64,000 nucleotides of DNA from Oscillospiraceae bacterium. Its GTDB lineage: Bacteria; Bacillota; Clostridia; Oscillospirales; SIG627. Location: positions 80,140 to 144,139 of the forward strand of contig SVRV01000002.1 of the NCBI GenBank assembly GCA_015064635.1, given 5' to 3'. This document shows, in pieces, positions 1 through 64,000 of the stretch. How positions within the stretch are numbered: position 1 is the first letter of the stretch; each line of letters starts with the position of its first letter. The position numbers were made by a program, and so were the translations under genes. The notes under the pieces are model-generated. The model saw only the letters and a list, made by a program, of their open reading frames with translations. It was not told the DNA's origin and searched no databases.

Positions 1-141
1 GGTAAGGAAAAATACATCCTTACCTATCTGTCTCATAAAACGTGCTATAGCATCTGTAAACACAACTTCGTAAGTATTACCTATATGAGGCTTTTGTGAT
101 GTATATGCAATAGCGGTAGTAATATAAAATTTTTCTTTCAC
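1..141 (-). CDS. metG: methionyl-tRNA synthetase, first 47 codons (gene runs off the left edge)
   Basis: Not in the ORF track because it is truncated. Minus-strand translation from GTG at 141 gives [47 protein letters not shown]. This has the class I aaRS HIGH-type signature (PHIGN) and a MetRS-like N-terminus. A GGGAG Shine-Dalgarno lies ~10 nt upstream. Confidence 0.75.
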
Positions 142-165
142 TTTGTTTTCACTCCCATTTGTAAT

Positions 166-1302
166 TTATTTATCATAAACAATTCTGCCGCGAGAAATAG
201 TTTTTTCTATTGTCATATCTGTGTCAAGTATAACAATATCTGCATCCTTGCCTTTTTCTATGGAACCAACCTTATCATAAATTCCGGCAGCCATGGCAGG
301 ATTTCTTGTTGCACAAATTACTGCGTCCTCCAAAGAAATCCCTGCAAATTTCATGAGGTTAGTCATACAGTTATACAGATTTGCTGTACTTCCTGCGAGA
401 TTTCCTTCTTTTATTCTTGCCACTCCGTCAACAACATATGTTTCAAGTTCTCCAAGCATATATACGCCGTCAGGCATACCTGCTGCTTGCATTGAATCTG
501 TAACAAGAACAAATCTGTCTCTTGATTTTGTTTTATAAGACATCGCAACAACATCGGGGTTTAAATGCTCGCCATCACAGATGAACTCTGCGTAAGCGTC
601 ACTGAGTAATGCCATTCCAACAACGCCCGGCTCTCTGTGATGAATAGGTGTCATTGCGTTATAAGTATGAGTAAAGCTTGTAGCACCCGCATCAAGAGCC
701 TTCTTTATAACCTCGCTATCGGTCTCTGAATGTCCTATCGAAACCTTTGCACCGAGTGAAACTGCCTCTTTGATAAAATCAATCGCACCGTCAAGCTCAG
801 GAGCGACAGTTATATAAAGTCGCTTGTCACCGGCTAATTCAATATATTCCTTTGTTTCTGAAATATCGGGGGCTTTTAAAAGGTCATGAGGATGTGCGCC
901 TGCTCTTTTAACATTCAGATACGGTCCCTCTACATGTACCCCTCTCAATGAAACTGTGCATTTTTCTTCATCAGCTTCAACAACTGAAAGTATAGCTTTT
1001 TTTGTGTCCACATGCTTTGCTGTCGTTGTAGTGGGAAACAAAGTTGTAACTCCGTGTGAAGAGTAGAACTTACACATTTCAACAAGCTTGTCAGAATCAC
1101 TGTCCATTGTATCTACACCAACTGCGCCGTGAGAATGTATGTCAACAAGTCCGGGTATTACATATTTACCATCCGCATCAACAGTAAAATCATCACAGTC
1201 AAAAACACCTATATCAATAATTTTCCCGTTTTCGATTTTTAAGTCATTTTTATAAAACTTTTTCATAACGGTATTATAAACAAGACCGTTTTTTACAATC
1301 AT
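166..1302 (-). CDS. nagA: N-acetylglucosamine-6-phosphate deacetylase
   Basis: Amidohydrolase motifs DIHSHG, VHVEGPY, GHSET and CDGEHL. I moved the start to the internal ATG at 1302 (MIVKNGLVYN), which has a GGAGG 8 nt upstream. The track start at 1350 would overlap the predicted promoter. Confidence 0.85.
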   Translation of the reverse strand: MIVKNGLVYNTVMKKFYKNDLKIENGKIIDIGVFDCDDFTVDADGKYVIPGLVDIHSHGAVGVDTMDSDSDKLVEMCKFYSSHGVTTLFPTTTTAKHVDTKKAILSVVEADEEKCTVSLRGVHVEGPYLNVKRAGAHPHDLLKAPDISETKEYIELAGDKRLYITVAPELDGAIDFIKEAVSLGAKVSIGHSETDSEVIKKALDAGATSFTHTYNAMTPIHHREPGVVGMALLSDAYAEFICDGEHLNPDVVAMSYKTKSRDRFVLVTDSMQAAGMPDGVYMLGELETYVVDGVARIKEGNLAGSTANLYNCMTNLMKFAGISLEDAVICATRNPAMAAGIYDKVGSIEKGKDADIVILDTDMTIEKTISRGRIVYDK

Positions 1303-1340
1303 AAACAGCACCTCCAAATATAAACAGTTATTTATATTAC

Positions 1341-1369
1341 ATTGTAGCATAATAATTTTAACAATTCAA
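1341..1369 (-). promoter_or_regulatory. sigma-A type promoter for nagA-metG
   Basis: On the minus strand: TTGAAT, 17 nt, TACAAT, with a TGc extended -10. Confidence 0.55.
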
Positions 1370-1511
1370 TAGTTTAAGAAAAAAATGGTACAAAGAAAAG
1401 AAATATTTTTATACGACAACGATAAATATAATTATTAATCGTGCTAAGTTAATAAGTTGTTTGTCAGAAAAAGCGTCTCCTCATACTATAGTGATAGAAG
1501 GAGGGATGATA

Positions 1512-1640
1512 ATGGCTTGCTACAACAACACATGCAACACATGTAACTCATGCGGTTCAAACAACGGCATTCTCGGCAACGACCTTTGGATTTGGATCGT
1601 AATAATCGCATTAGTAGTCATTCTCTTCGGAATAGGCTAA
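1512..1640 (+). CDS. 42-aa Cys/Asn-rich tiny membrane peptide (YjcZ-like / tiny_TM style)
   Basis: Too short for the ORF track. GAAGGAGGG lies 7 nt before the ATG. Product is MACYNNTCNTCNSCGSNNGILGNDLWIWIVIIALVVILFGIG: four Cys in the N-terminal half, then one hydrophobic helix. A strong hairpin follows. A CATACTATA element (mother-cell sigma -10 style) lies ~35 nt upstream. Confidence 0.45.
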   Translation: MACYNNTCNTCNSCGSNNGILGNDLWIWIVIIALVVILFGIG

Positions 1641-1680
1641 AAAGCAAAAAGAAAGGGCGGTTCACCGCCCTTTCATTCTT
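1641..1680. terminator. bidirectional intrinsic terminator
   Basis: AAAGGGCGG ttca CCGCCCTTT (1652-1673), flanked by an A-run on the left and a T-run on the right. It serves the plus-strand tiny ORF and the minus-strand HAD gene. Confidence 0.7.
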
Positions 1681-2326
1681 TTAAAAGATTGTATAGTTGC
1701 TTTGAATCTTCCGCTATAAAATCAGGATGTATACTCTCAAACGAAGCCTTTCCCCCAAATCCCCATGTAACTCCCACTGATTTTATATTTGCATTTACAG
1801 CAGTTTGTACATCAACTGCCGAATCACCGATAATCATTGTATCATCAGCGGCAAAACCAAATCTGCCGATAATATCCAAAAGTGCATCAGGAGACGGCTT
1901 GTGCGGAAAATCAGGTGAAAAACCGTTCACGGAAGTGAAAATGTCAGGAAGTAAAGTACCGGCTATTTCCTTAACCTGTCTGTCATTTTTATTTGAAAGT
2001 ATAAACAAAGTCTTGCCTTGTTTTTTTAACTCTGTCAGAACTTCCCACATTCCCGGATAAACATATGTATTCACCACAAGATGTTTATCGTAATAATCGT
2101 TATAGAATGCCAAGACCTTTTCCAAAAAAGCATCGTCACGTTTTTCTTCGGGAAGTGCATTAAAAATCAAATTCTTTGCACCTTTGCCAATCATTTTACA
2201 TACAGCCTCTTCGGTATGCTGCGGTAAATTGAAAAAGTCAAGTGCGACATTGACCGATGCAGCTATATCTGCAAGAGTATTAACCAAAGTACCGTCGAGA
2301 TCAAATACCAGTGCTTTATTATCCAT
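1673..2326 (-). CDS. HAD-superfamily phosphatase (phosphoglycolate-phosphatase-like)
   Basis: HAD motif I DLDGTLVNT near the N-terminus, then LSNK and GDSAVD motifs. Confidence 0.7.
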   Translation of the reverse strand: MDNKALVFDLDGTLVNTLADIAASVNVALDFFNLPQHTEEAVCKMIGKGAKNLIFNALPEEKRDDAFLEKVLAFYNDYYDKHLVVNTYVYPGMWEVLTELKKQGKTLFILSNKNDRQVKEIAGTLLPDIFTSVNGFSPDFPHKPSPDALLDIIGRFGFAADDTMIIGDSAVDVQTAVNANIKSVGVTWGFGGKASFESIHPDFIAEDSKQLYNLLKE

Positions 2327-2927
2327 TTGGTCCTCCGAGAGTTATATCATCAAGCGGTTTTACAAAAGAAGAAAGATAGTTTTCAACAAAAAATTTGGCT
2401 TCCGACAACTCAATCAAATCGAGCTGTTCTTTTATTGTCCTTTCGGCAGCAACAAACTCTTGATTCCCAGCGGAGAGCTCATCAAGGCATTTGATATATG
2501 CACATATCTTATCAGCAGCTTTCACTATTGCTTTTTCGTCATCATCAAGCAAAAAAAGTGTTCTGTATTCGTCCTGCATTTCTTCCGGCAAAAGGTCGAA
2601 TATTATATTTTCAGCCGTCTTTTCAATTTGCTTGTATGCACTTTTGATTTCGTTATTATAATATTTTACGGGAGTGGGTAGGTCTCCTGTTAAAATCTCA
2701 CTCATATCGTGATAAAGAGCAGCAGTTGCAATTTTATTACAATCGTAGTTTTTATTAAAATACTTATTTCCTATCAATGCCAACATATGTGACATAAGCC
2801 CTACCTCAAAGCAGTGCTCACTGAGAGTTTCGCAATAGACATTACGCATCAACCCCCACCTTTTTATATCTCTTTGCCTGAACAGCAAAGCTAAAAAATC
2901 ACCCGTTCTATTTCCCTTTTCTCCCAT
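2319..2927 (-). CDS. HD-domain 5'-deoxynucleotidase (YfbR-like)
   Basis: SEHCFEV...LYHDMSEILTGDLPTPVK HD signature. Start moved to the ATG at 2927, which has a GGAGG 5 nt upstream. It overlaps the HAD gene by 8 nt. Confidence 0.65.
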   Translation of the reverse strand: MGEKGNRTGDFLALLFRQRDIKRWGLMRNVYCETLSEHCFEVGLMSHMLALIGNKYFNKNYDCNKIATAALYHDMSEILTGDLPTPVKYYNNEIKSAYKQIEKTAENIIFDLLPEEMQDEYRTLFLLDDDEKAIVKAADKICAYIKCLDELSAGNQEFVAAERTIKEQLDLIELSEAKFFVENYLSSFVKPLDDITLGGPNG

Positions 2928-3057
2928 TGTAACCTCCAAAAGTATCTTTTCTTAAATTATATCACAAGAAAAATATATTTTCAATAGATATTGTTTTTTT
3001 AAAATTTATGTAGTATAGTAATAATGTAAAATAACACATAACATAACGGAGATTACA

Positions 3058-4788
3058 ATGTTTTTACCCATAAATAGAAAAGAAATGGAAGAACGAGGAT
3101 GGGATTCTCCTGATTTCGTTTTTGTAAGCGGAGATGCATACGTTGACCATTCAAGCTTTGCAGTAGCCATTATATCAAGATATCTTGAAAAACACGGCTT
3201 CAAAATTGCAATCCTCGCGCAACCTGATTGGAAAAATGCAGACAGCTTTAAAGAATTCGGTCAACCGAGACTGGGATTCCTTATTGCTTCAGGAAATATG
3301 GATTCAATGGTAGCGCATTATACCGTAGCAAAGAAGAAAAGGAACTATGACTATTACTCACCGGGAGGTAAAATAGGCAAACGTCCCGATAGAGCCACAA
3401 TTGTGTATTCAAATAAAATCAGAGAAGCATTCGGTGACATTCCGATAATAATAGGCGGAGTAGAGGCATCACTGAGAAGATTTGCACATTATGATTATTG
3501 GGACAACAAGGTCAGGAACAGTATTCTGATTGACTCCGGTGCCGACATACTCATATACGGTATGGGAGAAAAGGCAGCTCTTGAAATTGCAAAGCTTCTC
3601 GACAGAGGAGTTCCTGTAAAGAAAATTAAAAATATTCGCGGTACCTGCGTACTCTGTCAAAGAGACTACATTCCAAAAGGAAGCTATGACTTCATCGGCG
3701 AAATTGAAGAGCTAAAAACAAGCAAGGAGCTTTATGCACAAGCTTTTGCAACTCAATATATAAATTGTGACAGTATATCCGGAAAAACCTTGCTCGAGGG
3801 AAACGGAAACAGATTACTTGTACAAAATCCACCAATGCCCCCACTTGAAAGAAAAGAACTCGATTTGGTATACGAGCTTGATTATATGAGGGACTACCAT
3901 CCCATATATAAAAAAGAAGGCGGCGTTCCCGCCATACAAGAAGTAAAGTTCTCTATTACCCACAATCGCGGATGCTTCGGCGCCTGCTCTTTTTGTGCAA
4001 TTGCATTTCATCAAGGGCGTGCTGTTCGCTCTCGCTCAATTGAATCTTGCGTTAAGGAAGCCAAGCTTTTAACAGAGCTCCCCGATTTCAAGGGCTATAT
4101 TCATGATGTTGGCGGTCCAACTGCTAACTTCAGGCATCCGGCTTGCGACAAACAGCTGACAGACGGAGTATGTGCCAATAAACGATGCTTATCACCAACC
4201 CCTTGCAAAAATTTAAAAATTGACCATTCTGAATATATAGAATTGCTGAAACGAATTGAAAATGTTCCTAAAGTAAAGAAAGTATTCATTAGGTCCGGTA
4301 TACGTTTCGATTATGTCATGTATGATAAAGACGACGGATTTATGAAAAAGCTGGTAAAAGATCACGTAAGCGGTCAGCTGAGAGTCGCACCCGAACATAA
4401 TTCCAAAAACGTATTGGAAATAATGGGAAAACCTGATATAAGTATTTATAACGGATTTTGTAACAAGTTTTACAAGCTGTCAAGAGAAATTGGCAAAGAA
4501 CAGTATGTTCTACCATACCTTATGTCGAGCCATCCCGGTTCAACAATGGAAGATGCACATAATCTTTCCGACTACATCAAGGAACATAATTTACCGTCAG
4601 AACAAGTTCAAGACTTTTATCCTACCCCTTCTACAAAATCAACCTGCATTTATTACACAGGAATTGACCCTTTTACAAAGAAGAAGATTTACACTGCAAC
4701 CAATTATAAAGAAAAACAGGAGCAAAGAAAATTGCTTCAACCGTCAAAGCCACCCAAAAAGACCTTTGTTTCCAAAAAGAAGAAATAA
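3058..4788 (+). CDS. ygiQ: YgiQ-family radical SAM protein (UPF0313)
   Basis: Family-typical N-terminus MFLPINRKEMEERGWDSPDFVFVSGDAYVDHSSFAVAIISRYLE, CFGACSFC radical-SAM cluster motif, and a Lys-rich tail. Confidence 0.85.
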   Translation: MFLPINRKEMEERGWDSPDFVFVSGDAYVDHSSFAVAIISRYLEKHGFKIAILAQPDWKNADSFKEFGQPRLGFLIASGNMDSMVAHYTVAKKKRNYDYYSPGGKIGKRPDRATIVYSNKIREAFGDIPIIIGGVEASLRRFAHYDYWDNKVRNSILIDSGADILIYGMGEKAALEIAKLLDRGVPVKKIKNIRGTCVLCQRDYIPKGSYDFIGEIEELKTSKELYAQAFATQYINCDSISGKTLLEGNGNRLLVQNPPMPPLERKELDLVYELDYMRDYHPIYKKEGGVPAIQEVKFSITHNRGCFGACSFCAIAFHQGRAVRSRSIESCVKEAKLLTELPDFKGYIHDVGGPTANFRHPACDKQLTDGVCANKRCLSPTPCKNLKIDHSEYIELLKRIENVPKVKKVFIRSGIRFDYVMYDKDDGFMKKLVKDHVSGQLRVAPEHNSKNVLEIMGKPDISIYNGFCNKFYKLSREIGKEQYVLPYLMSSHPGSTMEDAHNLSDYIKEHNLPSEQVQDFYPTPSTKSTCIYYTGIDPFTKKKIYTATNYKEKQEQRKLLQPSKPPKKTFVSKKKK

Positions 4789-4792
4789 GAAA

Positions 4793-4835
4793 AAGCAGCA
4801 CACGAATTCTGAAGCAAGAAAACGTGTGCTGCTTG
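4793..4835. terminator. bidirectional terminator between convergent ygiQ and the LytM-like gene
   Basis: 11-bp stem AGCAGCACACG / CGTGTGCTGCT (4794-4804 and 4824-4834). Confidence 0.6.
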
Positions 4836-4838
4836 TAT

Positions 4839-6512
4839 TTATGCGTTTAAATTAATAAAGAACATTTCCGGTTCTGACTTATCTGCCGACTCCGCAGAAC
4901 GGGGTTCAACGATGAAATTGTAGGGATTAACAAAAACTCCGTCAACGCATACACCGAAGAAAAATTCTGCTGATGAAACGGCAAAAGCAGAAGGTGCCGC
5001 ATTGCCCAATAAATCTCCCGACTCTACCGCATCTCCCTGTTTGAACGCAGAAACATCATCAAGATGTCCGTATACGGTATTTATTCCCAAGCCGTGATTG
5101 ATTATTACCGTATTTCCGTAAAGGGATGTATTTCCCGCAAAAGCTATAATACCTTTTCCGGTCGCTCTTACGGGCAATGACACAGAAGTTGAAGACTTGA
5201 CGTAATGAATACCAAAGCTTATGTTTGCTATTTCTGTGCCGTCAACTATTTGCTTTACTCCGTAAGTAGGAGAAGAAATCCAATACTGTTCAATGCCGTC
5301 AATATACTTCTGAGTAGGTGTTGTCAATCCGTAAATCCATTCAGCACCGCCGTAAACAGTTTTAAATGCAGATGAAATCTCATTGACAAACAAATCTGAT
5401 GCGGCGTTGTAAGAGGTTGCAGGTTCACCGCCTACAAAGCTGACATTTACGGCTGAAAAATTCTTGTCGCTTACCGTAATAGGAATAGATAGTGCTGTTT
5501 TATCCGACTTAACACTTACGTGATACTCGCCTGCGGGAGTATCTGCAGGTATGGGCAAAGTAATCACCTTACCATTGAGATATGAGCGGGGCGTAATTCC
5601 TTCGATGCCGCTTATATCCGTAGAAACATCAAGCGTTTCGTCATTTACGTTTAAAACATTGATATATACAACTTCGCCCTGGAAAGCATTTTCCTTGCTT
5701 ATGGAATATTCTGCTCTAATATCAAAGTCAAAAAGAAAATCATATGTCACGTTTCCATTGTATAAGCTGTTGGTCTCTTCATACCACTGTGCGGTAACAC
5801 TGGCACGCAATTTTGCTTCACTCTCGAAAGGTACTTCGGCAACGCTGTCAAGCAAACCGTCATAAACCAATATATCACCGTCAAATATTTTGACATTATA
5901 CCAATCGGGTTCGATATCAAATTCAAATTCAAAACCATCGCCTGACACTATAAACATATCGGTATCACTTGGCTCATCGGGTCCCGCCAATACCTCTGCA
6001 TAACTGCCATCAAAAAGTATATAACGCCACTTACCTTGCGAAGCTGACAGTCTTACACTTTTTGTACCGGACGAAAACGTCATTAACGGAATGTCGCAAT
6101 ATTTATAAACATCAGTTACATTTTGAGCTGAAAGGAAACGGCTTGCGTATTCACTGTCGATTCTGTACCAATTTCCTTTTTCGTCGTACGCGATACAATT
6201 CTTAACGTCAGCACTCAAGCACAAATAATAAGTTTCATCGCCTTGTACTCTTTCAAACTTTATCGTATACAAGGAATAGACATTTTCGTCAAATACTTGG
6301 TCATCGATACTTGTTAAATTGTTTTTCAAATCAATATATAAGCCTTTATCATCCGAATTTGAATACACCTTTTCGCTACCGTCAGGCATAGTAAGGTGAA
6401 CAGAAGAAACGTTTGATGAAGTATACTTATTACCTGTAACCGTAAACATCCATACCGCAATTACCACTGCAGGTATAAGTAAAACTATAAGAAATAATGC
6501 CTTTTTATTCAT
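4839..6512 (-). CDS. membrane-anchored protein with a degenerate (non-catalytic) M23/LytM domain
   Basis: N-terminal TM helix (ALFLIVLLIPAVVIAVWMF). The C-terminal LytM fold signature is YGNTVIINHGLGINTVYGHLD. The HxxxD position reads SFGIHY, and no HxH motif exists after GDLLGN (no His at all). Confidence 0.7.
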   Translation of the reverse strand: MNKKALFLIVLLIPAVVIAVWMFTVTGNKYTSSNVSSVHLTMPDGSEKVYSNSDDKGLYIDLKNNLTSIDDQVFDENVYSLYTIKFERVQGDETYYLCLSADVKNCIAYDEKGNWYRIDSEYASRFLSAQNVTDVYKYCDIPLMTFSSGTKSVRLSASQGKWRYILFDGSYAEVLAGPDEPSDTDMFIVSGDGFEFEFDIEPDWYNVKIFDGDILVYDGLLDSVAEVPFESEAKLRASVTAQWYEETNSLYNGNVTYDFLFDFDIRAEYSISKENAFQGEVVYINVLNVNDETLDVSTDISGIEGITPRSYLNGKVITLPIPADTPAGEYHVSVKSDKTALSIPITVSDKNFSAVNVSFVGGEPATSYNAASDLFVNEISSAFKTVYGGAEWIYGLTTPTQKYIDGIEQYWISSPTYGVKQIVDGTEIANISFGIHYVKSSTSVSLPVRATGKGIIAFAGNTSLYGNTVIINHGLGINTVYGHLDDVSAFKQGDAVESGDLLGNAAPSAFAVSSAEFFFGVCVDGVFVNPYNFIVEPRSAESADKSEPEMFFINLNA

Positions 6513-7231
6513 TGTAAAATAACTCTCCCAATAACTCTTAAATCATCGCTTTCAAGAACTTCGATAGGCTTGTACTTGTCATTGAAAGAAACCAATTTAC
6601 AAACCCCATCAACAAACTCTAATTTCTTACATAAGCTCTCGCCGTTTAAAACAAAAATACCCACGTCACCGGATGCAACGGTTTCCTGCTTTTTAACCCA
6701 AACAACAGAAGCGTCTGCTATTATCGGTTCCATACTGTCACCGCTGATTTTTATGCCAAAGCTTGCTTCGTCCGGAGCTTCGTTTGTTTTTACTATCGAA
6801 TAATCATCAGCGAGAATCGGCAATGGAGCGCCTGCTGCCGCCGGAGAAAGATACACAGGAATTTTTCTTACCGTCTCACTTGATATTCTCGCAGGTGTAT
6901 TTTTAAGTCTGGAAACCTCATAACCGATTATTGCGTTTACAGAGTTTTTACCCCTTTCGTCAATCAGTCGATAGTTTTCAATCAAGTTAAGCTCGGATTC
7001 TGTCAATTCGGTTTTTGTTATCTTTTTTGCATAGTCATCAAAAACCAATTCCTCTACACCGACATCAAGATACTCTGCTATCTTATATATAGTCGCCAGT
7101 CTGGCGGCATCCGAATCTCTTTTAAGCATACTGTCAAGAGTTGTATAAGGAATTCCCGCTGCCTTTGCTAACTGTGCTTTTGTCTTTTTTTTATCTTTTA
7201 AAAGTTTAACAACTTTTTTATTAAAGCTCAT
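6509..7231 (-). CDS. XRE-family HTH fused to an S24 (LexA/CI-type) autopeptidase domain
   Basis: HTH region LAKAAGIPYTTLDSMLKR...IAEYLDVGVEELV. S24 Ser in SGDSMEP and Lys in ESLCKKLEF. Start placed at the ATG at 7231 (MSFNKK), because the GTG at 7258 lies upstream of the predicted transcription start. The gene overlaps the LytM-like gene by 4 nt. Confidence 0.75.
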   Translation of the reverse strand: MSFNKKVVKLLKDKKKTKAQLAKAAGIPYTTLDSMLKRDSDAARLATIYKIAEYLDVGVEELVFDDYAKKITKTELTESELNLIENYRLIDERGKNSVNAIIGYEVSRLKNTPARISSETVRKIPVYLSPAAAGAPLPILADDYSIVKTNEAPDEASFGIKISGDSMEPIIADASVVWVKKQETVASGDVGIFVLNGESLCKKLEFVDGVCKLVSFNDKYKPIEVLESDDLRVIGRVILQ

Positions 7232-7261
7232 AACTGCACCTTTCTCAAATTTTTTCACTAT

Positions 7262-7290
7262 ATAATAACATAAATCCTAAAAAAAGTAAA
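7262..7290 (-). promoter_or_regulatory. sigma-A type promoter for the XRE/S24 - LytM operon
   Basis: Minus strand: TTTACT, 17 nt, TATTAT. The small palindrome AACA-n-TGTT lies just upstream. Confidence 0.45.
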
Positions 7291-7335
7291 CAATGTTATG
7301 AAATTTCGTATTTTTTTGTGCAATACCACCCAAAT

Positions 7336-9204
7336 TTAATCTTCGGCATTGTCAGTTTCAAAATACTTTTTAATCTGTTCAGCATCTTTTATAGAAATTC
7401 CTTTAACACTTGCTATATCTTGAATTGTAGCATTTTTTATATTTTTGATGCTTTTAAAGGAATTCATTAATACCTTGGCTTTTTTAGGACCTATGCCCTG
7501 TATCTTTTCGAGCGAAAGGCGAGTAACGGTTTTTCTTCTTTTTTTATCCATCGAGCCAAAGGTAAAGCGGTGAACTTCTTCCTGAATACCGTAAATAAAA
7601 TTAAAAATCCTAACATTGTGAGCAATAGATATTTCGTTTGTTCCGTCGGTAAGAGTTCGTGTTTTGTGGTGTTCATCCTTAACCATGCCAAAAACAGGCA
7701 CGCATATAGAGTATTTATCCAAGACACTGCGAACTGCACCAACATGACCAATACCGCCATCAATCAAAAACAAATCGGGCAAAGTCCAGTTTTCAGAATT
7801 ACCGTTTTGGTTTATTTCATCCTTGTATCTTTCTACTCTGCGGGTAATAGCCTCTGTCATTGCACCATAATCGTCAAGCGACACACTTTGAATATTAAAA
7901 AGTCTGTAATCCCGCTTTGAGAATCTGCCGTTTTTTACACAAATCATGCCGGCGGTAGTAAATTTGTCGGATGAATTTGAAATATCATATGCCTCTATTC
8001 TTTCGGGGACGACTTCAAGTCCGAGAAGTGACGCAAGCTCAATCAGCTTTTCGTCCGCAACCTCATCAATTTTACGTTGATGCAAAGCATATTCTTTTGC
8101 ATTCGCATTTGCCATCACGACAGCTTTTCGCTGCTCACCCTTTTCGGGGTGTAAAACCTTAATCGTTTTAGACTGCTTCGACGACAAATACTTAGCCATG
8201 TCTTCTACTGTTTCTGAATACATTTCATAAGGAATAACTATTTCACGAGGTATATAGTCTCTTTTGATATAATACTCCACAATAAAATGCTCAAAAGCAT
8301 CGGTATTCATTATTTCATCACTTGTGAAAATAAAACGCTCACTGTCAATTATTCTGCCTTCTCTTACAACGGTGACCGATATACAAGACGAAACGTCGTC
8401 CGTATACACGCCAAAAATGTCACGCTCAACACGGTCTGCAAAAAGTATCTTTTGTCTCTGCCTCAAGTTCTTTATCGAATTAATCAAATCTCTGTATGTT
8501 ACAGCAGCCTCAAAATTTAGTTCTTCGGCAGCAAGCTGCATTTTTTTATCAAGATTTTCAATAACGTCTTCATAATCGGATTTCAAGAATGAAATCACGG
8601 ATTTTATGGTAGAAGAATACTCTGCTTTTGTTATATCCCCTTTACAAAGTCCGCAACATTTTCCTATATGATAATTCAAGCATGGGCGCTTTTTACCAAA
8701 ATCTTCAGGGAATTTTTGTTTACACGAGGGTAACAAAAAAAGTTTATTTGCAGTGTCAATTATGTTATACACGGCAGTTGACGAAGAATAGGGGCCAAAA
8801 TATAAATCCGATTTATTTCTTGAAGCTTGAAGAGAGCGTACCATAGAAAGTTTTGGATATTCTTCTGATGTCGAAAGCTTGATATACGGATAGCTCTTGT
8901 CATCTTTGAGGCGTATATTGAATTTGGGTGAGTACATCTTGATGAGCTCGTTTTCAAGAACAAACGCTTCGGTCTCTGTATCTGTAAATACGCACTCAAA
9001 ATCGCAGACCAGTTGCACCATCTTCAGTGTTTTCGGAGGATGGGAATCTACTGCTTGAAAATACTGTGAAACTCTGTTTTTTAATGCTTTTGATTTTCCG
9101 ACGTAAATAACCTTTTGGTTTTTATCAAGCATTTTATACACACCGGGAGTAGCAGGCAAAAGCCTCGCTTTTAAAAGCAGTGCATCTATTCGTTCGATGT
9201 TCAA
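7336..9204 (-). CDS. uvrC: excinuclease ABC subunit C
   Basis: N-terminal GIY-YIG (GVYKMLD...VIYVGKSKALKNRVSQY), UvrBC-interaction region, and C-terminal (HhH)2. The probable start is TTG at 9204 (LNIERIDALL), with a GGGGGG 6 nt upstream. Confidence 0.9.
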   Translation of the reverse strand: MNIERIDALLLKARLLPATPGVYKMLDKNQKVIYVGKSKALKNRVSQYFQAVDSHPPKTLKMVQLVCDFECVFTDTETEAFVLENELIKMYSPKFNIRLKDDKSYPYIKLSTSEEYPKLSMVRSLQASRNKSDLYFGPYSSSTAVYNIIDTANKLFLLPSCKQKFPEDFGKKRPCLNYHIGKCCGLCKGDITKAEYSSTIKSVISFLKSDYEDVIENLDKKMQLAAEELNFEAAVTYRDLINSIKNLRQRQKILFADRVERDIFGVYTDDVSSCISVTVVREGRIIDSERFIFTSDEIMNTDAFEHFIVEYYIKRDYIPREIVIPYEMYSETVEDMAKYLSSKQSKTIKVLHPEKGEQRKAVVMANANAKEYALHQRKIDEVADEKLIELASLLGLEVVPERIEAYDISNSSDKFTTAGMICVKNGRFSKRDYRLFNIQSVSLDDYGAMTEAITRRVERYKDEINQNGNSENWTLPDLFLIDGGIGHVGAVRSVLDKYSICVPVFGMVKDEHHKTRTLTDGTNEISIAHNVRIFNFIYGIQEEVHRFTFGSMDKKRRKTVTRLSLEKIQGIGPKKAKVLMNSFKSIKNIKNATIQDIASVKGISIKDAEQIKKYFETDNAED

Positions 9205-9217
9205 GAAAATCCCCCCT

Positions 9218-9253
9218 AAAAAAATGCAACTGTTCAAGTTAATGAACAGTTGC
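9218..9253 (-). terminator. intrinsic terminator after ptsH, 14 nt before the uvrC start codon
   Basis: 11-bp stem GCAACTGTTCA / TGAACAGTTGC (9226-9236 and 9243-9253), followed on the minus strand by ATTTTTTT. Confidence 0.6.
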
Positions 9254-9263
9254 TGTTTTGCAA

Positions 9264-9527
9264 TTAATCAACGAATCCTTTGAGAACAAGGGTAGCAAGT
9301 CCATCAATTGCATCTGTCTCGTCTATACCGTCAGCAATAATCTTAACAGCTGAGTCCTTATCGATCCCCAGCGAAAGAACGCCAAGCAAACTCTTTGCGT
9401 TTGCACGTCTATCTCCGTGTTCAATCCAAACGGAAGACTTATAAGTATTTGCTTTCTGAATAAAGTAAGTAGCAGGTCTTGCGTGAAGACCGACACTGTT
9501 TGTAACTGTGACCTCTTTTGAAATCAT
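9264..9527 (-). CDS. ptsH: phosphocarrier protein HPr
   Basis: His15 context VGLHARPA and Ser46 context NAKSLLGVLSLG. Start moved to the second ATG, which has an AGGAG 8 nt upstream. Confidence 0.85.
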   Translation of the reverse strand: MISKEVTVTNSVGLHARPATYFIQKANTYKSSVWIEHGDRRANAKSLLGVLSLGIDKDSAVKIIADGIDETDAIDGLATLVLKGFVD

Positions 9528-9567
9528 TTCCATTGCTCCTAATTATAAAAAATTATCACTTTTTGTA

Positions 9568-9596
9568 ATTATAACAAATGTTTTTACGAAAATCAA
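9568..9596 (-). promoter_or_regulatory. sigma-A type promoter for ptsH
   Basis: Minus strand: TTGATT, 17 nt, TATAAT. Confidence 0.55.
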
Positions 9597-9681
9597 TAGA
9601 ATATTTTGCAAATTTTTAACTATTATGAAAAATAAACATTTTTTCGATTGCATTCGTTATGAATTTATTGATTTTTCACAA

Positions 9682-10173
9682 CTAATTTTTAGCCGTTTCC
9701 TTAGCTTTTGCATCAGTTACTTCAAAATTAAAGGAAACATCGTTAGTGTAAGCACTAATATATCGTCCGGAAGCAACAAAGAAATTTCCGTTTATCATGT
9801 TACCTTCCTTGGTTGAACTTCCCTTTCCTTCTATTGTAAGGAAAATATCATATCGGTCGGGTATATATGTCTTTTTGATTTCGCCACTGTCAAGAGCGAT
9901 ATAGGTTTCGGCGGGTCTATAATTCTTGGCAGTAATTTTACCCAAAGCTGCATCGTCCTTTTGAGCGTAAACCACGTCATCTATCTGAATAATTGAAAAG
10001 GTATCTTTTTGAACGTTATTGATTCTTACTGTAAACTCTATGGTCTGGTTAGAGCGTGCACCGATAACGCTGTCCTTCAATCCGCTTCTGAAAACGATTG
10101 ACACAACCGCTATAATAATTACTAACAGTATCAAAAAATCTATGACGTTAAATTTAATCTTTTTATTTTTCAC
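9682..10173 (-). CDS. single-pass membrane protein, DUF4330-like
   Basis: N-terminus KFNVIDFLILLVIIIAVVSIVF followed by a beta-rich ectodomain. It is a paralogue of the next gene. The family assignment is from memory. Confidence 0.5.
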   Translation of the reverse strand: MKNKKIKFNVIDFLILLVIIIAVVSIVFRSGLKDSVIGARSNQTIEFTVRINNVQKDTFSIIQIDDVVYAQKDDAALGKITAKNYRPAETYIALDSGEIKKTYIPDRYDIFLTIEGKGSSTKEGNMINGNFFVASGRYISAYTNDVSFNFEVTDAKAKETAKN

Positions 10174-10717
10174 CGCTCTCTACCTCCTCATCAACTTCAT
10201 CAATCTGCAAACAAAATCCTTCTCCTACAAATTCGGGAACTCTAAAATACACCAAATGTCCTACACGTAATACAAAAGCATTTTTCTTATAGCCTTCGTC
10301 AGTTTTTTTGAGAGTATCTCTCACTCGTACCTTTACATTGTAATATTCATACTGAGGCTCAGCTTCAGCCGATAAATCGCTTTCTTCATCTGTCAAAACA
10401 GGATAATATTGAATAAACATTTCACCCGTGTTTGTATCCGTTGCAATATTGTATGCAGGTGAAACCACAATATCAACAACTTTTCCTATTTGCTGTTCTC
10501 TGACAGTTTCAACTACCGTATCACCGACTTTTATGTTGTCAACGTAATCACGGTGCACGGTTTTAAATTCTACGATATACTCTACTTCCACGTCTTGATT
10601 GGAAGCCACTAAATTACGTGCAGACATATAAAAGTAAAGTACTGCTCCAATTGCAACAACTGTCAATATAATAAAGACATCTATAATGTTAAACCTATAT
10701 TTTTTATTCTTGTTCAT
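10163..10717 (-). CDS. single-pass membrane protein, DUF4330-like (paralogue)
   Basis: N-terminus RFNIIDVFIILTVVAIGAVLYFY. Overlaps the downstream paralogue by 11 nt. Confidence 0.5.
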   Translation of the reverse strand: MNKNKKYRFNIIDVFIILTVVAIGAVLYFYMSARNLVASNQDVEVEYIVEFKTVHRDYVDNIKVGDTVVETVREQQIGKVVDIVVSPAYNIATDTNTGEMFIQYYPVLTDEESDLSAEAEPQYEYYNVKVRVRDTLKKTDEGYKKNAFVLRVGHLVYFRVPEFVGEGFCLQIDEVDEEVESGEK

Positions 10718-10729
10718 AAAGCTTACACC

Positions 10730-12634
10730 TCACATTATATTATTTTCAGGTATTTCATCGGATTTATATATATTTATTGCGGTAGATGCAATGCCTATCA
10801 TCATCCAGAAGAAAGCAAATACTCTGTAATTATACCAGACATAGTCTGTTAAACCTTGTACCAATATTGCTACAATTCCGCAAGTAACAGCACCTACCAA
10901 CAGCCTTGCATCCGAAAAGCTCGTTGACTTAATAAAGGTAAATGCTTTATTAACGAATAAAAACATCGTCAGCATAAACACAGCAAAACCGAGTATACCA
11001 AGCTCTATCATAATTTGCATATAAAGATTATGTGAATGGGGAGCAGTTTCTATTCCTGCCAAGGCATATTCGGAATATACAGCCTGATAAGCACCTGTTC
11101 CTATTCCGATTCCCGTAAGCGGAAAGTCCTTTATCATCCCAAGTGACGCCTCCCAAATATACACTCTGTACGAAGTAGAAGAATCTGTCATATTACCTAT
11201 ACTTGTAAATCGTGATACAATCGACTCCGGCAAAAAAGGAATCGCAAGAGGAAAAGCTAACATTCCCATAATATATGCACCCAGGGAATTCTTGTTAAGA
11301 ATTATGAAAAATATCAAAAGCGAAACAATACAACCAAGCCATGCACCTCGTGACCAAGTAAAAATCAAGGCCGCTACAGATGCAACAAGGGAAACCAGTG
11401 AAAGCGACTTGCCCGACATTTTCTTTGCAAGAAGCATAAACGTCAATGCAAGAGGAATCAGCATTATCAAATATTCACCAAAAACATTTGGATTTTCAAA
11501 AGTTGACACTACTCTTGTTTCAATGGCAGAAAACATATCTTCGTCAGTCCAAGTTGTATCAGGTGCTTCGAAAAAGTTCTGATAAATACCATAAAGAGAA
11601 CAAATTGTAAATGAAACAAGTGAAAAAGAAATCAGCTTTTTCAAGAGCTCTTTTGTCTTTATCAAATTAACTATCAAAAAATATGACAGCATAAAACAAA
11701 AGAACACACTCGCAGGAGGCAAACTTTCCGAAGGCGACACCGAAAAAAGACCGCCAAAAATCATGAGAATGGCAAAAGCCAAAACAAATAAATCAAGAAG
11801 CTCAAATCTTATTGATCTTTTTCCTCTTATGGCTTTAAAAAGAAATGCTATGAGCGTTAATATCAATTCGCCGCAAATGACCATAGTCGGTAAAAACGGC
11901 AAGGTTGCGATTGTAAGAATAACATTAAATTCGGGTTTGTTAAACGTGAGTGCAAGATAAACAAATCCAAATAAAGCGGCAACAAAAATAACGGGTGGGA
12001 TAAAAATAGCCAGCACACCAAGAAAAACTCCTATTAAAACAGGAAGTGCCGTTGTATCGCCCACAGCGGTACGCATTACGTCTTTGTTTTTATATCCGAT
12101 AAAACCTATAATTCTTTTAGATATTCCACTTGAAAGTAATGCTGTACAAAGCTGTTCTTTAGAGAGCAATAGCGGTATCGAAATCAATATGAACGCTATT
12201 CCCTGCCAAGGCAAATCAGAAATTGTGCTCAACTCGGCATTTTCCAAAAACGTCTTAATTAATTCTGTGCCGGTTGCAAAAAAGCCCAATATAAAAAGTA
12301 TTACGCCGTAAAACTTAAGCTTAGCCCCAAGCAAAAAATCAATAACTTTATTTATCAATCCGTAAAAGAAGCTATTTTCCACCCTTGATGAAATAGAATT
12401 CTTTAATCCAAGTACAGTTTTTGATCGAGGTTTAATTTTATTTACTGTTTCTCCCGCAAAACTGTCAGAATAGGAATCCGTCATATTATCGTACGAGGTA
12501 AACAGCTGAGCCAATCTGCTTGTTCTTATTTTAGAATAGAAGAAGTCTGAAATCTTGATTAAGACGTTGATAAAAAAACTCGATTCAAAGCTCTTATAGA
12601 TTTTTCCTTTTTTGCTGTTGCTCAAAAGATTCAC
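10730..12634 (-). CDS. polytopic membrane protein, O-antigen ligase/polymerase (Wzy_C)-like
   Basis: At least 10 predicted TM helices. The periplasmic-loop style segment WSRGAWLG...GIGTGAY...HSHNLYMQ is typical of the O-antigen ligase family. Confidence 0.6.
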   Translation of the reverse strand: MNLLSNSKKGKIYKSFESSFFINVLIKISDFFYSKIRTSRLAQLFTSYDNMTDSYSDSFAGETVNKIKPRSKTVLGLKNSISSRVENSFFYGLINKVIDFLLGAKLKFYGVILFILGFFATGTELIKTFLENAELSTISDLPWQGIAFILISIPLLLSKEQLCTALLSSGISKRIIGFIGYKNKDVMRTAVGDTTALPVLIGVFLGVLAIFIPPVIFVAALFGFVYLALTFNKPEFNVILTIATLPFLPTMVICGELILTLIAFLFKAIRGKRSIRFELLDLFVLAFAILMIFGGLFSVSPSESLPPASVFFCFMLSYFLIVNLIKTKELLKKLISFSLVSFTICSLYGIYQNFFEAPDTTWTDEDMFSAIETRVVSTFENPNVFGEYLIMLIPLALTFMLLAKKMSGKSLSLVSLVASVAALIFTWSRGAWLGCIVSLLIFFIILNKNSLGAYIMGMLAFPLAIPFLPESIVSRFTSIGNMTDSSTSYRVYIWEASLGMIKDFPLTGIGIGTGAYQAVYSEYALAGIETAPHSHNLYMQIMIELGILGFAVFMLTMFLFVNKAFTFIKSTSFSDARLLVGAVTCGIVAILVQGLTDYVWYNYRVFAFFWMMIGIASTAINIYKSDEIPENNIM

Positions 12635-14184
12635 TCCTTATCCTTTTTTATCAATGAAATGACTGTTTTTTCTTTAAGAATAAATAAAAGTAAAAAATAA
12701 ACCACTACTCCAACAAATGCTATTATACAAGAATAAAGCACATTCAATACTATTCCCTGTGTATATGGTGAAGTGCTGATAAAGCGTTTCAACTGCATCA
12801 TTGCATATGCTGAGAAAAGCCCTGAAACTATCAATTTAAATATATTAAAAACACATGTTAAATCCAAAAAATTCTTAATATTTTTAACCGCAAATATCAG
12901 CATTGAAATTCCCGCAAACAGAATTCCTGCAGAATATGCAAAGCCGAGCGCTGAAATATCAAGAGAAGTAAAATTGAGTAAAGCATAAAGCATCAAAAAG
13001 TCAACGATGATTGCAAATATAACAGAAACTACAACAAATTTCGGCTTTTTTAATGCATAAAACAATCTGCTCAAATATTCTACTAAAGTAAAGCCTATCA
13101 TTCCGGGTACAAGGGCTTTTAAAATTGCACAAACATTGTTTGCCGATGAAACATCAAATGAGCCTCTGAGATATACGATAGATATTCCTTCAGGTGCGAG
13201 TGCAAAAACTATTGCCGCTATCGGTACAGTCATCATCAGCGCACTAATAAGACCGTTTCTTCCCGTTTTTGAAAAGCTTTCGGTATCATTATTTGCCTCA
13301 AGAGACAGCTTCGGAAAAAAATAATTGCAAATTCCGTAAGTGGTTATTCCCGTAATTACCGTAAACAAATTTATTGAATACTCAAAAGAAGGTATCGCTC
13401 CTTGAGTCGCAGTGAAAGATGCAAAACGCATACTTAACAGCATACAAACAGGAGAAAGCCAAGAGCCCATCATAATCGACGGAGTCAATTTTAATGCTGT
13501 TAAGAATCCTTTGTTTTTGAAATCAAAAATTGGTCTATAACTGTATTTTGTTTTTATCAACGGAACAATAAGTGTCAAAAGCTGAACGAGCCATGCAACT
13601 GTATAAGAAACTGCAAGTCCGACAATTCCGAAACGGTCATTGAATACAAGAAAATAAAGTATTATTAACACATTGGATACGGCACTTATAAATGCCGGTA
13701 CAATGTATTCGCCGTTTGACTGCAAAACTCCGACAAAAGTATATGATGCCGCAGCAAAAACAATCAGCGGAAACATAATTCTAAGTAATAAAACAGCAGT
13801 TTTAAGCGTTTCGGGAAGCAATCCGGGAGCAACGATTTTAAGAAGCGGCTCAGCAAAAACAATTCCAAGTAAAGCCACAATTCCCGTAAGCAGCAGTAAA
13901 AAGTTCAAATAAACAGAAGCAAAACGATTCTGCTCTTTTTTGCTTTCATCGCCCGTAAAAGAATTATACACCGGAATAAAGCACCCTAAAATTGCCGATG
14001 CAAATACTATATCAAAGAATGAAAGAGGTATTCTTGACGCCGCAGAAAATGCGGTAGCTTTTTCTGTAATTCCATACGCAGAAGCTAACAATACGCCTCT
14101 GAACATACCAAGGAGCTTTGATATCAGCATAGCTACAATCATAAAAAACACTGTTACTGCAGCTGATTTACTTTTCTTTTGCAT
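12631..14184 (-). CDS. murJ: lipid II flippase MurJ (MviN family)
   Basis: 14-TM MOP-superfamily profile. The N-terminus ISKLLGMFRGVLLASAYGITEKATAFSAASRIP is typical of MurJ. Confidence 0.8.
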   Translation of the reverse strand: MQKKSKSAAVTVFFMIVAMLISKLLGMFRGVLLASAYGITEKATAFSAASRIPLSFFDIVFASAILGCFIPVYNSFTGDESKKEQNRFASVYLNFLLLLTGIVALLGIVFAEPLLKIVAPGLLPETLKTAVLLLRIMFPLIVFAAASYTFVGVLQSNGEYIVPAFISAVSNVLIILYFLVFNDRFGIVGLAVSYTVAWLVQLLTLIVPLIKTKYSYRPIFDFKNKGFLTALKLTPSIMMGSWLSPVCMLLSMRFASFTATQGAIPSFEYSINLFTVITGITTYGICNYFFPKLSLEANNDTESFSKTGRNGLISALMMTVPIAAIVFALAPEGISIVYLRGSFDVSSANNVCAILKALVPGMIGFTLVEYLSRLFYALKKPKFVVVSVIFAIIVDFLMLYALLNFTSLDISALGFAYSAGILFAGISMLIFAVKNIKNFLDLTCVFNIFKLIVSGLFSAYAMMQLKRFISTSPYTQGIVLNVLYSCIIAFVGVVVYFLLLFILKEKTVISLIKKDKE

Positions 14185-14932
14185 TTGCCTCTCCCCCGGT
14201 ACACGCCTTAATTATATATTTTTTCAGTTCCTGCTCTTTTTCGCGGATATCTACTTTTTCATACAAATCAGGACGTCTTTCTTTGGTTATTTCAAGAGAT
14301 TTTTCAAAGCGCCACCTCTCGATTTTTGCATGGTCACCTGACAAAAGGACATCCGGTACCTTGGCGCCGTGAAACTCATACGGCCTTGTATATTGAGGAA
14401 ATTCTAAAAGACCGTTGGCAATGCTCTCTTTTTCGTGGCATTCGCTGTCAGACAGAACTCCGTCAACAAGCCTTGAAACAGCATCCACTATTATAGCGGC
14501 GGCAAGCTCTCCACCTGTCAATACATAATCACCAAGCGAGATTTCGTCATCAACAATCTCGTCAAGAATTCTTTGATCCACACCCTCATAATGACCGCAC
14601 AAAATAACAATGTTTTCCTTTTGCACGAGTTCTTCCGCAACTTTATGGGTAAAAAGCCTTCCCTTAGGTGACACATATATTGTATGAGGCTTACTGTCCA
14701 TACTGTTAGTTACCGCTTCATAACAATTATAAATCGGCGGTGCCGCCATGAGCATTCCCATACCACCACCGTAAGGTGTATCATCAACCTTTCGGTGCTT
14801 ATTCTCGGAGTAATCACGAATATTGTGACACTCAATATTTATTATTCCATTTTTTCTGGCTCTTCCGATTATGCTTTCATTAAAAATGGTATCAAGCATC
14901 ACCGGAAAAAGCGTTAACACATCAAAACGCAT
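14168..14932 (-). CDS. trmD: tRNA (guanine37-N1)-methyltransferase
   Basis: MRFDVLTLFP start, YGGGMGM, and GHYEGVDQR...LGDYVLTGGE motifs. Confidence 0.9.
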   Translation of the reverse strand: MRFDVLTLFPVMLDTIFNESIIGRARKNGIINIECHNIRDYSENKHRKVDDTPYGGGMGMLMAAPPIYNCYEAVTNSMDSKPHTIYVSPKGRLFTHKVAEELVQKENIVILCGHYEGVDQRILDEIVDDEISLGDYVLTGGELAAAIIVDAVSRLVDGVLSDSECHEKESIANGLLEFPQYTRPYEFHGAKVPDVLLSGDHAKIERWRFEKSLEITKERRPDLYEKVDIREKEQELKKYIIKACTGGEANAKEK

Positions 14933-15435
14933 CAGTCGATAAGCCCCTCAATCAATTCGAAATATACACCTGATTCAAGATCAATTTTCTTCACAAAAAC
15001 CGGTATGGCAGGTATAAATACAGTTTTTGATGAATCAAGCTGTATCTCATACAAATCACCGCTTCCGCGATCTGTAGAATCAATTATCTTTCCGAACACG
15101 TTTCCGTTTGAAATATCTATTGCAGGTAAGCCTATAATATCGGCAATAAATACGGCTCCGTCCTTTTTGGGAACATCGTCTCTGTCAACATAAACCGTTT
15201 TACTTTTAAATTTCAATGCATCATCCAGCGAATCAATTCCTTTGAATTTAACAAGCATAAACTTTCCGAATTTACGGATTGCTTCAACTTCAAGCTCTCC
15301 CTCTCCGTTATCAAAAAGATAAAAACGCTTGACTTTTAAATAGCTTGACTGTGTGTCGCACCATACATCAAACTTAAATTCGCCTCTTACGCCATGTGTA
15401 TTAATAAGCTTTCCCGCTTCAAGGTATTTTATCAT
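14932..15435 (-). CDS. rimM: 16S rRNA processing protein RimM
   Basis: GKLINTHGVRGEFK N-terminal barrel and a PRC-barrel C-terminus. It sits in the canonical position upstream of trmD. Confidence 0.85.
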   Translation of the reverse strand: MIKYLEAGKLINTHGVRGEFKFDVWCDTQSSYLKVKRFYLFDNGEGELEVEAIRKFGKFMLVKFKGIDSLDDALKFKSKTVYVDRDDVPKKDGAVFIADIIGLPAIDISNGNVFGKIIDSTDRGSGDLYEIQLDSSKTVFIPAIPVFVKKIDLESGVYFELIEGLID

Positions 15436-15513
15436 AATTTTCCAAACCTATAAATATTTTTCTTTTAATTATACCACAGTGCTGTGTATTTTTCAACCAT
15501 TATTTACCGTTAA

Positions 15514-16188
15514 TCAGTTTTCGAAGTTTATATTGGTTCTTGTAATGGAATAAAAATCAATAGCATCGTTAATCTCTTGGTTGTTTTTAAGCCCGGTCAT
15601 AACAAGCTCGGGACTTAAATAGTTATTTTGTGCCGCCATCAGTTTGAGATTGACAAGAAGAACTTTTGCATTCTGTTCAACCGAAAATCCTTTTATCATT
15701 GGCTGAATATCTACGTCCCTATCACCCGCTTTGGATTTTTTAAAAACAATAAGCGGCGAAGACAATATTTTTTCAAATTTATCACAAACAGATTCTTCGC
15801 TTTTTAAATCTACTATGATTTCATAATCCGCTGTTGTTATTTCATTAAAAGACCCTGATGGATAGAATGCATCAATAAAACCAAGTCCCTGGGGAAGATT
15901 TGGAATTATAGCATCTTTAAACTCCAAAGGAGTATACAAAGGAACGTTTGGTCTGGCTTCATCCATTACCATATACACATCAAGCAATTCGCACTCACTT
16001 TCAGTACCAACACCCAAAGGCAAAGCAAAAACCATCTTGGGATGGGGGTTAAAGCCCTGAGTGTAGCGAACAGGTATACGGCTTCGCTTGATTATTCTTG
16101 TCAGTGCCCTTTGAAGGTCAAGATGGGAAATATACTTTAATCCGCACTTTTTTGAAAACTTAAAGCGGATAATATTTTTATTCTCCAT
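15514..16188 (-). CDS. radical-SAM-associated protein (TIGR03936 / DUF2344-like)
   Basis: RFKFSKKCGLKYISHLDLQRALTRIIKRSRIPVRYTQGFNPHPK signature. Always partnered with the preceding gene family. Confidence 0.7.
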   Translation of the reverse strand: MENKNIIRFKFSKKCGLKYISHLDLQRALTRIIKRSRIPVRYTQGFNPHPKMVFALPLGVGTESECELLDVYMVMDEARPNVPLYTPLEFKDAIIPNLPQGLGFIDAFYPSGSFNEITTADYEIIVDLKSEESVCDKFEKILSSPLIVFKKSKAGDRDVDIQPMIKGFSVEQNAKVLLVNLKLMAAQNNYLSPELVMTGLKNNQEINDAIDFYSITRTNINFEN

Positions 16189-18029
16189 TATCGTACCTCC
16201 TGCTTGATTTTACAGTTCATTGCTCCGCATCCCGAGCACTTTTCTCTGCAATTCGGTGTAACAATACCTTTTTTTGCGTTCTCGTTTTCACGTATGAGGA
16301 ACTCCTTGGTTACGCCTATATCTATAATATCCCAAGGTAAAATTTCATCATATTCCATTTTGCGATTTGCGTAGAACGAAGGATCAATATTCACTTCTTC
16401 GAATGCTTTTATCCATCTGTCAAAGCTGAAGTGCTCACTCCATGCGTCAAACTTCTGACCCAGCTTGTAAGCCGCAACTATTGCCTTTGAAAGCCTTCTG
16501 TCACCCTTTGCTAAAACAGCTTCTATAAAGCTCACTCTTGAATCGTGCCAGGTGTAGTTAATCTTCTTGGTAGTGATACTGTCTTTCAATAGCATCTGCT
16601 TACGTTTGAGTTCTTCAACTGTATCTTGTCCCTCCCACTGGAAAGGAGTAAAAGGCTTTGGAACGAAGCATGAAACACTTATATTAACATTAACACCCTT
16701 ACCTTTGGGCTTGTTGGGTGAGTTATAAAACAAATTAACAACAGCTTGAGAAAGCTCGGCAATAGCCACAATATCTTCATCGGTCTCGGTTGGAAGACCT
16801 GACATGAAATACAGTTTCACAGAGGTTCTTCCTTCTGAAAATGCCCATGAAACCGATCTGAACAGGTCGACCTCGGTTATTCCTTTGTTAATGACATCAC
16901 GCAATCTTTGAGTACCTGCTTCAACAGCAAAAGTAAGTCCCGACTTTCTAAGGCTCATGACCTTATCCATCAATTCTTTGGTAAAGCTGTCTAATCTGAG
17001 AGACGGCAAGGAAAGATTTATTTTCTCATCATTTGTCCAGGAAAGTAATTTATCTGTAAGCTCAGGCAATGCTGTGTAATCGCTTGAGCTTAAAGAGGAA
17101 ACCGATATCTCTTCATATCCGCAATTCTGTATAGTTTCCTTTGCCATACAGTTAAGCACATCTGCACTTCTCTCTCTTACCGGGCGATATATCATGCCGG
17201 CCTGACAAAATCTGCAACCTCGGATACAACCTCTGAATATTTCCAGAGTTGCTCTGTCATGAACGGTTTCTATATAAGGTATTATCTGTTTTGTAGGGTA
17301 ATGAGCTTCGTCAAAATTTTCAACGATTCTCTTTTTAACCTTCTTGGGAGCTCCGTCTTGTACCGAAATTTTTGATATTTTGCCATCTTCTCCGTAAGAA
17401 AACTCATACAGCGAGGGCACGTAGAATCCTTCAAGCTCGGTTGCAATTCTGTAAAGTGTTTCTTTCTTCGTCAAATGCTTGCTTTTACAGTCAATCAGTA
17501 ACAGTGCAAGCTCAGGAAGGGACTCCTCTCCCTCTCCTATCGATAAAACATCGAAAAACTCGCAAAAAGGCTCGGGATTATATGTACAAGGACCTCCGCC
17601 TAAAACAAGCGGAAAGCTGTCGTCTCTGTCTTTGGCATAAAAAGGAATACCCGCCATATCAAGCATATACAATATGTTTGTGAAAAGTCCCTCGTACTGC
17701 ACGGTAAGTGCAAATACATCAAAATCAGCTATGCTGTCACCGCTCTCCAATGCAAACAAAGGAATACCGTTTTCCTTCATTTTTGTCGCCATATCTTCAG
17801 CAGGCGCAAAGGTTCTTTCACACCACACGTTTTCTATGTTGTTAAGGCATGAATAAAGAATTTTCATACCGAGATTAGACATACCTATCTCGTAAAGGTC
17901 CGGGAATCCGAAAGCAACACGAAGGTCAACCTTGCTTTTATCCTTCACTGTTTCCCACTGTTCTCCTCCGGTATACCTGCCCGGCTTTTCAACGTTTTTT
18001 AAAAAACGTTCTATATCCTTACGTATCAT
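16188..18029 (-). CDS. B12-binding-domain radical SAM protein (TIGR03960-like), function unknown
   Basis: [11 protein letters not shown] cluster motif. Start moved to the ATG at 18029 ([10 protein letters not shown]), which has an AGGAG upstream. It overlaps the uvrA stop by 11 nt and the next gene by 1 nt. Confidence 0.75.
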
Positions 18030-20874
18030 TCTTAGTCTCCTTCTCAAAAATCTTTCTGAGGTATTCCCCCGTAAATGATTCATTTACAGACGAAACGTGC
18101 TCCGGAGTTCCGGTTGCTATGACCTCTCCGCCTTTATCGCCACCCTCAGGTCCCATATCAATTATATAGTCAGCTGTCTTTATCAAATCAAGATTGTGCT
18201 CGATTACAACAACGGTATTTCCTGCATCCACAAGACGCTGCAAAACTTCCACAAGCATCTTGACGTCAGCGGAATGAAGCCCTGTTGTCGGCTCGTCCAA
18301 GACATACATTGTATTTCCCGTACCGGGCTTTGAGAGTTCTGTTGCAAGTTTAACGCGCTGTGCTTCTCCTCCCGATAAAGTAGTAGAAGACTGCCCAAGC
18401 TTTATATATCCAAGGCCGACGTCACAAAGTGTCTGAATTTTCTTTTTTATCTGCGGCACGTTTTCAAAGAAAGTATTCGCTTCCTCTACGGTCATGTCCA
18501 AAACGTCTGCAATGCTCTTACCCTTGTACTTAACCTCCAAGGTCTCTCTGTTGTATCTCTTTCCGCCACATACGTCGCATGTTACATATACATCGGACAA
18601 AAAGTGCATTTCAATTTTTGTTGTTCCGTCACCCTCACACGCTTCGCATCGTCCCCCCTTCAAATTAAAAGAGAACCTGTCCTGACCAAAGCCTCTTTCC
18701 TTTGCATCTTTAGTAGAAGCAAACAAGGCACGAATGTGGTTGAAAACTCCCGTGTATGTTGCAGGGTTTGAACGAGGCGTTCTTCCTATGGGAGACTGGT
18801 CTATATCAATTACTTTATCGAGATGCTCTATACCGTCGATTCCATTTGATTTTCCCGGAATCAGTGAAGCTCTGTTCAAGTCTCTTGCCAAAGTTTTATA
18901 AAGTATTTCATTTACAAGAGAGGACTTTCCTGAGCCGGACACACCTGTAACGCAGGTGAAAGTACCAAGAGGTATTTCAACATCAACCGATTTCAGGTTA
19001 TTTTCTGCTGCTCCTTTTATACGGAGCTTATTACCGTTACCCAATCTGCGTACTTCGGGAATATGAATTTTTTCTACCCCCGAGAGAAACCTTCCTGTTG
19101 CTGAATTTGTACATTTTTTCAATTCACTCGGAGGTCCAGCGAATATGATTTCACCGCCGTGAACACCTGCAGCCGGTCCTATGTCAACAACAAAATCGGA
19201 TGCTTCAATAGTTTCTTCATCGTGCTCAACGACAATTACCGTATTACCTACATCACGCAGCTTTTTAAGCGTTGCAATAAGTTTTCCGTTGTCTCGCTGG
19301 TGTAAACCGATGCTTGGTTCGTCAAGAATATACATAACTCCTACGAGTGATGAGCCTATTTGTGTCGCAAGTCTTATTCTCTGGCTTTCGCCACCCGACA
19401 AGGTTGCAGACTTTCTTGAAAGTGATAAATACTCAAGTCCTACACTTTTCAAGAAATCAAGTCGAGTAATGATCTCCTTGATTATTTCTTTGGAAATCAC
19501 CTTTTCTTTTTCACTCAATGTCAAATTTTTAAAGAAACTCAAAGAATCACTTATACTCAAGTCACAGACTTCTGCGATGTTCTTTCCACCGACAGTAATA
19601 GAAAGTGCCTCTTTTTTTAATCTCTTGCCACTACATTCAGGGCAATCAACTTCATAAAAGAATTCGTCATAATAGTCTCCGCCGCCTTCTTCTACACGTC
19701 TGAGAATAATGTTTACTACTCCTTCGAAGGTTACCTCATAATTCTTCTTTCTGCCTTCTTTTGTGTACTGAACAACATATATTTCATCACCTGTTCCATA
19801 CATCATAGCATTAAATGCATCGGCAGAAAAATCCTTTATAGGTGTATCTAAATCAAATCCGTGAGCTTCGCCAACCTTTTTGAAGATACGTGTCGTCCAA
19901 CCGTCTTTATCTAAGCTCTTGAATCCGTTAACCTGTATTGCTCCTTCTGCAAGTGACAAATTCTTATCTGCGATTATTTTTTCTTCTGCAAGTGTCTTCT
20001 TTGTTCCAAGACCTGCGCAATGCGGACATGCGCCAAAAGGATTGTTGAAAGAAAACAGTCGAGGCAATATCTCTCCCAAGCTTATGCCGTGCTCTTCGCA
20101 AGCAAAATTTTCCGAAAAGGATATGATTCTGTCCGATGCATTTTCTTCTTTATCGACAAACTCTATCATAACAAGACCGTTGGATAACGAAAGAGCCGTT
20201 TCAACCGAATCGGTGAGTCTTGCACGGATGTCTTCTTTTTTCATTACAAGTCTGTCGATTACTATTTCTATATTGTGTTTTTTGTTTTTATCAAGCTCAA
20301 TATTGTCGGATAGACTATAAACAAATCCGTCTACTCTGACTCTGGCATATCCGCTTTTTATAGCGTCGCTGAAAATCTTTTCGTGAAGTCCTTTTTTTCC
20401 GCGTACTATGGGAGAAAGTATTTGGAAACGAACACCTTCGGGATAAGAAAGAATTTTTTCAATAATTTGGTCAATTGATTGTTTGGAGATTTCCTTTCCG
20501 CATATGGGACAGTGAGGAACACCTATGCTGGCAAAAAGGAGTCTCAAATAATCATAAATTTCGGTAACAGTTCCCACAGTAGATCGAGGATTTTTTGATG
20601 TTGTTTTTTGGTCAATGGAAATTGCAGGAGAAAGACCGTCTATAAAATCCACATCAGGCTTGTCCAACTGTCCAAGGAACTGTCTTGCGTATGAAGAAAG
20701 TGACTCAACAAATCTTCGGTATGCCTCTGCGTAAAGTGTATCGAATGCAAGAGATGACTTTCCGGAGCCCGAAAGGCCTGTAAATACGACCAATTGGTTT
20801 CTGGGTATCTCAACATTTATATTTTTTAAATTGTTTTCTCTTGCACCTTTAAGAACTATTTTATCTTTTATCAT
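18019..20874 (-). CDS. uvrA: excinuclease ABC subunit A
   Basis: Two ABC modules (GLSGSGKSS and GVSGSGKSS Walker A; LSGGESQR and LSGGEAQR signatures) plus zinc-finger Cys pairs. Confidence 0.95.
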
Positions 20875-22841
20875 TATTTGTTTTCCTTCAGTTTGAATAT
20901 CTTATCTCTTAAAACTGCAGCATATTCGAAATCAAGCTCTTTCGATGCCGCCTGCATTTCACGTGTCAGCTTTTCTATGAGAAGCTTTCTTTCCTTCTGT
21001 GACATAACTGTACTTGTATTATTAAGCTCATCAAGTAAGTCGGCAGAACGGTCAACAACCTCAATATTGTCTGATATCTCTCGCTTTACAGTGTGAGGAA
21101 TGATTCCGTGCTCTTTGTTGTATGCGTCCTGAAGCGCTCGTCTTCTTGCAGTTTCATCTATTGCTTTTTTCATAGATTTTGTAACATTATCGGCATACAT
21201 AATTACATGCCCCTCTTCGTGACGGGCAGCTCGTCCGATTATCTGAATAAAGGAAGTCACTGAACGCAAAAATCCTTCTTTATCGGCGTCAAGTATGGCA
21301 ACAAGGGACACTTCCGGCAAATCGAGTCCCTCTCTGAGTAAGTTAATACCGACAAGCACGTCATATTTTCCCTGACGCAATTCTTTTATCAACTGTATTC
21401 TTTCAATCGTGTCAATATTATGATGCATGTATCTTGCTTTAATTCCCACAGATACCAGGAATGCAGTTAAATCCTCTGCCATTTTCTTTGTAAGAGTAAC
21501 AACAAGTGCCCTTTGCCCCTTCTGTGTTCTTGCATTGATTTCACCGATAAGGTCATCAATTTGTCCCTCAACGGGTCTTACATCAATAGTCGGGTCAAGA
21601 AGACCGGTAGGACGGATAATCTGCTCAGCAATCTGCGTACTGCGCTCAAGCTCATATTCGTCAGGGGTTGCACTTACATAAACTATTTGATTAAGCTTTG
21701 ACTTAAATTCTTCAAAATATAACGGTCTGTTATCGTATGCGCTGGGGAGCCTGAAGCCGTATTCAACAAGATTTTTCTTTCTTGCCGAATCGCCTCCGCT
21801 CATACCCTTTACCTGGGGTATGGTTACGTGAGATTCATCGACAAAAAGAAGGAAATCATCGGGGAAATAATCCAAAAGTGTATAAGGAGTTGCACCCGGT
21901 GCCTTACCTGCGAAAACTCTTGAATAGTTTTCGATACCGGAGCAGTACCCCACCTCTTCAATCATTTCCATGTCGTATTTTACACGTTCTTCAATTCTTT
22001 GTGCTTCAATCAGCATATTTCTGTCACGAAAATACTGTATTCTCTCAACCAACTCATTTTTAATATCTTGAATTGCTTTTTCTTTTTTGTCCTCAGAAGT
22101 AACGTAATGGGATGCGGGATACAGTGCAACGTGATTAAGTACTGCGGTAATCTCGCCTGTCACCACATTTATTTCGCTTATGCGCTCAATCTCATCTCCG
22201 AAAAACTCAACCCTTATAACAACGTCTGTTGCGCTTGACGGGTATATTTCTACAACATCACCTTTAATTCTGAATCGGTTTCGAGAAAAATCTATATCAT
22301 TTCTTTCAAAATTAATTGCAACAAGCTTTCTGACGAGCTCACGTCTTTCAATTTCCATTCCCGGTCTGAGTGAGATAACCAAATTTTCATATTCTGCAGG
22401 GTCACCAAGCGAGTAAATGCAAGACACACTCGAAACAATTATGACATCCTGCCTTTCAAATAGTGCCGATGTTGCGGAATGTCTCATTTTATCAATATCA
22501 TCATTGATAGCCGAGTCCTTTTCTATATACATATCCTTTCCCGGGATGTATGCTTCGGGCTGATAATAATCATAATAGGATACAAAGTATTCGACTGCAT
22601 TGTTGGGAAAGAAATTTTTAAACTCCGAGCAAAGCTGTGCCGCCAAGGTCTTATTGTGAGAAAGAATAAGTGTAGGCTTATTTACATTAGCTATAATATT
22701 AGCCATAGTGAAGGTTTTACCCGATCCCGTTACGCCTAAAAGAGTCTGCTCTTTATCACCGCGCAAAATGCCTTCTGTAATTTGTTTTATTGCTTCCGGC
22801 TGGTCGCCGGTAGGTTTGTACGGTGAAACAAGTTCAAACAT
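20874..22841 (-). CDS. uvrB: excinuclease ABC subunit B
   Basis: GVTGSGKT Walker A, DESH box, beta-hairpin region, and a C-terminal UVR domain. Confidence 0.95.
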
Positions 22842-22879
22842 TTTAGTGTATAACCTCCATTATTTCAAAATATCATAAA

Positions 22880-24313
22880 CTATTTTTGTGATATCACATT
22901 ACCTTCCGCATCATATTCAGTAACGGAAACCAGCTTTTCGTTTGAATCGTACAGAGAAACGATCTGCTTCACTGTTTCCCCTTTATCGTTATAAATAAAT
23001 TCGTCAATCTCTTTTTCCAAAAGCTCGTCACCATTTCCGTACACTGAATATGTAACAAGCTCCACTTGCTTCTTGTCGTTATACTTGTAATCCACTTCCA
23101 TACAGTAAAGATGCATATTATCTTTATCATATACGTCCGTAACTCTCTTGGAAAGACTTCCGTAAGTGTTATATGTATACTCGGAATAATTGGAAGAGCT
23201 AAGCTCACCTGAAGCTGAATAATAGAAAAGCTCGGCTTTTACAGCTCTTTTTTCATTATCATACTCAGTTTTGTTAACGGATTTCGATTCAACCAATCCG
23301 TTTGAATAGTTCTCGGTTGTAGTAATTACTACGTCTCCTGACAGCTCTGTCGAAACGTTTTTTTGTACGGTTCCGTCTTCGTTTCTGAATTCTTCAGACC
23401 TTTTAATCTGATTGCCATTTTTGTCATAAGAATAAACAATAACCTTAGTTGTTATGGGATTGCCGTCCTTATCGGGAGAAAGGTATAAAATTTCATCAAT
23501 GTTACCGTTATCTCCGTAGTAAATTTCATACTCCTCTTTATATACCATTCCGTCATATGTATTCTCGATAAAAGCATCAATACATCTATTGGTATCATCA
23601 TATGTCCATCGGGTTTGGCTGACTGCACCTTCTGCTTCCTGAACGGAGTAAGACGGATAACCGTACTCATTTAAATACAAGGTCACTCCCGGCATTTCAT
23701 TTGAATCTGTACCAACAATCTGAATATACACTTCACTGCCAGAATAAGTAAAAGTCATTTCACCAAATTCATCATAAAAAAAGCTTACAGGAATCCCCTT
23801 TTCATTGTACTTATTTATGTTAACCGTTTTTCCGTCCTGATAAAACTTTTCTTCGGACACAATACCGTTATCAAAATAAGAAAGCTCTGCTGTTATGTGC
23901 ATTGAAGTATCGTCGCAAAGCGCTCCGATTGCTCTACCGTTCTCATCTGTAAGAGTTACGTCAAATTCATTTCCAAAATAGCTAAAAGAAGTCAAATTGC
24001 CATTTTCGTCATAATTGTATCTTGAAATGTGATTATCATCATTAGAGAAAGGAGCAGTGAGTGTTATAGGGTCAAGTGTAACTACCTCTGTTATTCTGCC
24101 CGTATCATCCTGCTTTACACGTGCAATTCCGTTAAGGTCATACACAAAAATATATTCAGGATCAACAACTGTTACCTTGTTGGGTACAACAGGTGTCTCG
24201 TTCGGTTGTGAAGAAGGCTTATCCGTGCTTTCTGAAGTACAAGATAGCATCAAAAAGCAAAGTAAAACTGCCATTGAGAAAAATATAAGCGTTTTAATTT
24301 TTTTGAAATTCAT
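22880..24313 (-). CDS. lipoprotein with degenerate YD-like repeats
   Basis: Signal peptide plus lipobox (LLCFLMLSC|TSES). Repeated Y-[DN]-x-x-G-N/E motifs: YDENGNLTSF, YNEKGIPVSF, YDKNGNQIKR, YNDKGETVKQ, YDAEGNVISQ. Confidence 0.6.
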   Translation of the reverse strand: MNFKKIKTLIFFSMAVLLCFLMLSCTSESTDKPSSQPNETPVVPNKVTVVDPEYIFVYDLNGIARVKQDDTGRITEVVTLDPITLTAPFSNDDNHISRYNYDENGNLTSFSYFGNEFDVTLTDENGRAIGALCDDTSMHITAELSYFDNGIVSEEKFYQDGKTVNINKYNEKGIPVSFFYDEFGEMTFTYSGSEVYIQIVGTDSNEMPGVTLYLNEYGYPSYSVQEAEGAVSQTRWTYDDTNRCIDAFIENTYDGMVYKEEYEIYYGDNGNIDEILYLSPDKDGNPITTKVIVYSYDKNGNQIKRSEEFRNEDGTVQKNVSTELSGDVVITTTENYSNGLVESKSVNKTEYDNEKRAVKAELFYYSASGELSSSNYSEYTYNTYGSLSKRVTDVYDKDNMHLYCMEVDYKYNDKKQVELVTYSVYGNGDELLEKEIDEFIYNDKGETVKQIVSLYDSNEKLVSVTEYDAEGNVISQK

Positions 24314-24345
24314 AGCAATTATTCCTTTATATAATTTATCATTGT

Positions 24346-24374
24346 ATTATAACATATTATTATTAAATTTTAAA
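24346..24374 (-). promoter_or_regulatory. sigma-A type promoter upstream of the lipoprotein gene (probably also drives uvrB-uvrA)
   Basis: Minus strand: TTTAAA, 17 nt, TATAAT, with a TGt extended -10. Confidence 0.5.
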
Positions 24375-24383
24375 GGCTTTTAA

Positions 24384-24416
24384 CAAAAAAACTCCCGCAA
24401 TTTTTAAATTGCGGGA
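24384..24416 (-). terminator. intrinsic terminator of the pyr operon
   Basis: TCCCGCAATT / AATTGCGGGA 10-bp stem, followed on the minus strand by TTTTTTG. Confidence 0.7.
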
Positions 24417-24421
24417 ATTGA

Positions 24422-24838
24422 TTATTCTGCTTTTCCTTCGCAGTAAATGCAACGGTAAACCTTCTTCTCTCGGTCAGTGAGCTTAAACACATTGTCAAGC
24501 TCTTGTTCCGTTGCAGTAATGCACCTTGGATTCTTGCAGGTTATAATATTTACAAGCTTTTCGGGAAGACCTATTTTCTTCTTCTCAACCAAAATACAGT
24601 CCTTTATTATATCAACAGTGACACCGGAATCAACATATCCAAGAATATCCATATTGATATCAATATCACAGTCAATCTTGATAATGTCCTTCTTCCCCAT
24701 CTTGGAGCTTTGAACATTCCTTACAAGAGCAACCGAACAATCAAGTCGGTCGAGTTTCAGAAGCTGATAAATCTTCATACCGTTACCGGCTTTTATATGG
24801 TCAATAACTATTCCGTTTTTTATAGAGTCGATATTCAT
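24422..24838 (-). CDS. pyrI: aspartate carbamoyltransferase regulatory subunit
   Basis: Zn domain CKNPRC...YRCIYC. Directly follows pyrB. Confidence 0.85.
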   Translation of the reverse strand: MNIDSIKNGIVIDHIKAGNGMKIYQLLKLDRLDCSVALVRNVQSSKMGKKDIIKIDCDIDINMDILGYVDSGVTVDIIKDCILVEKKKIGLPEKLVNIITCKNPRCITATEQELDNVFKLTDREKKVYRCIYCEGKAE

Positions 24839-25752
24839 TATATTTCCTCCAGCAACATCAAAATTAAAGCCATTCTCATATACTTGCCGTAAAGAGCTTG
24901 TTTAAAATAACAAGCCCTGCTGTCATTGTCAACCGCTACGCTGATTTCATTAACTCTGGGTAACGGATGCATAATGCAAAGGTCATGCTTTGCATTGACA
25001 AGCTTGTCGGGAGTAAGAATGTAGCTGTCCTTGAGACGGAGATAATCGTCCTCGTTAAAGAAACGCTCACGTTGAACTCTTGTCATATAAAGAATATCAA
25101 GCTCTGGAAGAACAGCTTCAAGGTCTGTTGTCTCAACAAAGCCAAGACCGTTCTTTTCTATAACGTCTTTTTTTACATACCCTGGTATTTTCAATTCTTC
25201 GGGAGAAATCAGTACAAATTTAATATTGGTATATCTCGAAAGAGCATTAATTAAAGAGTGTACCGTCCTGCCAAACTTCAAGTCACCGCAAAGTCCCACT
25301 GTAAGATTATCAAAACGGCCTTTTTCACGCTTTATTGTTAAAAGGTCTGCCAGAGTCTGTGTGGGATGATTGTGACCGCCGTCACCTGCATTTATAACGG
25401 GAATCGTTGCGTTCATAGAAGCAACGAGAGGCGCTCCTTCCTTGGGATGGCGCATAGCCATAATATCTGCGTAGCAGGATATCATTTTAGCTGTGTCCGC
25501 CACACTTTCTCCCTTTTTGGCTGAACTTGAGCCTGCATCAGCCATAGAAAGCACGTTACCTCCAAGCTCGTACATGGCAGCCTCAAAGCTGAGTCTTGTT
25601 CTTGTTGAAGGCTCAAAGAACAAAGTTGCAAGCTTCTTTCCGTGACACTTCTCGGAATACTTCTTGGGATTTTCTATAATGTCATTTGCAACAGAAATAA
25701 GCTTGTCTATATCCTCAACCGAAAGGTCAAAAATATCTATTACGCTTTTCAT
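24838..25752 (-). CDS. pyrB: aspartate carbamoyltransferase catalytic subunit
   Basis: [20 protein letters not shown] and HPLPR motifs. Confidence 0.95.
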
Positions 25753-26387
25753 TATTTCGCACCGATCCAGCTTTCATCGGACGGATTATTTCTGAATGCA
25801 ATAAGACGCTTAATATCTTCGGGCTTGATATAGCCTTCCTCTGCTGCTACTTCAGCAATTGTATCAAAGTTTGTAAGGCTGATATTCTTAACATTCGCTT
25901 CTGCAAGTCTGTCAAGTCCCTTCTTCATTCCGTAGGTGAAGATAGACACGATACCAAGCACGTTAGCACCTGCTTCACGAAGAACATTTACAACTTCGAT
26001 AACGCTTCCTCCGGTAGAAATAAGGTCCTCAACAACTACTACCTTCTGTCCCTTTTCAAGCTTACCTTCTATCTGATTCTGTCTGCCATGGTCCTTTGCG
26101 CCGCTGCGAACATAACCCATGGGCATGTCAAGAATATGAGCAGTAATAGCTGCGTGAGCAATACCTGCTGTTGAAGTACCCATCAGCACTTCTGCATCGG
26201 GATAATTCTCCTTTATAAGCTTTGCAAGACCGTTCTCTACATCAAGACGCACCTCGGGTGCAGTAAGTGTCAAACGGTTGTCGCAATATACAGGGCTCTT
26301 GATACCGCTTGCCCATGTAAAGGGCTCTTCGGGGCGGAAGAATACCGCCTTAATTTTAAGTAAATCTTTTGCTATAAGCTTTTCCAT
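25752..26387 (-). CDS. pyrE: orotate phosphoribosyltransferase
   Basis: PRPP loop [13 protein letters not shown]. Confidence 0.9.
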
Positions 26388-26399
26388 ATCAATTCTCCT

Positions 26400-27098
26400 T
26401 TAATCTACAAATTCATTTACACAACGCTTGTATGCGGCTACGGGATCATCCGCTGCCGTAATAGGTCTGCCAACAACTATGTAATCGGAGCCGATTCTTT
26501 TTGCCTCTGCAGGAGTCATAACTCTTACCTGGTCGCCCTTGTCTCCGTCTGCAAATCTTACACCGGGAGTAACTGTTACAAAGTCTTTTCCGCATCTGTC
26601 ATGAACACGCTCTGCTTCAAGAGGTGAGCATACAACACCGTCAAGACCTGCTACTTTTGCATTGTGTGCATAGTGCATTACGGTGTTTTCCATAGTTTCG
26701 TTGATAAGAAGGTCATTCTTAAGACGCTCTTCACTTGTGGAAGTAAGCTGTGTAACAGCGATAAGTATGGGGCGTGTGCCGTCGGGTCTTGTAAGACCTT
26801 CAATAGCTGCCTCCATCATGGCAATAGTACCTGATGCGTGTAAATTAGTCATATCAACATCAAGTCTTGACAATACAGCCATAGATTTTTTTACTGTGTT
26901 AGGGATATCATGAAGCTTCAAATCAAGGAATATCTTGTGGCCTCTGGCTTTGATATCTCTGACGATTTGCGGTCCTTCCGCATAAAAAAGTTCCATTCCA
27001 ATCTTTACAAAAGGCTTTACATCAGTGAACTTATCAAGAAAAGACATTACTTCATCTTTCCCCGAAAAATCACATGCAATAATAACATCGCGTCCCAT
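26400..27098 (-). CDS. pyrF: orotidine 5'-phosphate decarboxylase
   Basis: DLKLHDIPNTV signature. Confidence 0.9.
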   Translation of the reverse strand: MGRDVIIACDFSGKDEVMSFLDKFTDVKPFVKIGMELFYAEGPQIVRDIKARGHKIFLDLKLHDIPNTVKKSMAVLSRLDVDMTNLHASGTIAMMEAAIEGLTRPDGTRPILIAVTQLTSTSEERLKNDLLINETMENTVMHYAHNAKVAGLDGVVCSPLEAERVHDRCGKDFVTVTPGVRFADGDKGDQVRVMTPAEAKRIGSDYIVVGRPITAADDPVAAYKRCVNEFVD

Positions 27099-28009
27099 TA
27101 GTGTGCTCCTCCTATTATATCCTTTAAGTCATTTATTCTGTATTTTTCCATAACAGCAGGTAATGAATCTATTATGTTTTTGCAAGCAAAAGGCTCGATA
27201 AGATTTGCGGCACCTACTTCAACAGCAGTTGCTCCTGCAAGCATCATTTCAATAACATCCTCTGCACTTGAAATTCCGCCCATACCGATAATTGGTATTT
27301 TAACAGCTTCATACACCTGGTAAACCATTCTGAGAGCAACGGGCTTTATAGCACTGCCCGAAAAACCGCCCATTTTATTTGCTATTATCGGCTTTTTGGT
27401 TTTTAAATCAATTCTCATACCCAAAAGTGTATTGATAAGGCTGATTCCATCCGCATCGTTTTCCTCACACGCCTTGGCAATCGAAACAATATCTGTAACA
27501 TTGGGCGAAAGCTTTATAAATACAGGCTTGGTTGTAACCGCCTTTACGGCACGTGTTACCTCACCTGCCGCTTCCGGTGAAGTACCGAAGCTCATTCCGC
27601 CGCCGTGAACATTGGGACAGCTAATATTTACTTCAAACCAACCTATCTGCTCTTCTTTATCAAGTTTTGCGCAGGTTTCGGAATATTCTTCAACGGAAAA
27701 TCCGCTGACATTTGCCATTACAGGCTTTGAAAAACATTTTTTAAGTTTGGGAAGCTCTTCGGAAATTACAGCATCAACTCCCGGATTCTGAAGTCCAACT
27801 GCATTTATCATACCTGCTTCACATTCTGCAATTCTTGGAGTCGGATTTCCAAAGCGTGCTTCTCTTGTTGTACCCTTAAAAGAAAATGTTCCAAGACAAT
27901 TTATGTCGTAGAGTTCTGCGAACTCATAGCCGAATCCGAAAGTTCCGCTGGCAGGGATAATAGGGTTATCAAGAGTTATGCCACAAAGTTCAACCTTTGT
28001 ATTTACCAT
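27098..28009 (-). CDS. pyrD: dihydroorotate dehydrogenase 1B, catalytic subunit
   Basis: NISCPNV active-site Cys, and a GGISSAEDV FMN-binding end. Confidence 0.9.
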   Translation of the reverse strand: MVNTKVELCGITLDNPIIPASGTFGFGYEFAELYDINCLGTFSFKGTTREARFGNPTPRIAECEAGMINAVGLQNPGVDAVISEELPKLKKCFSKPVMANVSGFSVEEYSETCAKLDKEEQIGWFEVNISCPNVHGGGMSFGTSPEAAGEVTRAVKAVTTKPVFIKLSPNVTDIVSIAKACEENDADGISLINTLLGMRIDLKTKKPIIANKMGGFSGSAIKPVALRMVYQVYEAVKIPIIGMGGISSAEDVIEMMLAGATAVEVGAANLIEPFACKNIIDSLPAVMEKYRINDLKDIIGGAH

Positions 28010-28734
28010 ATTATCTCCTCCCTTTCAAGCACCGGTCCGTCCTTACATATACGTTTATTGCCGTATTTTGTTTTACAAGAGCATCCCATGCAAGCACCGA
28101 ATCCGCATCCCATACGCTCCTCAAAGCTGTACTGTCCGCTTGTATTTACTATTTTCTCCACTGCACGGAACATAACTTCCGGACCGCAGGTGAAAAAGTA
28201 ATCATAATTTACTTCGCCCATAGCATCGGTAACAAAGCCTTTGATTCCAAAGCTTCCGTCGGCTGTTGTAACATACACCTTAGCACCGAGTGCTTCAAAT
28301 TCATCCTTGTAAAAAACGTCATCGGCAGAATTAAAGCCAAGAATCACGCTTACATTTTTACCGTCGCAAATCAAATCCTTGCAAAGACGGTATAAAGGAG
28401 GAACACCTACACCACCGCCTATAAGCAAAGGTGTGTTTCCGCTTTTTGAAATATTATAACCGTTACCAAGTCCCACAAGCACATCAAGCTTGTCCCCTGC
28501 TTTCATTTCGGACATCTGTTCTGTGCCTCCGCCGACAACCTTGTATATAAGTGTTATGCTGTTACTGTCATAATCGCAAATAGAAATGGGACGTCTCAAA
28601 AACTTTCCTTCAAGTTTTATATTAACAAACTGCCCGGGTGCGGTAATGGCGGAGGTGTCTCCGCCAATTATCATTTTATAAATATCTCTTGCTATTTTGT
28701 CATTTGACAAAATTGTATATATTCCCTGTGTCAC
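28003..28734 (-). CDS. pyrK: dihydroorotate dehydrogenase electron-transfer subunit
   Basis: FAD/NAD fold plus the C-terminal 2Fe-2S motif CGFGACMGCSC...C. Confidence 0.9.
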   Translation of the reverse strand: MTQGIYTILSNDKIARDIYKMIIGGDTSAITAPGQFVNIKLEGKFLRRPISICDYDSNSITLIYKVVGGGTEQMSEMKAGDKLDVLVGLGNGYNISKSGNTPLLIGGGVGVPPLYRLCKDLICDGKNVSVILGFNSADDVFYKDEFEALGAKVYVTTADGSFGIKGFVTDAMGEVNYDYFFTCGPEVMFRAVEKIVNTSGQYSFEERMGCGFGACMGCSCKTKYGNKRICKDGPVLEREEIIW

Positions 28735-28751
28735 TATTTTGTAACCTCACT

Positions 28752-31700
28752 TCAAGAATTTATGGTTGAAATACCAAGAGTCGTCTCCTCAAGTACGTCA
28801 AGCAAAACCTTTACTGTGTCAAGTGCTGTGAAAATTGTAACGTTATTCTGTACGGCACACTGTCTTATCTGGTGACCGTCTGACATGCTTCCCGTATTGA
28901 TATCACGGGTATTTATAACATAATTTACATATCCCTGTCTTATAGAGTTCAAGATATCCTCGGCACCGTCGCTTATTTTCTGTCTTACTCTTGTTCTGAT
29001 ACCGTGCTCCTTAAGGAACTTTGCTGTACCTTCGGTTGCTTCGATATTGAATCCAAGGTTGTAGAATCTTCTTATGAGCTCAAGTGCCTCTTCCTTGTCT
29101 CTGTCTGCAATTGTTGCAAATACGGTACCATAGTTTACAACGTTCATTCCGCTCGCCTGAAGAGCCTTGTAAAGCGCTCTGTTGAGCTTGTTGTCATATC
29201 CGATAGCTTCACCAGTCGATTTCATTTCAGGTGAAAGATATGCATCAAGTCCGCTGAGCTTCGAGAATGAGAATGCAGGAGCCTTTACATACCAACGTTC
29301 CTTTTCCTTGGGATAAATCTCGGTGATTCCCTGCTCTTTAAGTGTCTTACCGAGAATTACTAAAGTACCGATATCAGCAAGGCTGTAGCCTGTTGACTTT
29401 GAAAGGAACGGTACAGTTCTGGATGAACGGGGATTTACCTCTATGATATAAACATCATCGTGCTCATCTACAATAAACTGAATGTTGAAGAGTCCTACAA
29501 TGCCTATGCCGAGACCGAGCTTCTTGGTGTATTCAAGAATGGTTTCCTTAACCTTATCACTCAAGGTGAAGGATGGATAAACACTGATTGAGTCACCGGA
29601 GTGAATACCGGTTCTTTCTACCAGCTCCATTATACCGGGAACAAATACGTCTGTTCCGTCACAAACAGCATCTACTTCGACTTCCTTACCCTGAATATAC
29701 TTATCAACAAGTACAGGCTTGTCTTCATCAACCTCAACGGCTGTCTTAAGATAGTGTCTGAGCATATCCTCGTTTGATACTATCTGCATTGCACGACCGC
29801 CGAGAACGAATGAGGGTCTAACAAGAACGGGATAACCTATCTCACCTGCTACCTTAACACCATCTTCAATGTTTGTAACGGCGGCACCTCTGGGCTGAGG
29901 AATATTAAGTGACTGGAGTACCTTTTCGAATGCATCTCTGTTTTCTGCCTTTTCGATAGCATCGCAATCAGTACCGATAATCTTAACACCACGTTTTGTA
30001 AGAGGCTCTGCAAGATTTATGGCAGTCTGACCGCCGAGAGAAGCAATAACTCCAATTGGGTTTTCAAGCTCAATTATATTCATTACGTCCTCTGTGCAAA
30101 GAGGCTCAAAATACAATTTGTCTGAAGTTGTATAATCTGTTGAAACTGTTTCGGGATTGTTATTAATTATTATAGCTTCAAATCCCGAGCGCTTTATTGT
30201 TGTAACCGCATGAACTGTTGAATAGTCAAACTCAACACCCTGACCGATACGGATGGGACCTGAACCAAGTACTATAACCTTCTTCTTATCAGAAACAATA
30301 GACTCATTCTCTTCTTCGTAGGTTGAATAGAAATAAGGAATATAGCCTTCAAATTCCGAAGCACAGGTGTCAATCATCTTATACACAGGGAACATCTTTG
30401 CATCTTTTCTCATGTTCCATACGTATATTTCATCAACGCCCCAAAGCTTTGAAATAAAGTTATCGGAGAATCCCATTCTCTTTGCCTGATAAAGAACATC
30501 CATGTCAAACTTTGCATTCTTTACAACTGTTTCCATATCAACAATGTTCTTTAATTTTTCAAGGAACAGCATTTCTATCTTAGTAGCATCACAAATGAGA
30601 CCAAGGTCAACACCGTTTCTTATGAGTTGAGCAATAGCAAAGTAACGATCGTCTGTCGCATCCTTTACATAAGCTAACATTTCATCGTTTGTATATGAAT
30701 CGAATTTTTTCATATAAAAATGCGAAACGCCGATTTCAATAGAACGAACAGCCTTCAGTAAGCTTTCCTCTATTGTTCTTCCGATGCTCATTACCTCACC
30801 GGTAGCCTTCATTTGTGTGGAAAGCTTATTGTTTGCATCGGTAAATTTATCAAACGGGAAACGGGGCATCTTTGTTATTACATAGTCAAGAGTGGGCTCA
30901 TATGCAGCGGGAGTATTTGCAATCTTAATTTCGTCAAGTGTCATTCCGACAGCAATTTTAGCGGTTACTCTTGCTATGGGATATCCGCTTGCTTTTGAAG
31001 CAAGAGCAGAAGATCTGGAAACTCTGGGGTTTACCTCAATGAGGTAGTATTCCATTGAATGGGGGTCGAGTGCGAACTGAACGTTACAACCGCCTTCAAT
31101 CTTAAGCTCTCTGATAATTTTAAGCGCACTGTTACGAAGCATTGCGCATTCCTGACTGGTGAGTGTCTGTGTAGGACAAACAACCACGGAGTCGCCTGTA
31201 TGAACACCAACGGGGTCAACGTTTTCCATGTTACAAATAGCAATAGCGGTGTTATTTGCGTCACGCATAACCTCGTATTCAATTTCCTTGTATCCCTTAA
31301 TGCTCTTTTCAACCAAAACCTGATGAACAGGAGAAAGTTTAAGAGCATTTTTAAGAATATCCGCACACTCTTCGGGATCGTCCGCAAATCCGCCTCCCGT
31401 ACCGCCAAGAGTAAAAGCAGGGCGAAGAACAACGGGATATCCTATCTTCTCTGCAACACGCAATCCGTCTTCTATTGTATTAACAGTATCAGAAGGAAGA
31501 ACAGGCTCGCCAAGCTTTTCACAAAACTCTTTAAACAGCTCTCTGTCCTCGGCTGTTTCGATACTTTCAACTCTTGTACCTAAAAGCTCAACCTGACACT
31601 CCTTAAGAATGCCTTTTCTGTGAAGCTGTGTTGCAAGATTAAGACCTGTCTGACCACCGATACCGGGTATAATTGCGTCAGGACGCTCGTATCTGAGTAT

Positions 31701-31928
31701 TTTGGCAACATACTCAAGAGTAAGAGGCTCCATGTAAATTTTATCTGCAATTGTTGTGTCTGTCATGATGGTAGCAGGATTGGAGTTACAAAGAACAACT
31801 TCATATCCCTCTTCCTTGAGAGCAAGACAAGCCTGTGTGCCTGCATAGTCAAATTCTGCTGCCTGACCTATAACGATAGGTCCCGAACCAATAACCAATA
31901 TCTTCTTTATATCACTTCTCTTAGGCAT
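28752..31928 (-). CDS. carB: carbamoyl-phosphate synthase large subunit
   Basis: 1058 aa. Two ATP-grasp halves with duplicated GSGP(I)xIGQ...EFDY motifs, and an MGS-like C-terminus. Confidence 0.95.
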
Positions 31929-33015
31929 TGTCTTTTTCCTCCTTCATGCTATTTAAGAACTGACAGAACAAGCATTCGCTGTCAAGAGAGCTCAAAGCGC
32001 TTTCTGTCTGATACTGGATAGCGAATACCTTGTCCTCTGTACATCTCATTCCTTCTACCGTTAAATCTATTATGTTTAGCTGAACAATTTCAAGCTTAGT
32101 AGACTTTAAACTGTCTGCATCTACAACATATCCATGATTCTGCGAGGTTACCTCAACGATTCCGTTAAGCAGATTCTTCACGGGGTGATTCACACCTCTG
32201 TGTCCGAATTTAAGTTTAGAAATCTTTCCTCCGTAAGAAAGTGCAATTACTTCATGACCAAGTCCTGAGCCAAAGATAGGACACTTGCCTTTAAGGGCGT
32301 TTACAAGCTCTACAAGACACGGAGTATCCTCGGGTGCCCCCGGTCCGTCGGTAATAAACACACCGTCGGGTTTCATAGCAAGTATATCCTCTGCCGTTGT
32401 ATCATAAGGCACGACCGCAACATTACAGCCGTAAGAATTCAATATATCTATCACGTTGTCTTCAAGGCCGCAATCAACCACAACAATGTTGTATTTAGCA
32501 TTGTGAGTTCTTGAATACCATTTTCTCTTACAGCTAACCTTTGAAACAGCATCGGTGGGAATATCTGTATTCTTTATAATTTCCAATGCCTTTTCTGTAG
32601 GTGTATCAATCGAAGTAATCAAAACCTTACAGCATCCGTTGTCACGAATTGTTCTTGTAAGCTTTCTTGTATCAAGACCGTAAATTCCGGGAATGTGATT
32701 TTCCTCCATTACCTCTGAAAGTGTCTTAACGTATCTGAAATTTGAAGGGAGGTCATTATATTCTCTTACAATAAGTCCGCCGATGGTGGGAGTTTTTGTT
32801 TCTCCGTCATCTGAAACACCGCAAGTTCCTATAATCGGATATGTCATTACGACCATTTGATACATGTAAGTAGGGTCGGAAACTATCTCCTGATATCCCA
32901 CCATTGATGTATTAAAAACTATTTCGCAAACTCTGTCGCAATCGTCACCAAAACCGTAGCCTGCGTACTCACTTCCGTCCTCAAGGACTATTTTCCTGTT
33001 CATTTTTCCTGCCAT
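31921..33015 (-). CDS. carA: carbamoyl-phosphate synthase small subunit with a degenerate glutaminase triad
   Basis: CarA N-domain and class I GATase fold ([11 protein letters not shown] and SQNHGYVVD are conserved). The nucleophile elbow reads FGSGLGHE where the canonical sequence is FGICLGHQ. The HPE motif reads QTE (FAIQYQTES). Confidence 0.85.
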
Positions 33016-34262
33016 ACTATTTTACCTCCATACATTGTAAGAACACATTTTCCATTAACTTTTACACCTTCAAATGGTGTGCACTTTCCTTTGGAAAGAA
33101 ATTCTTTTGAATCTATATTATACTCTTCGTCAAGGTCAAACACTGTCAAATCAGCTCTGTCACCGATTTCCAGTCCGCCTTTGATTCCGAATCGTCGTTT
33201 GGGGTTTACAGCCATCAGCTGTACAAGCTTTTCAAGAGAAATAAAACCGCTCTTTACAAGATTTGTATAAAGAATCGGAAATGCGGTTTCAAGTCCTACT
33301 ATTCCCATAAGGCTCTTTTCGAGGCCTCTTGATTTCTCTTCTTCCGAATGAGGTGCGTGGTCGGTCGCAATCATATCTATCGTACCGTCTGCAATTCCTT
33401 CAAGCAAAGCCAGTCTATCTTCTTCAGACCTGAGCGGAGGATTCATTTTATATCTGGCATCCTCTTTTAAATCCTTGTCTGAAAGTACAAGATAATGCGG
33501 TCCTGTCTCGCAGGTTATGTTTACTCCCTGCTTTTTTGCCTCACGTATCAGTGAAACGCTTTCCTTGGTCGATATGTGACAAACATGGTAGGAAACCCCG
33601 GTTTCTTTTATAAGTTCAATATCCCGCTTTATCGGTCCCCATTCGCTCTCGGAGCATATTCCTCGGTGATTATGCTGCTTTGCATACTCTCCGTCGTGTA
33701 TATATCCCGAATTCAAAAGTGAATTGTCTTCACAGTGAGCCGAAATAATCTTATTGAGTGCTTTTGCCCTCTTCATAGCCTCCAGCATAAGAGCTTTGTT
33801 TTGAACTCCCCTGCCGTCATCGGAAAATCCGCAGACATCTCCTGCCATCCCCTCAAGATCGGCAAGAGTCTCACCTTTTTCACCGACAGTAATCGTTCCG
33901 AATGGCAAAACTTCAATAAGTGCATCCCGCTCAATTGCATCAAGCTGAATCTTTAAATTTTCTACCGAATCGGGTGTAGGTGAAAGGTTAGGCATCGAGC
34001 AGACCGTTGTATATCCACCGTGGGCGGCCGCGGAAGTGCCCGAGGCTATCGTCTCTTTATAAATAAATCCCGGTTCTCGCAAATGTACGTGTACATCGGC
34101 AAAACCGGGAAAAACAAATTTATCGGACAAGTCAAGAATCTGTACATCGGCGCCAGAAAGAGATGAAGACACACTTGAAATCAGACCGTCAACAATAGCA
34201 ATATCACGGCTAACAAAGCCGTTGCCGTCAAACACCATACCGCTTTTCAAAATGTAAGTCAT
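33000..34262 (-). CDS. pyrC: dihydroorotase
   Basis: DVHVHLREPG metal motif, plus a DHAPH segment. Confidence 0.9.
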   Translation of the reverse strand: MTYILKSGMVFDGNGFVSRDIAIVDGLISSVSSSLSGADVQILDLSDKFVFPGFADVHVHLREPGFIYKETIASGTSAAAHGGYTTVCSMPNLSPTPDSVENLKIQLDAIERDALIEVLPFGTITVGEKGETLADLEGMAGDVCGFSDDGRGVQNKALMLEAMKRAKALNKIISAHCEDNSLLNSGYIHDGEYAKQHNHRGICSESEWGPIKRDIELIKETGVSYHVCHISTKESVSLIREAKKQGVNITCETGPHYLVLSDKDLKEDARYKMNPPLRSEEDRLALLEGIADGTIDMIATDHAPHSEEEKSRGLEKSLMGIVGLETAFPILYTNLVKSGFISLEKLVQLMAVNPKRRFGIKGGLEIGDRADLTVFDLDEEYNIDSKEFLSKGKCTPFEGVKVNGKCVLTMYGGKIVWQEK

Positions 34263-34319
34263 ACCGTCTCTCCTTTTGACACAAAAAAAGAATCTAATAA
34301 ACAGATTCAGTAGAAATGC

Positions 34320-34372
34320 AAAAAGCGGAACCGGGCGTGAAACCTTATGCGGAAGCCGTCCGCCGTTCGCCT
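34320..34372 (-). promoter_or_regulatory. possible leader hairpin / attenuator of the pyr operon
   Basis: Leader RNA: ...GGCGGACGGCUUCCGCAUAAGGUUUCACGCCCGGUUCCGCUUUUUGC. GCGGA can pair either locally (GCGGA cggcu UCCGC) or with the distal UCCGC just before the U-run. The stems are short and bulged. Confidence 0.3.
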
Positions 34373-34388
34373 TTCTCTTATTCGAGTT

Positions 34389-34417
34389 ATTTTATCACAA
34401 ATCAGCAAGTATGTCAA
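34389..34417 (-). promoter_or_regulatory. sigma-A type promoter of the pyr operon
   Basis: Minus strand: TTGACA, 17 nt, TAAAAT. Confidence 0.6.
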
Positions 34418-34550
34418 GAGAAAAGTCGAAACAAAATTGCATATATAGTATCATTTGTCAATTTTCTTTAAATATGACGGAACATATATTGATTTTTTCC
34501 GTCATATGTATTAAAATACATATGTATAAAGTACTATTCAGAGGTATTCG

Positions 34551-35639
34551 ATGAAAAAGAAAAGAAAACTTTTTAAAGCAATAAAAGTCACATTGATATC
34601 CTTTTTTTCTTTGATAGCAGTCGCTATATCAGCGTTTTATATTCTCATTGTTTGGGGAGCAAGCGAAAAGCTGCAAACAATGTGGGTTTGCTCTGCAATG
34701 AAAACAATGAATCATAAATATCTCGCTACCTGGTTTATCTCGGATGAAAAGATACAAGAGATATTGGAAAAGAATTCCGTGGACGATTCAAAATACGATT
34801 CAGAGTTAATCGACTTCACAAAGAAGGATAATATCTTTTTATACCCAACCTTGTTGGATTTTACTTTTTCTTCTGGTTCAAATCAAAGAGCAAAAGCTCC
34901 CGAATGGTTTCATAGCTACATAAGTGAAGGATATACCATGCTGGAACGTGGCATATACGTAAAAGAAGTATCGGGAACTACCTGGAAGGGATATGTTATG
35001 CTTGTGGAGGATCCCACAAGAGTAAAGCTTCGTGACACGGCTTATCAGTATGAAAAAGGTCAAACAGTCAAGAGAATGGTTCAAAGCTCGGGTGCAATAG
35101 CAGGTATCAACGGCGGAGGCTTTTTAGACGGACCAAATTACGATTCCAACGGCGGTCACCCTGCAGGACTTGTTATCGAAAACGGTGTCCTTGTAAGTCC
35201 ATCGTCATATGACGGCAAAGTATACAACATGATTGGTATAAATGACAAGGGTGTACTTATTCTCAAGCACTGTACTGCGCAATGGGCAATGGAAAACAAT
35301 ATAGTAAGTGCCGTTTCCTTCTCCCCTTATATCGTAGTAAATGGCGAAGGACTCATAAAAAACGGAACCGGTGGCTGGGGAATCGCCCCAAGAACCGCCA
35401 TAGGTCAGCGTGAAACAGGTGAGATTCTGTTTGTCGTCGTTGACGGAAGACAAGTCGGATGGAGCATTGGGTGCGACCTCGATGTACTTCAAAAAATTCT
35501 TCTTGAAGAAGAAGCATTAAACGGTGCAATGCTTGACGGCGGAAGCTCGACAGCAATGGTTTACAGAGGTGACTACATCAACCGACCAAGCCTTGGACAT
35601 GAAAGGCTTATAAACAACTGTTTTATCATCACGGAATAA
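34551..35639 (+). CDS. phosphodiester glycosidase family protein (DUF2233/NAGPA-like), membrane anchored
   Basis: N-terminal TM helix. Motifs GAIAGINGGGF, PRTAIGQ and GWSIG...LDGGSS are typical of the family. Confidence 0.65.
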   Translation: MKKKRKLFKAIKVTLISFFSLIAVAISAFYILIVWGASEKLQTMWVCSAMKTMNHKYLATWFISDEKIQEILEKNSVDDSKYDSELIDFTKKDNIFLYPTLLDFTFSSGSNQRAKAPEWFHSYISEGYTMLERGIYVKEVSGTTWKGYVMLVEDPTRVKLRDTAYQYEKGQTVKRMVQSSGAIAGINGGGFLDGPNYDSNGGHPAGLVIENGVLVSPSSYDGKVYNMIGINDKGVLILKHCTAQWAMENNIVSAVSFSPYIVVNGEGLIKNGTGGWGIAPRTAIGQRETGEILFVVVDGRQVGWSIGCDLDVLQKILLEEEALNGAMLDGGSSTAMVYRGDYINRPSLGHERLINNCFIITE

Positions 35640-35652
35640 GGAGGGACAACAA

Positions 35653-36939
35653 ATGAAAAAACTTTGTTTTGTATTTATTGCTGTTTTTATTTTCTCAATA
35701 TCTGTGTTTGCAAAACCCGGAGATATTGCAGGAAAATATTACAGCACCGATATTATAACAACGTTAAACGGAGTTGAAATTGATGCAATTAATATTGGCG
35801 GCGAAACACTTATCAGTGCTGAGGATATGAAATATTACGGCTTCCATGTTTTATGGGATGCAAAGGCACGTGAGCTTCGTATCACATCAAAGGACCACGC
35901 AAATGACGGCATTCCGCCAAGTGTAAAAAAGAGTTCACTCCCTTCGGGAAGCGTTCTCGGAAATTATTTTGAAACAGATATCAAGACCTATCTTGACAAC
36001 AAGATCATTACAGCATATAACATCGGAGGCAGAACTTACATACACGCCGAAGAAACAAGACAGCACGGTTTTGATGCTGTATGGAACGGTAATGACAGGA
36101 CGCTTAAAATAACAAGCTCAAAATTTGCAGGATATGAATACTCCTTTATTATGGCTCAGGGCAAGCCCCAAAGTGTCGAAGGAAGCGGAGCTTTTAAGTT
36201 AGTCTACACGAAAGACAATATTATCGGATACGGAGATGCCGAATACTTTTCTTCTTCATTCAGTTCACAATCAAAGAGTTACTATGTATTTTTGCAGTTC
36301 TATCAAAACGATGGCTTGTTTTATTCAAGTAAGCTTTTGGACATTCTGAGAGAACACGCTGAAAATAATACAAATGCCGCAGAGGATATATTTTTTGCGG
36401 TTAACGGCAAAATCGCCAAAAACCTCATCGTGTCCGAATACAAAGGAAACGGTCACAACAGCTACTATGTTATATGTGAAGAAATGCTCAAGTTAAAAGA
36501 AGATGAAATTGAAAGCATTGTGATATCCGTAGGCACTGAAATATCCGAAACTCCATTTGAAATTTCAAACGCTGAGCAATATGGCAGTAAGGCGAAAAAA
36601 ATATTTAAATCTGCCAAAAAGTATTCATTAGACTGGCTTGAAGCTTTTTGGGAACTTGATGAATACACTGTTTTGAACGTATGCGAATCCGAGCATCTCG
36701 GAAAAGTCACAAATAGGCTATATATTGCAGACAAAGAAGGTAACCTTTCCGAAGACATTCTCAAGCAAGTCAGAGAAATAGGCGGTTTCAACGAAGCAAA
36801 ATTGCGAATATATTCCGTAAAAATCGGAGATGTAAAAACAAACTTTTTCTTCTCTTGTGCTTCAAGCAAAAAGAACGGTGATTTTTACGTGGAATTGGAC
36901 ACGGGAAAGCTTCATTTGATAGCGGAAAAGGACAGATAA
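35653..36939 (+). CDS. secreted protein with two N-terminal ~55-aa repeats (copper-amine-oxidase-N / stalk-like)
   Basis: Signal peptide (FIAVFIFSISVFA|KP). Repeat 1 is YYSTDIITTLNGVEIDAINIGGETLISAEDMKYYGFHVLWDAKARELRITS. Repeat 2 is YFETDIKTYLDNKIITAYNIGGRTYIHAEETRQHGFDAVWNGNDRTLKITS. Confidence 0.55.
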   Translation: MKKLCFVFIAVFIFSISVFAKPGDIAGKYYSTDIITTLNGVEIDAINIGGETLISAEDMKYYGFHVLWDAKARELRITSKDHANDGIPPSVKKSSLPSGSVLGNYFETDIKTYLDNKIITAYNIGGRTYIHAEETRQHGFDAVWNGNDRTLKITSSKFAGYEYSFIMAQGKPQSVEGSGAFKLVYTKDNIIGYGDAEYFSSSFSSQSKSYYVFLQFYQNDGLFYSSKLLDILREHAENNTNAAEDIFFAVNGKIAKNLIVSEYKGNGHNSYYVICEEMLKLKEDEIESIVISVGTEISETPFEISNAEQYGSKAKKIFKSAKKYSLDWLEAFWELDEYTVLNVCESEHLGKVTNRLYIADKEGNLSEDILKQVREIGGFNEAKLRIYSVKIGDVKTNFFFSCASSKKNGDFYVELDTGKLHLIAEKDR

Positions 36940-37268
36940 TGTATTACGTATACATTCTGAGATGTGAGGACAATTCTTTATATACGGGAATTACAAACGA
37001 CGTTGAAAAGAGAATGAACGAGCATTTCGGAGATAGCGACAAGAAAGCAAAATACACAAAATCGCACAAGCCCAAAGAGCTTGCGGCGTTGTGGAAATGC
37101 AACACAAGAAATGACGCTTTGAAAATTGAGTACCGTCTGAAAGAACTCAATAAGAAGGAAAAAGAAAATTTGATTGAAAACAATATTGCACCGGAATCTA
37201 TATGCATAAAACTTATGGATATAGATTTTGAGCGTGTAAATACAGAAGAAATAATCATTAGCCATTGA
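36939..37268 (+). CDS. small GIY-YIG nuclease-family protein (UPF0213/YhbQ-like)
   Basis: MYYVYILRCEDNSLYTGITNDVEKRMNEH motif. The start overlaps the upstream stop (TAATG). Confidence 0.75.
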   Translation: MYYVYILRCEDNSLYTGITNDVEKRMNEHFGDSDKKAKYTKSHKPKELAALWKCNTRNDALKIEYRLKELNKKEKENLIENNIAPESICIKLMDIDFERVNTEEIIISH

Positions 37269-37323
37269 CATTTTGAGAGTTTTGGTGTACTCTTTATACA
37301 TATAAACTTGAAAGGGATACATA

Positions 37324-38091
37324 ATGAGAATCGTAGTTAAAATAGGCACATCTACGTTGACACATTCAACGGGATGCTTGAACATAAGAAGGATTGAAAA
37401 GCTCTGCGAAGTAATAAGTGATTTAAAAAACGCCGGTCATGAACCCATACTTGTTTCGTCAGGTGCTATCGGAATGGGCGTTGGTAAGTTATCTTTAAAA
37501 TCACGTCCTCAGGACATTCCTACAAAGCAGGCAGCTGCTGCAGTCGGACAATGTGAGCTGATGTATACATACGATAAGCTTTTCTCGGAATACAGACACA
37601 CAGTCGCTCAGATACTTCTGACAGAGCATGATGTTAATGACCCACAGCGCCGTGGCAACTTCCACAATACGCTTTCAAGGCTGCTGGAGCTGGATTGTAT
37701 CCCAATCATAAATGAAAACGATACTGTTGCGACAGAAGAGCTCGGCATCGGAGATAATGATACACTGGCCGCAATAGTTTCTGTAAATATTTCTGCAGAC
37801 CTTCTTGTACTTATGTCCGACATTGACGGTCTGTACACAGCAGACCCACACAAAAATGCTGATGCTGAACTTATAAAATCCGTAAAAGAAATCACTCCCG
37901 AAATAATAGCTCTTGCAGGCGGCAAAGGCTCTGAACTCGGCACAGGAGGAATGGCAACAAAAATCCGTGCGGCACAGATTGCAACATCATCCGGCACCGA
38001 CATGATAATAACTAACGGTGATAACCCATCCGCGCTTTATGATATAGTTGACGGAGTAGAAATCGGAACACGTTTTTGGAGTACGAAATGA
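37324..38091 (+). CDS. proB: glutamate 5-kinase (no PUA domain)
   Basis: VKIGTSTL, VSSGAIG and NENDTV motifs. Confidence 0.9.
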   Translation: MRIVVKIGTSTLTHSTGCLNIRRIEKLCEVISDLKNAGHEPILVSSGAIGMGVGKLSLKSRPQDIPTKQAAAAVGQCELMYTYDKLFSEYRHTVAQILLTEHDVNDPQRRGNFHNTLSRLLELDCIPIINENDTVATEELGIGDNDTLAAIVSVNISADLLVLMSDIDGLYTADPHKNADAELIKSVKEITPEIIALAGGKGSELGTGGMATKIRAAQIATSSGTDMIITNGDNPSALYDIVDGVEIGTRFWSTK

Positions 38092-39347
38092 TAACCACAA
38101 AAGAAATTCTGAAAAAAGCAAAAAAAGTAGCACCCATTGTAGCAAAAACAAGCGACAAAAAAAGAAAAGAAGCATTGTTATCAATGGCAGATATGCTTGT
38201 AGCAAAAGCTGACTATATTCTTACCAAAAATGCCGAAGACGTAAAGGCGGCACGTGAAAAGCTCGGCAGTGTTATGATTGACCGACTGACTTTAACAAAA
38301 GAAAGAATACATGACATGGCAAAGGGGCTAAGAGTTGTGGCTGAACTTCCTGACCCGCTGAAAAGAAAATACTCAAAGTTTACACACAATAAAGGAATGA
38401 CAATACAAAAGGTTGCCGTTCCGATTGGTGTTGTGGCAATCATTTACGAAAGCCGTCCCAATGTTACATCGGACGCCGCATCACTTGCAATAAGGGCGGG
38501 CAATGCTTGTATATTAAGAAGCGGCAAAGATGCTTTTGAATCCGCATTCGCAATTGTAGAAGTTTTAAAGGAAGGTCTTGCAAAGGTTAACTTCCCTACT
38601 GACTCTATACAGTTAATCGAAGATAAAACCCGAGAAAGCGCGACCGAACTAATGAAGGCCAACGGATATGTTGATTTACTTATTCCTCGAGGCGGTGCAG
38701 GGCTCATAAATACATGTATAGAAAATGCTACTGTTCCCTGCATACAGACTGGTACCGGTATATGCCATGTATACATTGATAAATATGCGGATATTGATAA
38801 GGCACTTAAAATTATCAACAATGCAAAAACCAGCCGACCTTCAGTTTGCAATGCGGCTGAGGTATGCTTAGTACACAAAGATGTAGCAAATGATTTTCTT
38901 CCCAAAATGAAAGCTCTGTTGACAGACGAGCGCACAAAGCAAAATCTTGTAGCAGTTGAGCTTCGAGGCGATAAGAAGACTTGCGAAATAATTGATTGTA
39001 CTCCTGCCACAAAAAGTGATTTTGATACAGAGTTCTTGGATTACATTCTCGCTGTTAAAATCGTATCAAGCGAAAGCGAGGCAATAAAGCACATAGCCAA
39101 GCATTCAACAGGACACAGCGAAGCAATTATTTCAGAAAATGCAAGAAGCTGTAACTCTTTTATAAAAGGAATCGATTCTGCAGCTGTATACGTAAATACC
39201 TCTACCAGATTTACCGACGGCGGTGAATTCGGACTTGGATGTGAAATGGGTATTTCAACACAAAAGCTCCACGCAAGAGGTCCTATGGGCCTTGAAGAAT
39301 TAACAACATACAAATATGTTATTAAAGGAAACGGACAAATAAGATGA
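38088..39347 (+). CDS. proA: gamma-glutamyl phosphate reductase
   Basis: Catalytic-Cys context TSRPSVCNAAE. Start placed at the ATGA overlap with the proB stop. Confidence 0.9.
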   Translation: MITTKEILKKAKKVAPIVAKTSDKKRKEALLSMADMLVAKADYILTKNAEDVKAAREKLGSVMIDRLTLTKERIHDMAKGLRVVAELPDPLKRKYSKFTHNKGMTIQKVAVPIGVVAIIYESRPNVTSDAASLAIRAGNACILRSGKDAFESAFAIVEVLKEGLAKVNFPTDSIQLIEDKTRESATELMKANGYVDLLIPRGGAGLINTCIENATVPCIQTGTGICHVYIDKYADIDKALKIINNAKTSRPSVCNAAEVCLVHKDVANDFLPKMKALLTDERTKQNLVAVELRGDKKTCEIIDCTPATKSDFDTEFLDYILAVKIVSSESEAIKHIAKHSTGHSEAIISENARSCNSFIKGIDSAAVYVNTSTRFTDGGEFGLGCEMGISTQKLHARGPMGLEELTTYKYVIKGNGQIR

Positions 39348-40141
39348 ATAAGATAATTGGATTTATTGGATGCGGAAATATGGGCGGTGCAATTGCAGAA
39401 GCTGTATCCAAAGCAAGCACCGGCACAGAGGTTTGGCTCTCCGATCCTTGTGCCAAAAAAGTAAATGAGTTGTCTTCAAAAATAGGTGCAAAGCCTTCCG
39501 ACAATCAGGAGATATCCAAAAATGCCGACATAATATTTTTAGCGGTAAAGCCTCAAGTTATCGGAGATGTTATAAACGAAATTAAGGACACAATAAGCGA
39601 TTCAGTGCTTATTGTATCAATGGCCGCAGGTGTTTCGATGAGCAAAATCGAAGGATTCTTTGAAAGAAATATATCTCTTATCAGAATTATGCCTAACACC
39701 CCCGTATCTGTGGGTGAAGGTATGATACTTTATGACACAAATTCTTTGGTATCATCCGAACTCGAAGAATTCTTTACGACGGTGATGAGTAAAGCAGGAA
39801 AGCTTGACAAGATTGCAGAAAAGCTGATAGATGCAGCAAGCGCACTTTCCGGATGCGGACCTGCATTTGTCTATATGTTCATTGAAGCCTTGGCTGACGG
39901 AGGTGTTGCTTGCGGTCTTCCAAGAGACAAAGCTCTCGCTTATGCAACACAAACACTTTTGGGAAGTTCTAAGCTATTGGCTGAAACAAATAAACATCCG
40001 GGAGAATTGAAGGATGCAGTATGTTCACCCGGAGGCAGTACAATAATGGGCGTTAAGGCGCTTGAAAACGGCAGCCTCAGAGGTACGGTAATAAACGCCG
40101 TATCTGAAGCATTTGCAAAAACAAAGGAACTCGGTAAATAA
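39344..40141 (+). CDS. proC: pyrroline-5-carboxylate reductase
   Basis: GCGNMGGAI Rossmann motif and a SPGGST(I) C-terminal motif. ATGA overlap with proA. Confidence 0.9.
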   Translation: MNKIIGFIGCGNMGGAIAEAVSKASTGTEVWLSDPCAKKVNELSSKIGAKPSDNQEISKNADIIFLAVKPQVIGDVINEIKDTISDSVLIVSMAAGVSMSKIEGFFERNISLIRIMPNTPVSVGEGMILYDTNSLVSSELEEFFTTVMSKAGKLDKIAEKLIDAASALSGCGPAFVYMFIEALADGGVACGLPRDKALAYATQTLLGSSKLLAETNKHPGELKDAVCSPGGSTIMGVKALENGSLRGTVINAVSEAFAKTKELGK

Positions 40142-40150
40142 TCAAACAAA

Positions 40151-40182
40151 AAGAAGAGGAAGTTACGTCCTCTTCTTTTTGT
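40151..40182 (+). terminator. intrinsic terminator after proC
   Basis: AAGAAGAGGA / TCCTCTTCTT 10-bp stem followed by a T-run. A second hairpin lies at 40217-40253. Confidence 0.7.
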
Positions 40183-40257
40183 ATATCTTTCTTTATGTAA
40201 ATTTATGAACAACTAAAAAGACTTGCATTAGGCATATGTCTATGCAAGTCTTTCTAA

Positions 40258-40287
40258 TATAAAAAGGGAGATGCCGAAGCATCTCCC
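40258..40287 (-). terminator. intrinsic terminator after the LRR/Big_2 gene
   Basis: GGGAGATGC cgaa GCATCTCCC, followed on the minus strand by TTTTT. Confidence 0.7.
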
Positions 40288-40312
40288 AAAATGTTTTAAT
40301 GAAATATTACTT

Positions 40313-42808
40313 TCACTCGTTAGAGCCCCATTCAATAGGAGGAGTTTCATTTCCAACTGCAACGATGAACTTACATGTTGCTGTGAACTCTCCGTCCTCA
40401 GATGTTACTGTAACTGTAGCAACACCGCCGCCTACTGCTGTAACTACACCATTATCAACAGTAACAATTTCTTCGTTTGAAGATTCCCATGTTACGTTCT
40501 TGTTAGTAGCATTAGCAGGAGTAAATGTAACTTCAAGGTTTACAATGTCGCCAAGGTAAACATTAGCACTGGTCTTGTTAAGAGCGATACCCTCAACAGC
40601 GAAACCGGATGTTACTTCAACGTAGCACTCTGCGTAGAGATCTTCGTTGTCTTCAGAGATTACTGTAACGATTGTAATACCGGGCTCAATTGCTGTAAGA
40701 AGTCCGTTTTCATCAATTGTAGCAACGTCTTCATTTGTTGATTCCCAGAAAAGGTTCTTCTGAGTTGTGTTATCAGGTGTGAAGATAACTTCGAACTGAT
40801 ATGTTTCGCCAAATACGATCTGGAGTTCTTCAACGTCAAGAGCAATTTCTTCAACGGGAACATCATCGGGTATAGGCTCATTAACTGTGATAGCACACTT
40901 AGCTGTCTTTTCACCGTCAACTGTTGTAACTACGATGTTTGTCTGACCTGCACCAACTGCTGTTACGAGACCGTCAACAACTGTTGCTACAGTGTCATCT
41001 TCTGTTGACCAAACAACATCCTTATTATCAGCATCTGCAGGTTCAACTGTTGCATTAAGCTGAAGAGTTTCATTGATCTCAAGAACTGCACCTGTTACAT
41101 CAAGAACTACGCCTGTAACATTGATAACAGGGAAAACAGCAGTTACTTCGCATGTTGCTTCGAAGTCACCATCTTCAGTTGTAGCTGTGATTGTAACGGT
41201 ACCGTTGGAAACAGGTGTTACAACACCATCAACAACCTTTGCAATTTCGTCATTGCTTGAAGTCCAGATAACATTCTTGTTAGTAGCATTTGCGGGAGTA
41301 ATAGTCGCAACAAGCTTGAGTGTATGACCAGCCTCAACTGTAGCTGTAGCCTGATCAAGCTCAATACCCTCTACTGCAACACCGGGAACTGTGATAACAC
41401 ATGTATCGGTGTAAGCACCATTTGAGGTAGATGCTGTGATTGTAGTTGTACCGCCTGCAATAGCTGTAACCTTGCCGTTAACTACATATGCAACATCAGG
41501 ATCAGATGAATTCCAAAGAACCTGATTGAAAGTAGCATCCGCAGGAGCTACAGTAGCAGTAAGAGTAGTTGAACTACCGATAGCAACTTCTTCTGTTTCC
41601 TTATCAAGCTCAATACCTTCTACTTCAACAGGAGTGATAGCATTAAAGCGATATCCGTTATTCTCAGCAAATGTCTGAGCATATGAACCTTCTTCACCGT
41701 AAACGTGAAGGAGGTTTGCAAGATAGAATGCACCCTGGTTTCTTGCGCCTGCTGTATCACCATTGATAGATGTTACAGACGAAGGAATGTAAATGCTTCT
41801 GAGGTTCTTACGTCTAAAGAATGTGTTAGCTGCAATTGTAGTAACATTCTCGGGTACTACAAGGGTGTATTCAGTTTCCAAGCCAAGATTTTCAATAGCA
41901 TCGGTGTTAGCAAGACGAACATCACCAATAGTAAGAGTAAAACGATTAGCTCTACCGGTGGAAGTTCTAAGGGGATTTCCGCCTGCAGCAAATGTACTTC
42001 CGGCCCAAGCAGCAAAATTCGGCACATTTATTGTCTGGAATCTGTTCATTTCCGAAACAGACTTTGTGCCAAACGATACAGGCTTATCACCCATGGTGAG
42101 TGTAGTAAGATAGTTGTTAAAGTTGAAAGCACAAGTACCGATAGACTTTACATTAGGACCAAGAGTTACTGACTTAAGAGCACTCTTGTAGAAAGCATAT
42201 GAACCTATGTCCTCTACCTCTTCAGGAACAACAAGGTCAGTAAGCTTTTCGCCGTTTACATAAAAATTCCATGCAGATGAAGGCATCATCGCAGAGGGGT
42301 TAGAAGCTTTTTCTCCGAAAGTACACTGACACCAATTAGTAAGGTCTGTTATGTAAACATTTTCAATGCTACATCCCATGAATGCATAATAATAAACTTG
42401 ATTAATGTTCTTTCCGAAATACACGTTCTTAACGCTTGATCTCATGAAAGCGTACTGATAAATTTCTTTCAAGGAATCGGGGAAAACAATGTCTGTTATC
42501 TTAGAAAAGTTTCTGAATGCGTTCTTACCAATAGAAACGACACCCTCTTCGATAACAATGTTTTCTACTTCGTCACAATACTTATTCCACGGAACGTAAA
42601 TTGGCGCTCCGTATGTTGCCATTCTACCGGTACCGCTGATAACCAATGTCTTGGTATCCTGGTAATATGACCATGTGAGGTTGGCATTATTACCACTACA
42701 GTCACCAGAAGCAGTAGGCTGTGCTTCGGCAGATGCAATGATTGCAATAGCAAAGAGCATCACAAAAGCCAAAACAAGAGTGAGTGAAAGCTTCAATGTT
42801 TTTTTCAT
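40313..42808 (-). CDS. secreted surface protein: BspA-type leucine-rich repeats plus ~6 Big_2 (Ig-like) domains
   Basis: Signal peptide. The N-terminal half carries LRR_5-style units (IGxxAFxxCxxLxxV). The C-terminal half has repeated ~80-aa units (VEGIELD...L.ATV.PA.ATNK.V.W.SS...VA.V...G.VTAV..G...ITA). I saw no LPXTG motif. Confidence 0.8.
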   Translation of the reverse strand: MKKTLKLSLTLVLAFVMLFAIAIIASAEAQPTASGDCSGNNANLTWSYYQDTKTLVISGTGRMATYGAPIYVPWNKYCDEVENIVIEEGVVSIGKNAFRNFSKITDIVFPDSLKEIYQYAFMRSSVKNVYFGKNINQVYYYAFMGCSIENVYITDLTNWCQCTFGEKASNPSAMMPSSAWNFYVNGEKLTDLVVPEEVEDIGSYAFYKSALKSVTLGPNVKSIGTCAFNFNNYLTTLTMGDKPVSFGTKSVSEMNRFQTINVPNFAAWAGSTFAAGGNPLRTSTGRANRFTLTIGDVRLANTDAIENLGLETEYTLVVPENVTTIAANTFFRRKNLRSIYIPSSVTSINGDTAGARNQGAFYLANLLHVYGEEGSYAQTFAENNGYRFNAITPVEVEGIELDKETEEVAIGSSTTLTATVAPADATFNQVLWNSSDPDVAYVVNGKVTAIAGGTTTITASTSNGAYTDTCVITVPGVAVEGIELDQATATVEAGHTLKLVATITPANATNKNVIWTSSNDEIAKVVDGVVTPVSNGTVTITATTEDGDFEATCEVTAVFPVINVTGVVLDVTGAVLEINETLQLNATVEPADADNKDVVWSTEDDTVATVVDGLVTAVGAGQTNIVVTTVDGEKTAKCAITVNEPIPDDVPVEEIALDVEELQIVFGETYQFEVIFTPDNTTQKNLFWESTNEDVATIDENGLLTAIEPGITIVTVISEDNEDLYAECYVEVTSGFAVEGIALNKTSANVYLGDIVNLEVTFTPANATNKNVTWESSNEEIVTVDNGVVTAVGGGVATVTVTSEDGEFTATCKFIVAVGNETPPIEWGSNE

Positions 42809-42869
42809 TTCAACACTTCTTTCTTAATAAATTTTTTTGGGGTAAAAACACCCTAATGTATCTATGGAT

Positions 42870-42898
42870 ATTATAATAGTGTTTTGTTGATAAGTCAA
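42870..42898 (-). promoter_or_regulatory. sigma-A type promoter for the LRR/Big_2 gene
   Basis: Minus strand: TTGACT, 17 nt, TATAAT. Confidence 0.55.
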
Positions 42899-42986
42899 GC
42901 AAATTGTTTACGTTTTATAATTTTTGGGAGTTTTAGCAAAAAATCAGTATGAATTTTAACCAAAATAAACAATTGATACAAATTGA

Positions 42987-44342
42987 TTAATTCTTGTTTC
43001 CGTGAATAGGTGCAGGAATCTTTCCGCCGCGATTTATAAACTTCTCAGCGGATGATGAAACCAGCGGCATAATCGGTGCTCTGCCGAGAAGTCCGCCAAA
43101 TTCTACATACTCTCCCACAGTCTTTCCCGGAACAGGAATTACTCTGACCGCGGTAGTTTTACTGTTAACCATTCCTATTGCCATCTCATCGGCGATAAGA
43201 GCAGACAGAGTGGTTGCAGGTGTATCTCCCGGAACTGCAACCATATCTATACCGACACTGCAAACGGCAGTCATTGCTTCAAGTTTTGACATAGTCAGGA
43301 TACCGGCTTCTGCACTCTCTATCATTCCTATATCTTCACTTACGGGAATAAAGGCGCCGGAGAGTCCTCCGACACTTGCGCTCGCCATTGTTCCGCCCTT
43401 CTTTACAGCATCGTTAAGAATAGCAAGAGCAGCGGTAGTTCCGTGTCCTCCCACGGTCTCAAGTCCCATTTCTTCAAGGACATGTCCAACACTGTCTCCG
43501 ATAACGGGAGTGGGTGCCAAAGAAAGATCCACTATACCAAACTCTGCATTAAGACGCTTGGCGGCCTCTTTGGCAATAAGCTGACCTACACGAGTAATTT
43601 TGAATGCAGTTTTCTTTATTACGTCTGCTACCTCGGTTATGTCGGCATTGGGAATATTTTTAAGTGCGTGATGAACAACACCGGGCCCCGAAACACCAAC
43701 ATTTATTACAGTGTCCCCTTCCCCTATTCCGTGAAACGCGCCTGCCATAAACGGGTTGTCTTCAACTGCGTTGCAAAAGACAACGAACTTGGCACATCCA
43801 AAGCCGTCCCTGTCCGCTGTTAGAGCAGCAGCTTTCTTTATTATCTCACCGACGAGCTTTACTGCATCAAGATTGATACCGGAGCGGGTTGAGCCCACAT
43901 TGACGGAAGAACAAAGCTTATCGGTTGTTGCAAGAACCTCCGGAATACTGTTGATGAATGACTTTTCCGATTCGGTCATTGACTTATGTACAAGTGCGGA
44001 ATATCCTCCAAGGAAATCTACACCGACTGTTTTGGCTGCATTGTCAAGAGCTCTTGCAAGAATAATTTCCTCGCCCTGAAAGTTTGCTGTAAGCATTGCC
44101 GCAGGAGTAATGGAGATTCTCTTGTTAACGATAGGCACACCGTACATCTCGGAAAGCTCTTCTCCGACCTTTACTATGTTTTGAGCTCTTTTGCATATAG
44201 TATCGTACACCGCATCGGCTGTAGCTTTTGCACTGTCTCTGATGCAGGAAAGAAGAGAAATACCCATTGTGATGGTTCTGACGTCAAAATGCTCGTCTCT
44301 GACCATATTTATGGTTTCTAAAATTTCATTATTATTAATCAT
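42987..44342 (-). CDS. UPF0210 (DUF711, PFL-like) family protein
   Basis: Family-typical start [25 protein letters not shown]. About 450 aa and Gly/Ala-rich. Confidence 0.8.
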
Positions 44343-44351
44343 AGTTTAACC

Positions 44352-44621
44352 TCAAATTTTGTGCATTGAATTAAAAATATCTTCGTGCTGAGCATAAATA
44401 TCAACGCCAATCTCTTCGCCAAGCGCCTTCATATCAGCAACAAAAGCGTTAAACTCAAGTTTGTTTGAAGAAATGTCTACCAGCATAACCATTGTAAAAA
44501 ATCCCTGCATTATTGTTTGTGAGATATCCTCAATGTTTATGTCATTTTCAGCAAGTCTGGTACTTACCTTTGCGATTATGCCCGACTTGTCTTTTCCGAT
44601 TACTGTAATAATTGCTTTCAT
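44352..44621 (-). CDS. ACT-domain protein (UPF0237)
   Basis: MKAIITVIGKDKSGIIAKVSTRLAE ACT fold. It is the canonical partner upstream of UPF0210. Confidence 0.8.
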   Translation of the reverse strand: MKAIITVIGKDKSGIIAKVSTRLAENDINIEDISQTIMQGFFTMVMLVDISSNKLEFNAFVADMKALGEEIGVDIYAQHEDIFNSMHKI

Positions 44622-44651
44622 GTCTTTTTCCTTTCTAAAATATTATTTAAT

Positions 44652-44680
44652 ATTCTAACATATAGCAAGCAAAAAATCAA
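44652..44680 (-). promoter_or_regulatory. sigma-A type promoter for the ACT/UPF0210 pair
   Basis: Minus strand: TTGATT, 17 nt, TAGAAT. Confidence 0.5.
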
Positions 44681-44689
44681 TAGTGGGCA

Positions 44690-44727
44690 AAAAAATATTT
44701 AGCCAAAGGAAAAATCCCTTGGCTAAA
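44690..44727 (-). terminator. intrinsic terminator after the DUF11 gene
   Basis: Hairpin at 44701-44724: AGCCAA pairs with TTGGCT, then one A.C mismatch, then three more pairs (GGA with TCC), closing an AAAA loop. It is followed on the minus strand by ATATTTTTTT. Confidence 0.6.
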
Positions 44728-44740
44728 TACAATCTATATA

Positions 44741-45586
44741 TTACACTGTTCCTGTAACGGTTATAACACTCACACCCGGGTTAATAATCCACGTTCCGTC
44801 TTCGCCACGCGTATATGTTGCCGCAGGCACCGAAACAATTCCGCTTGCAGTGGTGAATGTACCATTTATATAAGTATAATCCGTGCCCTCGGTTAATACA
44901 TCATCATTATATGTAACAACAATGTTATTAAGGATAGGATCAAAAACGTCAGTTACTATAAGGTCGTCTGTTGCTACGGTAGCTGTGTTACCTGTATTTT
45001 GTATAACAAAAGTATAAGTAAGCTGGCCGTTTTCAGTCACAACCGACGGACAAATAGCCTTACTTATTGAAAGCGATGCTTCGTTCTCGGGAGTAACCGT
45101 TGCTGACGCCGTTACAGACTCACTGACAGACGCACCCGTAACAGTAACTATATTTGTAATGTTACCGTCAATATCGAGCGGAGAAAATTCGTTTGCTTCT
45201 GCCTGATATACCAAAAGCGCACTGCCTCCTGCCGGAATGTTAATGCCGCTTATTACAAGTGTGTCGCCTGATGTAACCGTAGGTGTCGGCTGCAACACTC
45301 CGTTAAGATAATACAAAAGCGAGCCATCCGAATAGGTCAAAGGTACATATGTTTCGCCGATATCAGTATATGCACCAAGATTGTCAGTTACGGTAAGTGC
45401 ATTATAAGCTGTATTACCCGAATTTAGTACGTTTACTAAATAAGTGATACTGTCACCGCGAGAATACGTATCAGCAACAGCCGTTTTGGTAACCGACAGC
45501 GTTTCAATAAGATTTCCCGTGACAGTATTTGAATTCGTCACGGTATTATTATATGAAAGAGATGCCCTGTTAATAAAAATAGGCAT
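44741..45586 (-). CDS. two-domain DUF11 / 'conserved repeat domain' protein without a signal peptide
   Basis: Two units of the type SVTKTAV...GDSITYLVNVLNSGNTAYNALTVTDNLG and SISKAICP...GQLTYTFVIQNTGNTATVATDDLIVTDVF. The protein is Thr/Val/Asn-rich. The N-terminus MPIFINRASLSYNN is not a secretion signal. Confidence 0.6.
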   Translation of the reverse strand: MPIFINRASLSYNNTVTNSNTVTGNLIETLSVTKTAVADTYSRGDSITYLVNVLNSGNTAYNALTVTDNLGAYTDIGETYVPLTYSDGSLLYYLNGVLQPTPTVTSGDTLVISGINIPAGGSALLVYQAEANEFSPLDIDGNITNIVTVTGASVSESVTASATVTPENEASLSISKAICPSVVTENGQLTYTFVIQNTGNTATVATDDLIVTDVFDPILNNIVVTYNDDVLTEGTDYTYINGTFTTASGIVSVPAATYTRGEDGTWIINPGVSVITVTGTV

Positions 45587-45646
45587 ATAATACCTCCTTT
45601 GGAAATATTTGGAGTAATCCCCATTGGTATTATATGCACTATCAGT

Positions 45647-46387
45647 TCATATGGTATCGTCTTTCAAAACAATACGGGCAATCTTTTTCAATGTTGCATA
45701 AGGATATCTTTTGAAATCTGAAAGATCAAAAGTCATTTTTAAGTCTTTTGATTTTATAACAATTTTCTTCCACCATACACGAACCTTGAAGTTGCCGACA
45801 AAGAAGCCGTCATAAACTCCTCTGACTATATCACGAAGCCCGAGATTTAATTTATAAAGTTCATTGTTATCAATAAAAAGCTCATAAAAAAATTTAGAGT
45901 TAAACAAAAGAAATTTATTGGTAAGAAGATAAACCTCGGGAGCATTTTCCCTTGCTTTTATAGGAAATTCAAGAGTCTTCCATTCCGTCACTTCAAAGCG
46001 GTAATAATCATCATCGGGATTGAAAGAAAGCTTTAATTCTTTTATTTCACGTCTTTTGATCTTTTCAAAAGAGAGAACTTTACCATAATGCTTTACTCCC
46101 GGTTCGTCTTTGCCAAAAATGTTTTTTGAGCGATATAGAGCTATATATTCTACTTTCTCAGGAAAATCAATATACCTGGCAGGAATATGATAAAAATGAC
46201 TTTCAATATTTGTATCATACTGCTCTATTGAGCGTACTGTTCCAACCATAACATCTGTGTTTGAAAGGTTTTCGCCTCTTACATAATCCTCGTATTCTTC
46301 AATAAGGTCAAAATATTCAATTCTGTCAATCCCGAAAATGTATGTAAAAAGCTCTTTTATTCTTTGCCAAATGTTTTTCATAATCAT
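45647..46387 (-). CDS. hypothetical cytoplasmic protein (no family recognised)
   Basis: Intact 246-codon ORF with coding-like composition. ATGA overlap with the azlD stop. Confidence 0.5.
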   Translation of the reverse strand: MIMKNIWQRIKELFTYIFGIDRIEYFDLIEEYEDYVRGENLSNTDVMVGTVRSIEQYDTNIESHFYHIPARYIDFPEKVEYIALYRSKNIFGKDEPGVKHYGKVLSFEKIKRREIKELKLSFNPDDDYYRFEVTEWKTLEFPIKARENAPEVYLLTNKFLLFNSKFFYELFIDNNELYKLNLGLRDIVRGVYDGFFVGNFKVRVWWKKIVIKSKDLKMTFDLSDFKRYPYATLKKIARIVLKDDTI

Positions 46388-46695
46388 AAAAGATTCAACG
46401 CCATTTCACATGCAAAAACAGCGAAGCAGGACATTGCAGCTACAATTACAAGAGTTTTTTCCATAAAGGCAAATAAAACTGCAACTACAAATCCTACGAT
46501 TGCCGAAACAGAGTACGATGTTGAATAGAATATTCCCGGTACAGTCATAACTGTAAGAACTGCGTAAGGAATATAATGCAAAAAAGAAATTATGTATCTG
46601 TTGGTAATCTTTTTCTTGACAAGGACTAAAGGAATCATTCGGACAAGATAAGTCACCCCTGCCATTGTCAGAAGATATATAAAGAAATTATTCAT
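46384..46695 (-). CDS. azlD: branched-chain amino acid exporter small subunit AzlD
   Basis: ~100-aa protein with 3-4 TM helices, immediately after azlC. Confidence 0.75.
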   Translation of the reverse strand: MNNFFIYLLTMAGVTYLVRMIPLVLVKKKITNRYIISFLHYIPYAVLTVMTVPGIFYSTSYSVSAIVGFVVAVLFAFMEKTLVIVAAMSCFAVFACEMALNLL

Positions 46696-47407
46696 CCTTC
46701 CCCTCCTCTATCGGCAGCGGAGCAACAGCCGCCATAACCGCACTTGATATAACTGAGCATATGATTATGGTAAATCCGCTTGGGATATTGTTTTTTAAAA
46801 GCGGAACATAATAAAAAATACAGCTTAAAACAATTGCAAGTAATACACACAGTGCAGTAGACCTTTCTTTTTTAGCAGGAGGAACAACTATTGCAATAAA
46901 CATTCCGTAAATAGCTATTCCCAAAGCGGAAGAAACAACCGCAGGCAATATATCCCCTGCAAGAGCACCGAGTAACGTACCAAGTGTCCACCCTGCAATG
47001 GGAGGAATTATAAGTCCGTACATATACCTTTTTCCGACATTACCGATATTTGAAACGGCAACAGCAAAGACCTCATCGGTATTTGCAAAGGAGATCAAAA
47101 ACCTATCCAGCATTGATATGCTTTTTCCCAGCTTCTGCGACAGTGAAATCGACATCAAAGAATATCTTGAGTTGATAACAAGCTGAGCCACAGCCAATTC
47201 AACAAGCGAGCCCCCCGAAGCAATTATCGGCACACCTGCAAGCTGTCCTGCAGAGGTTACATTTGTAAGTGAAATAAGCACCGCCTCAAGCACACTGAAT
47301 CCGCTTTTTACAGCAAAAATTCCGAATGCAAAAGATACCGACAGATAGCCAAGACAAATCGGTATACCGGAGGTTATTCCTTTTTTAAAACTGTTAATTT
47401 CTTTCAT
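46688..47407 (-). CDS. azlC: branched-chain amino acid exporter AzlC
   Basis: AzlC-type polytopic profile (SFAFGIFAV...TNVTSAGQLAG). Confidence 0.75.
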   Translation of the reverse strand: MKEINSFKKGITSGIPICLGYLSVSFAFGIFAVKSGFSVLEAVLISLTNVTSAGQLAGVPIIASGGSLVELAVAQLVINSRYSLMSISLSQKLGKSISMLDRFLISFANTDEVFAVAVSNIGNVGKRYMYGLIIPPIAGWTLGTLLGALAGDILPAVVSSALGIAIYGMFIAIVVPPAKKERSTALCVLLAIVLSCIFYYVPLLKNNIPSGFTIIICSVISSAVMAAVAPLPIEEGKDE

Positions 47408-47478
47408 AAGTTATTTCCCAATTAGTTTTATATCTTGTTTTTTTATCGAATTTATGTATAATATTATTTTGAAAGGAA

Positions 47479-48174
47479 GTGAAAAATTTGGAAGAAAAAG
47501 CTTTTGTACCGATTGCTCATATACACACACCGTATACAAGCAAATTTGGTATTCCACGTCAAAGCGGATTAGCCGAGAATGTTATATGCGAAATTGAATT
47601 CTTACCAAAATACAGAAATCCCGATGCTGTCAGAGGTCTTTCTGATTTTTCACATATATGGGTACTATGGAAATTTGAAGGCTTTGAGTCGGAAGATTGG
47701 TCGCCAACAGTGCGCCCCCCAAGACTTGGAGGAAACACGCGAATGGGTGTATTTGCTACAAGGTCACCAAACAGACCAAATCCCATAGGACTCTCCTCTC
47801 TTAAGCTTTTGGGAATTGATACATCATCGCCCAAATCACCCATTTTGAAGGTTTCGGGTGCAGATATGTTAGACAACACCGCAATATATGACATAAAGCC
47901 GTATATCCCCTTCACAGACTCGCATCCAAACGCTTCCTCGGGATTTGCCGCAGAGCATATTGATTACAGGCTGAAAGTTACATTCAGCGAAGGAATTTTC
48001 TCAGAGCTTTCCGAAGAAAAAATGGAAAACATTAAACAAATTCTCTCGTTTGACCCACGGCCTTCGTACCAAAACGATGCCGAGCGAATATACGGACTGA
48101 ATCTTTATAACCACGAAATTAAATTCAAGGTAATCGGTGATGAACTGATTGTACTTTCAATTGTGCAGGACTGA
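47479..48174 (+). CDS. trmO: tRNA (t6A37-N6)-methyltransferase TrmO (TsaA/YaeB family)
   Basis: HIHTPYTSKFGIPRQ, FSHIWVLW, GVFATRSPNRPNPIG and DIKPY motifs. The start codon (GTG or TTG) is uncertain. Confidence 0.8.
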   Translation: MKNLEEKAFVPIAHIHTPYTSKFGIPRQSGLAENVICEIEFLPKYRNPDAVRGLSDFSHIWVLWKFEGFESEDWSPTVRPPRLGGNTRMGVFATRSPNRPNPIGLSSLKLLGIDTSSPKSPILKVSGADMLDNTAIYDIKPYIPFTDSHPNASSGFAAEHIDYRLKVTFSEGIFSELSEEKMENIKQILSFDPRPSYQNDAERIYGLNLYNHEIKFKVIGDELIVLSIVQD

Positions 48175-48200
48175 ATCAGCAGTCCTGCTTTATTTTTCGG
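48165..48200 (+). terminator. terminator for trmO embedded in the 3' end of the convergent araB gene
   Basis: GCAGGACTG aatcag CAGTCCTGC, then TTTATTTTT. Both stop codons lie inside or next to the hairpin. Confidence 0.5.
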
Positions 48201-49822
48201 AGTCGCTCCATGACCATGTTTGTTTTACCAAAGTAATCATGCAAGGTAAGATATTCACTGTACAACGCCTTATATTTTATTACATTTTCCTCTATGGGGC
48301 GATATACTGCCTTAACCTCGGGTGACAAGTCAGCGGATGCAATAATTACATCGTCATAAAAGCCGCCCGCAACAGAAGCATAGACAGCGCTTCCGAGTGC
48401 TGCGGCTTGGGTGGTATTGCAGACAAATATCTCCTTATTCAAAACATCCGCCATTATCTGCATCAAAAGTGCATTCTTACTTGCAATGCCTCCCGCCGCG
48501 GTTATCTTGTCAATGGAAATTCCAAAAGCTTCAAATTGGTCTGTGATACGTTTAGCACCGAAGGCAGCCGCTTCGAGCAGTGCTCTGTAAATCTCTTCGG
48601 GTTGTGTTTGAATGGTTACACCAACGAGCATTCCGCTGAGTCTTGAATTGACAAGCACGCTTCTGTTTCCGTTAAACCAGTCAAGAGCAATTATACCGCT
48701 TTCGCCTATTTTCAACTGTTGTGCTTTTTCTGTAAGGAGTGTGTGAATACCGACTCCTTTTTCGTTTGCTTCTTCAGAATAAGAGCTCGGGACACAGTTT
48801 GAAACAAACCAGTCAAATGCATCACCGAAGCATTGCTGCCCCGCCTCGTATGTGATCTTACCGGGAATGACTCCATTCTTTACACAGCCAAATATACCGT
48901 CAACCACATCCTCCTTATCGGAATTTATAATGTGACATGCAGATGTACCAAGAATGATCATCATATTGCCATTAGCCGTCGTGTTGAGAGCGGGCATAGC
49001 GGCGTGAGCGTCAAGCATAGCAAGGCTGACAGGGGTGCCTATGTCAAGTCCTGTGAGCTCTGAACCATATTTGTTTATATATCCCGCTTTTTCCGAAACT
49101 GGATTTATTCTATCACTGATTTTAGTTCCCACAATTCCATCAAGCAAGATATCAACGCTCTTAAAATACTCATTTGTGGGATATCCGTTTTTCTCGTTCC
49201 AAAACGCTTTATATCCTGCAAAAGCAGCCGCATGAGTTTCGTTGCCGGTCAAAAGTAAGTTTATCCAATCTCCCGCCTCGATAAATCTGTATGTGTTGTC
49301 ATAAACATCTTTAGAGTAACGTGCTGTTTCAAGAATTTTCGGAAGCATAAACTCTGCTGAAACGATACCTCCGTAAGAATCAAGCCACTTTTCCCCTCTG
49401 TCTTTAGCCGCCTTTGTAAAATCGTCAGCTTCCTTTTGTGCACCGTGATGCTTCCATAGCTTCACATAGGCGTGAGGCTCGTTTTTAAACCTTTCGTCAA
49501 AAGCCAATGGGGTTCCGTTTTTGTCGATAGGCAATACAGTTGATGCTGTAAAATCAACACCTATTCCACCTATCTCGGATGAAGAAACTTCTGATTTTTT
49601 AATAGCTCCCCTTACGCTTTCACGAAGCGCCTCAATATAATCTGCCGGGTGTTGAAGAGCAAATCCGTCAGGAAGAGAAACGCCACTCGGCAGACTTTTG
49701 TCCATAACTCCATGACGGTATTCAAAAACACTTTCTGAAACTACTGTTTTATCCGAAACCCTGAGCACAATAGCACGAGCGGAAAGAGTACCAAAGTCTA
49801 CGCCTATTACATACTTTTTCAT
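48176..49822 (-). CDS. araB: ribulokinase (FGGY family)
   Basis: MKKYVIGVDFGTLSARAIV start and FGGY motifs. About 548 aa, typical of AraB. Start moved to the ATG at 49822. Confidence 0.8.
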   Translation of the reverse strand: MKKYVIGVDFGTLSARAIVLRVSDKTVVSESVFEYRHGVMDKSLPSGVSLPDGFALQHPADYIEALRESVRGAIKKSEVSSSEIGGIGVDFTASTVLPIDKNGTPLAFDERFKNEPHAYVKLWKHHGAQKEADDFTKAAKDRGEKWLDSYGGIVSAEFMLPKILETARYSKDVYDNTYRFIEAGDWINLLLTGNETHAAAFAGYKAFWNEKNGYPTNEYFKSVDILLDGIVGTKISDRINPVSEKAGYINKYGSELTGLDIGTPVSLAMLDAHAAMPALNTTANGNMMIILGTSACHIINSDKEDVVDGIFGCVKNGVIPGKITYEAGQQCFGDAFDWFVSNCVPSSYSEEANEKGVGIHTLLTEKAQQLKIGESGIIALDWFNGNRSVLVNSRLSGMLVGVTIQTQPEEIYRALLEAAAFGAKRITDQFEAFGISIDKITAAGGIASKNALLMQIMADVLNKEIFVCNTTQAAALGSAVYASVAGGFYDDVIIASADLSPEVKAVYRPIEENVIKYKALYSEYLTLHDYFGKTNMVMERLRKIKQDC

Positions 49823-49830
49823 ATTACACC

Positions 49831-50682
49831 TCATGAAAGTTTTACAGATGCACCGGACGGAATACAAACAGATTCATCAGCAAAAACTGTTTTGGAAATC
49901 CAGATATCAAAAGCTGTGGGATTATACACTATTTTAGAGTCAATTGTATAAACAAGACTCCTATATGCGTTTGTATACTCGACAATATCTTGAAGTCCCG
50001 CATACCAGACATTGTCTTTTCCTCCTATTTTTTCAAGGAAGCTTTCAATAATATTCCAGTTGTTATTATTTTCAAATTCGTATGAGTGTCCCCAAACTGT
50101 AAAAAGATATGGCGATTTATAGAGGCGGGGACTATCAAAAAACTTGTCATACAAGGAGTCAAGGTCAGCCGAATGGTGACAGGTCGCGCCGTATGTAAGC
50201 CAGTTTTCAGGAATATCAAAGTTCATTGTCTGTGCCGTGGTTCTTGCATATATGATTCCGCACGCTTTTAAGGCATCAAGAGTTGTTTGCTTAAAGGAAC
50301 CGTTGGGATATGCGTGTCCAAGCACCCTTTTACCAAAGATTCCTTCCAATACTTCCCTATCTTTTACTATTTCATAAATAAGCGCTGTGTCGGGTAAGTC
50401 CTTAAAGAAGGAGTGTGTCATGCCGTGTGTAGCAACTTCAAAATCCTTGTAATACTCGGCAATTTGGTTTAATGTAAGGCGTGACGTTGGATTCTTTTCT
50501 ATATCAATGTTGTCCATTGGGTCATCGGAAACGCCCGAGCTAATATTAAACGTTCCCTTAATTCCGTTACGTCTCATTATGTCCATGAGTCTTATATCTG
50601 TTCCGACAGCGTCATCGTAGCTCAATGTGAAAGCACGGAATTTTCCGCCGGGAAAACGCATAAATCTGAAATTTCTTTCCAT
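49831..50682 (-). CDS. polysaccharide deacetylase (CE4) family protein
   Basis: TLSYDD (motif 1) and ATHGMTH (motif 2). Start placed at the ATG at 50682, which has a GAGGTG 7 nt upstream. Confidence 0.7.
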   Translation of the reverse strand: MERNFRFMRFPGGKFRAFTLSYDDAVGTDIRLMDIMRRNGIKGTFNISSGVSDDPMDNIDIEKNPTSRLTLNQIAEYYKDFEVATHGMTHSFFKDLPDTALIYEIVKDREVLEGIFGKRVLGHAYPNGSFKQTTLDALKACGIIYARTTAQTMNFDIPENWLTYGATCHHSADLDSLYDKFFDSPRLYKSPYLFTVWGHSYEFENNNNWNIIESFLEKIGGKDNVWYAGLQDIVEYTNAYRSLVYTIDSKIVYNPTAFDIWISKTVFADESVCIPSGASVKLS

Positions 50683-50697
50683 ATCAAGCACCTCGTT

Positions 50698-52737
50698 TTA
50701 TGTATATAAATCAAGTATTCCGCCAAGCATCATATCAGTTGCTTTAAAAGAGTATTTTTCAAGCTTACTTCCGTTAAAAATTGCTTCCTTAACATATTTT
50801 CCGTCACCGTGGAGAATAACAGTGAATGCTTTTCCGTCGGGTAAAGATAAAACAGTTTTTTTGAAGTAAGGCTTTCCGATAAGCATAAGATTTTGACCGC
50901 TTACAGGAAATATGCCAATTGTATTCCAAATATAACATGCTGAAAGTCCACCACTGTCAACATTTCCGGGCGCACCGTTTTTACCCCTTGTAAACATATA
51001 TTTATTACCGCCGTCGATTACCTCGGCAAGTCGGTCCATCCTTCCTGCATAATTATATGCATAAGGAGATTCCATATCTGTTTCGTTATTAAAGCCTTCA
51101 AAACGTGCGCTCTTATCGTCGGAAAAAGTAAAACCGAAAAATCTGTCAAGCAATGTCACAAATTCTTCTCTGCTGCCTGCCAGCTCAATTCTTTTTGCCA
51201 TATCATTCATGGGTCTGAAGGAATAGTTCCAAAGATTTCCTTCGTAATATTCTGAGTCTTCTCTCAAAAGTCCGTTTGACTTATCAAATGCATTAACCCA
51301 TTTTTCACTATGAGCTTCAAGCGAAAGAGCGATATCCTCTCGTCCCACTTCTTTTGCTATTTTTGAAAGGTTAGCACACGCCTCCGCCATATCAAGCGTG
51401 TGAGTTGTTCTGCTGCACTCCCCTTTTTCAAAAAAGTCACTATCGGTTGAGTGCAGAATTTCAACAAGCAAATCAAGAATCTCACACCAATTTTCCTCGC
51501 TTATATTCCTATAATAGGCATCGCAAAAAAGATAACCTGCCAGGAATCTGGATTGCTGTGCCTCTCCGTTAAAGGAGGACGAAAGGTCAAAGAGATTTGG
51601 CATAACACCAACATGCTTGCCCATACTAATATACGTATTTACAATTTTTCTTCCGATTTCGGGAAATAAAGTAAATATTAAAGGAAGCTGAGTTTTATAT
51701 ATATCCCAAAGAGTTGTAAAGTCAAGGAAAAAGTCTTTCTCTTGATAGTAAGGGCTCTCCCCAGACCAGTCGCAAGGCTTTATAAATGTATGATATAAAT
51801 TAGAATAGAATATTTCCTTATTTATATCGTCTGCATCTATTGTGATTTTGGACAAGTAGCTGTTCCATATTTCTTCTGCTTTTATTTTCGTTTTATCAAA
51901 TCCGTCCTCACGCGAAGACAAATTTTCTTCAATTGATGTCTCTTCCGACAAAAGAGACACACTTATAACAATATTTGCGTTTTTGTGTGTATTTTCAAAT
52001 ACAACACCAAAAGAACGGTTTTCGCTTCCGTTTGTTTTTAGCACGCTTTCAGATACTTTTTCAAAATTTTCCCAAAGAGAAAGCTTACCGTTGTCACAGT
52101 AAACGGTAAAATATAACACCATTCCCTGCAAAGCAACAGACACTGTCGCGGTGTTTGAGTCAACTACTCTCAAGCTTGCTTCTCCCGGTGTTCCTCGAAG
52201 TCTTTTATCACAGTAAAGTCCGTCATTTGAAAGGTCTATATAAATATTTCCTTTGTCATCAGGGAAATGATATTTGTGAAAGGCTGAAGATTTATTTGCT
52301 GTAAGCTCGAAGGTTATATTCTTTTCCGAAAACTTAGCAGAGTAATATCCGCAAGATGCCTTTTCATTTGATAACGTATTTAATGAAGCTTTTTGAAATT
52401 CCCCAACAAAGGGAACTGTCAAGGCATAATTATAATAAAATCCTACTGCACCTGTACCGCTGTGGTGAAGATGCGATATTCCTAAAATTGAATCTCTGTC
52501 ATACAAATTTTGCACAGGTTCACCGCAATTGAGCTTATTGTTACCGTATCCCGTGGGATATCCGCCTGAATATGCACATACAGACATCTTACCGAAAGGC
52601 ACAACTGCACCGGGATGTGTATTTCCGCTGAGTCCCTTTATGGGAGCCCACGTAGAGGCAACGCCTTCGATGTTCTCTATTGATACTGTCGAATTACCCT
52701 GAAATACGTTTACATAATCAATTATTCTTTTAGACAT
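50698..52737 (-). CDS. GH92-like glycoside hydrolase (alpha-mannosidase family), cytoplasmic
   Basis: GNTHPGAVVPFGKM, GISHLHHSGTGA and NETDMESPYAYNYAGR resemble the GH92 signatures. There is no signal peptide. Confidence 0.65.
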   Translation of the reverse strand: MSKRIIDYVNVFQGNSTVSIENIEGVASTWAPIKGLSGNTHPGAVVPFGKMSVCAYSGGYPTGYGNNKLNCGEPVQNLYDRDSILGISHLHHSGTGAVGFYYNYALTVPFVGEFQKASLNTLSNEKASCGYYSAKFSEKNITFELTANKSSAFHKYHFPDDKGNIYIDLSNDGLYCDKRLRGTPGEASLRVVDSNTATVSVALQGMVLYFTVYCDNGKLSLWENFEKVSESVLKTNGSENRSFGVVFENTHKNANIVISVSLLSEETSIEENLSSREDGFDKTKIKAEEIWNSYLSKITIDADDINKEIFYSNLYHTFIKPCDWSGESPYYQEKDFFLDFTTLWDIYKTQLPLIFTLFPEIGRKIVNTYISMGKHVGVMPNLFDLSSSFNGEAQQSRFLAGYLFCDAYYRNISEENWCEILDLLVEILHSTDSDFFEKGECSRTTHTLDMAEACANLSKIAKEVGREDIALSLEAHSEKWVNAFDKSNGLLREDSEYYEGNLWNYSFRPMNDMAKRIELAGSREEFVTLLDRFFGFTFSDDKSARFEGFNNETDMESPYAYNYAGRMDRLAEVIDGGNKYMFTRGKNGAPGNVDSGGLSACYIWNTIGIFPVSGQNLMLIGKPYFKKTVLSLPDGKAFTVILHGDGKYVKEAIFNGSKLEKYSFKATDMMLGGILDLYT

Positions 52738-52773
52738 AACGATCTCCCTTGCAAATTCTATAAAGCTTATAAA

Positions 52774-52802
52774 ATTGTATCACATTGAGTAATATTTTTC
52801 AA
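52774..52802 (-). promoter_or_regulatory. sigma-A type promoter for the GH92-CE4-araB cluster
   Basis: Minus strand: TTGAAA, 17 nt, TACAAT. Confidence 0.55.
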
Positions 52803-52857
52803 TAGATAAGCAAAAAATAAGCGTGAGGTGATTATCATAAAATCAAAAAATGAACCT

Positions 52858-52989
52858 ATGAAAAAAGCACAAGAAGCAATAAAAGCTTATAGAGACAAAG
52901 GCAAGGAAAATACCGACCCGAACGGAAGCTGGACAGGTGTGTGCGAAGAAAAAAACGAAATACCCGTTCAGGATGCTGACGACCTTTAG
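52858..52989 (+). CDS. possible 43-aa acidic small protein
   Basis: MKKAQEAIKAYRDKGKENTDPNGSWTGVCEEKNEIPVQDADDL. There is no convincing SD before the ATG. A GAGGTGA lies 27 nt upstream, in frame with only non-canonical start codons. Confidence 0.25.
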   Translation: MKKAQEAIKAYRDKGKENTDPNGSWTGVCEEKNEIPVQDADDL

Positions 52990-53011
52990 TACTCATACAC
53001 GCGTCGGTTAA

Positions 53012-53722
53012 TTACAAGTATTCCTTTGGAAAATTACTGTCTGTTATCATTGTTGCTATTTCGTCTTTGTAGCAGACATGATAGGTATAAATCCGCCCCG
53101 CCTTGCTGCTGTCACATAAAAACACTGTTTGTATTCCACGTTTGATTGCCGCACGTCTAAGGGCAGTTTCACTCTCGGAAACATCGGTGATTTCTCCGTC
53201 AGAATCTATCCCCTGACTGGAAAAGAAAACAAGCTCAGGGCGGTACATATCCAGAGCTCTGCACGCAAGCTCGCCGACATAAGCAAGATTGCGCGGTATC
53301 AGTTCTCCACCCGTCAATATCAATTTATTGTTGGTAAAGGCAAGGGTATCAATAACCTTTTGGCTATTGCTTATTACTATCATATCCTGTTTATGTTTGA
53401 TATAAGGCAGCATATGAAGAGCTGTTGAGGAAGAGTCGATAAAAATTGTCTGACCGTCCTTTACAAGCTCGGCTGCCTTTTTTCCTATTTCATCTTTTTC
53501 GTCAGCGTGCTGAAAGCTACGCAGAGTCAACGGCATATCTTCTTTGTTTAAGGTTACTCCCCCGTAAACACGTTTCAAAAGTCCGTCCTTTTCCATTGCA
53601 TCAACATCACGTCTTACCGTTGCTTCGCTGACATATAAGAGTTTGGCAAGCTGACCTATGCGGAGTGTAGGAGTTTTTTCCAAAAGTGCTCTGATCTGTT
53701 TAACACGCTCAACTTGTAACAT
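53012..53722 (-). CDS. DeoR-family transcriptional regulator
   Basis: N-terminal wHTH (LAKLLYVSEATVRRDVDAMEKDGLLKRVYGG) and a DeoR C-terminal sugar-phosphate sensor domain. Confidence 0.85.
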   Translation of the reverse strand: MLQVERVKQIRALLEKTPTLRIGQLAKLLYVSEATVRRDVDAMEKDGLLKRVYGGVTLNKEDMPLTLRSFQHADEKDEIGKKAAELVKDGQTIFIDSSSTALHMLPYIKHKQDMIVISNSQKVIDTLAFTNNKLILTGGELIPRNLAYVGELACRALDMYRPELVFFSSQGIDSDGEITDVSESETALRRAAIKRGIQTVFLCDSSKAGRIYTYHVCYKDEIATMITDSNFPKEYL

Positions 53723-53874
53723 TTTCTCCTCATTTCTTGCAACACTTTAACAAACTTTGTGAATTTCTTTCATAAATCACGTCAACACTTGACAAAGTTT
53801 GCAATATTTTTTATACTGTTATCATAACATAAGTAATTGTGTTTTACAACATTTTTTTAAAAGGATTGGTGAAA

Positions 53875-54963
53875 ATGGCAATAATTACAGTAATTTGTTC
53901 GGGAATGATGGGAACTGCCATTACTTTCCCGGCAGCACAAAACGGCCATACCATTCGTTTGGTTGGCTCTCCGTTGGACAATGATATAATTGAACACGGT
54001 CAAAAGACAAAGGAGCATCTCAATCTGTCAAAGTACAGAAAGAACAATCCCACAAGCGGAGTTGATGCACCGGTACTAACTTCCGATAATGTTACCTTCC
54101 ACTATTTTGAAGAAATGGAGGAATGTATCAAAGGGGCTGACCTAATTATTTGCGGTGTATCATCCTTTGGTATTGACTGGTTCTGCAACAATGTAATTCC
54201 AAAGCTTCCGGCAGAAATTCCCCTCTTGTCAATTTCAAAGGGCATGGTAGACGACGGAGAAAATAAAGGTCGTCTCATATCCTATCCCGAGTATATGCAA
54301 CGATTCACAGATAAGGATTTAAAAATCTACGCAGTCGGAGGCCCCTGCACATCATATGAGCTTGTAGACCGTGACCCCACAGAGGTTACCTTCTGCGGAC
54401 CCGATATGAATACACTTCGTTGGTTGCGTGGGATATTTGAGACCGACTATTACCATATAAGCCTTTCGACGGATGTAAGAGGTGTAGAATGTACCGTTGC
54501 ATTAAAGAATGCTTATGCTCTTGGTGTCGCTCTTGCTGTCGGCATGTCTTATAAAAGAGAAGGTAGAGAGTTTGAGCATTACAATTCTCAGGCGGGCTTG
54601 TTTACTCAAGCATCAAAGGAAATGTATCAGCTGTTAGATGTTTTCGGCGGTACTGCAGAGCGCAATATTTTCCTTGGTATAGGAGACCTTTACGTTACGA
54701 TTTTCGGTGGAAGAAACAGAAGGCTTGGTACTTTACTCGGTCAGGGCTACACCTATGACGAGGCAATAAGTCAATTGGGCGGAGTAACTCTCGAAGGTAT
54801 AGTTATAACAGAGAGAACCGCAAAGGCGGTTAAGCAGCTTGCCGAGCTTGGAGAAATCAACATTAAAGATTACCCGTTGCTTATGCATATAAATGAACTG
54901 TTGTTTGAAAACAAGAGAATCAATGTACCGTGGAAGGCATTTGAGACAGAGTATCAAGGATAA
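53875..54963 (+). CDS. NAD(P)-dependent glycerol-3-phosphate dehydrogenase family protein (GpsA-like, divergent)
   Basis: Rossmann start MAIITVICSGMMGTA and a SISKGM segment, with the GpsA C-domain layout. Start moved to the ATG at 53875. Confidence 0.6.
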   Translation: MAIITVICSGMMGTAITFPAAQNGHTIRLVGSPLDNDIIEHGQKTKEHLNLSKYRKNNPTSGVDAPVLTSDNVTFHYFEEMEECIKGADLIICGVSSFGIDWFCNNVIPKLPAEIPLLSISKGMVDDGENKGRLISYPEYMQRFTDKDLKIYAVGGPCTSYELVDRDPTEVTFCGPDMNTLRWLRGIFETDYYHISLSTDVRGVECTVALKNAYALGVALAVGMSYKREGREFEHYNSQAGLFTQASKEMYQLLDVFGGTAERNIFLGIGDLYVTIFGGRNRRLGTLLGQGYTYDEAISQLGGVTLEGIVITERTAKAVKQLAELGEINIKDYPLLMHINELLFENKRINVPWKAFETEYQG

Positions 54964-54978
54964 AGGCTTAAACATAAC

Positions 54979-55012
54979 AAAACCGACAAGTATTTAATCT
55001 TGTCGGTTTTTT
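54979..55012 (+). terminator. intrinsic terminator after the GpsA-like gene
   Basis: AAAACCGACAAG / CTTGTCGGTTTT 12-bp stem followed by a T-run. Confidence 0.75.
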
Positions 55013-55140
55013 GAATATAATGACCCTTAACATTTTTATTATAACATGTTTTTTATCCAATGTAAAGAAAAAACATATGCTGAAATAAAATTTCTCTTTG
55101 GTGCACAAAAAACGAGTTAAATGTTTTGCATTTTTGTCAA

Positions 55141-55169
55141 TTGAAAAAAGTGCAAAAAGATGCTATACT
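55141..55169 (+). promoter_or_regulatory. near-consensus sigma-A promoter with no protein gene behind it
   Basis: TTGAAA, 17 nt, TATACT, with a TGc extended -10. Confidence 0.6.
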
Positions 55170-55175
55170 ATAAAC

Positions 55176-55408
55176 GAAGAAAGGAAGGTACACTCCAATG
55201 AACAAATAAACCTTCAAAAGTGACGACGGCGAAAACACGGCGGTGTAACGCAGAAGATATATAAATATAACAAGGAGAAAATATAATTCCCGTCATCGTC
55301 ACAAACAATTCAAATAGTAGAAAGAGAGGAAACCTTAGATGCTCGATATCAAGACAGAACAGAAATAACCCTCAACAGCGAATGTTGTTGAGGGTTATTT
55401 CTTTTGAG
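55176..55408 (+). ncRNA. candidate ~230-nt small RNA or orphan leader (unclassified)
   Basis: Bounded by the promoter above and a 15-bp-stem terminator. It has a long-range helix: GUGACGACGG (55220-55229) with CCGUCAUCGUCAC (55289-55302). It also holds two SD-preceded micro-ORFs: MNK at 55198-55209 and MLDIKTEQK at 55339-55368. Confidence 0.4.
55363..55408 (+). terminator. strong unidirectional intrinsic terminator
   Basis: AAATAACCCTCAACA (55363-55377) pairs with TGTTGAGGGTTATTT (55386-55400), followed by CTTTTG. There is no U-run in the minus orientation. Confidence 0.8.
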
Positions 55409-55723
55409 TGTGACTTAATAACAGTGTTATTCCTTGTTAAAGTTCAAATTTAGTTTATGGTTCAAGCCCCTCTGTCCGATCCTTTTCTTACTTTTTGCAA
55501 AAAAAGGACACCGGCATTTTGGTCATTTTCGAGTATAAAAAGAGTGTCATAGTATCTTTTTCAAGCAGCTCCGAATCTGATTCTTGTATGTTTTTCCTTT
55601 CTCAGACACAAAGCTAAAAACAGTCCTCAGGACTGTTTTCTTCACGCTTTGTCCCCTCCCAGGGTTCAAGTCCCTTCCATTTATAACAAAAAGAAAAGAG
55701 TACCTCTGGTACTCTTTTCTTTT

Positions 55724-55745
55724 TGGTGCGAGAGACGGGACTTGA
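55724..55745 (-). pseudogene. orphan copy of the last 22 nt of tRNA-Leu(GAG), from the T-loop to CCA
   Basis: TCAAGTCCCGTCTCTCGCACCA (minus strand) is identical to 55906-55927. The upstream sequence is unrelated to the tRNA body. Confidence 0.85.
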
Positions 55746-55842
55746 CGCAAATCTTTGATTTGCTCTTTCTTCGGGCATAGCCCTCAGACACAAAGCTAAA
55801 AACAGTCCTCAGGACTGTTTTCTTCACGCTTTGTCCCCTCCC
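55746..55842. repeat. conserved hairpin-rich module, copy 1 (the right-hand 60 nt also occur at 55601-55660)
   Basis: Three hairpins: GCAAATC-ttt-GATTTGC; GGGC-ata-GCCC; and ACAAAGC...GCTTTGT enclosing ACAGTCC-tca-GGACTGT. About 90% identical to 56168-56263. Confidence 0.8.
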
Positions 55843-55868
55843 AGGGTTCAAGTCCCTTCCATTTATAA

Positions 55869-55905
55869 CAAAAAGAAAAGAGTACCTTTGGTACTCTTTT
55901 CTTTT
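55869..55905 (-). terminator. intrinsic terminator directly after tRNA-Leu(GAG) (a copy lies at 55687-55723)
   Basis: AAAAGAGTACC aaa GGTACTCTTTT, followed by CTTTTT. It is flanked by runs on both sides, so it could act bidirectionally. Confidence 0.75.
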
Positions 55906-55988
55906 TGGTGCGAGAGACGGGACTTGAACCCGTACGGATAACCACACGCCCCTCAAACGTGCGCGTCTGCCAATTTCGCCACTCTCGC
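55906..55988 (-). tRNA. tRNA-Leu (anticodon GAG), CCA encoded
   Basis: Manual cloverleaf. Acceptor GCGAGAG/CUCUCGC. D-arm GCG-AAAUUGGCAGA-CGC. Anticodon arm CACGU-UUGAGGG-GCGUG. Long variable arm. T-arm ACGGG-UUCAAGU-CCCGU. Ends ACCA. Confidence 0.9.
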
Positions 55989-56013
55989 ATAGGTCTCTCA
56001 ACTGACCTTTTAT

Positions 56014-56041
56014 ATTATACACATTTTTTTGTAAATGTCAA
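56014..56041 (-). promoter_or_regulatory. sigma-A promoter for tRNA-Leu(GAG)
   Basis: Minus strand: TTGACA, 16 nt, TATAAT, about 25 nt before the tRNA 5' end. Confidence 0.7.
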
Positions 56042-56145
56042 TACCTTTTGAAGAAAAAGTTTAAATTAGTTTTTATGAGGTTCAAGTCCTTCATTTTATC
56101 ATATCAAAAATATAGAGAGTACCTTTTGGGTACTCTCTATATTTT

Positions 56146-56167
56146 TGGTGCGGATAGCAGGACTTGA
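56146..56167 (-). pseudogene. orphan copy of the last 22 nt of tRNA-Leu(CAG)
   Basis: TCAAGTCCTGCTATCCGCACCA (minus strand) is identical to 56333-56354. Confidence 0.85.
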
Positions 56168-56263
56168 CGCAAATCAAGATTTGCTATCTCCTCGGGCATA
56201 GCCCTCGGACACAAAGCTAAAAACAGTCCACAGGACTGTTTTCTTCACGCTTTGTCCCTCCTT
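56168..56263. repeat. conserved hairpin-rich module, copy 2
   Basis: Same three-hairpin layout as 55746-55842. The differences are confined to hairpin loops and linkers. Confidence 0.8.
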
Positions 56264-56332
56264 GAGGTTCAAGTCCTCTCTTTTATCATATCAAAAATAT
56301 AGAGAGTACCTTTTGGGCACTCTCTATATTTT

Positions 56333-56419
56333 TGGTGCGGATAGCAGGACTTGAACCTGTACCGAATCACTCCGACTAGAACCTGAATCTAGCGCGTCTG
56401 CCAATTCCGCCATATCCGC
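56333..56419 (-). tRNA. tRNA-Leu (anticodon CAG), CCA encoded
   Basis: Manual cloverleaf. Acceptor GCGGAUA/UAUCCGC. D-arm GCG-GAAUUGGCAGA-CGC. Anticodon arm CUAGA-UUCAGGU-UCUAG. Long variable arm. T-loop UUCAAGU. Confidence 0.9.
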
Positions 56420-56432
56420 ATACAACAGATGT

Positions 56433-56461
56433 ATTATATCAAAACAAAGCGCGTTTGTCAA
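56433..56461 (-). promoter_or_regulatory. consensus sigma-A promoter for tRNA-Leu(CAG)
   Basis: Minus strand: TTGACA, 17 nt, TATAAT. Confidence 0.75.
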
Positions 56462-56481
56462 GTGAAAACGCTAAAATAAAT

Positions 56482-56517
56482 CAAAAGACAGACACCCCGT
56501 CATATAGCGGGGTGTCT
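56482..56517 (-). terminator. intrinsic terminator of the hydrogenase operon
   Basis: AGACACCCCG (56490-56499) pairs with CGGGGTGTCT (56508-56517), followed on the minus strand by a U-rich tract. Confidence 0.7.
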
Positions 56518-56536
56518 TGAGCTTTTATGCTAATGA

Positions 56537-58273
56537 TTACATTTTCTTTCTCGGAACGTATGTTGTATGAAGGTCATGGTGAGCCTTGTGACCGCCGAAT
56601 CCGTCGTAATACTCTTCATAGAGCTTCTTAACAACGGGAGACTCATGTGACTTTCTGATAGCCATTGCTGCATCCTGATCGTAGAGCGCCTTAGCACGTA
56701 CCGCCTTAAGGTCAACTGTATCACGAACAGACTGAGGCTGAATAGGCTGACCGCCGCCGTTTACACAACCGCCGGGACATCCCATGATTTCAACGAATGT
56801 CCAATCAGAGTTACCGCTTGCGATTCTGTCCATAACTACCTTAGCAGCAGCTGCACCACTTGCAACAGCAACCTTGATATCAAGACCTGCTATATTGAGA
56901 GATGCTTCCTTGAGACCGTCTGTACCACGAACTGCAGTAAAGTCGATTTCTGTGTTATCCTTACCTGTGAGCCAGTCATTAGCTGTACGGAGAGCTGCCT
57001 CCATAACACCGCCTGTTGCACCAAAGATAACAGCAGCACCTGTATCTTCACCAAGAGGAGAATCGAATTCTTCATCGGGAAGAGATGTGAACTTGAGTCC
57101 GGCACGTTCAATCATTCTGCCGAGTTCTCTTGTTGTGATTGCGATATCAACATCGGGAACACCTGCAGCGCTCTGGTCATCTCTGCCTATCTCGAACTTC
57201 TTAGCTGTACAAGGCATAACTGATACTGATACGATATCCTTGGGGTCTATACCCATCTTTTCAGCATAATATGTCTTGATAACCGCACCTGCCATCTGTT
57301 GAGGAGACTTACAAGATGAAAGGTGAGCGAGGAATTCGGGATAATAGTATTCAGCAAACTTAACCCATCCGGGGGAGCATGAAGTAATCATGGGGAGAAC
57401 TCCGCCATTCTTTACTCTGTCGATAAGCTCGTTTGCTTCTTCAACGATTGTAAGGTCAGCTGCAAAGTCTGTGTCGAATACCTTGTCAAAGCCAAGTCTT
57501 CTGAGAGCTGCAACCATCTTACCTTCTACATTTGTACCGATAGGCATACCGAAGCACTCACCGAGAGTTGCACGAACTGAAGGAGCAGTCTGAACAACTA
57601 CGTGCTTTGTGGGATCAGCAATAGCTGCCCAAACCTTATCTGTATCATCCTTTTCTGTAAGAGCACCGGTGGGACATACCGCTGTACACTGACCGCATGA
57701 AATACATGAAGTAGCGTTGAGCTTTACATTGAAGGGATTACCGATATTTGTATCGATACCTCTGTCGTTAGCACCGATGATAGATACATACTGCTGGTCA
57801 CAAACAGCAACACAGCGACGGCAAAGGATACACTTGTTGTTATCACGAACAAGGTGGGGAGCAGACTCATCAAGCTCATACTCACGCTTGTAACCGCCAA
57901 ATGCATTTTCATCAACTCCGTACTCACGGCAGAGCTTCTGGAGTTCACAGTTTGTTGAACGCTTACAAGACAGACACTTCTTATCATGTGTTGAAAGAAT
58001 AAGTTCGAGAGTGGTCTTACGAGCCTTCTGAATTTTTTCGGTATTTGTCTGTATTTCCATGCCTTCGGCTACAGGATATACACAAGCGGTAACAAGACCT
58101 CTTGCACCTGTTGCCTCAACAACACATATACGGCAAGCACCTATTTCGTTAATATCCTTCATGAAGCAAAGGGTGGGGATTTCTACACCTGCAACACGTG
58201 CTGCTTCAAGAATTGTTGATCCCTTGGGCACGCTGACAGCAATGCCATTTACTTTACAATTAATCATTTCCAT
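56537..58273 (-). CDS. hydA: [FeFe]-hydrogenase catalytic subunit, M3 architecture (HydA of multimeric NAD(P)H-linked enzymes)
   Basis: N-terminal 2Fe-2S, a His-ligated 4Fe-4S, and two ferredoxin-type clusters. H-cluster motifs are TSCSPGW, MPCTAKKFE and EIMGCPGGCVNGGGQP. Confidence 0.9.
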   Translation of the reverse strand: MEMINCKVNGIAVSVPKGSTILEAARVAGVEIPTLCFMKDINEIGACRICVVEATGARGLVTACVYPVAEGMEIQTNTEKIQKARKTTLELILSTHDKKCLSCKRSTNCELQKLCREYGVDENAFGGYKREYELDESAPHLVRDNNKCILCRRCVAVCDQQYVSIIGANDRGIDTNIGNPFNVKLNATSCISCGQCTAVCPTGALTEKDDTDKVWAAIADPTKHVVVQTAPSVRATLGECFGMPIGTNVEGKMVAALRRLGFDKVFDTDFAADLTIVEEANELIDRVKNGGVLPMITSCSPGWVKFAEYYYPEFLAHLSSCKSPQQMAGAVIKTYYAEKMGIDPKDIVSVSVMPCTAKKFEIGRDDQSAAGVPDVDIAITTRELGRMIERAGLKFTSLPDEEFDSPLGEDTGAAVIFGATGGVMEAALRTANDWLTGKDNTEIDFTAVRGTDGLKEASLNIAGLDIKVAVASGAAAAKVVMDRIASGNSDWTFVEIMGCPGGCVNGGGQPIQPQSVRDTVDLKAVRAKALYDQDAAMAIRKSHESPVVKKLYEEYYDGFGGHKAHHDLHTTYVPRKKM

Positions 58274-58291
58274 TTTCAGCGTACTCCTTTC

Positions 58292-60082
58292 TTACTTTTT
58301 AATAATAGCCTTAAATGCACAGTTGTCGATACAAGCACCGCACTTGATACACTTTGCAGGATCAATAACGTGAGGAACCTTTACGCTACCGCTGATAGCG
58401 TTAACGGGACAGTTACGCATACACTTTGTACAGCCCTTACACTTTTCAGGTTCGATATAGAATGTAAGAAGATCCTTACATACACCTGCGGGACATCTCT
58501 TGTCAACAACGTGAGCAATATACTCATCTCTGAAGAACTTAAGAGTTGAAAGTACAGGGTTGGGAGCTGTCTGACCAAGTCCGCAAAGGGAGTTAGCCTT
58601 AATGTAATTACAAAGCTCTTCGAGCTTGTCGATATCTTCAAGAGTACCGTTACCTGATGTAATTTTGTCAAGTATTTCAAGAAGTCTTCTTGTACCAACT
58701 CTACAAGGTGTACACTTACCGCAAGATTCTTCAACTGTGAAGTCGAGGAAGAACTTAGCCATATCAACCATACAAGTATCTTCGTCCATAACGATAAGAC
58801 CGCCTGAACCCATCATACAACCCATTGCAACGAGGTTATCGTAGTCAACTTCGGTATCAATAAGACTTGCAGGGATACATCCGCCTGAAGGGCCACCTGT
58901 CTGAGCTGCCTTGAACTTCTTACCGTTGGGAACGCCGCCACCGATTTCTTCGATGATCTCACGAAGTGTTGTACCCATGGGAATTTCAACAAGACCGGTA
59001 TTTACAATCTTACCACCGAGAGCGAATACCTTTGTACCCTTGGACTTTTCTGTACCCATTGATGCAAACCATTCGGGACCCTTGAGGATAATCTGAGGAA
59101 TGTTTGCAAATGTTTCAACATTGTTTTCAACTGTGGGGCATCCGAAGAGACCCTTAACAGCAGGATACGGAGGACGAGGACGAGGCTCACCTCTGTTACC
59201 TTCGATTGATGTCATAAGAGCAGTTTCTTCACCGCATACGAATGCGCCTGCACCAAGACGGATTTCCATATCGAAATCAAAGCCGGTTCCGAAAATATCC
59301 TTACCGAGAAGACCGTACTCTCTTGCCTGGTCAATAGCAATCTGAAGTCTTTTTACTGCTATGGGATATTCAGCACGAACATAAACATAACCCATTGATG
59401 CACCTACAGCGTATCCACAGATAGCCATAGCTTCGATGATTGAGTGGGGGTCACCTTCAAGAACCGAACGGTCCATGAACGCACCGGGGTCACCCTCATC
59501 GGCGTTACATACAACATACTTCTGAGGAGCCTTATTGGGAGCTGTAAGAGCCCACTTTCTACCTGTGGGGAATCCACCGCCTCCTCTTCCACGAAGACCA
59601 GAATCAAGAACTACCTGGATAACCTGCTCGGGAGTGTACTCTGTAAGAACCTTACCGAGAGCAGCATAACCGTCCATAGCAATGTACTCGTCGATCTGCT
59701 CGGGGTCAATAACACCGCAGTTACGAAGAGCAACTCTTATCTGCTTCTTATAGAAGTTTGTTTCTTCAAGTGACTTAGCCTTGATAACATCCTCATCAAC
59801 ATCCTTGTGAACAAGTCTATCAACGGGACGTCCCTTGAGAAGGTGCTCTTCAACGATTTCTTCAACATCGTCAATAGTAACCATTGAATAGAATGTTCCC
59901 TCGGGGTATACGATCATGACAGGACCGAGTGCGCAGAGACCGAAACAACCGGTACGTACTACCTTTACTTCGTCCTGCAGTCCTTTAGCGGCAATCTCTT
60001 GTTCGAGCTTGTCACCGATTTTCATACTTCCGGAAGAAGTACAACCGGTACCGCCGCAAATAAGTACGTGTGTGCGTATCAT
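58292..60082 (-). CDS. hydB: NuoF-like flavoprotein subunit (HydB)
   Basis: N-terminal thioredoxin-like 2Fe-2S, GRGGGGFPTGRKW FMN site, CGEETAL, ESCGKCTPCR, and C-terminal 2x[4Fe-4S] motifs. Confidence 0.9.
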   Translation of the reverse strand: MIRTHVLICGGTGCTSSGSMKIGDKLEQEIAAKGLQDEVKVVRTGCFGLCALGPVMIVYPEGTFYSMVTIDDVEEIVEEHLLKGRPVDRLVHKDVDEDVIKAKSLEETNFYKKQIRVALRNCGVIDPEQIDEYIAMDGYAALGKVLTEYTPEQVIQVVLDSGLRGRGGGGFPTGRKWALTAPNKAPQKYVVCNADEGDPGAFMDRSVLEGDPHSIIEAMAICGYAVGASMGYVYVRAEYPIAVKRLQIAIDQAREYGLLGKDIFGTGFDFDMEIRLGAGAFVCGEETALMTSIEGNRGEPRPRPPYPAVKGLFGCPTVENNVETFANIPQIILKGPEWFASMGTEKSKGTKVFALGGKIVNTGLVEIPMGTTLREIIEEIGGGVPNGKKFKAAQTGGPSGGCIPASLIDTEVDYDNLVAMGCMMGSGGLIVMDEDTCMVDMAKFFLDFTVEESCGKCTPCRVGTRRLLEILDKITSGNGTLEDIDKLEELCNYIKANSLCGLGQTAPNPVLSTLKFFRDEYIAHVVDKRCPAGVCKDLLTFYIEPEKCKGCTKCMRNCPVNAISGSVKVPHVIDPAKCIKCGACIDNCAFKAIIKK

Positions 60083-60100
60083 ATTACTTTTTTCCTCCGT

Positions 60101-60469
60101 TTACTTTGTAGCGGCTCCGATTGTATACTCTGTTACAACCTTGCCATTCTTAATATGGTCTTCAATTACCTTTGCAACCTTTTCGGTAGTCATATTTACA
60201 TATGTTACCTTTTCTTCTCCGCTAAATACTTCAACTACAGGCTCGTACTGGCAGATGCCGATACAGCCGGTCTGTGAAACAGACACTTTCCCTGTAAGTC
60301 CTGCATTTGCAACACCCTCAACGAAAGCATTGAGAACAGGTCTTGCTCCTGCTGAAATTCCGCAAGTAGCCATGCCTACAACTACTTTCATTGTAGCGCC
60401 ATTCTCACGGATGTTAACTTTGCTCTGCATCTTTTCTCTGATTGCAGCAAGTTCAGCTAATGATTTCAT
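60101..60469 (-). CDS. thioredoxin-like [2Fe-2S] ferredoxin (HydD-like, 122 aa)
   Basis: VVVGMATCGISAG...QTGCIGICQYEP Cys pattern. Confidence 0.75.
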   Translation of the reverse strand: MKSLAELAAIREKMQSKVNIRENGATMKVVVGMATCGISAGARPVLNAFVEGVANAGLTGKVSVSQTGCIGICQYEPVVEVFSGEEKVTYVNMTTEKVAKVIEDHIKNGKVVTEYTIGAATK

Positions 60470-60499
60470 AACTTTTTCCCTTCTTATATTTTTATTTTT

Positions 60500-61045
60500 T
60501 TAAAACGATTCATATTGCTCGTTAAGGTATTCCCTCACCCACACGAGCACATCGGGTGAGTTCAGCGGTATATCTCCAAGTATCTGCCTCATTTCGGCAG
60601 TTGATAAATATACTTCATTGTTATATTTGTGTGAAAATTCAAAGTTGATATCGGGCGACCCTTGAATAAGGGTACACACAGTCGAAATAATATCTCCCAG
60701 TGGTAAGCAGTCGATGTGATTCTTCATAAATAAAGCTTTCACTTCGGTACCGCTAACGGCGTCATTGTTTTCTTTGGTTTTGGAATTTATTTCAAGCTTT
60801 CCGCCTGTCTGTTCCGCAGCAAGCTTATAAAACGGTATTCCGAGTCCTACTTTCCTTGTTGTACGTGTAGTACAAAAGGGATCCGTAACACGCTTTACCA
60901 TGTCTTCCGACATTCCGCATCCATCATCGGTAATTGTTATTAAAAGCTTATCATCCGATTCATCAATCTTAATTGATATGAGAGATGCGCCTGCTTTGAC
61001 AGAGTTCATCGCTATATCCAAAATATTCAGTGACAATTCCTTCAT
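60500..61045 (-). CDS. stand-alone GHKL (histidine-kinase-like) ATPase
   Basis: N-box LNILDIAMNS, G1 box DDGCGM, and G2 box VGLGIP. No DHp or sensor domain. Confidence 0.7.
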   Translation of the reverse strand: MKELSLNILDIAMNSVKAGASLISIKIDESDDKLLITITDDGCGMSEDMVKRVTDPFCTTRTTRKVGLGIPFYKLAAEQTGGKLEINSKTKENNDAVSGTEVKALFMKNHIDCLPLGDIISTVCTLIQGSPDINFEFSHKYNNEVYLSTAEMRQILGDIPLNSPDVLVWVREYLNEQYESF

Positions 61046-61782
61046 TTTATATCACCTCTCAAAATCGAAAACAGTTCTTTCCTTACAGAAGGTGCATCAT
61101 TCAAATCTGAAAAGATATCAATGAAGTTTACACTTTCGTTAATATCCCACAGGTAATGGGCATCACTGCTTGTCAAATGAAATTTGTTTTCAATTTCAGG
61201 AAACCTTTCGGAAAACTCGCCACGTTTTGAAATATCTGCAAATTCATATACCGTAAAATCCGATTCCGGAATCATACCAAAAACACTGACTATACTGTTT
61301 GACATTTTATCTATGTGTGCGGGAAAAGCGATTCCTCCGTATTCTTTTGCCATGCCGTTGATATTGTCAATCGAAATATCAAGAGCATTAATCAAGAGAT
61401 ACGGCTCTTCGCCCACAATTTTATCCGAAGCGTCCGTGTACAGCTGTCTGCCAAAAACACTCGGGTCATTCGGGAAAAGGACTCTGTGGGAATCCATAAA
61501 TGAACCGAAATCCATCGCACCTTCAAGAGTCTCAAAAAGTGTCACAACATGGATATCTTCAGCAGTAGTGACCTCGGCACCTGCTATGGGGACAATAGAA
61601 AAATCCGAGCAAGCCGAAAAGAACGCAGGACAATTTCCACACGTATTATGATCGGTCAACGCAACAATCCCAAGCCCCTTCAAGGATGACATACCGGCAA
61701 TATTGCAAGGTGTCATCTCGTCATCACCGCAAGGTGAAAGACAGGAATGAAGGTGCATATCATAGAATACTTTACTTGGCAT
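61042..61782 (-). CDS. PHP-domain phosphoesterase
   Basis: YDMHLHSCLSPCGDDEMTP PHP motif I, then later His/Asp motifs (TDHNT, AHID, SDAH). The start is uncertain: ATG at 61782 or TTG at 61797. Confidence 0.7.
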   Translation of the reverse strand: MPSKVFYDMHLHSCLSPCGDDEMTPCNIAGMSSLKGLGIVALTDHNTCGNCPAFFSACSDFSIVPIAGAEVTTAEDIHVVTLFETLEGAMDFGSFMDSHRVLFPNDPSVFGRQLYTDASDKIVGEEPYLLINALDISIDNINGMAKEYGGIAFPAHIDKMSNSIVSVFGMIPESDFTVYEFADISKRGEFSERFPEIENKFHLTSSDAHYLWDINESVNFIDIFSDLNDAPSVRKELFSILRGDIK

Positions 61783-62107
61783 AAAGCATCTTTCCAATCA
61801 AATAAGAAATTTCAAATGAAGACTTTTCAGTCCTTAAAAGGTTTATGTTTTGTGCTTTTGCTTTTTCAATGACATCATCCGAAATTTCAGCATTTTCCGT
61901 GAATATAATGCAGGAAGCATCGCAAAGAGATGCAACAGCTATTACATTTACGTTATTCATTATGGTTATCCAAGCGCAATTTGCATCAAGCCTTGTCATA
62001 ACCCAGCTGAGAAGGTCTCCGGTATAAGCATTTTCAATCTCTCTGTCACGGCAACACACATTCACTTCTTCAAGTTCAAGAGAAGAAATAATATCATTTA
62101 TTTTCAT
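61772..62107 (-). CDS. DRTGG-domain protein
   Basis: MKINDIISSLELEEV...YTGDLLSWVM...VIAVASL...IEKAKAQNINLL layout. Start placed at the ATG at 62107 with a GGAGGG upstream. The longer track ORF overlaps the upstream gene. Confidence 0.65.
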   Translation of the reverse strand: MKINDIISSLELEEVNVCCRDREIENAYTGDLLSWVMTRLDANCAWITIMNNVNVIAVASLCDASCIIFTENAEISDDVIEKAKAQNINLLRTEKSSFEISYLIGKMLYAK

Positions 62108-63377
62108 TGTTCCCTCCCACAGCGAATTTTGGAAGCTTATATATGGGGCACTCATCCATATCCACTCCCTTGCAGACAACATCCTCTGCAAAAGCATGGC
62201 ATGTCGGCGCTCCGCAAGCACCGCAGTCAATTTGCGGAAGCAAGGCATTGACCTTTTCTATTTCCGCCATAACTCCGATAGAAAGATTGGCATTGTTTTC
62301 GAAATATCCGATACTGCGCTTATTAAGCGGTGTATGTATAATAAGGTTTTCCGGAACGCCCTCTTTTGCAAGCTCGGGTGAACCTGAAATTCTCGTAACC
62401 GGAAGATAGCGTCTCAAACCTTGAATACGTGCTCTTGCAATAAACGGGTCTGCAACTGTCATAACACCGCCGACGCATCCGCCGGGACAGCTGTTAAGCT
62501 CAACAAACTCGAGTGTTGGAAGAGCATTGTTCTCTATCTGGTCCAAAACCTTTATTACATTCACTATTCCGTCCGCAGCCAAATATTTGTCATTAAAAAT
62601 TGCGGTGGATTCCCCTCCCGATGTAGCCCAGCTGAGGCCTACAACACCGGATGACGAAACATTTTTAAGCGGTGTATCCCTCTTCATTTTGGAAATCATA
62701 TTAAAATAGATTTCTTTCATCGAAAGGACACAGTCAATTATGGGACGTCTGTTTTCGGGGTGATTCTTAACGTAACTGACTTTTGCGGGACAAGGCGATA
62801 TAAACGCAACACCTATGTCGTCTTCGGAAAGCTCAGGATTCTTATCCATGACTTCTTTCTTCGCATTAATTGCCGCAACCTCCATAGGAGACATCATCGG
62901 CATCACGTGAGAACACAGTGACGGGAATCGCAAGCTGATAAGCCTTAAAATCACGGGACAGGCTGAACTGATAACGGGTTTCGGTAAATCACTGTGCTTT
63001 AAAAAGCGTCTTGTATATTCGGTCACAAGCTCTGCGGCACGTGAAACCTCATAAACGTAATCAAAACCGATATCATAAAGACCTTGAACAACGTAATCAA
63101 CATCATCAAGATTGTCAAACTGTCCGTAAAGAGTCGGTGCAGGAAGAGCAATTTTGAATTTATACTTGTCAAGTGCACTCAGCGGGTCGTATATTGATTT
63201 TTTAGCTTTATTTCTGCAAACTCTGATACACTGTCCGCAGTCAATACATCTGTCCGGATTTATTTCAGCTTTACCGTTTTTAATTCGTATAGCTTCTGTA
63301 GGACAGTAATTCAAGCAATGTGTACAGCCGTGGCATTTATCTGCCACGAGAGTTACAGAATGTAAATACTTGTCCAC
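62094..63377 (-). CDS. sensory-type [FeFe]-hydrogenase-like protein (H-domain plus extra C-terminal Cys4 domain)
   Basis: Two N-terminal ferredoxin motifs. H-cluster motifs are SSACPV (canonical TSCCP), SPCPAK and ELNSCPGGCVGG. A C-terminal CGACGAPTCHAF...C cluster domain is present. I saw no PAS domain. Confidence 0.75.
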   Translation of the reverse strand: MDKYLHSVTLVADKCHGCTHCLNYCPTEAIRIKNGKAEINPDRCIDCGQCIRVCRNKAKKSIYDPLSALDKYKFKIALPAPTLYGQFDNLDDVDYVVQGLYDIGFDYVYEVSRAAELVTEYTRRFLKHSDLPKPVISSACPVILRLISLRFPSLCSHVMPMMSPMEVAAINAKKEVMDKNPELSEDDIGVAFISPCPAKVSYVKNHPENRRPIIDCVLSMKEIYFNMISKMKRDTPLKNVSSSGVVGLSWATSGGESTAIFNDKYLAADGIVNVIKVLDQIENNALPTLEFVELNSCPGGCVGGVMTVADPFIARARIQGLRRYLPVTRISGSPELAKEGVPENLIIHTPLNKRSIGYFENNANLSIGVMAEIEKVNALLPQIDCGACGAPTCHAFAEDVVCKGVDMDECPIYKLPKFAVGGNNENK

Positions 63378-63393
63378 AAAATCACCTACCAGT

Positions 63394-63816
63394 TTATGTA
63401 TTGATTATCATTGTTACCTTTGTTCCGACTCCGACAACAGATTCGATATTGAAATAATCTGCATATCTCATCATATTGGGAATACCCATTCCCGCTCCGA
63501 AGCCGAGAGAACGCACAGCATCTGCGGCAGTTGAGTATCCTTCGCTCATTGCAAGCTCTATATCCTCAATTCCCGGGCCGTGGTCTGTAAGAACAATTTC
63601 AATACGGTCATCAAAAATTGCTACATCGGCAACTCCGCCTGCAGCATGAATCACCATATTTATTTCGCCCTCGTACATAGCTATCGAAACACGTCTGATA
63701 GTTTCGGGCGGGTAACCGAGTTGTCTGAGTTTCTTTTTCACTTCGGCAGATGCTTCTCCTGCGGAGGTGAAATCATCTCCGTCAACATCAAAACGAAGTC
63801 TTAAAACATCGCTCAT
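63394..63816 (-). CDS. RsbT/RsbW/SpoIIAB-like Ser-kinase (anti-sigma-factor type GHKL ATPase)
   Basis: EGEINMVIHA...TDHGPGIEDIELAM...GFGAGMGIPNM pattern. Start placed at the ATG at 63816, just after the upstream stop. Confidence 0.65.
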   Translation of the reverse strand: MSDVLRLRFDVDGDDFTSAGEASAEVKKKLRQLGYPPETIRRVSIAMYEGEINMVIHAAGGVADVAIFDDRIEIVLTDHGPGIEDIELAMSEGYSTAADAVRSLGFGAGMGIPNMMRYADYFNIESVVGVGTKVTMIINT

Positions 63817-63817
63817 A

Positions 63818-64000
63818 TCAGTCACCTTTTCTGAGTCCTGCCTCATAAAGAATTCCGCAGGCATCAAACATGCGCTCAGAGGTTGTCATAATAACAATGT
63901 CTTTCGCTTCGGCAAGTGCCAAAATATCGTCTGTCGGTACTTTGTTACGAACAAAAACCACGCAAACCATATCCATCATTTCGGCGGTTCTTACCACCTG
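63818..64000 (-). CDS. DRTGG-domain protein, C-terminal 60 codons (gene runs off the right edge)
   Basis: Not in the track. Minus-strand frame gives QVVRTAEMMDMVCVVFVRNKVPTDDILALAEAKDIVIMTTSERMFDACGILYEAGLRKGD*, the same layout as the C-terminal half of 61772-62107. Confidence 0.55.
   Translation of the reverse strand, partial: QVVRTAEMMDMVCVVFVRNKVPTDDILALAEAKDIVIMTTSERMFDACGILYEAGLRKGD

Follow-up and report, generated by a model that had tools for sequence, protein, structure and literature searches.

A structured repeat unit behind tRNA-Leu(CAG) of an Oscillospiraceae bacterium, probably a small RNA or a mobile element riding on tRNA genes, belongs to a widespread family whose design resembles the Escherichia coli RttR repeat

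What kind of genetic unit carries, directly behind a tRNA gene, both a direct and an inverted copy of parts of that gene's own 3' end? The question is raised by tRNA-Leu(CAG) in the 64,000-nucleotide stretch of Oscillospiraceae DNA analysed here (the window). The original prediction held that the architecture of tRNA-Leu(GAG) recurs at this second tRNA-Leu gene, 345 bp away, with a 187-bp period, and this was confirmed on the minus strand, where a 92-nt direct repeat (56076-56167 and 56263-56354) is 96% identical at 187-bp spacing. All parts of the proposed order were found: the promoter and tRNA-Leu(CAG) are followed by a terminator, a box, a module of ∼97 nt, a 22-nt copy of the tRNA 3' end, a second terminator and a second box, giving 1.5 repeat units (Table 1). 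The promoter ascribed to this gene is indeed a consensus one (12/12, TTGACA-17-TATAAT), and the flank described as the tRNA's own 3' end matches its source, the last 22 nt of tRNA-Leu(CAG) (56333-56354), at 22/22 positions. The 187-bp unit contains no ORF, the repeated GGACTTGAACC box sits inside the direct repeat and the repeat stops at ...CCTCA, with unique sequence beyond. The architecture is real and far beyond chance; the number of 21-mer chance matches was zero in 100 shuffles, and the presence of an identical CAG locus on two independent JGI metagenome contigs excludes an assembly artefact.

Table 1. Features of the two tRNA-Leu loci, in window coordinates.
Feature	Position	Strand	Basis or remark
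tRNA-Leu(GAG)	55906..55988	-	ARAGORN, Rfam; 345 bp from tRNA-Leu(CAG)
Promoter of tRNA-Leu(GAG)	56014-56041	-	Promoter scan
GAG array, 1.8 units of 182 bp, 99% identity	55601..55927	-	Direct repeat
GAG P2 copies	55783-55837, 55601-55655	-	Covariance-model matches
Promoter of tRNA-Leu(CAG), sigma-70-type, TTGACA-17 nt-TG-TATAAT	56433..56461	-	12/12 consensus
tRNA-Leu(CAG), CCA encoded	56333..56419	-	ARAGORN; Rfam tRNA 49.8 bits
Terminator 1: A-run, 17-19 bp hairpin, T-run	56293..56333	-	Inverted repeat
Box 1, AGGACTTGAACCT	56265..56277	-	13-nt exact complement of T-arm; fold
Module, ∼97 nt	56168..56263	-	Sequence; begins 57 nt past tRNA-Leu(CAG)
P1a mini-hairpin CCTC-AAG-GAGG, box 3' end and core start	56257..56267	-	Minimum-energy fold
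P2 core hairpin	56211..56255	-	Covariance-model match, 71.1 bits; outer-stem covariation
P3 hairpin TCCGA-GGGC-TAT-GCCC-GAGGA	56189..56209	-	Fold, alignment
P4 hairpin GCAAATC-TT-GATTTGC	56169..56184	-	Alignment; three pairs changed on both sides
22-nt direct copy of tRNA 3' end, TCAAGTCCTGCTATCCGCACCA	56146..56167	-	22/22 identity, fold
Terminator 2, 98% identical to terminator 1	56106..56146	-	Inverted repeat; 51/52 over terminator and spacer
Box 2, terminal, no module behind	56078..56090	-	Sequence

Box 1 is the reverse complement of the tRNA-Leu(CAG) T-arm at positions -25 to -13 from the 3' end, AGGACTTGAACCT complementing AGGTTCAAGTCCT, and box and T-arm lie mirror-symmetrically about the loop of terminator 1 with an offset of 1.5 nt. 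Terminator 1 is, by its sequence, a bidirectional terminator. The 22-nt copy spans T-loop position 55 to CCA. In the minimum-energy fold the box and the opening 9 nt of the downstream copy form a 9-bp closing helix, P1, to which the box contributes the 5' strand; the other nucleotides of the copy, CTGCTATCCGCACCA, among them the acceptor 3' strand and ACCA, remain as a free single-stranded tail. Either Leu unit thus folds into a closed, branched structure with helices P1, P1a, P2, P3 and P4 (z-scores for folding, -4.9 and -5.7). A comparably good fold is available to the opposite strand, as would be expected of palindromic DNA in general. At the CAG locus P2 consists of an outer stem (ACAAAGC/GCTTTGT), an internal loop (GTGAAG/TA) and a terminator-like inner hairpin, AAAACAGTCC-TGT-GGACTGTTTT, followed by a T-rich stretch. 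P3 is also seen in the Treponema and rpsI-linked copies described below. The P4 hairpins of relatives are compensated stems (GCAGGC/GCCTGC, CAGAC/GTCTG and CAGTC/GACTG), and two of the four pairs of P1a are compensatory in a seven-sequence alignment. A 7-mer that precedes P4 (GAGATAG at CAG, GAAAGAG at GAG) is a candidate mimic of the acceptor 5' strand, since in some loci it could pair with the acceptor 3' strand; its counterpart at a tRNA-Arg(CCG), GAGTGAG, has no complementarity to that strand.

The search pattern used for related loci fixed the P2 inner hairpin sequence, so that invariance of this inner stem is uninformative; variant inner stems do occur, at two loci (L115 and L053). The outer stem is another matter. 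Among 60 diverse P2 sequences its five variable pairs use all four Watson-Crick types, with 150 double-change cells compared with 45.7 in shuffles (0/500 shuffles reached the observed value), and the covariation score drops from 0.294 to no more than 0.094 when the 3' partners are shifted by one to three columns. Non-Watson-Crick pairs in P2 are distributed unevenly between the strands (66 G.A/A.G versus three C.T/T.C, and ten G.U versus three A.C), and tandem GA/GA recurs in 17/60 sequences. In seven small-variant units 13 of 44 predicted pairs are compensatory, including pairs in P4 and P1, and the changes in P1 track the local tRNA. Stem covariation combined with strand-biased non-Watson-Crick pairs points to a single-stranded form, probably the module-sense strand and probably RNA. 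All three copies of P2 in the window also qualify as plain intrinsic terminators (an 11-bp stem followed by TTTTT on the minus strand), to which a conserved GTTAAG/TA internal loop and the covarying outer stem add more than a generic terminator possesses.

The neighbouring GAG array holds two 22-nt tRNA-end copies, two terminators, two boxes and one full module, its second module being truncated directly after P2, and its box, GGGACTTGAACCC, complements its own T-arm, GGGTTCAAGTCCC. A covariance model of the central hairpin found only three copies in the 64-kb window, all at the two tRNA-Leu loci. The original prediction proposed that the two loci have different terminators and share only the module, and asked whether identity within a locus exceeds identity between loci. 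It does so here: within the CAG locus the arm is identical at 22/22 positions and terminator plus spacer at 51/52, compared with 83% for the arm and 71% for the terminator between CAG and GAG, where the core is 89% identical. The terminators proved less different than proposed: between the loci they retain a common GAGTACC/GGTACTC stem and their 71% identity lies above the median for unrelated pairs (53%). Both loci also end alike, in a box followed by ATAAA(A)ACTAA(A)TTT(A/G)AAC. From these comparisons the CAG and GAG loci look like paralogues of a single ancestral tRNA-plus-module unit, and the near-identity of the 92-nt flanks and the 1.8-unit GAG array are attributable to a recent event, either tandem duplication or conversion from one direct repeat to another. 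One of the origins originally suggested, an ancient duplication whose copies are kept homogeneous, fits these two Leu loci, with their terminators at 71%, cores at 89%, similar end motif and 98% flank identity.

The design is not confined to this genome. An exact scan with the repeated 22-mer of tRNA-Leu(GAG) found the same design in nine species, and a separate degenerate pattern for the P2 inner hairpin matched at least 120 genome loci, mostly in Oscillospirales metagenome-assembled genomes and additionally in Treponema, as well as nine viral contigs. Among the matches listed, the family spans more than 100 gut-bacterial genomes. Again among the matches listed, 145 core instances were classified by context: 53 lie at most 140 nt downstream of a tRNA on the same strand, 16 further along arrays, 13 are of the Treponema type, seven are linked to rpsI, 11 are too near a contig or locus end to classify and 45 have another or an unclassified context. 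The hosts of the 53 tRNA-adjacent copies among these matches represent at least 27 anticodons and at least 15 amino acids, and the search for the module beside other tRNA genes, as originally suggested, was successful across genomes (27 anticodons); in the 64-kb window it accompanies the two Leu genes only. The unit comprises an inverted T-arm copy, a folded core (P1a/P2/P3/P4), a direct copy of the tRNA 3' end to CCA and an intrinsic terminator. The recognition of the box as an inverted T-arm copy, the cross-genome family and the parallel with RttR discussed below go beyond the original prediction.

The arms follow the host gene. In 48 tRNA-adjacent copies the box contains a median 13-nt exact complement of the local tRNA, compared with 7 nt for other tRNAs, and the 3' copy a median 18-nt exact match to the local tRNA end, compared with 6 nt for other tRNAs and a control maximum of 12; the copy usually begins in the T-loop (position 55) and ends at the tRNA end. 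A box is present at 48/54 tRNAs with a core and a copy at 46/54, compared with 6/41 and 8/41, respectively, at tRNAs without one, these few mostly having variant cores. Because the flanks are locus-specific in every case, a simple mobile element with one fixed att sequence does not fit, as had been argued from the two Leu loci and now extends to all 48 copies. Across 45 loci box and T-arm are placed as mirror images around the loop of terminator 1, with a median offset of +1 nt (at most 2 nt in 28/45). This geometry fits either an origin by fold-back copying or pairing of T-arm and box in read-through transcripts. A simple fold-back origin of the box was considered and rejected: the spacing fits, but the spacer facing the acceptor strand is not complementary to it in most loci.

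What is preserved at the far end of the unit is the tRNA tail itself. At 37 loci the last 14 nt of the copy show a median identity of 100% to the tRNA, whereas the 45 nt past the copy show a median of only 58% to the sequence flanking the tRNA itself (unrelated pairs have a median of 53% and a 95th percentile of 64%), and in many loci identity ends exactly at CCA. A terminator-like hairpin with a T-run nevertheless follows the copy in 31/37 loci. In orthologues of tRNA-Leu(GAG), which retain both module and fragment, the terminators are 73-85% identical and the copy is still 22/22. The fragments thus do not drift freely from their tRNA while neighbouring sequence diverges, and since the copy stays intact as the flank decays it appears to be maintained by selection or by directed conversion. 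The idea that the arrangement is selected, offered originally as one of three options, gains support from the conservation of the arms, the covariation and the boundary exactly at CCA. The remaining option, an insertion that duplicates ∼90 bp of target, is not supported as a rule: the second terminator is unrelated to the first in 19/37 loci. The length of target that is duplicated varies, from 14 nt up to more than 90 nt. Because the copy is ∼100% identical up to CCA and the flank beyond is usually unrelated, the ∼90-bp duplication seen here reflects a recent local duplication or conversion and is not general. One locus, L003, appears to have been converted relative to L007 and L008.

Database searches gave no ready identity for the module. 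In Rfam release 15 only tRNA passes at or near the gathering score, and RtT is absent from the matches with E-values up to 10 over positions 54500-57000; the same holds at the gathering score for 15 related loci. Sub-threshold matches to Gut-1 at locus L027 lie outside the module, in a separate downstream array of GTGATAT hairpins, and this identity was rejected. Phage (50,697) and plasmid (72,556) records contain no match to the large-variant module. When 1,556 ORFs from 137 loci were clustered, no transposase, reverse transcriptase, HUH nuclease or RAYT recurred near the copies; the clusters represent generic families, rplM/rpsI and, in a few loci, incidental integrases. An integrase link was also rejected: some cores have integrase genes 200-300 nt upstream, but where these were inspected they proved to be part of a prophage whose junction falls in the tRNA-Met anticodon loop, the module simply lying downstream of the displaced tRNA-Met half, and the same prophage reading applies to the rpsI locus L126. 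Resemblance to Cas9 tracrRNA, a k-turn or attC was considered and set aside on strand order and loop sequences, and a literature search by sequence motif returned nothing relevant.

The closest parallel in design is found in E. coli. Since the late 1970s the repeat known as rtT, which follows the tyrosine tRNA genes of this species, has stood as an isolated curiosity with, to our knowledge, no agreed function. In E. coli K-12 three 178-bp repeats follow tyrV, each ending in a 19-nt tRNA-Tyr tail, including CCA, that recurs every 178 nt, and each holding an inverted 10-nt copy of the tail, GGGGAAGGAT. The T-arm copy is split by an insert of ∼76 nt (AAGGTTCGA, insert, AATCCTTCC... (AATCC...)), and the unit folds into a closed shape with a free ...CCA tail. 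The rttR gene begins 7 nt after tyrV, and the annotated 3' end of RttR (locus position 1167) is the CCA of the first tRNA-tail copy. The gene lies in one repeat unit of the tyrT operon (PMC3318445); in the wording of that article, where it cites Bosl and Kersten (1991), RttR is processed from the tyrT transcript, and RttR has been linked to tyrT transcript processing and possibly to the stringent response (bioRxiv 10.1101/2024.07.17.603846).

Both systems lie directly downstream of a tRNA on the same strand, are organized in tandem units of comparable length (178 bp, three copies, in E. coli; 187 bp, 1.5 copies, at CAG) and end each unit with an exact copy of the last 19-22 nt of the tRNA, including CCA; in both, base pairing between the direct tail copy and an inverted partial one closes a branched fold from which a ...CCA tail protrudes. 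Insertion of the core between positions 54 and 55 of the direct T-arm copy is clear in E. coli and suggestive here, where a P1a partner (GGGT-type, 4 bp) is present in 12/33 loci versus ∼5% in controls. The differences are nonetheless considerable. There is no sequence or covariance-model similarity between the E. coli repeat and the Clostridia module, and the E. coli unit lacks an intrinsic terminator between tRNA and repeat, lacks a P2-type hairpin and is annotated with a small ORF (tpr). One operon is known in E. coli, compared with at least 27 tRNA species and more than 100 genomes for the present family. Because Rfam RtT is unmatched, the parallel is one of design and not of membership. 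The CAG unit is a member of a widespread structured family at tRNA 3' ends that appears to be built like RttR, and it is best regarded as a much broader variant of that obscure type of repeat.

Other known systems resemble the unit less closely. Small RNAs derived from trailers of stable-RNA operons, among them 3' external transcribed spacers (such as the tRNA 3'ETS sponge RNAs of E. coli) and the dual-terminator RNAs of rrn operons (rrA/rrB/rrF), carry no copies of the upstream gene's 3' end; the CAG unit would join this class through its presumed read-through. Integrase att duplications likewise flank an insert with direct repeats of a tRNA 3' end, often from the T-loop, and may form tandem arrays, but CAG-type units have no genes and no integrase link, add an inverted T-arm copy and present one insert at many tRNAs; of the hallmarks of tRNA-integrating elements, the flanking direct repeats of the tRNA 3' end are present and an encoded or adjacent integrase is absent. 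REPINs and MITEs are similarly short, non-coding, strongly folded, multi-copy and placed just 3' of genes, and the Treponema copies sit in REP-like hairpins. The ends of the present family, however, are copied from each host gene and are not conserved between copies, the family is almost confined to the tails of tRNA and ribosomal-protein genes, and the conserved terminal inverted repeats with a fixed short target duplication that define a MITE or REPIN were not found.

The unit is probably a small RNA, or a mobile element, riding on tRNA genes. We tentatively place first the possibility that the CAG unit encodes an RttR-like small RNA that would originate in the tRNA transcript and mature as a tRNA does. 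RNA polymerase starting from the very strong tRNA promoter might sometimes pass terminator 1, and the downstream RNA would then fold and halt at terminator 2. The enzymes that finish tRNA 3' ends could trim it to CCA, mirroring the annotated 3' end of RttR, and such a tRNA-like end may confer defined ends and stability. Alternatively, the anti-T-arm box might pair with the upstream T-arm in read-through precursors, as is suggested by the mirror symmetry of the box about terminator 1. For the core, a function linked to stress or to the supply of tRNA, of the type proposed for RttR, would be a guess by analogy.

Several observations tell against a small RNA. The spacer that separates terminator 1 from the module is only about 10 nt long and contains no promoter; terminator 1 is strong (a 17-bp stem and a T-run), so that read-through may be rare; and the terminator-like P2 could halt transcription before the 3' copy is reached. 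Cores in the opposite orientation and in non-tRNA contexts also occur. The rpsI-linked core lies between convergent genes; its 5' arm is the antisense of the final ∼19 nt of rpsI, its 3' segment is sense-like and the core itself is flipped relative to the host gene. Another core is flipped at a tRNA-Lys (L037), so that both orientations of the core are represented between inverted and direct arms. In Treponema the core occupies the loop of a REP-like hairpin that also exists nearby without it. The P2 found between rpsM and rpsK of Sphingomonas panni stands alone, and its outer stem, GTAAGGC/GCCTTAC, takes in the stop codon. All of these arrangements are more readily reconciled with a mobile element than with an RNA that is purely a tRNA trailer.

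A mobile origin is the main rival, although we consider it somewhat unlikely. The unit would be a non-autonomous hairpin element that makes its arms from the target and brings no gain to the cell: a small, very stable core (P2 with or without add-ons) would land beside or within hairpins (T-arms, terminators, REP-like palindromes) that end highly transcribed genes, fold-back or template-switch synthesis (palindrome extension) would yield first the inverted and then the direct tail copy, and arrays would expand by unequal crossing-over. Such an element would explain the core's occurrence beside at least 27 tRNA species as well as at rpsI, Treponema and Sphingomonas sites, the copied gene-end arms at the rpsI end, the empty Treponema hairpin, the stop codon within the Sphingomonas outer stem and the freedom of orientation; the mirror symmetry, within 4 nt in 40/45 loci, is what fold-back copying predicts, and the variants are nested and modular and include deletion derivatives. 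It is harder to reconcile with arms that differ at each locus, without conserved terminal inverted repeats or a short target-site duplication, and with the lack of a recurrent transposase, reverse transcriptase or HUH nuclease at the 137 loci and of any match in the phage and plasmid collections. A filled-versus-empty allele pair was not found; the exact-junction scan of metagenome contigs gave no copy-number alleles. Moreover, the acceptor and CCA portion of the copy, which does not pair with the box, still keeps 100% identity while flanks decay, and correction within a palindrome is therefore insufficient on its own. The small-RNA and mobile-element readings could both hold at once.

A more far-reaching version, which we regard as a long shot, sees in the core a new target-templated mobile or regulatory unit that gains antisense and sense copies of the host RNA 3' end, its arms being acquired by fold-back, by template-switch or by copying from the tRNA itself. 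If so, there would be one anti-T-arm RNA per tRNA gene, pairing with its own precursor and switchable by a decoy, and E. coli rtT would be the first-seen member of a cross-phylum class.

Decidedly improbable as a general account is a neutral local tandem duplication, produced by slippage or unequal exchange and then gene-converted, with the core as a mere spacer. The flank identity of 96-99% at both loci in the window, with their 1.5 and 1.8 units, and the converted appearance of L003 relative to L007 and L008 are what it would lead one to expect, and the breaks of three metagenome contigs at the tRNA end are of the sort that a repeat or a polymorphic site would cause. It does not explain the inverted T-arm copy, the conservation of the core, with compensatory changes, over many species and types of tRNA or an intact tail copy between terminators that are unrelated in 19/37 loci, and none of 106 metagenome sites sharing the 22-nt tRNA-Leu(CAG) end has a second copy or core. 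The neutral account is largely refuted, surviving only for the high flank identity in this genome.

The least probable origin is a relic or miniature of a tRNA-integrating element, in which the tail repeats are attL and attR formed by tyrosine-integrase crossover in the T-loop, the module is a remnant or a tiny satellite moved in trans and the arrays are tandem integrations: the copy does run from T-loop position 55 to the tRNA end like att identity blocks, terminator 1 often shows no relation to terminator 2, as though an element had brought it in, and integrases in these genomes do target the 3' ends of tRNA genes and of rpsI (L126, L134), but the 187-bp unit is too small for genes, the nearby integrases belong to separate prophages whose crossover lies in the tRNA-Met anticodon loop upstream of the module, one core would need a separate integrase for each of 27 tRNA targets, neither the inverted T-arm copy nor the mirror symmetry is an att feature and nothing similar occurs in the phage and plasmid records.

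The tail repeats have practical consequences, in that they break metagenome contigs at tRNA genes, and island finders that rely on tRNA-fragment repeats could misread such units as the att sites of genomic islands. With the RttR-like small RNA as the tentatively preferred reading, the family raises questions about a CCA-ending trailer RNA, about contact between an anti-T-arm and the tRNA precursor and about the making of target-matched arms. The anatomy of the Clostridia units, their presence at no fewer than 27 tRNA species, the covariation and the conservation of the arms turn the one-off rtT repeat into a class that may be compared across species.

The array of tRNA-Leu(GAG), whose last unit is incomplete, stops directly after the outer stem of P2, the conserved core hairpin of the module. 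The terminal partial units of two loci from other genomes (L008 and L022) retain the box, the reverse complement of the local T-arm, together with the 5' strand of P2, but in both a different terminator hairpin has been swapped in for the P2 inner hairpin. This replacement hints that the P2 inner hairpin itself acts as a terminator.

Beyond the GAG array lies a fourth box-like motif that lacks a module. This motif and its 3' sequence are similar to the end of the tRNA-Leu(CAG) locus (GGACTTGAACCTCATAAAAACTAATTTAAAC), a resemblance that suggests tandem paralogy of the two Leu loci. When read on the plus strand, the same motif looks like a tRNA 3' fragment (GGTTCAAGCCCCTCTGTCCGATCC). Three independent metagenome assemblies yielded contigs that bear the hydrogenase gene of the window (L140–L142); all stop either exactly at the CCA of tRNA-Leu(CAG) or 3 nt past it, as repeated or strain-variable sequence behind the tRNA would produce.

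Features of the core, the module and related repeats
Feature	Locus	Position	Strand	Description
Fourth box-like motif	window	55442-55469	minus	GGGCTTGAACC then ATAAACTAAATTTGAAC; without module
Terminal partial unit of GAG array	window	55601-55676	minus	box and complete P2 retained
P2 hairpin between rpsM and rpsK	L038, Sphingomonas panni DSM 15761	1553-1595		
End of prophage-like contig	L134	13740-14030		integrase gene, tRNA-Met 3' half, full unit
tyrV repeat region	L263, E. coli K-12	1286700-1287330		classic 178-bp repeat unit

Arrays of other kinds that are built on tRNA tails occur at tRNA-Leu(GAG) loci of other Clostridia. One (L004) comprises at least five units of 97 nt, each with a terminator, a short hairpin and a 3' copy and without a box, while the other (L006) has a single variant module followed by a series of 18–22-nt tRNA-tail copies with short hairpins between them. 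Downstream of the module in a further locus (L027, 3219-3388), two matches to Rfam Gut-1 scored 44.6 and 30 bits, below the gathering score of 50; they correspond to a series of small hairpins with GTGATAT between neighbours, and this array appears to be a feature separate from the module. The tyrV repeat unit of E. coli holds a 10-nt inverted copy of the tRNA-Tyr tail, and its T-arm copy is interrupted in the T-loop by an insert of ∼76 nt; no description of either was found in those parts of the literature that were consulted.

The core is also found in other settings. At three Treponema loci (L013, L017 and L023) a REP-like hairpin, GATGCTGAA...TTCAGCAT, holds the core and the next hairpin of the module, P3, within its loop, and an empty copy of the same hairpin lies some dozens of bases from the filled one. 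The low-GC P2 hairpin of S. panni, an isolate genome of high GC, is near-identical to Clostridial P2, and its outer stem (GTAAGGC/GCCTTAC) overlaps the stop codon of rpsM.

On the prophage-like contig, the tRNA-Met 3' half, which comes after the integrase gene, begins in the anticodon loop and is followed by a terminator, box, core and 15-nt copy of the tRNA-Met tail; the viral-contig boundary takes in host flank. At six further loci (L015, L035, L039, L102, L126 and L128) the core adjoins, in opposite orientation, the 3' end of rpsI, which encodes ribosomal protein S9, and the final ∼19 nt of that gene are duplicated at the 5' edge of the core. Since a tyrosine integrase gene adjoins an rpsI 3' fragment in L126, the rpsI end, judged by this gene arrangement, also serves as an integration site.
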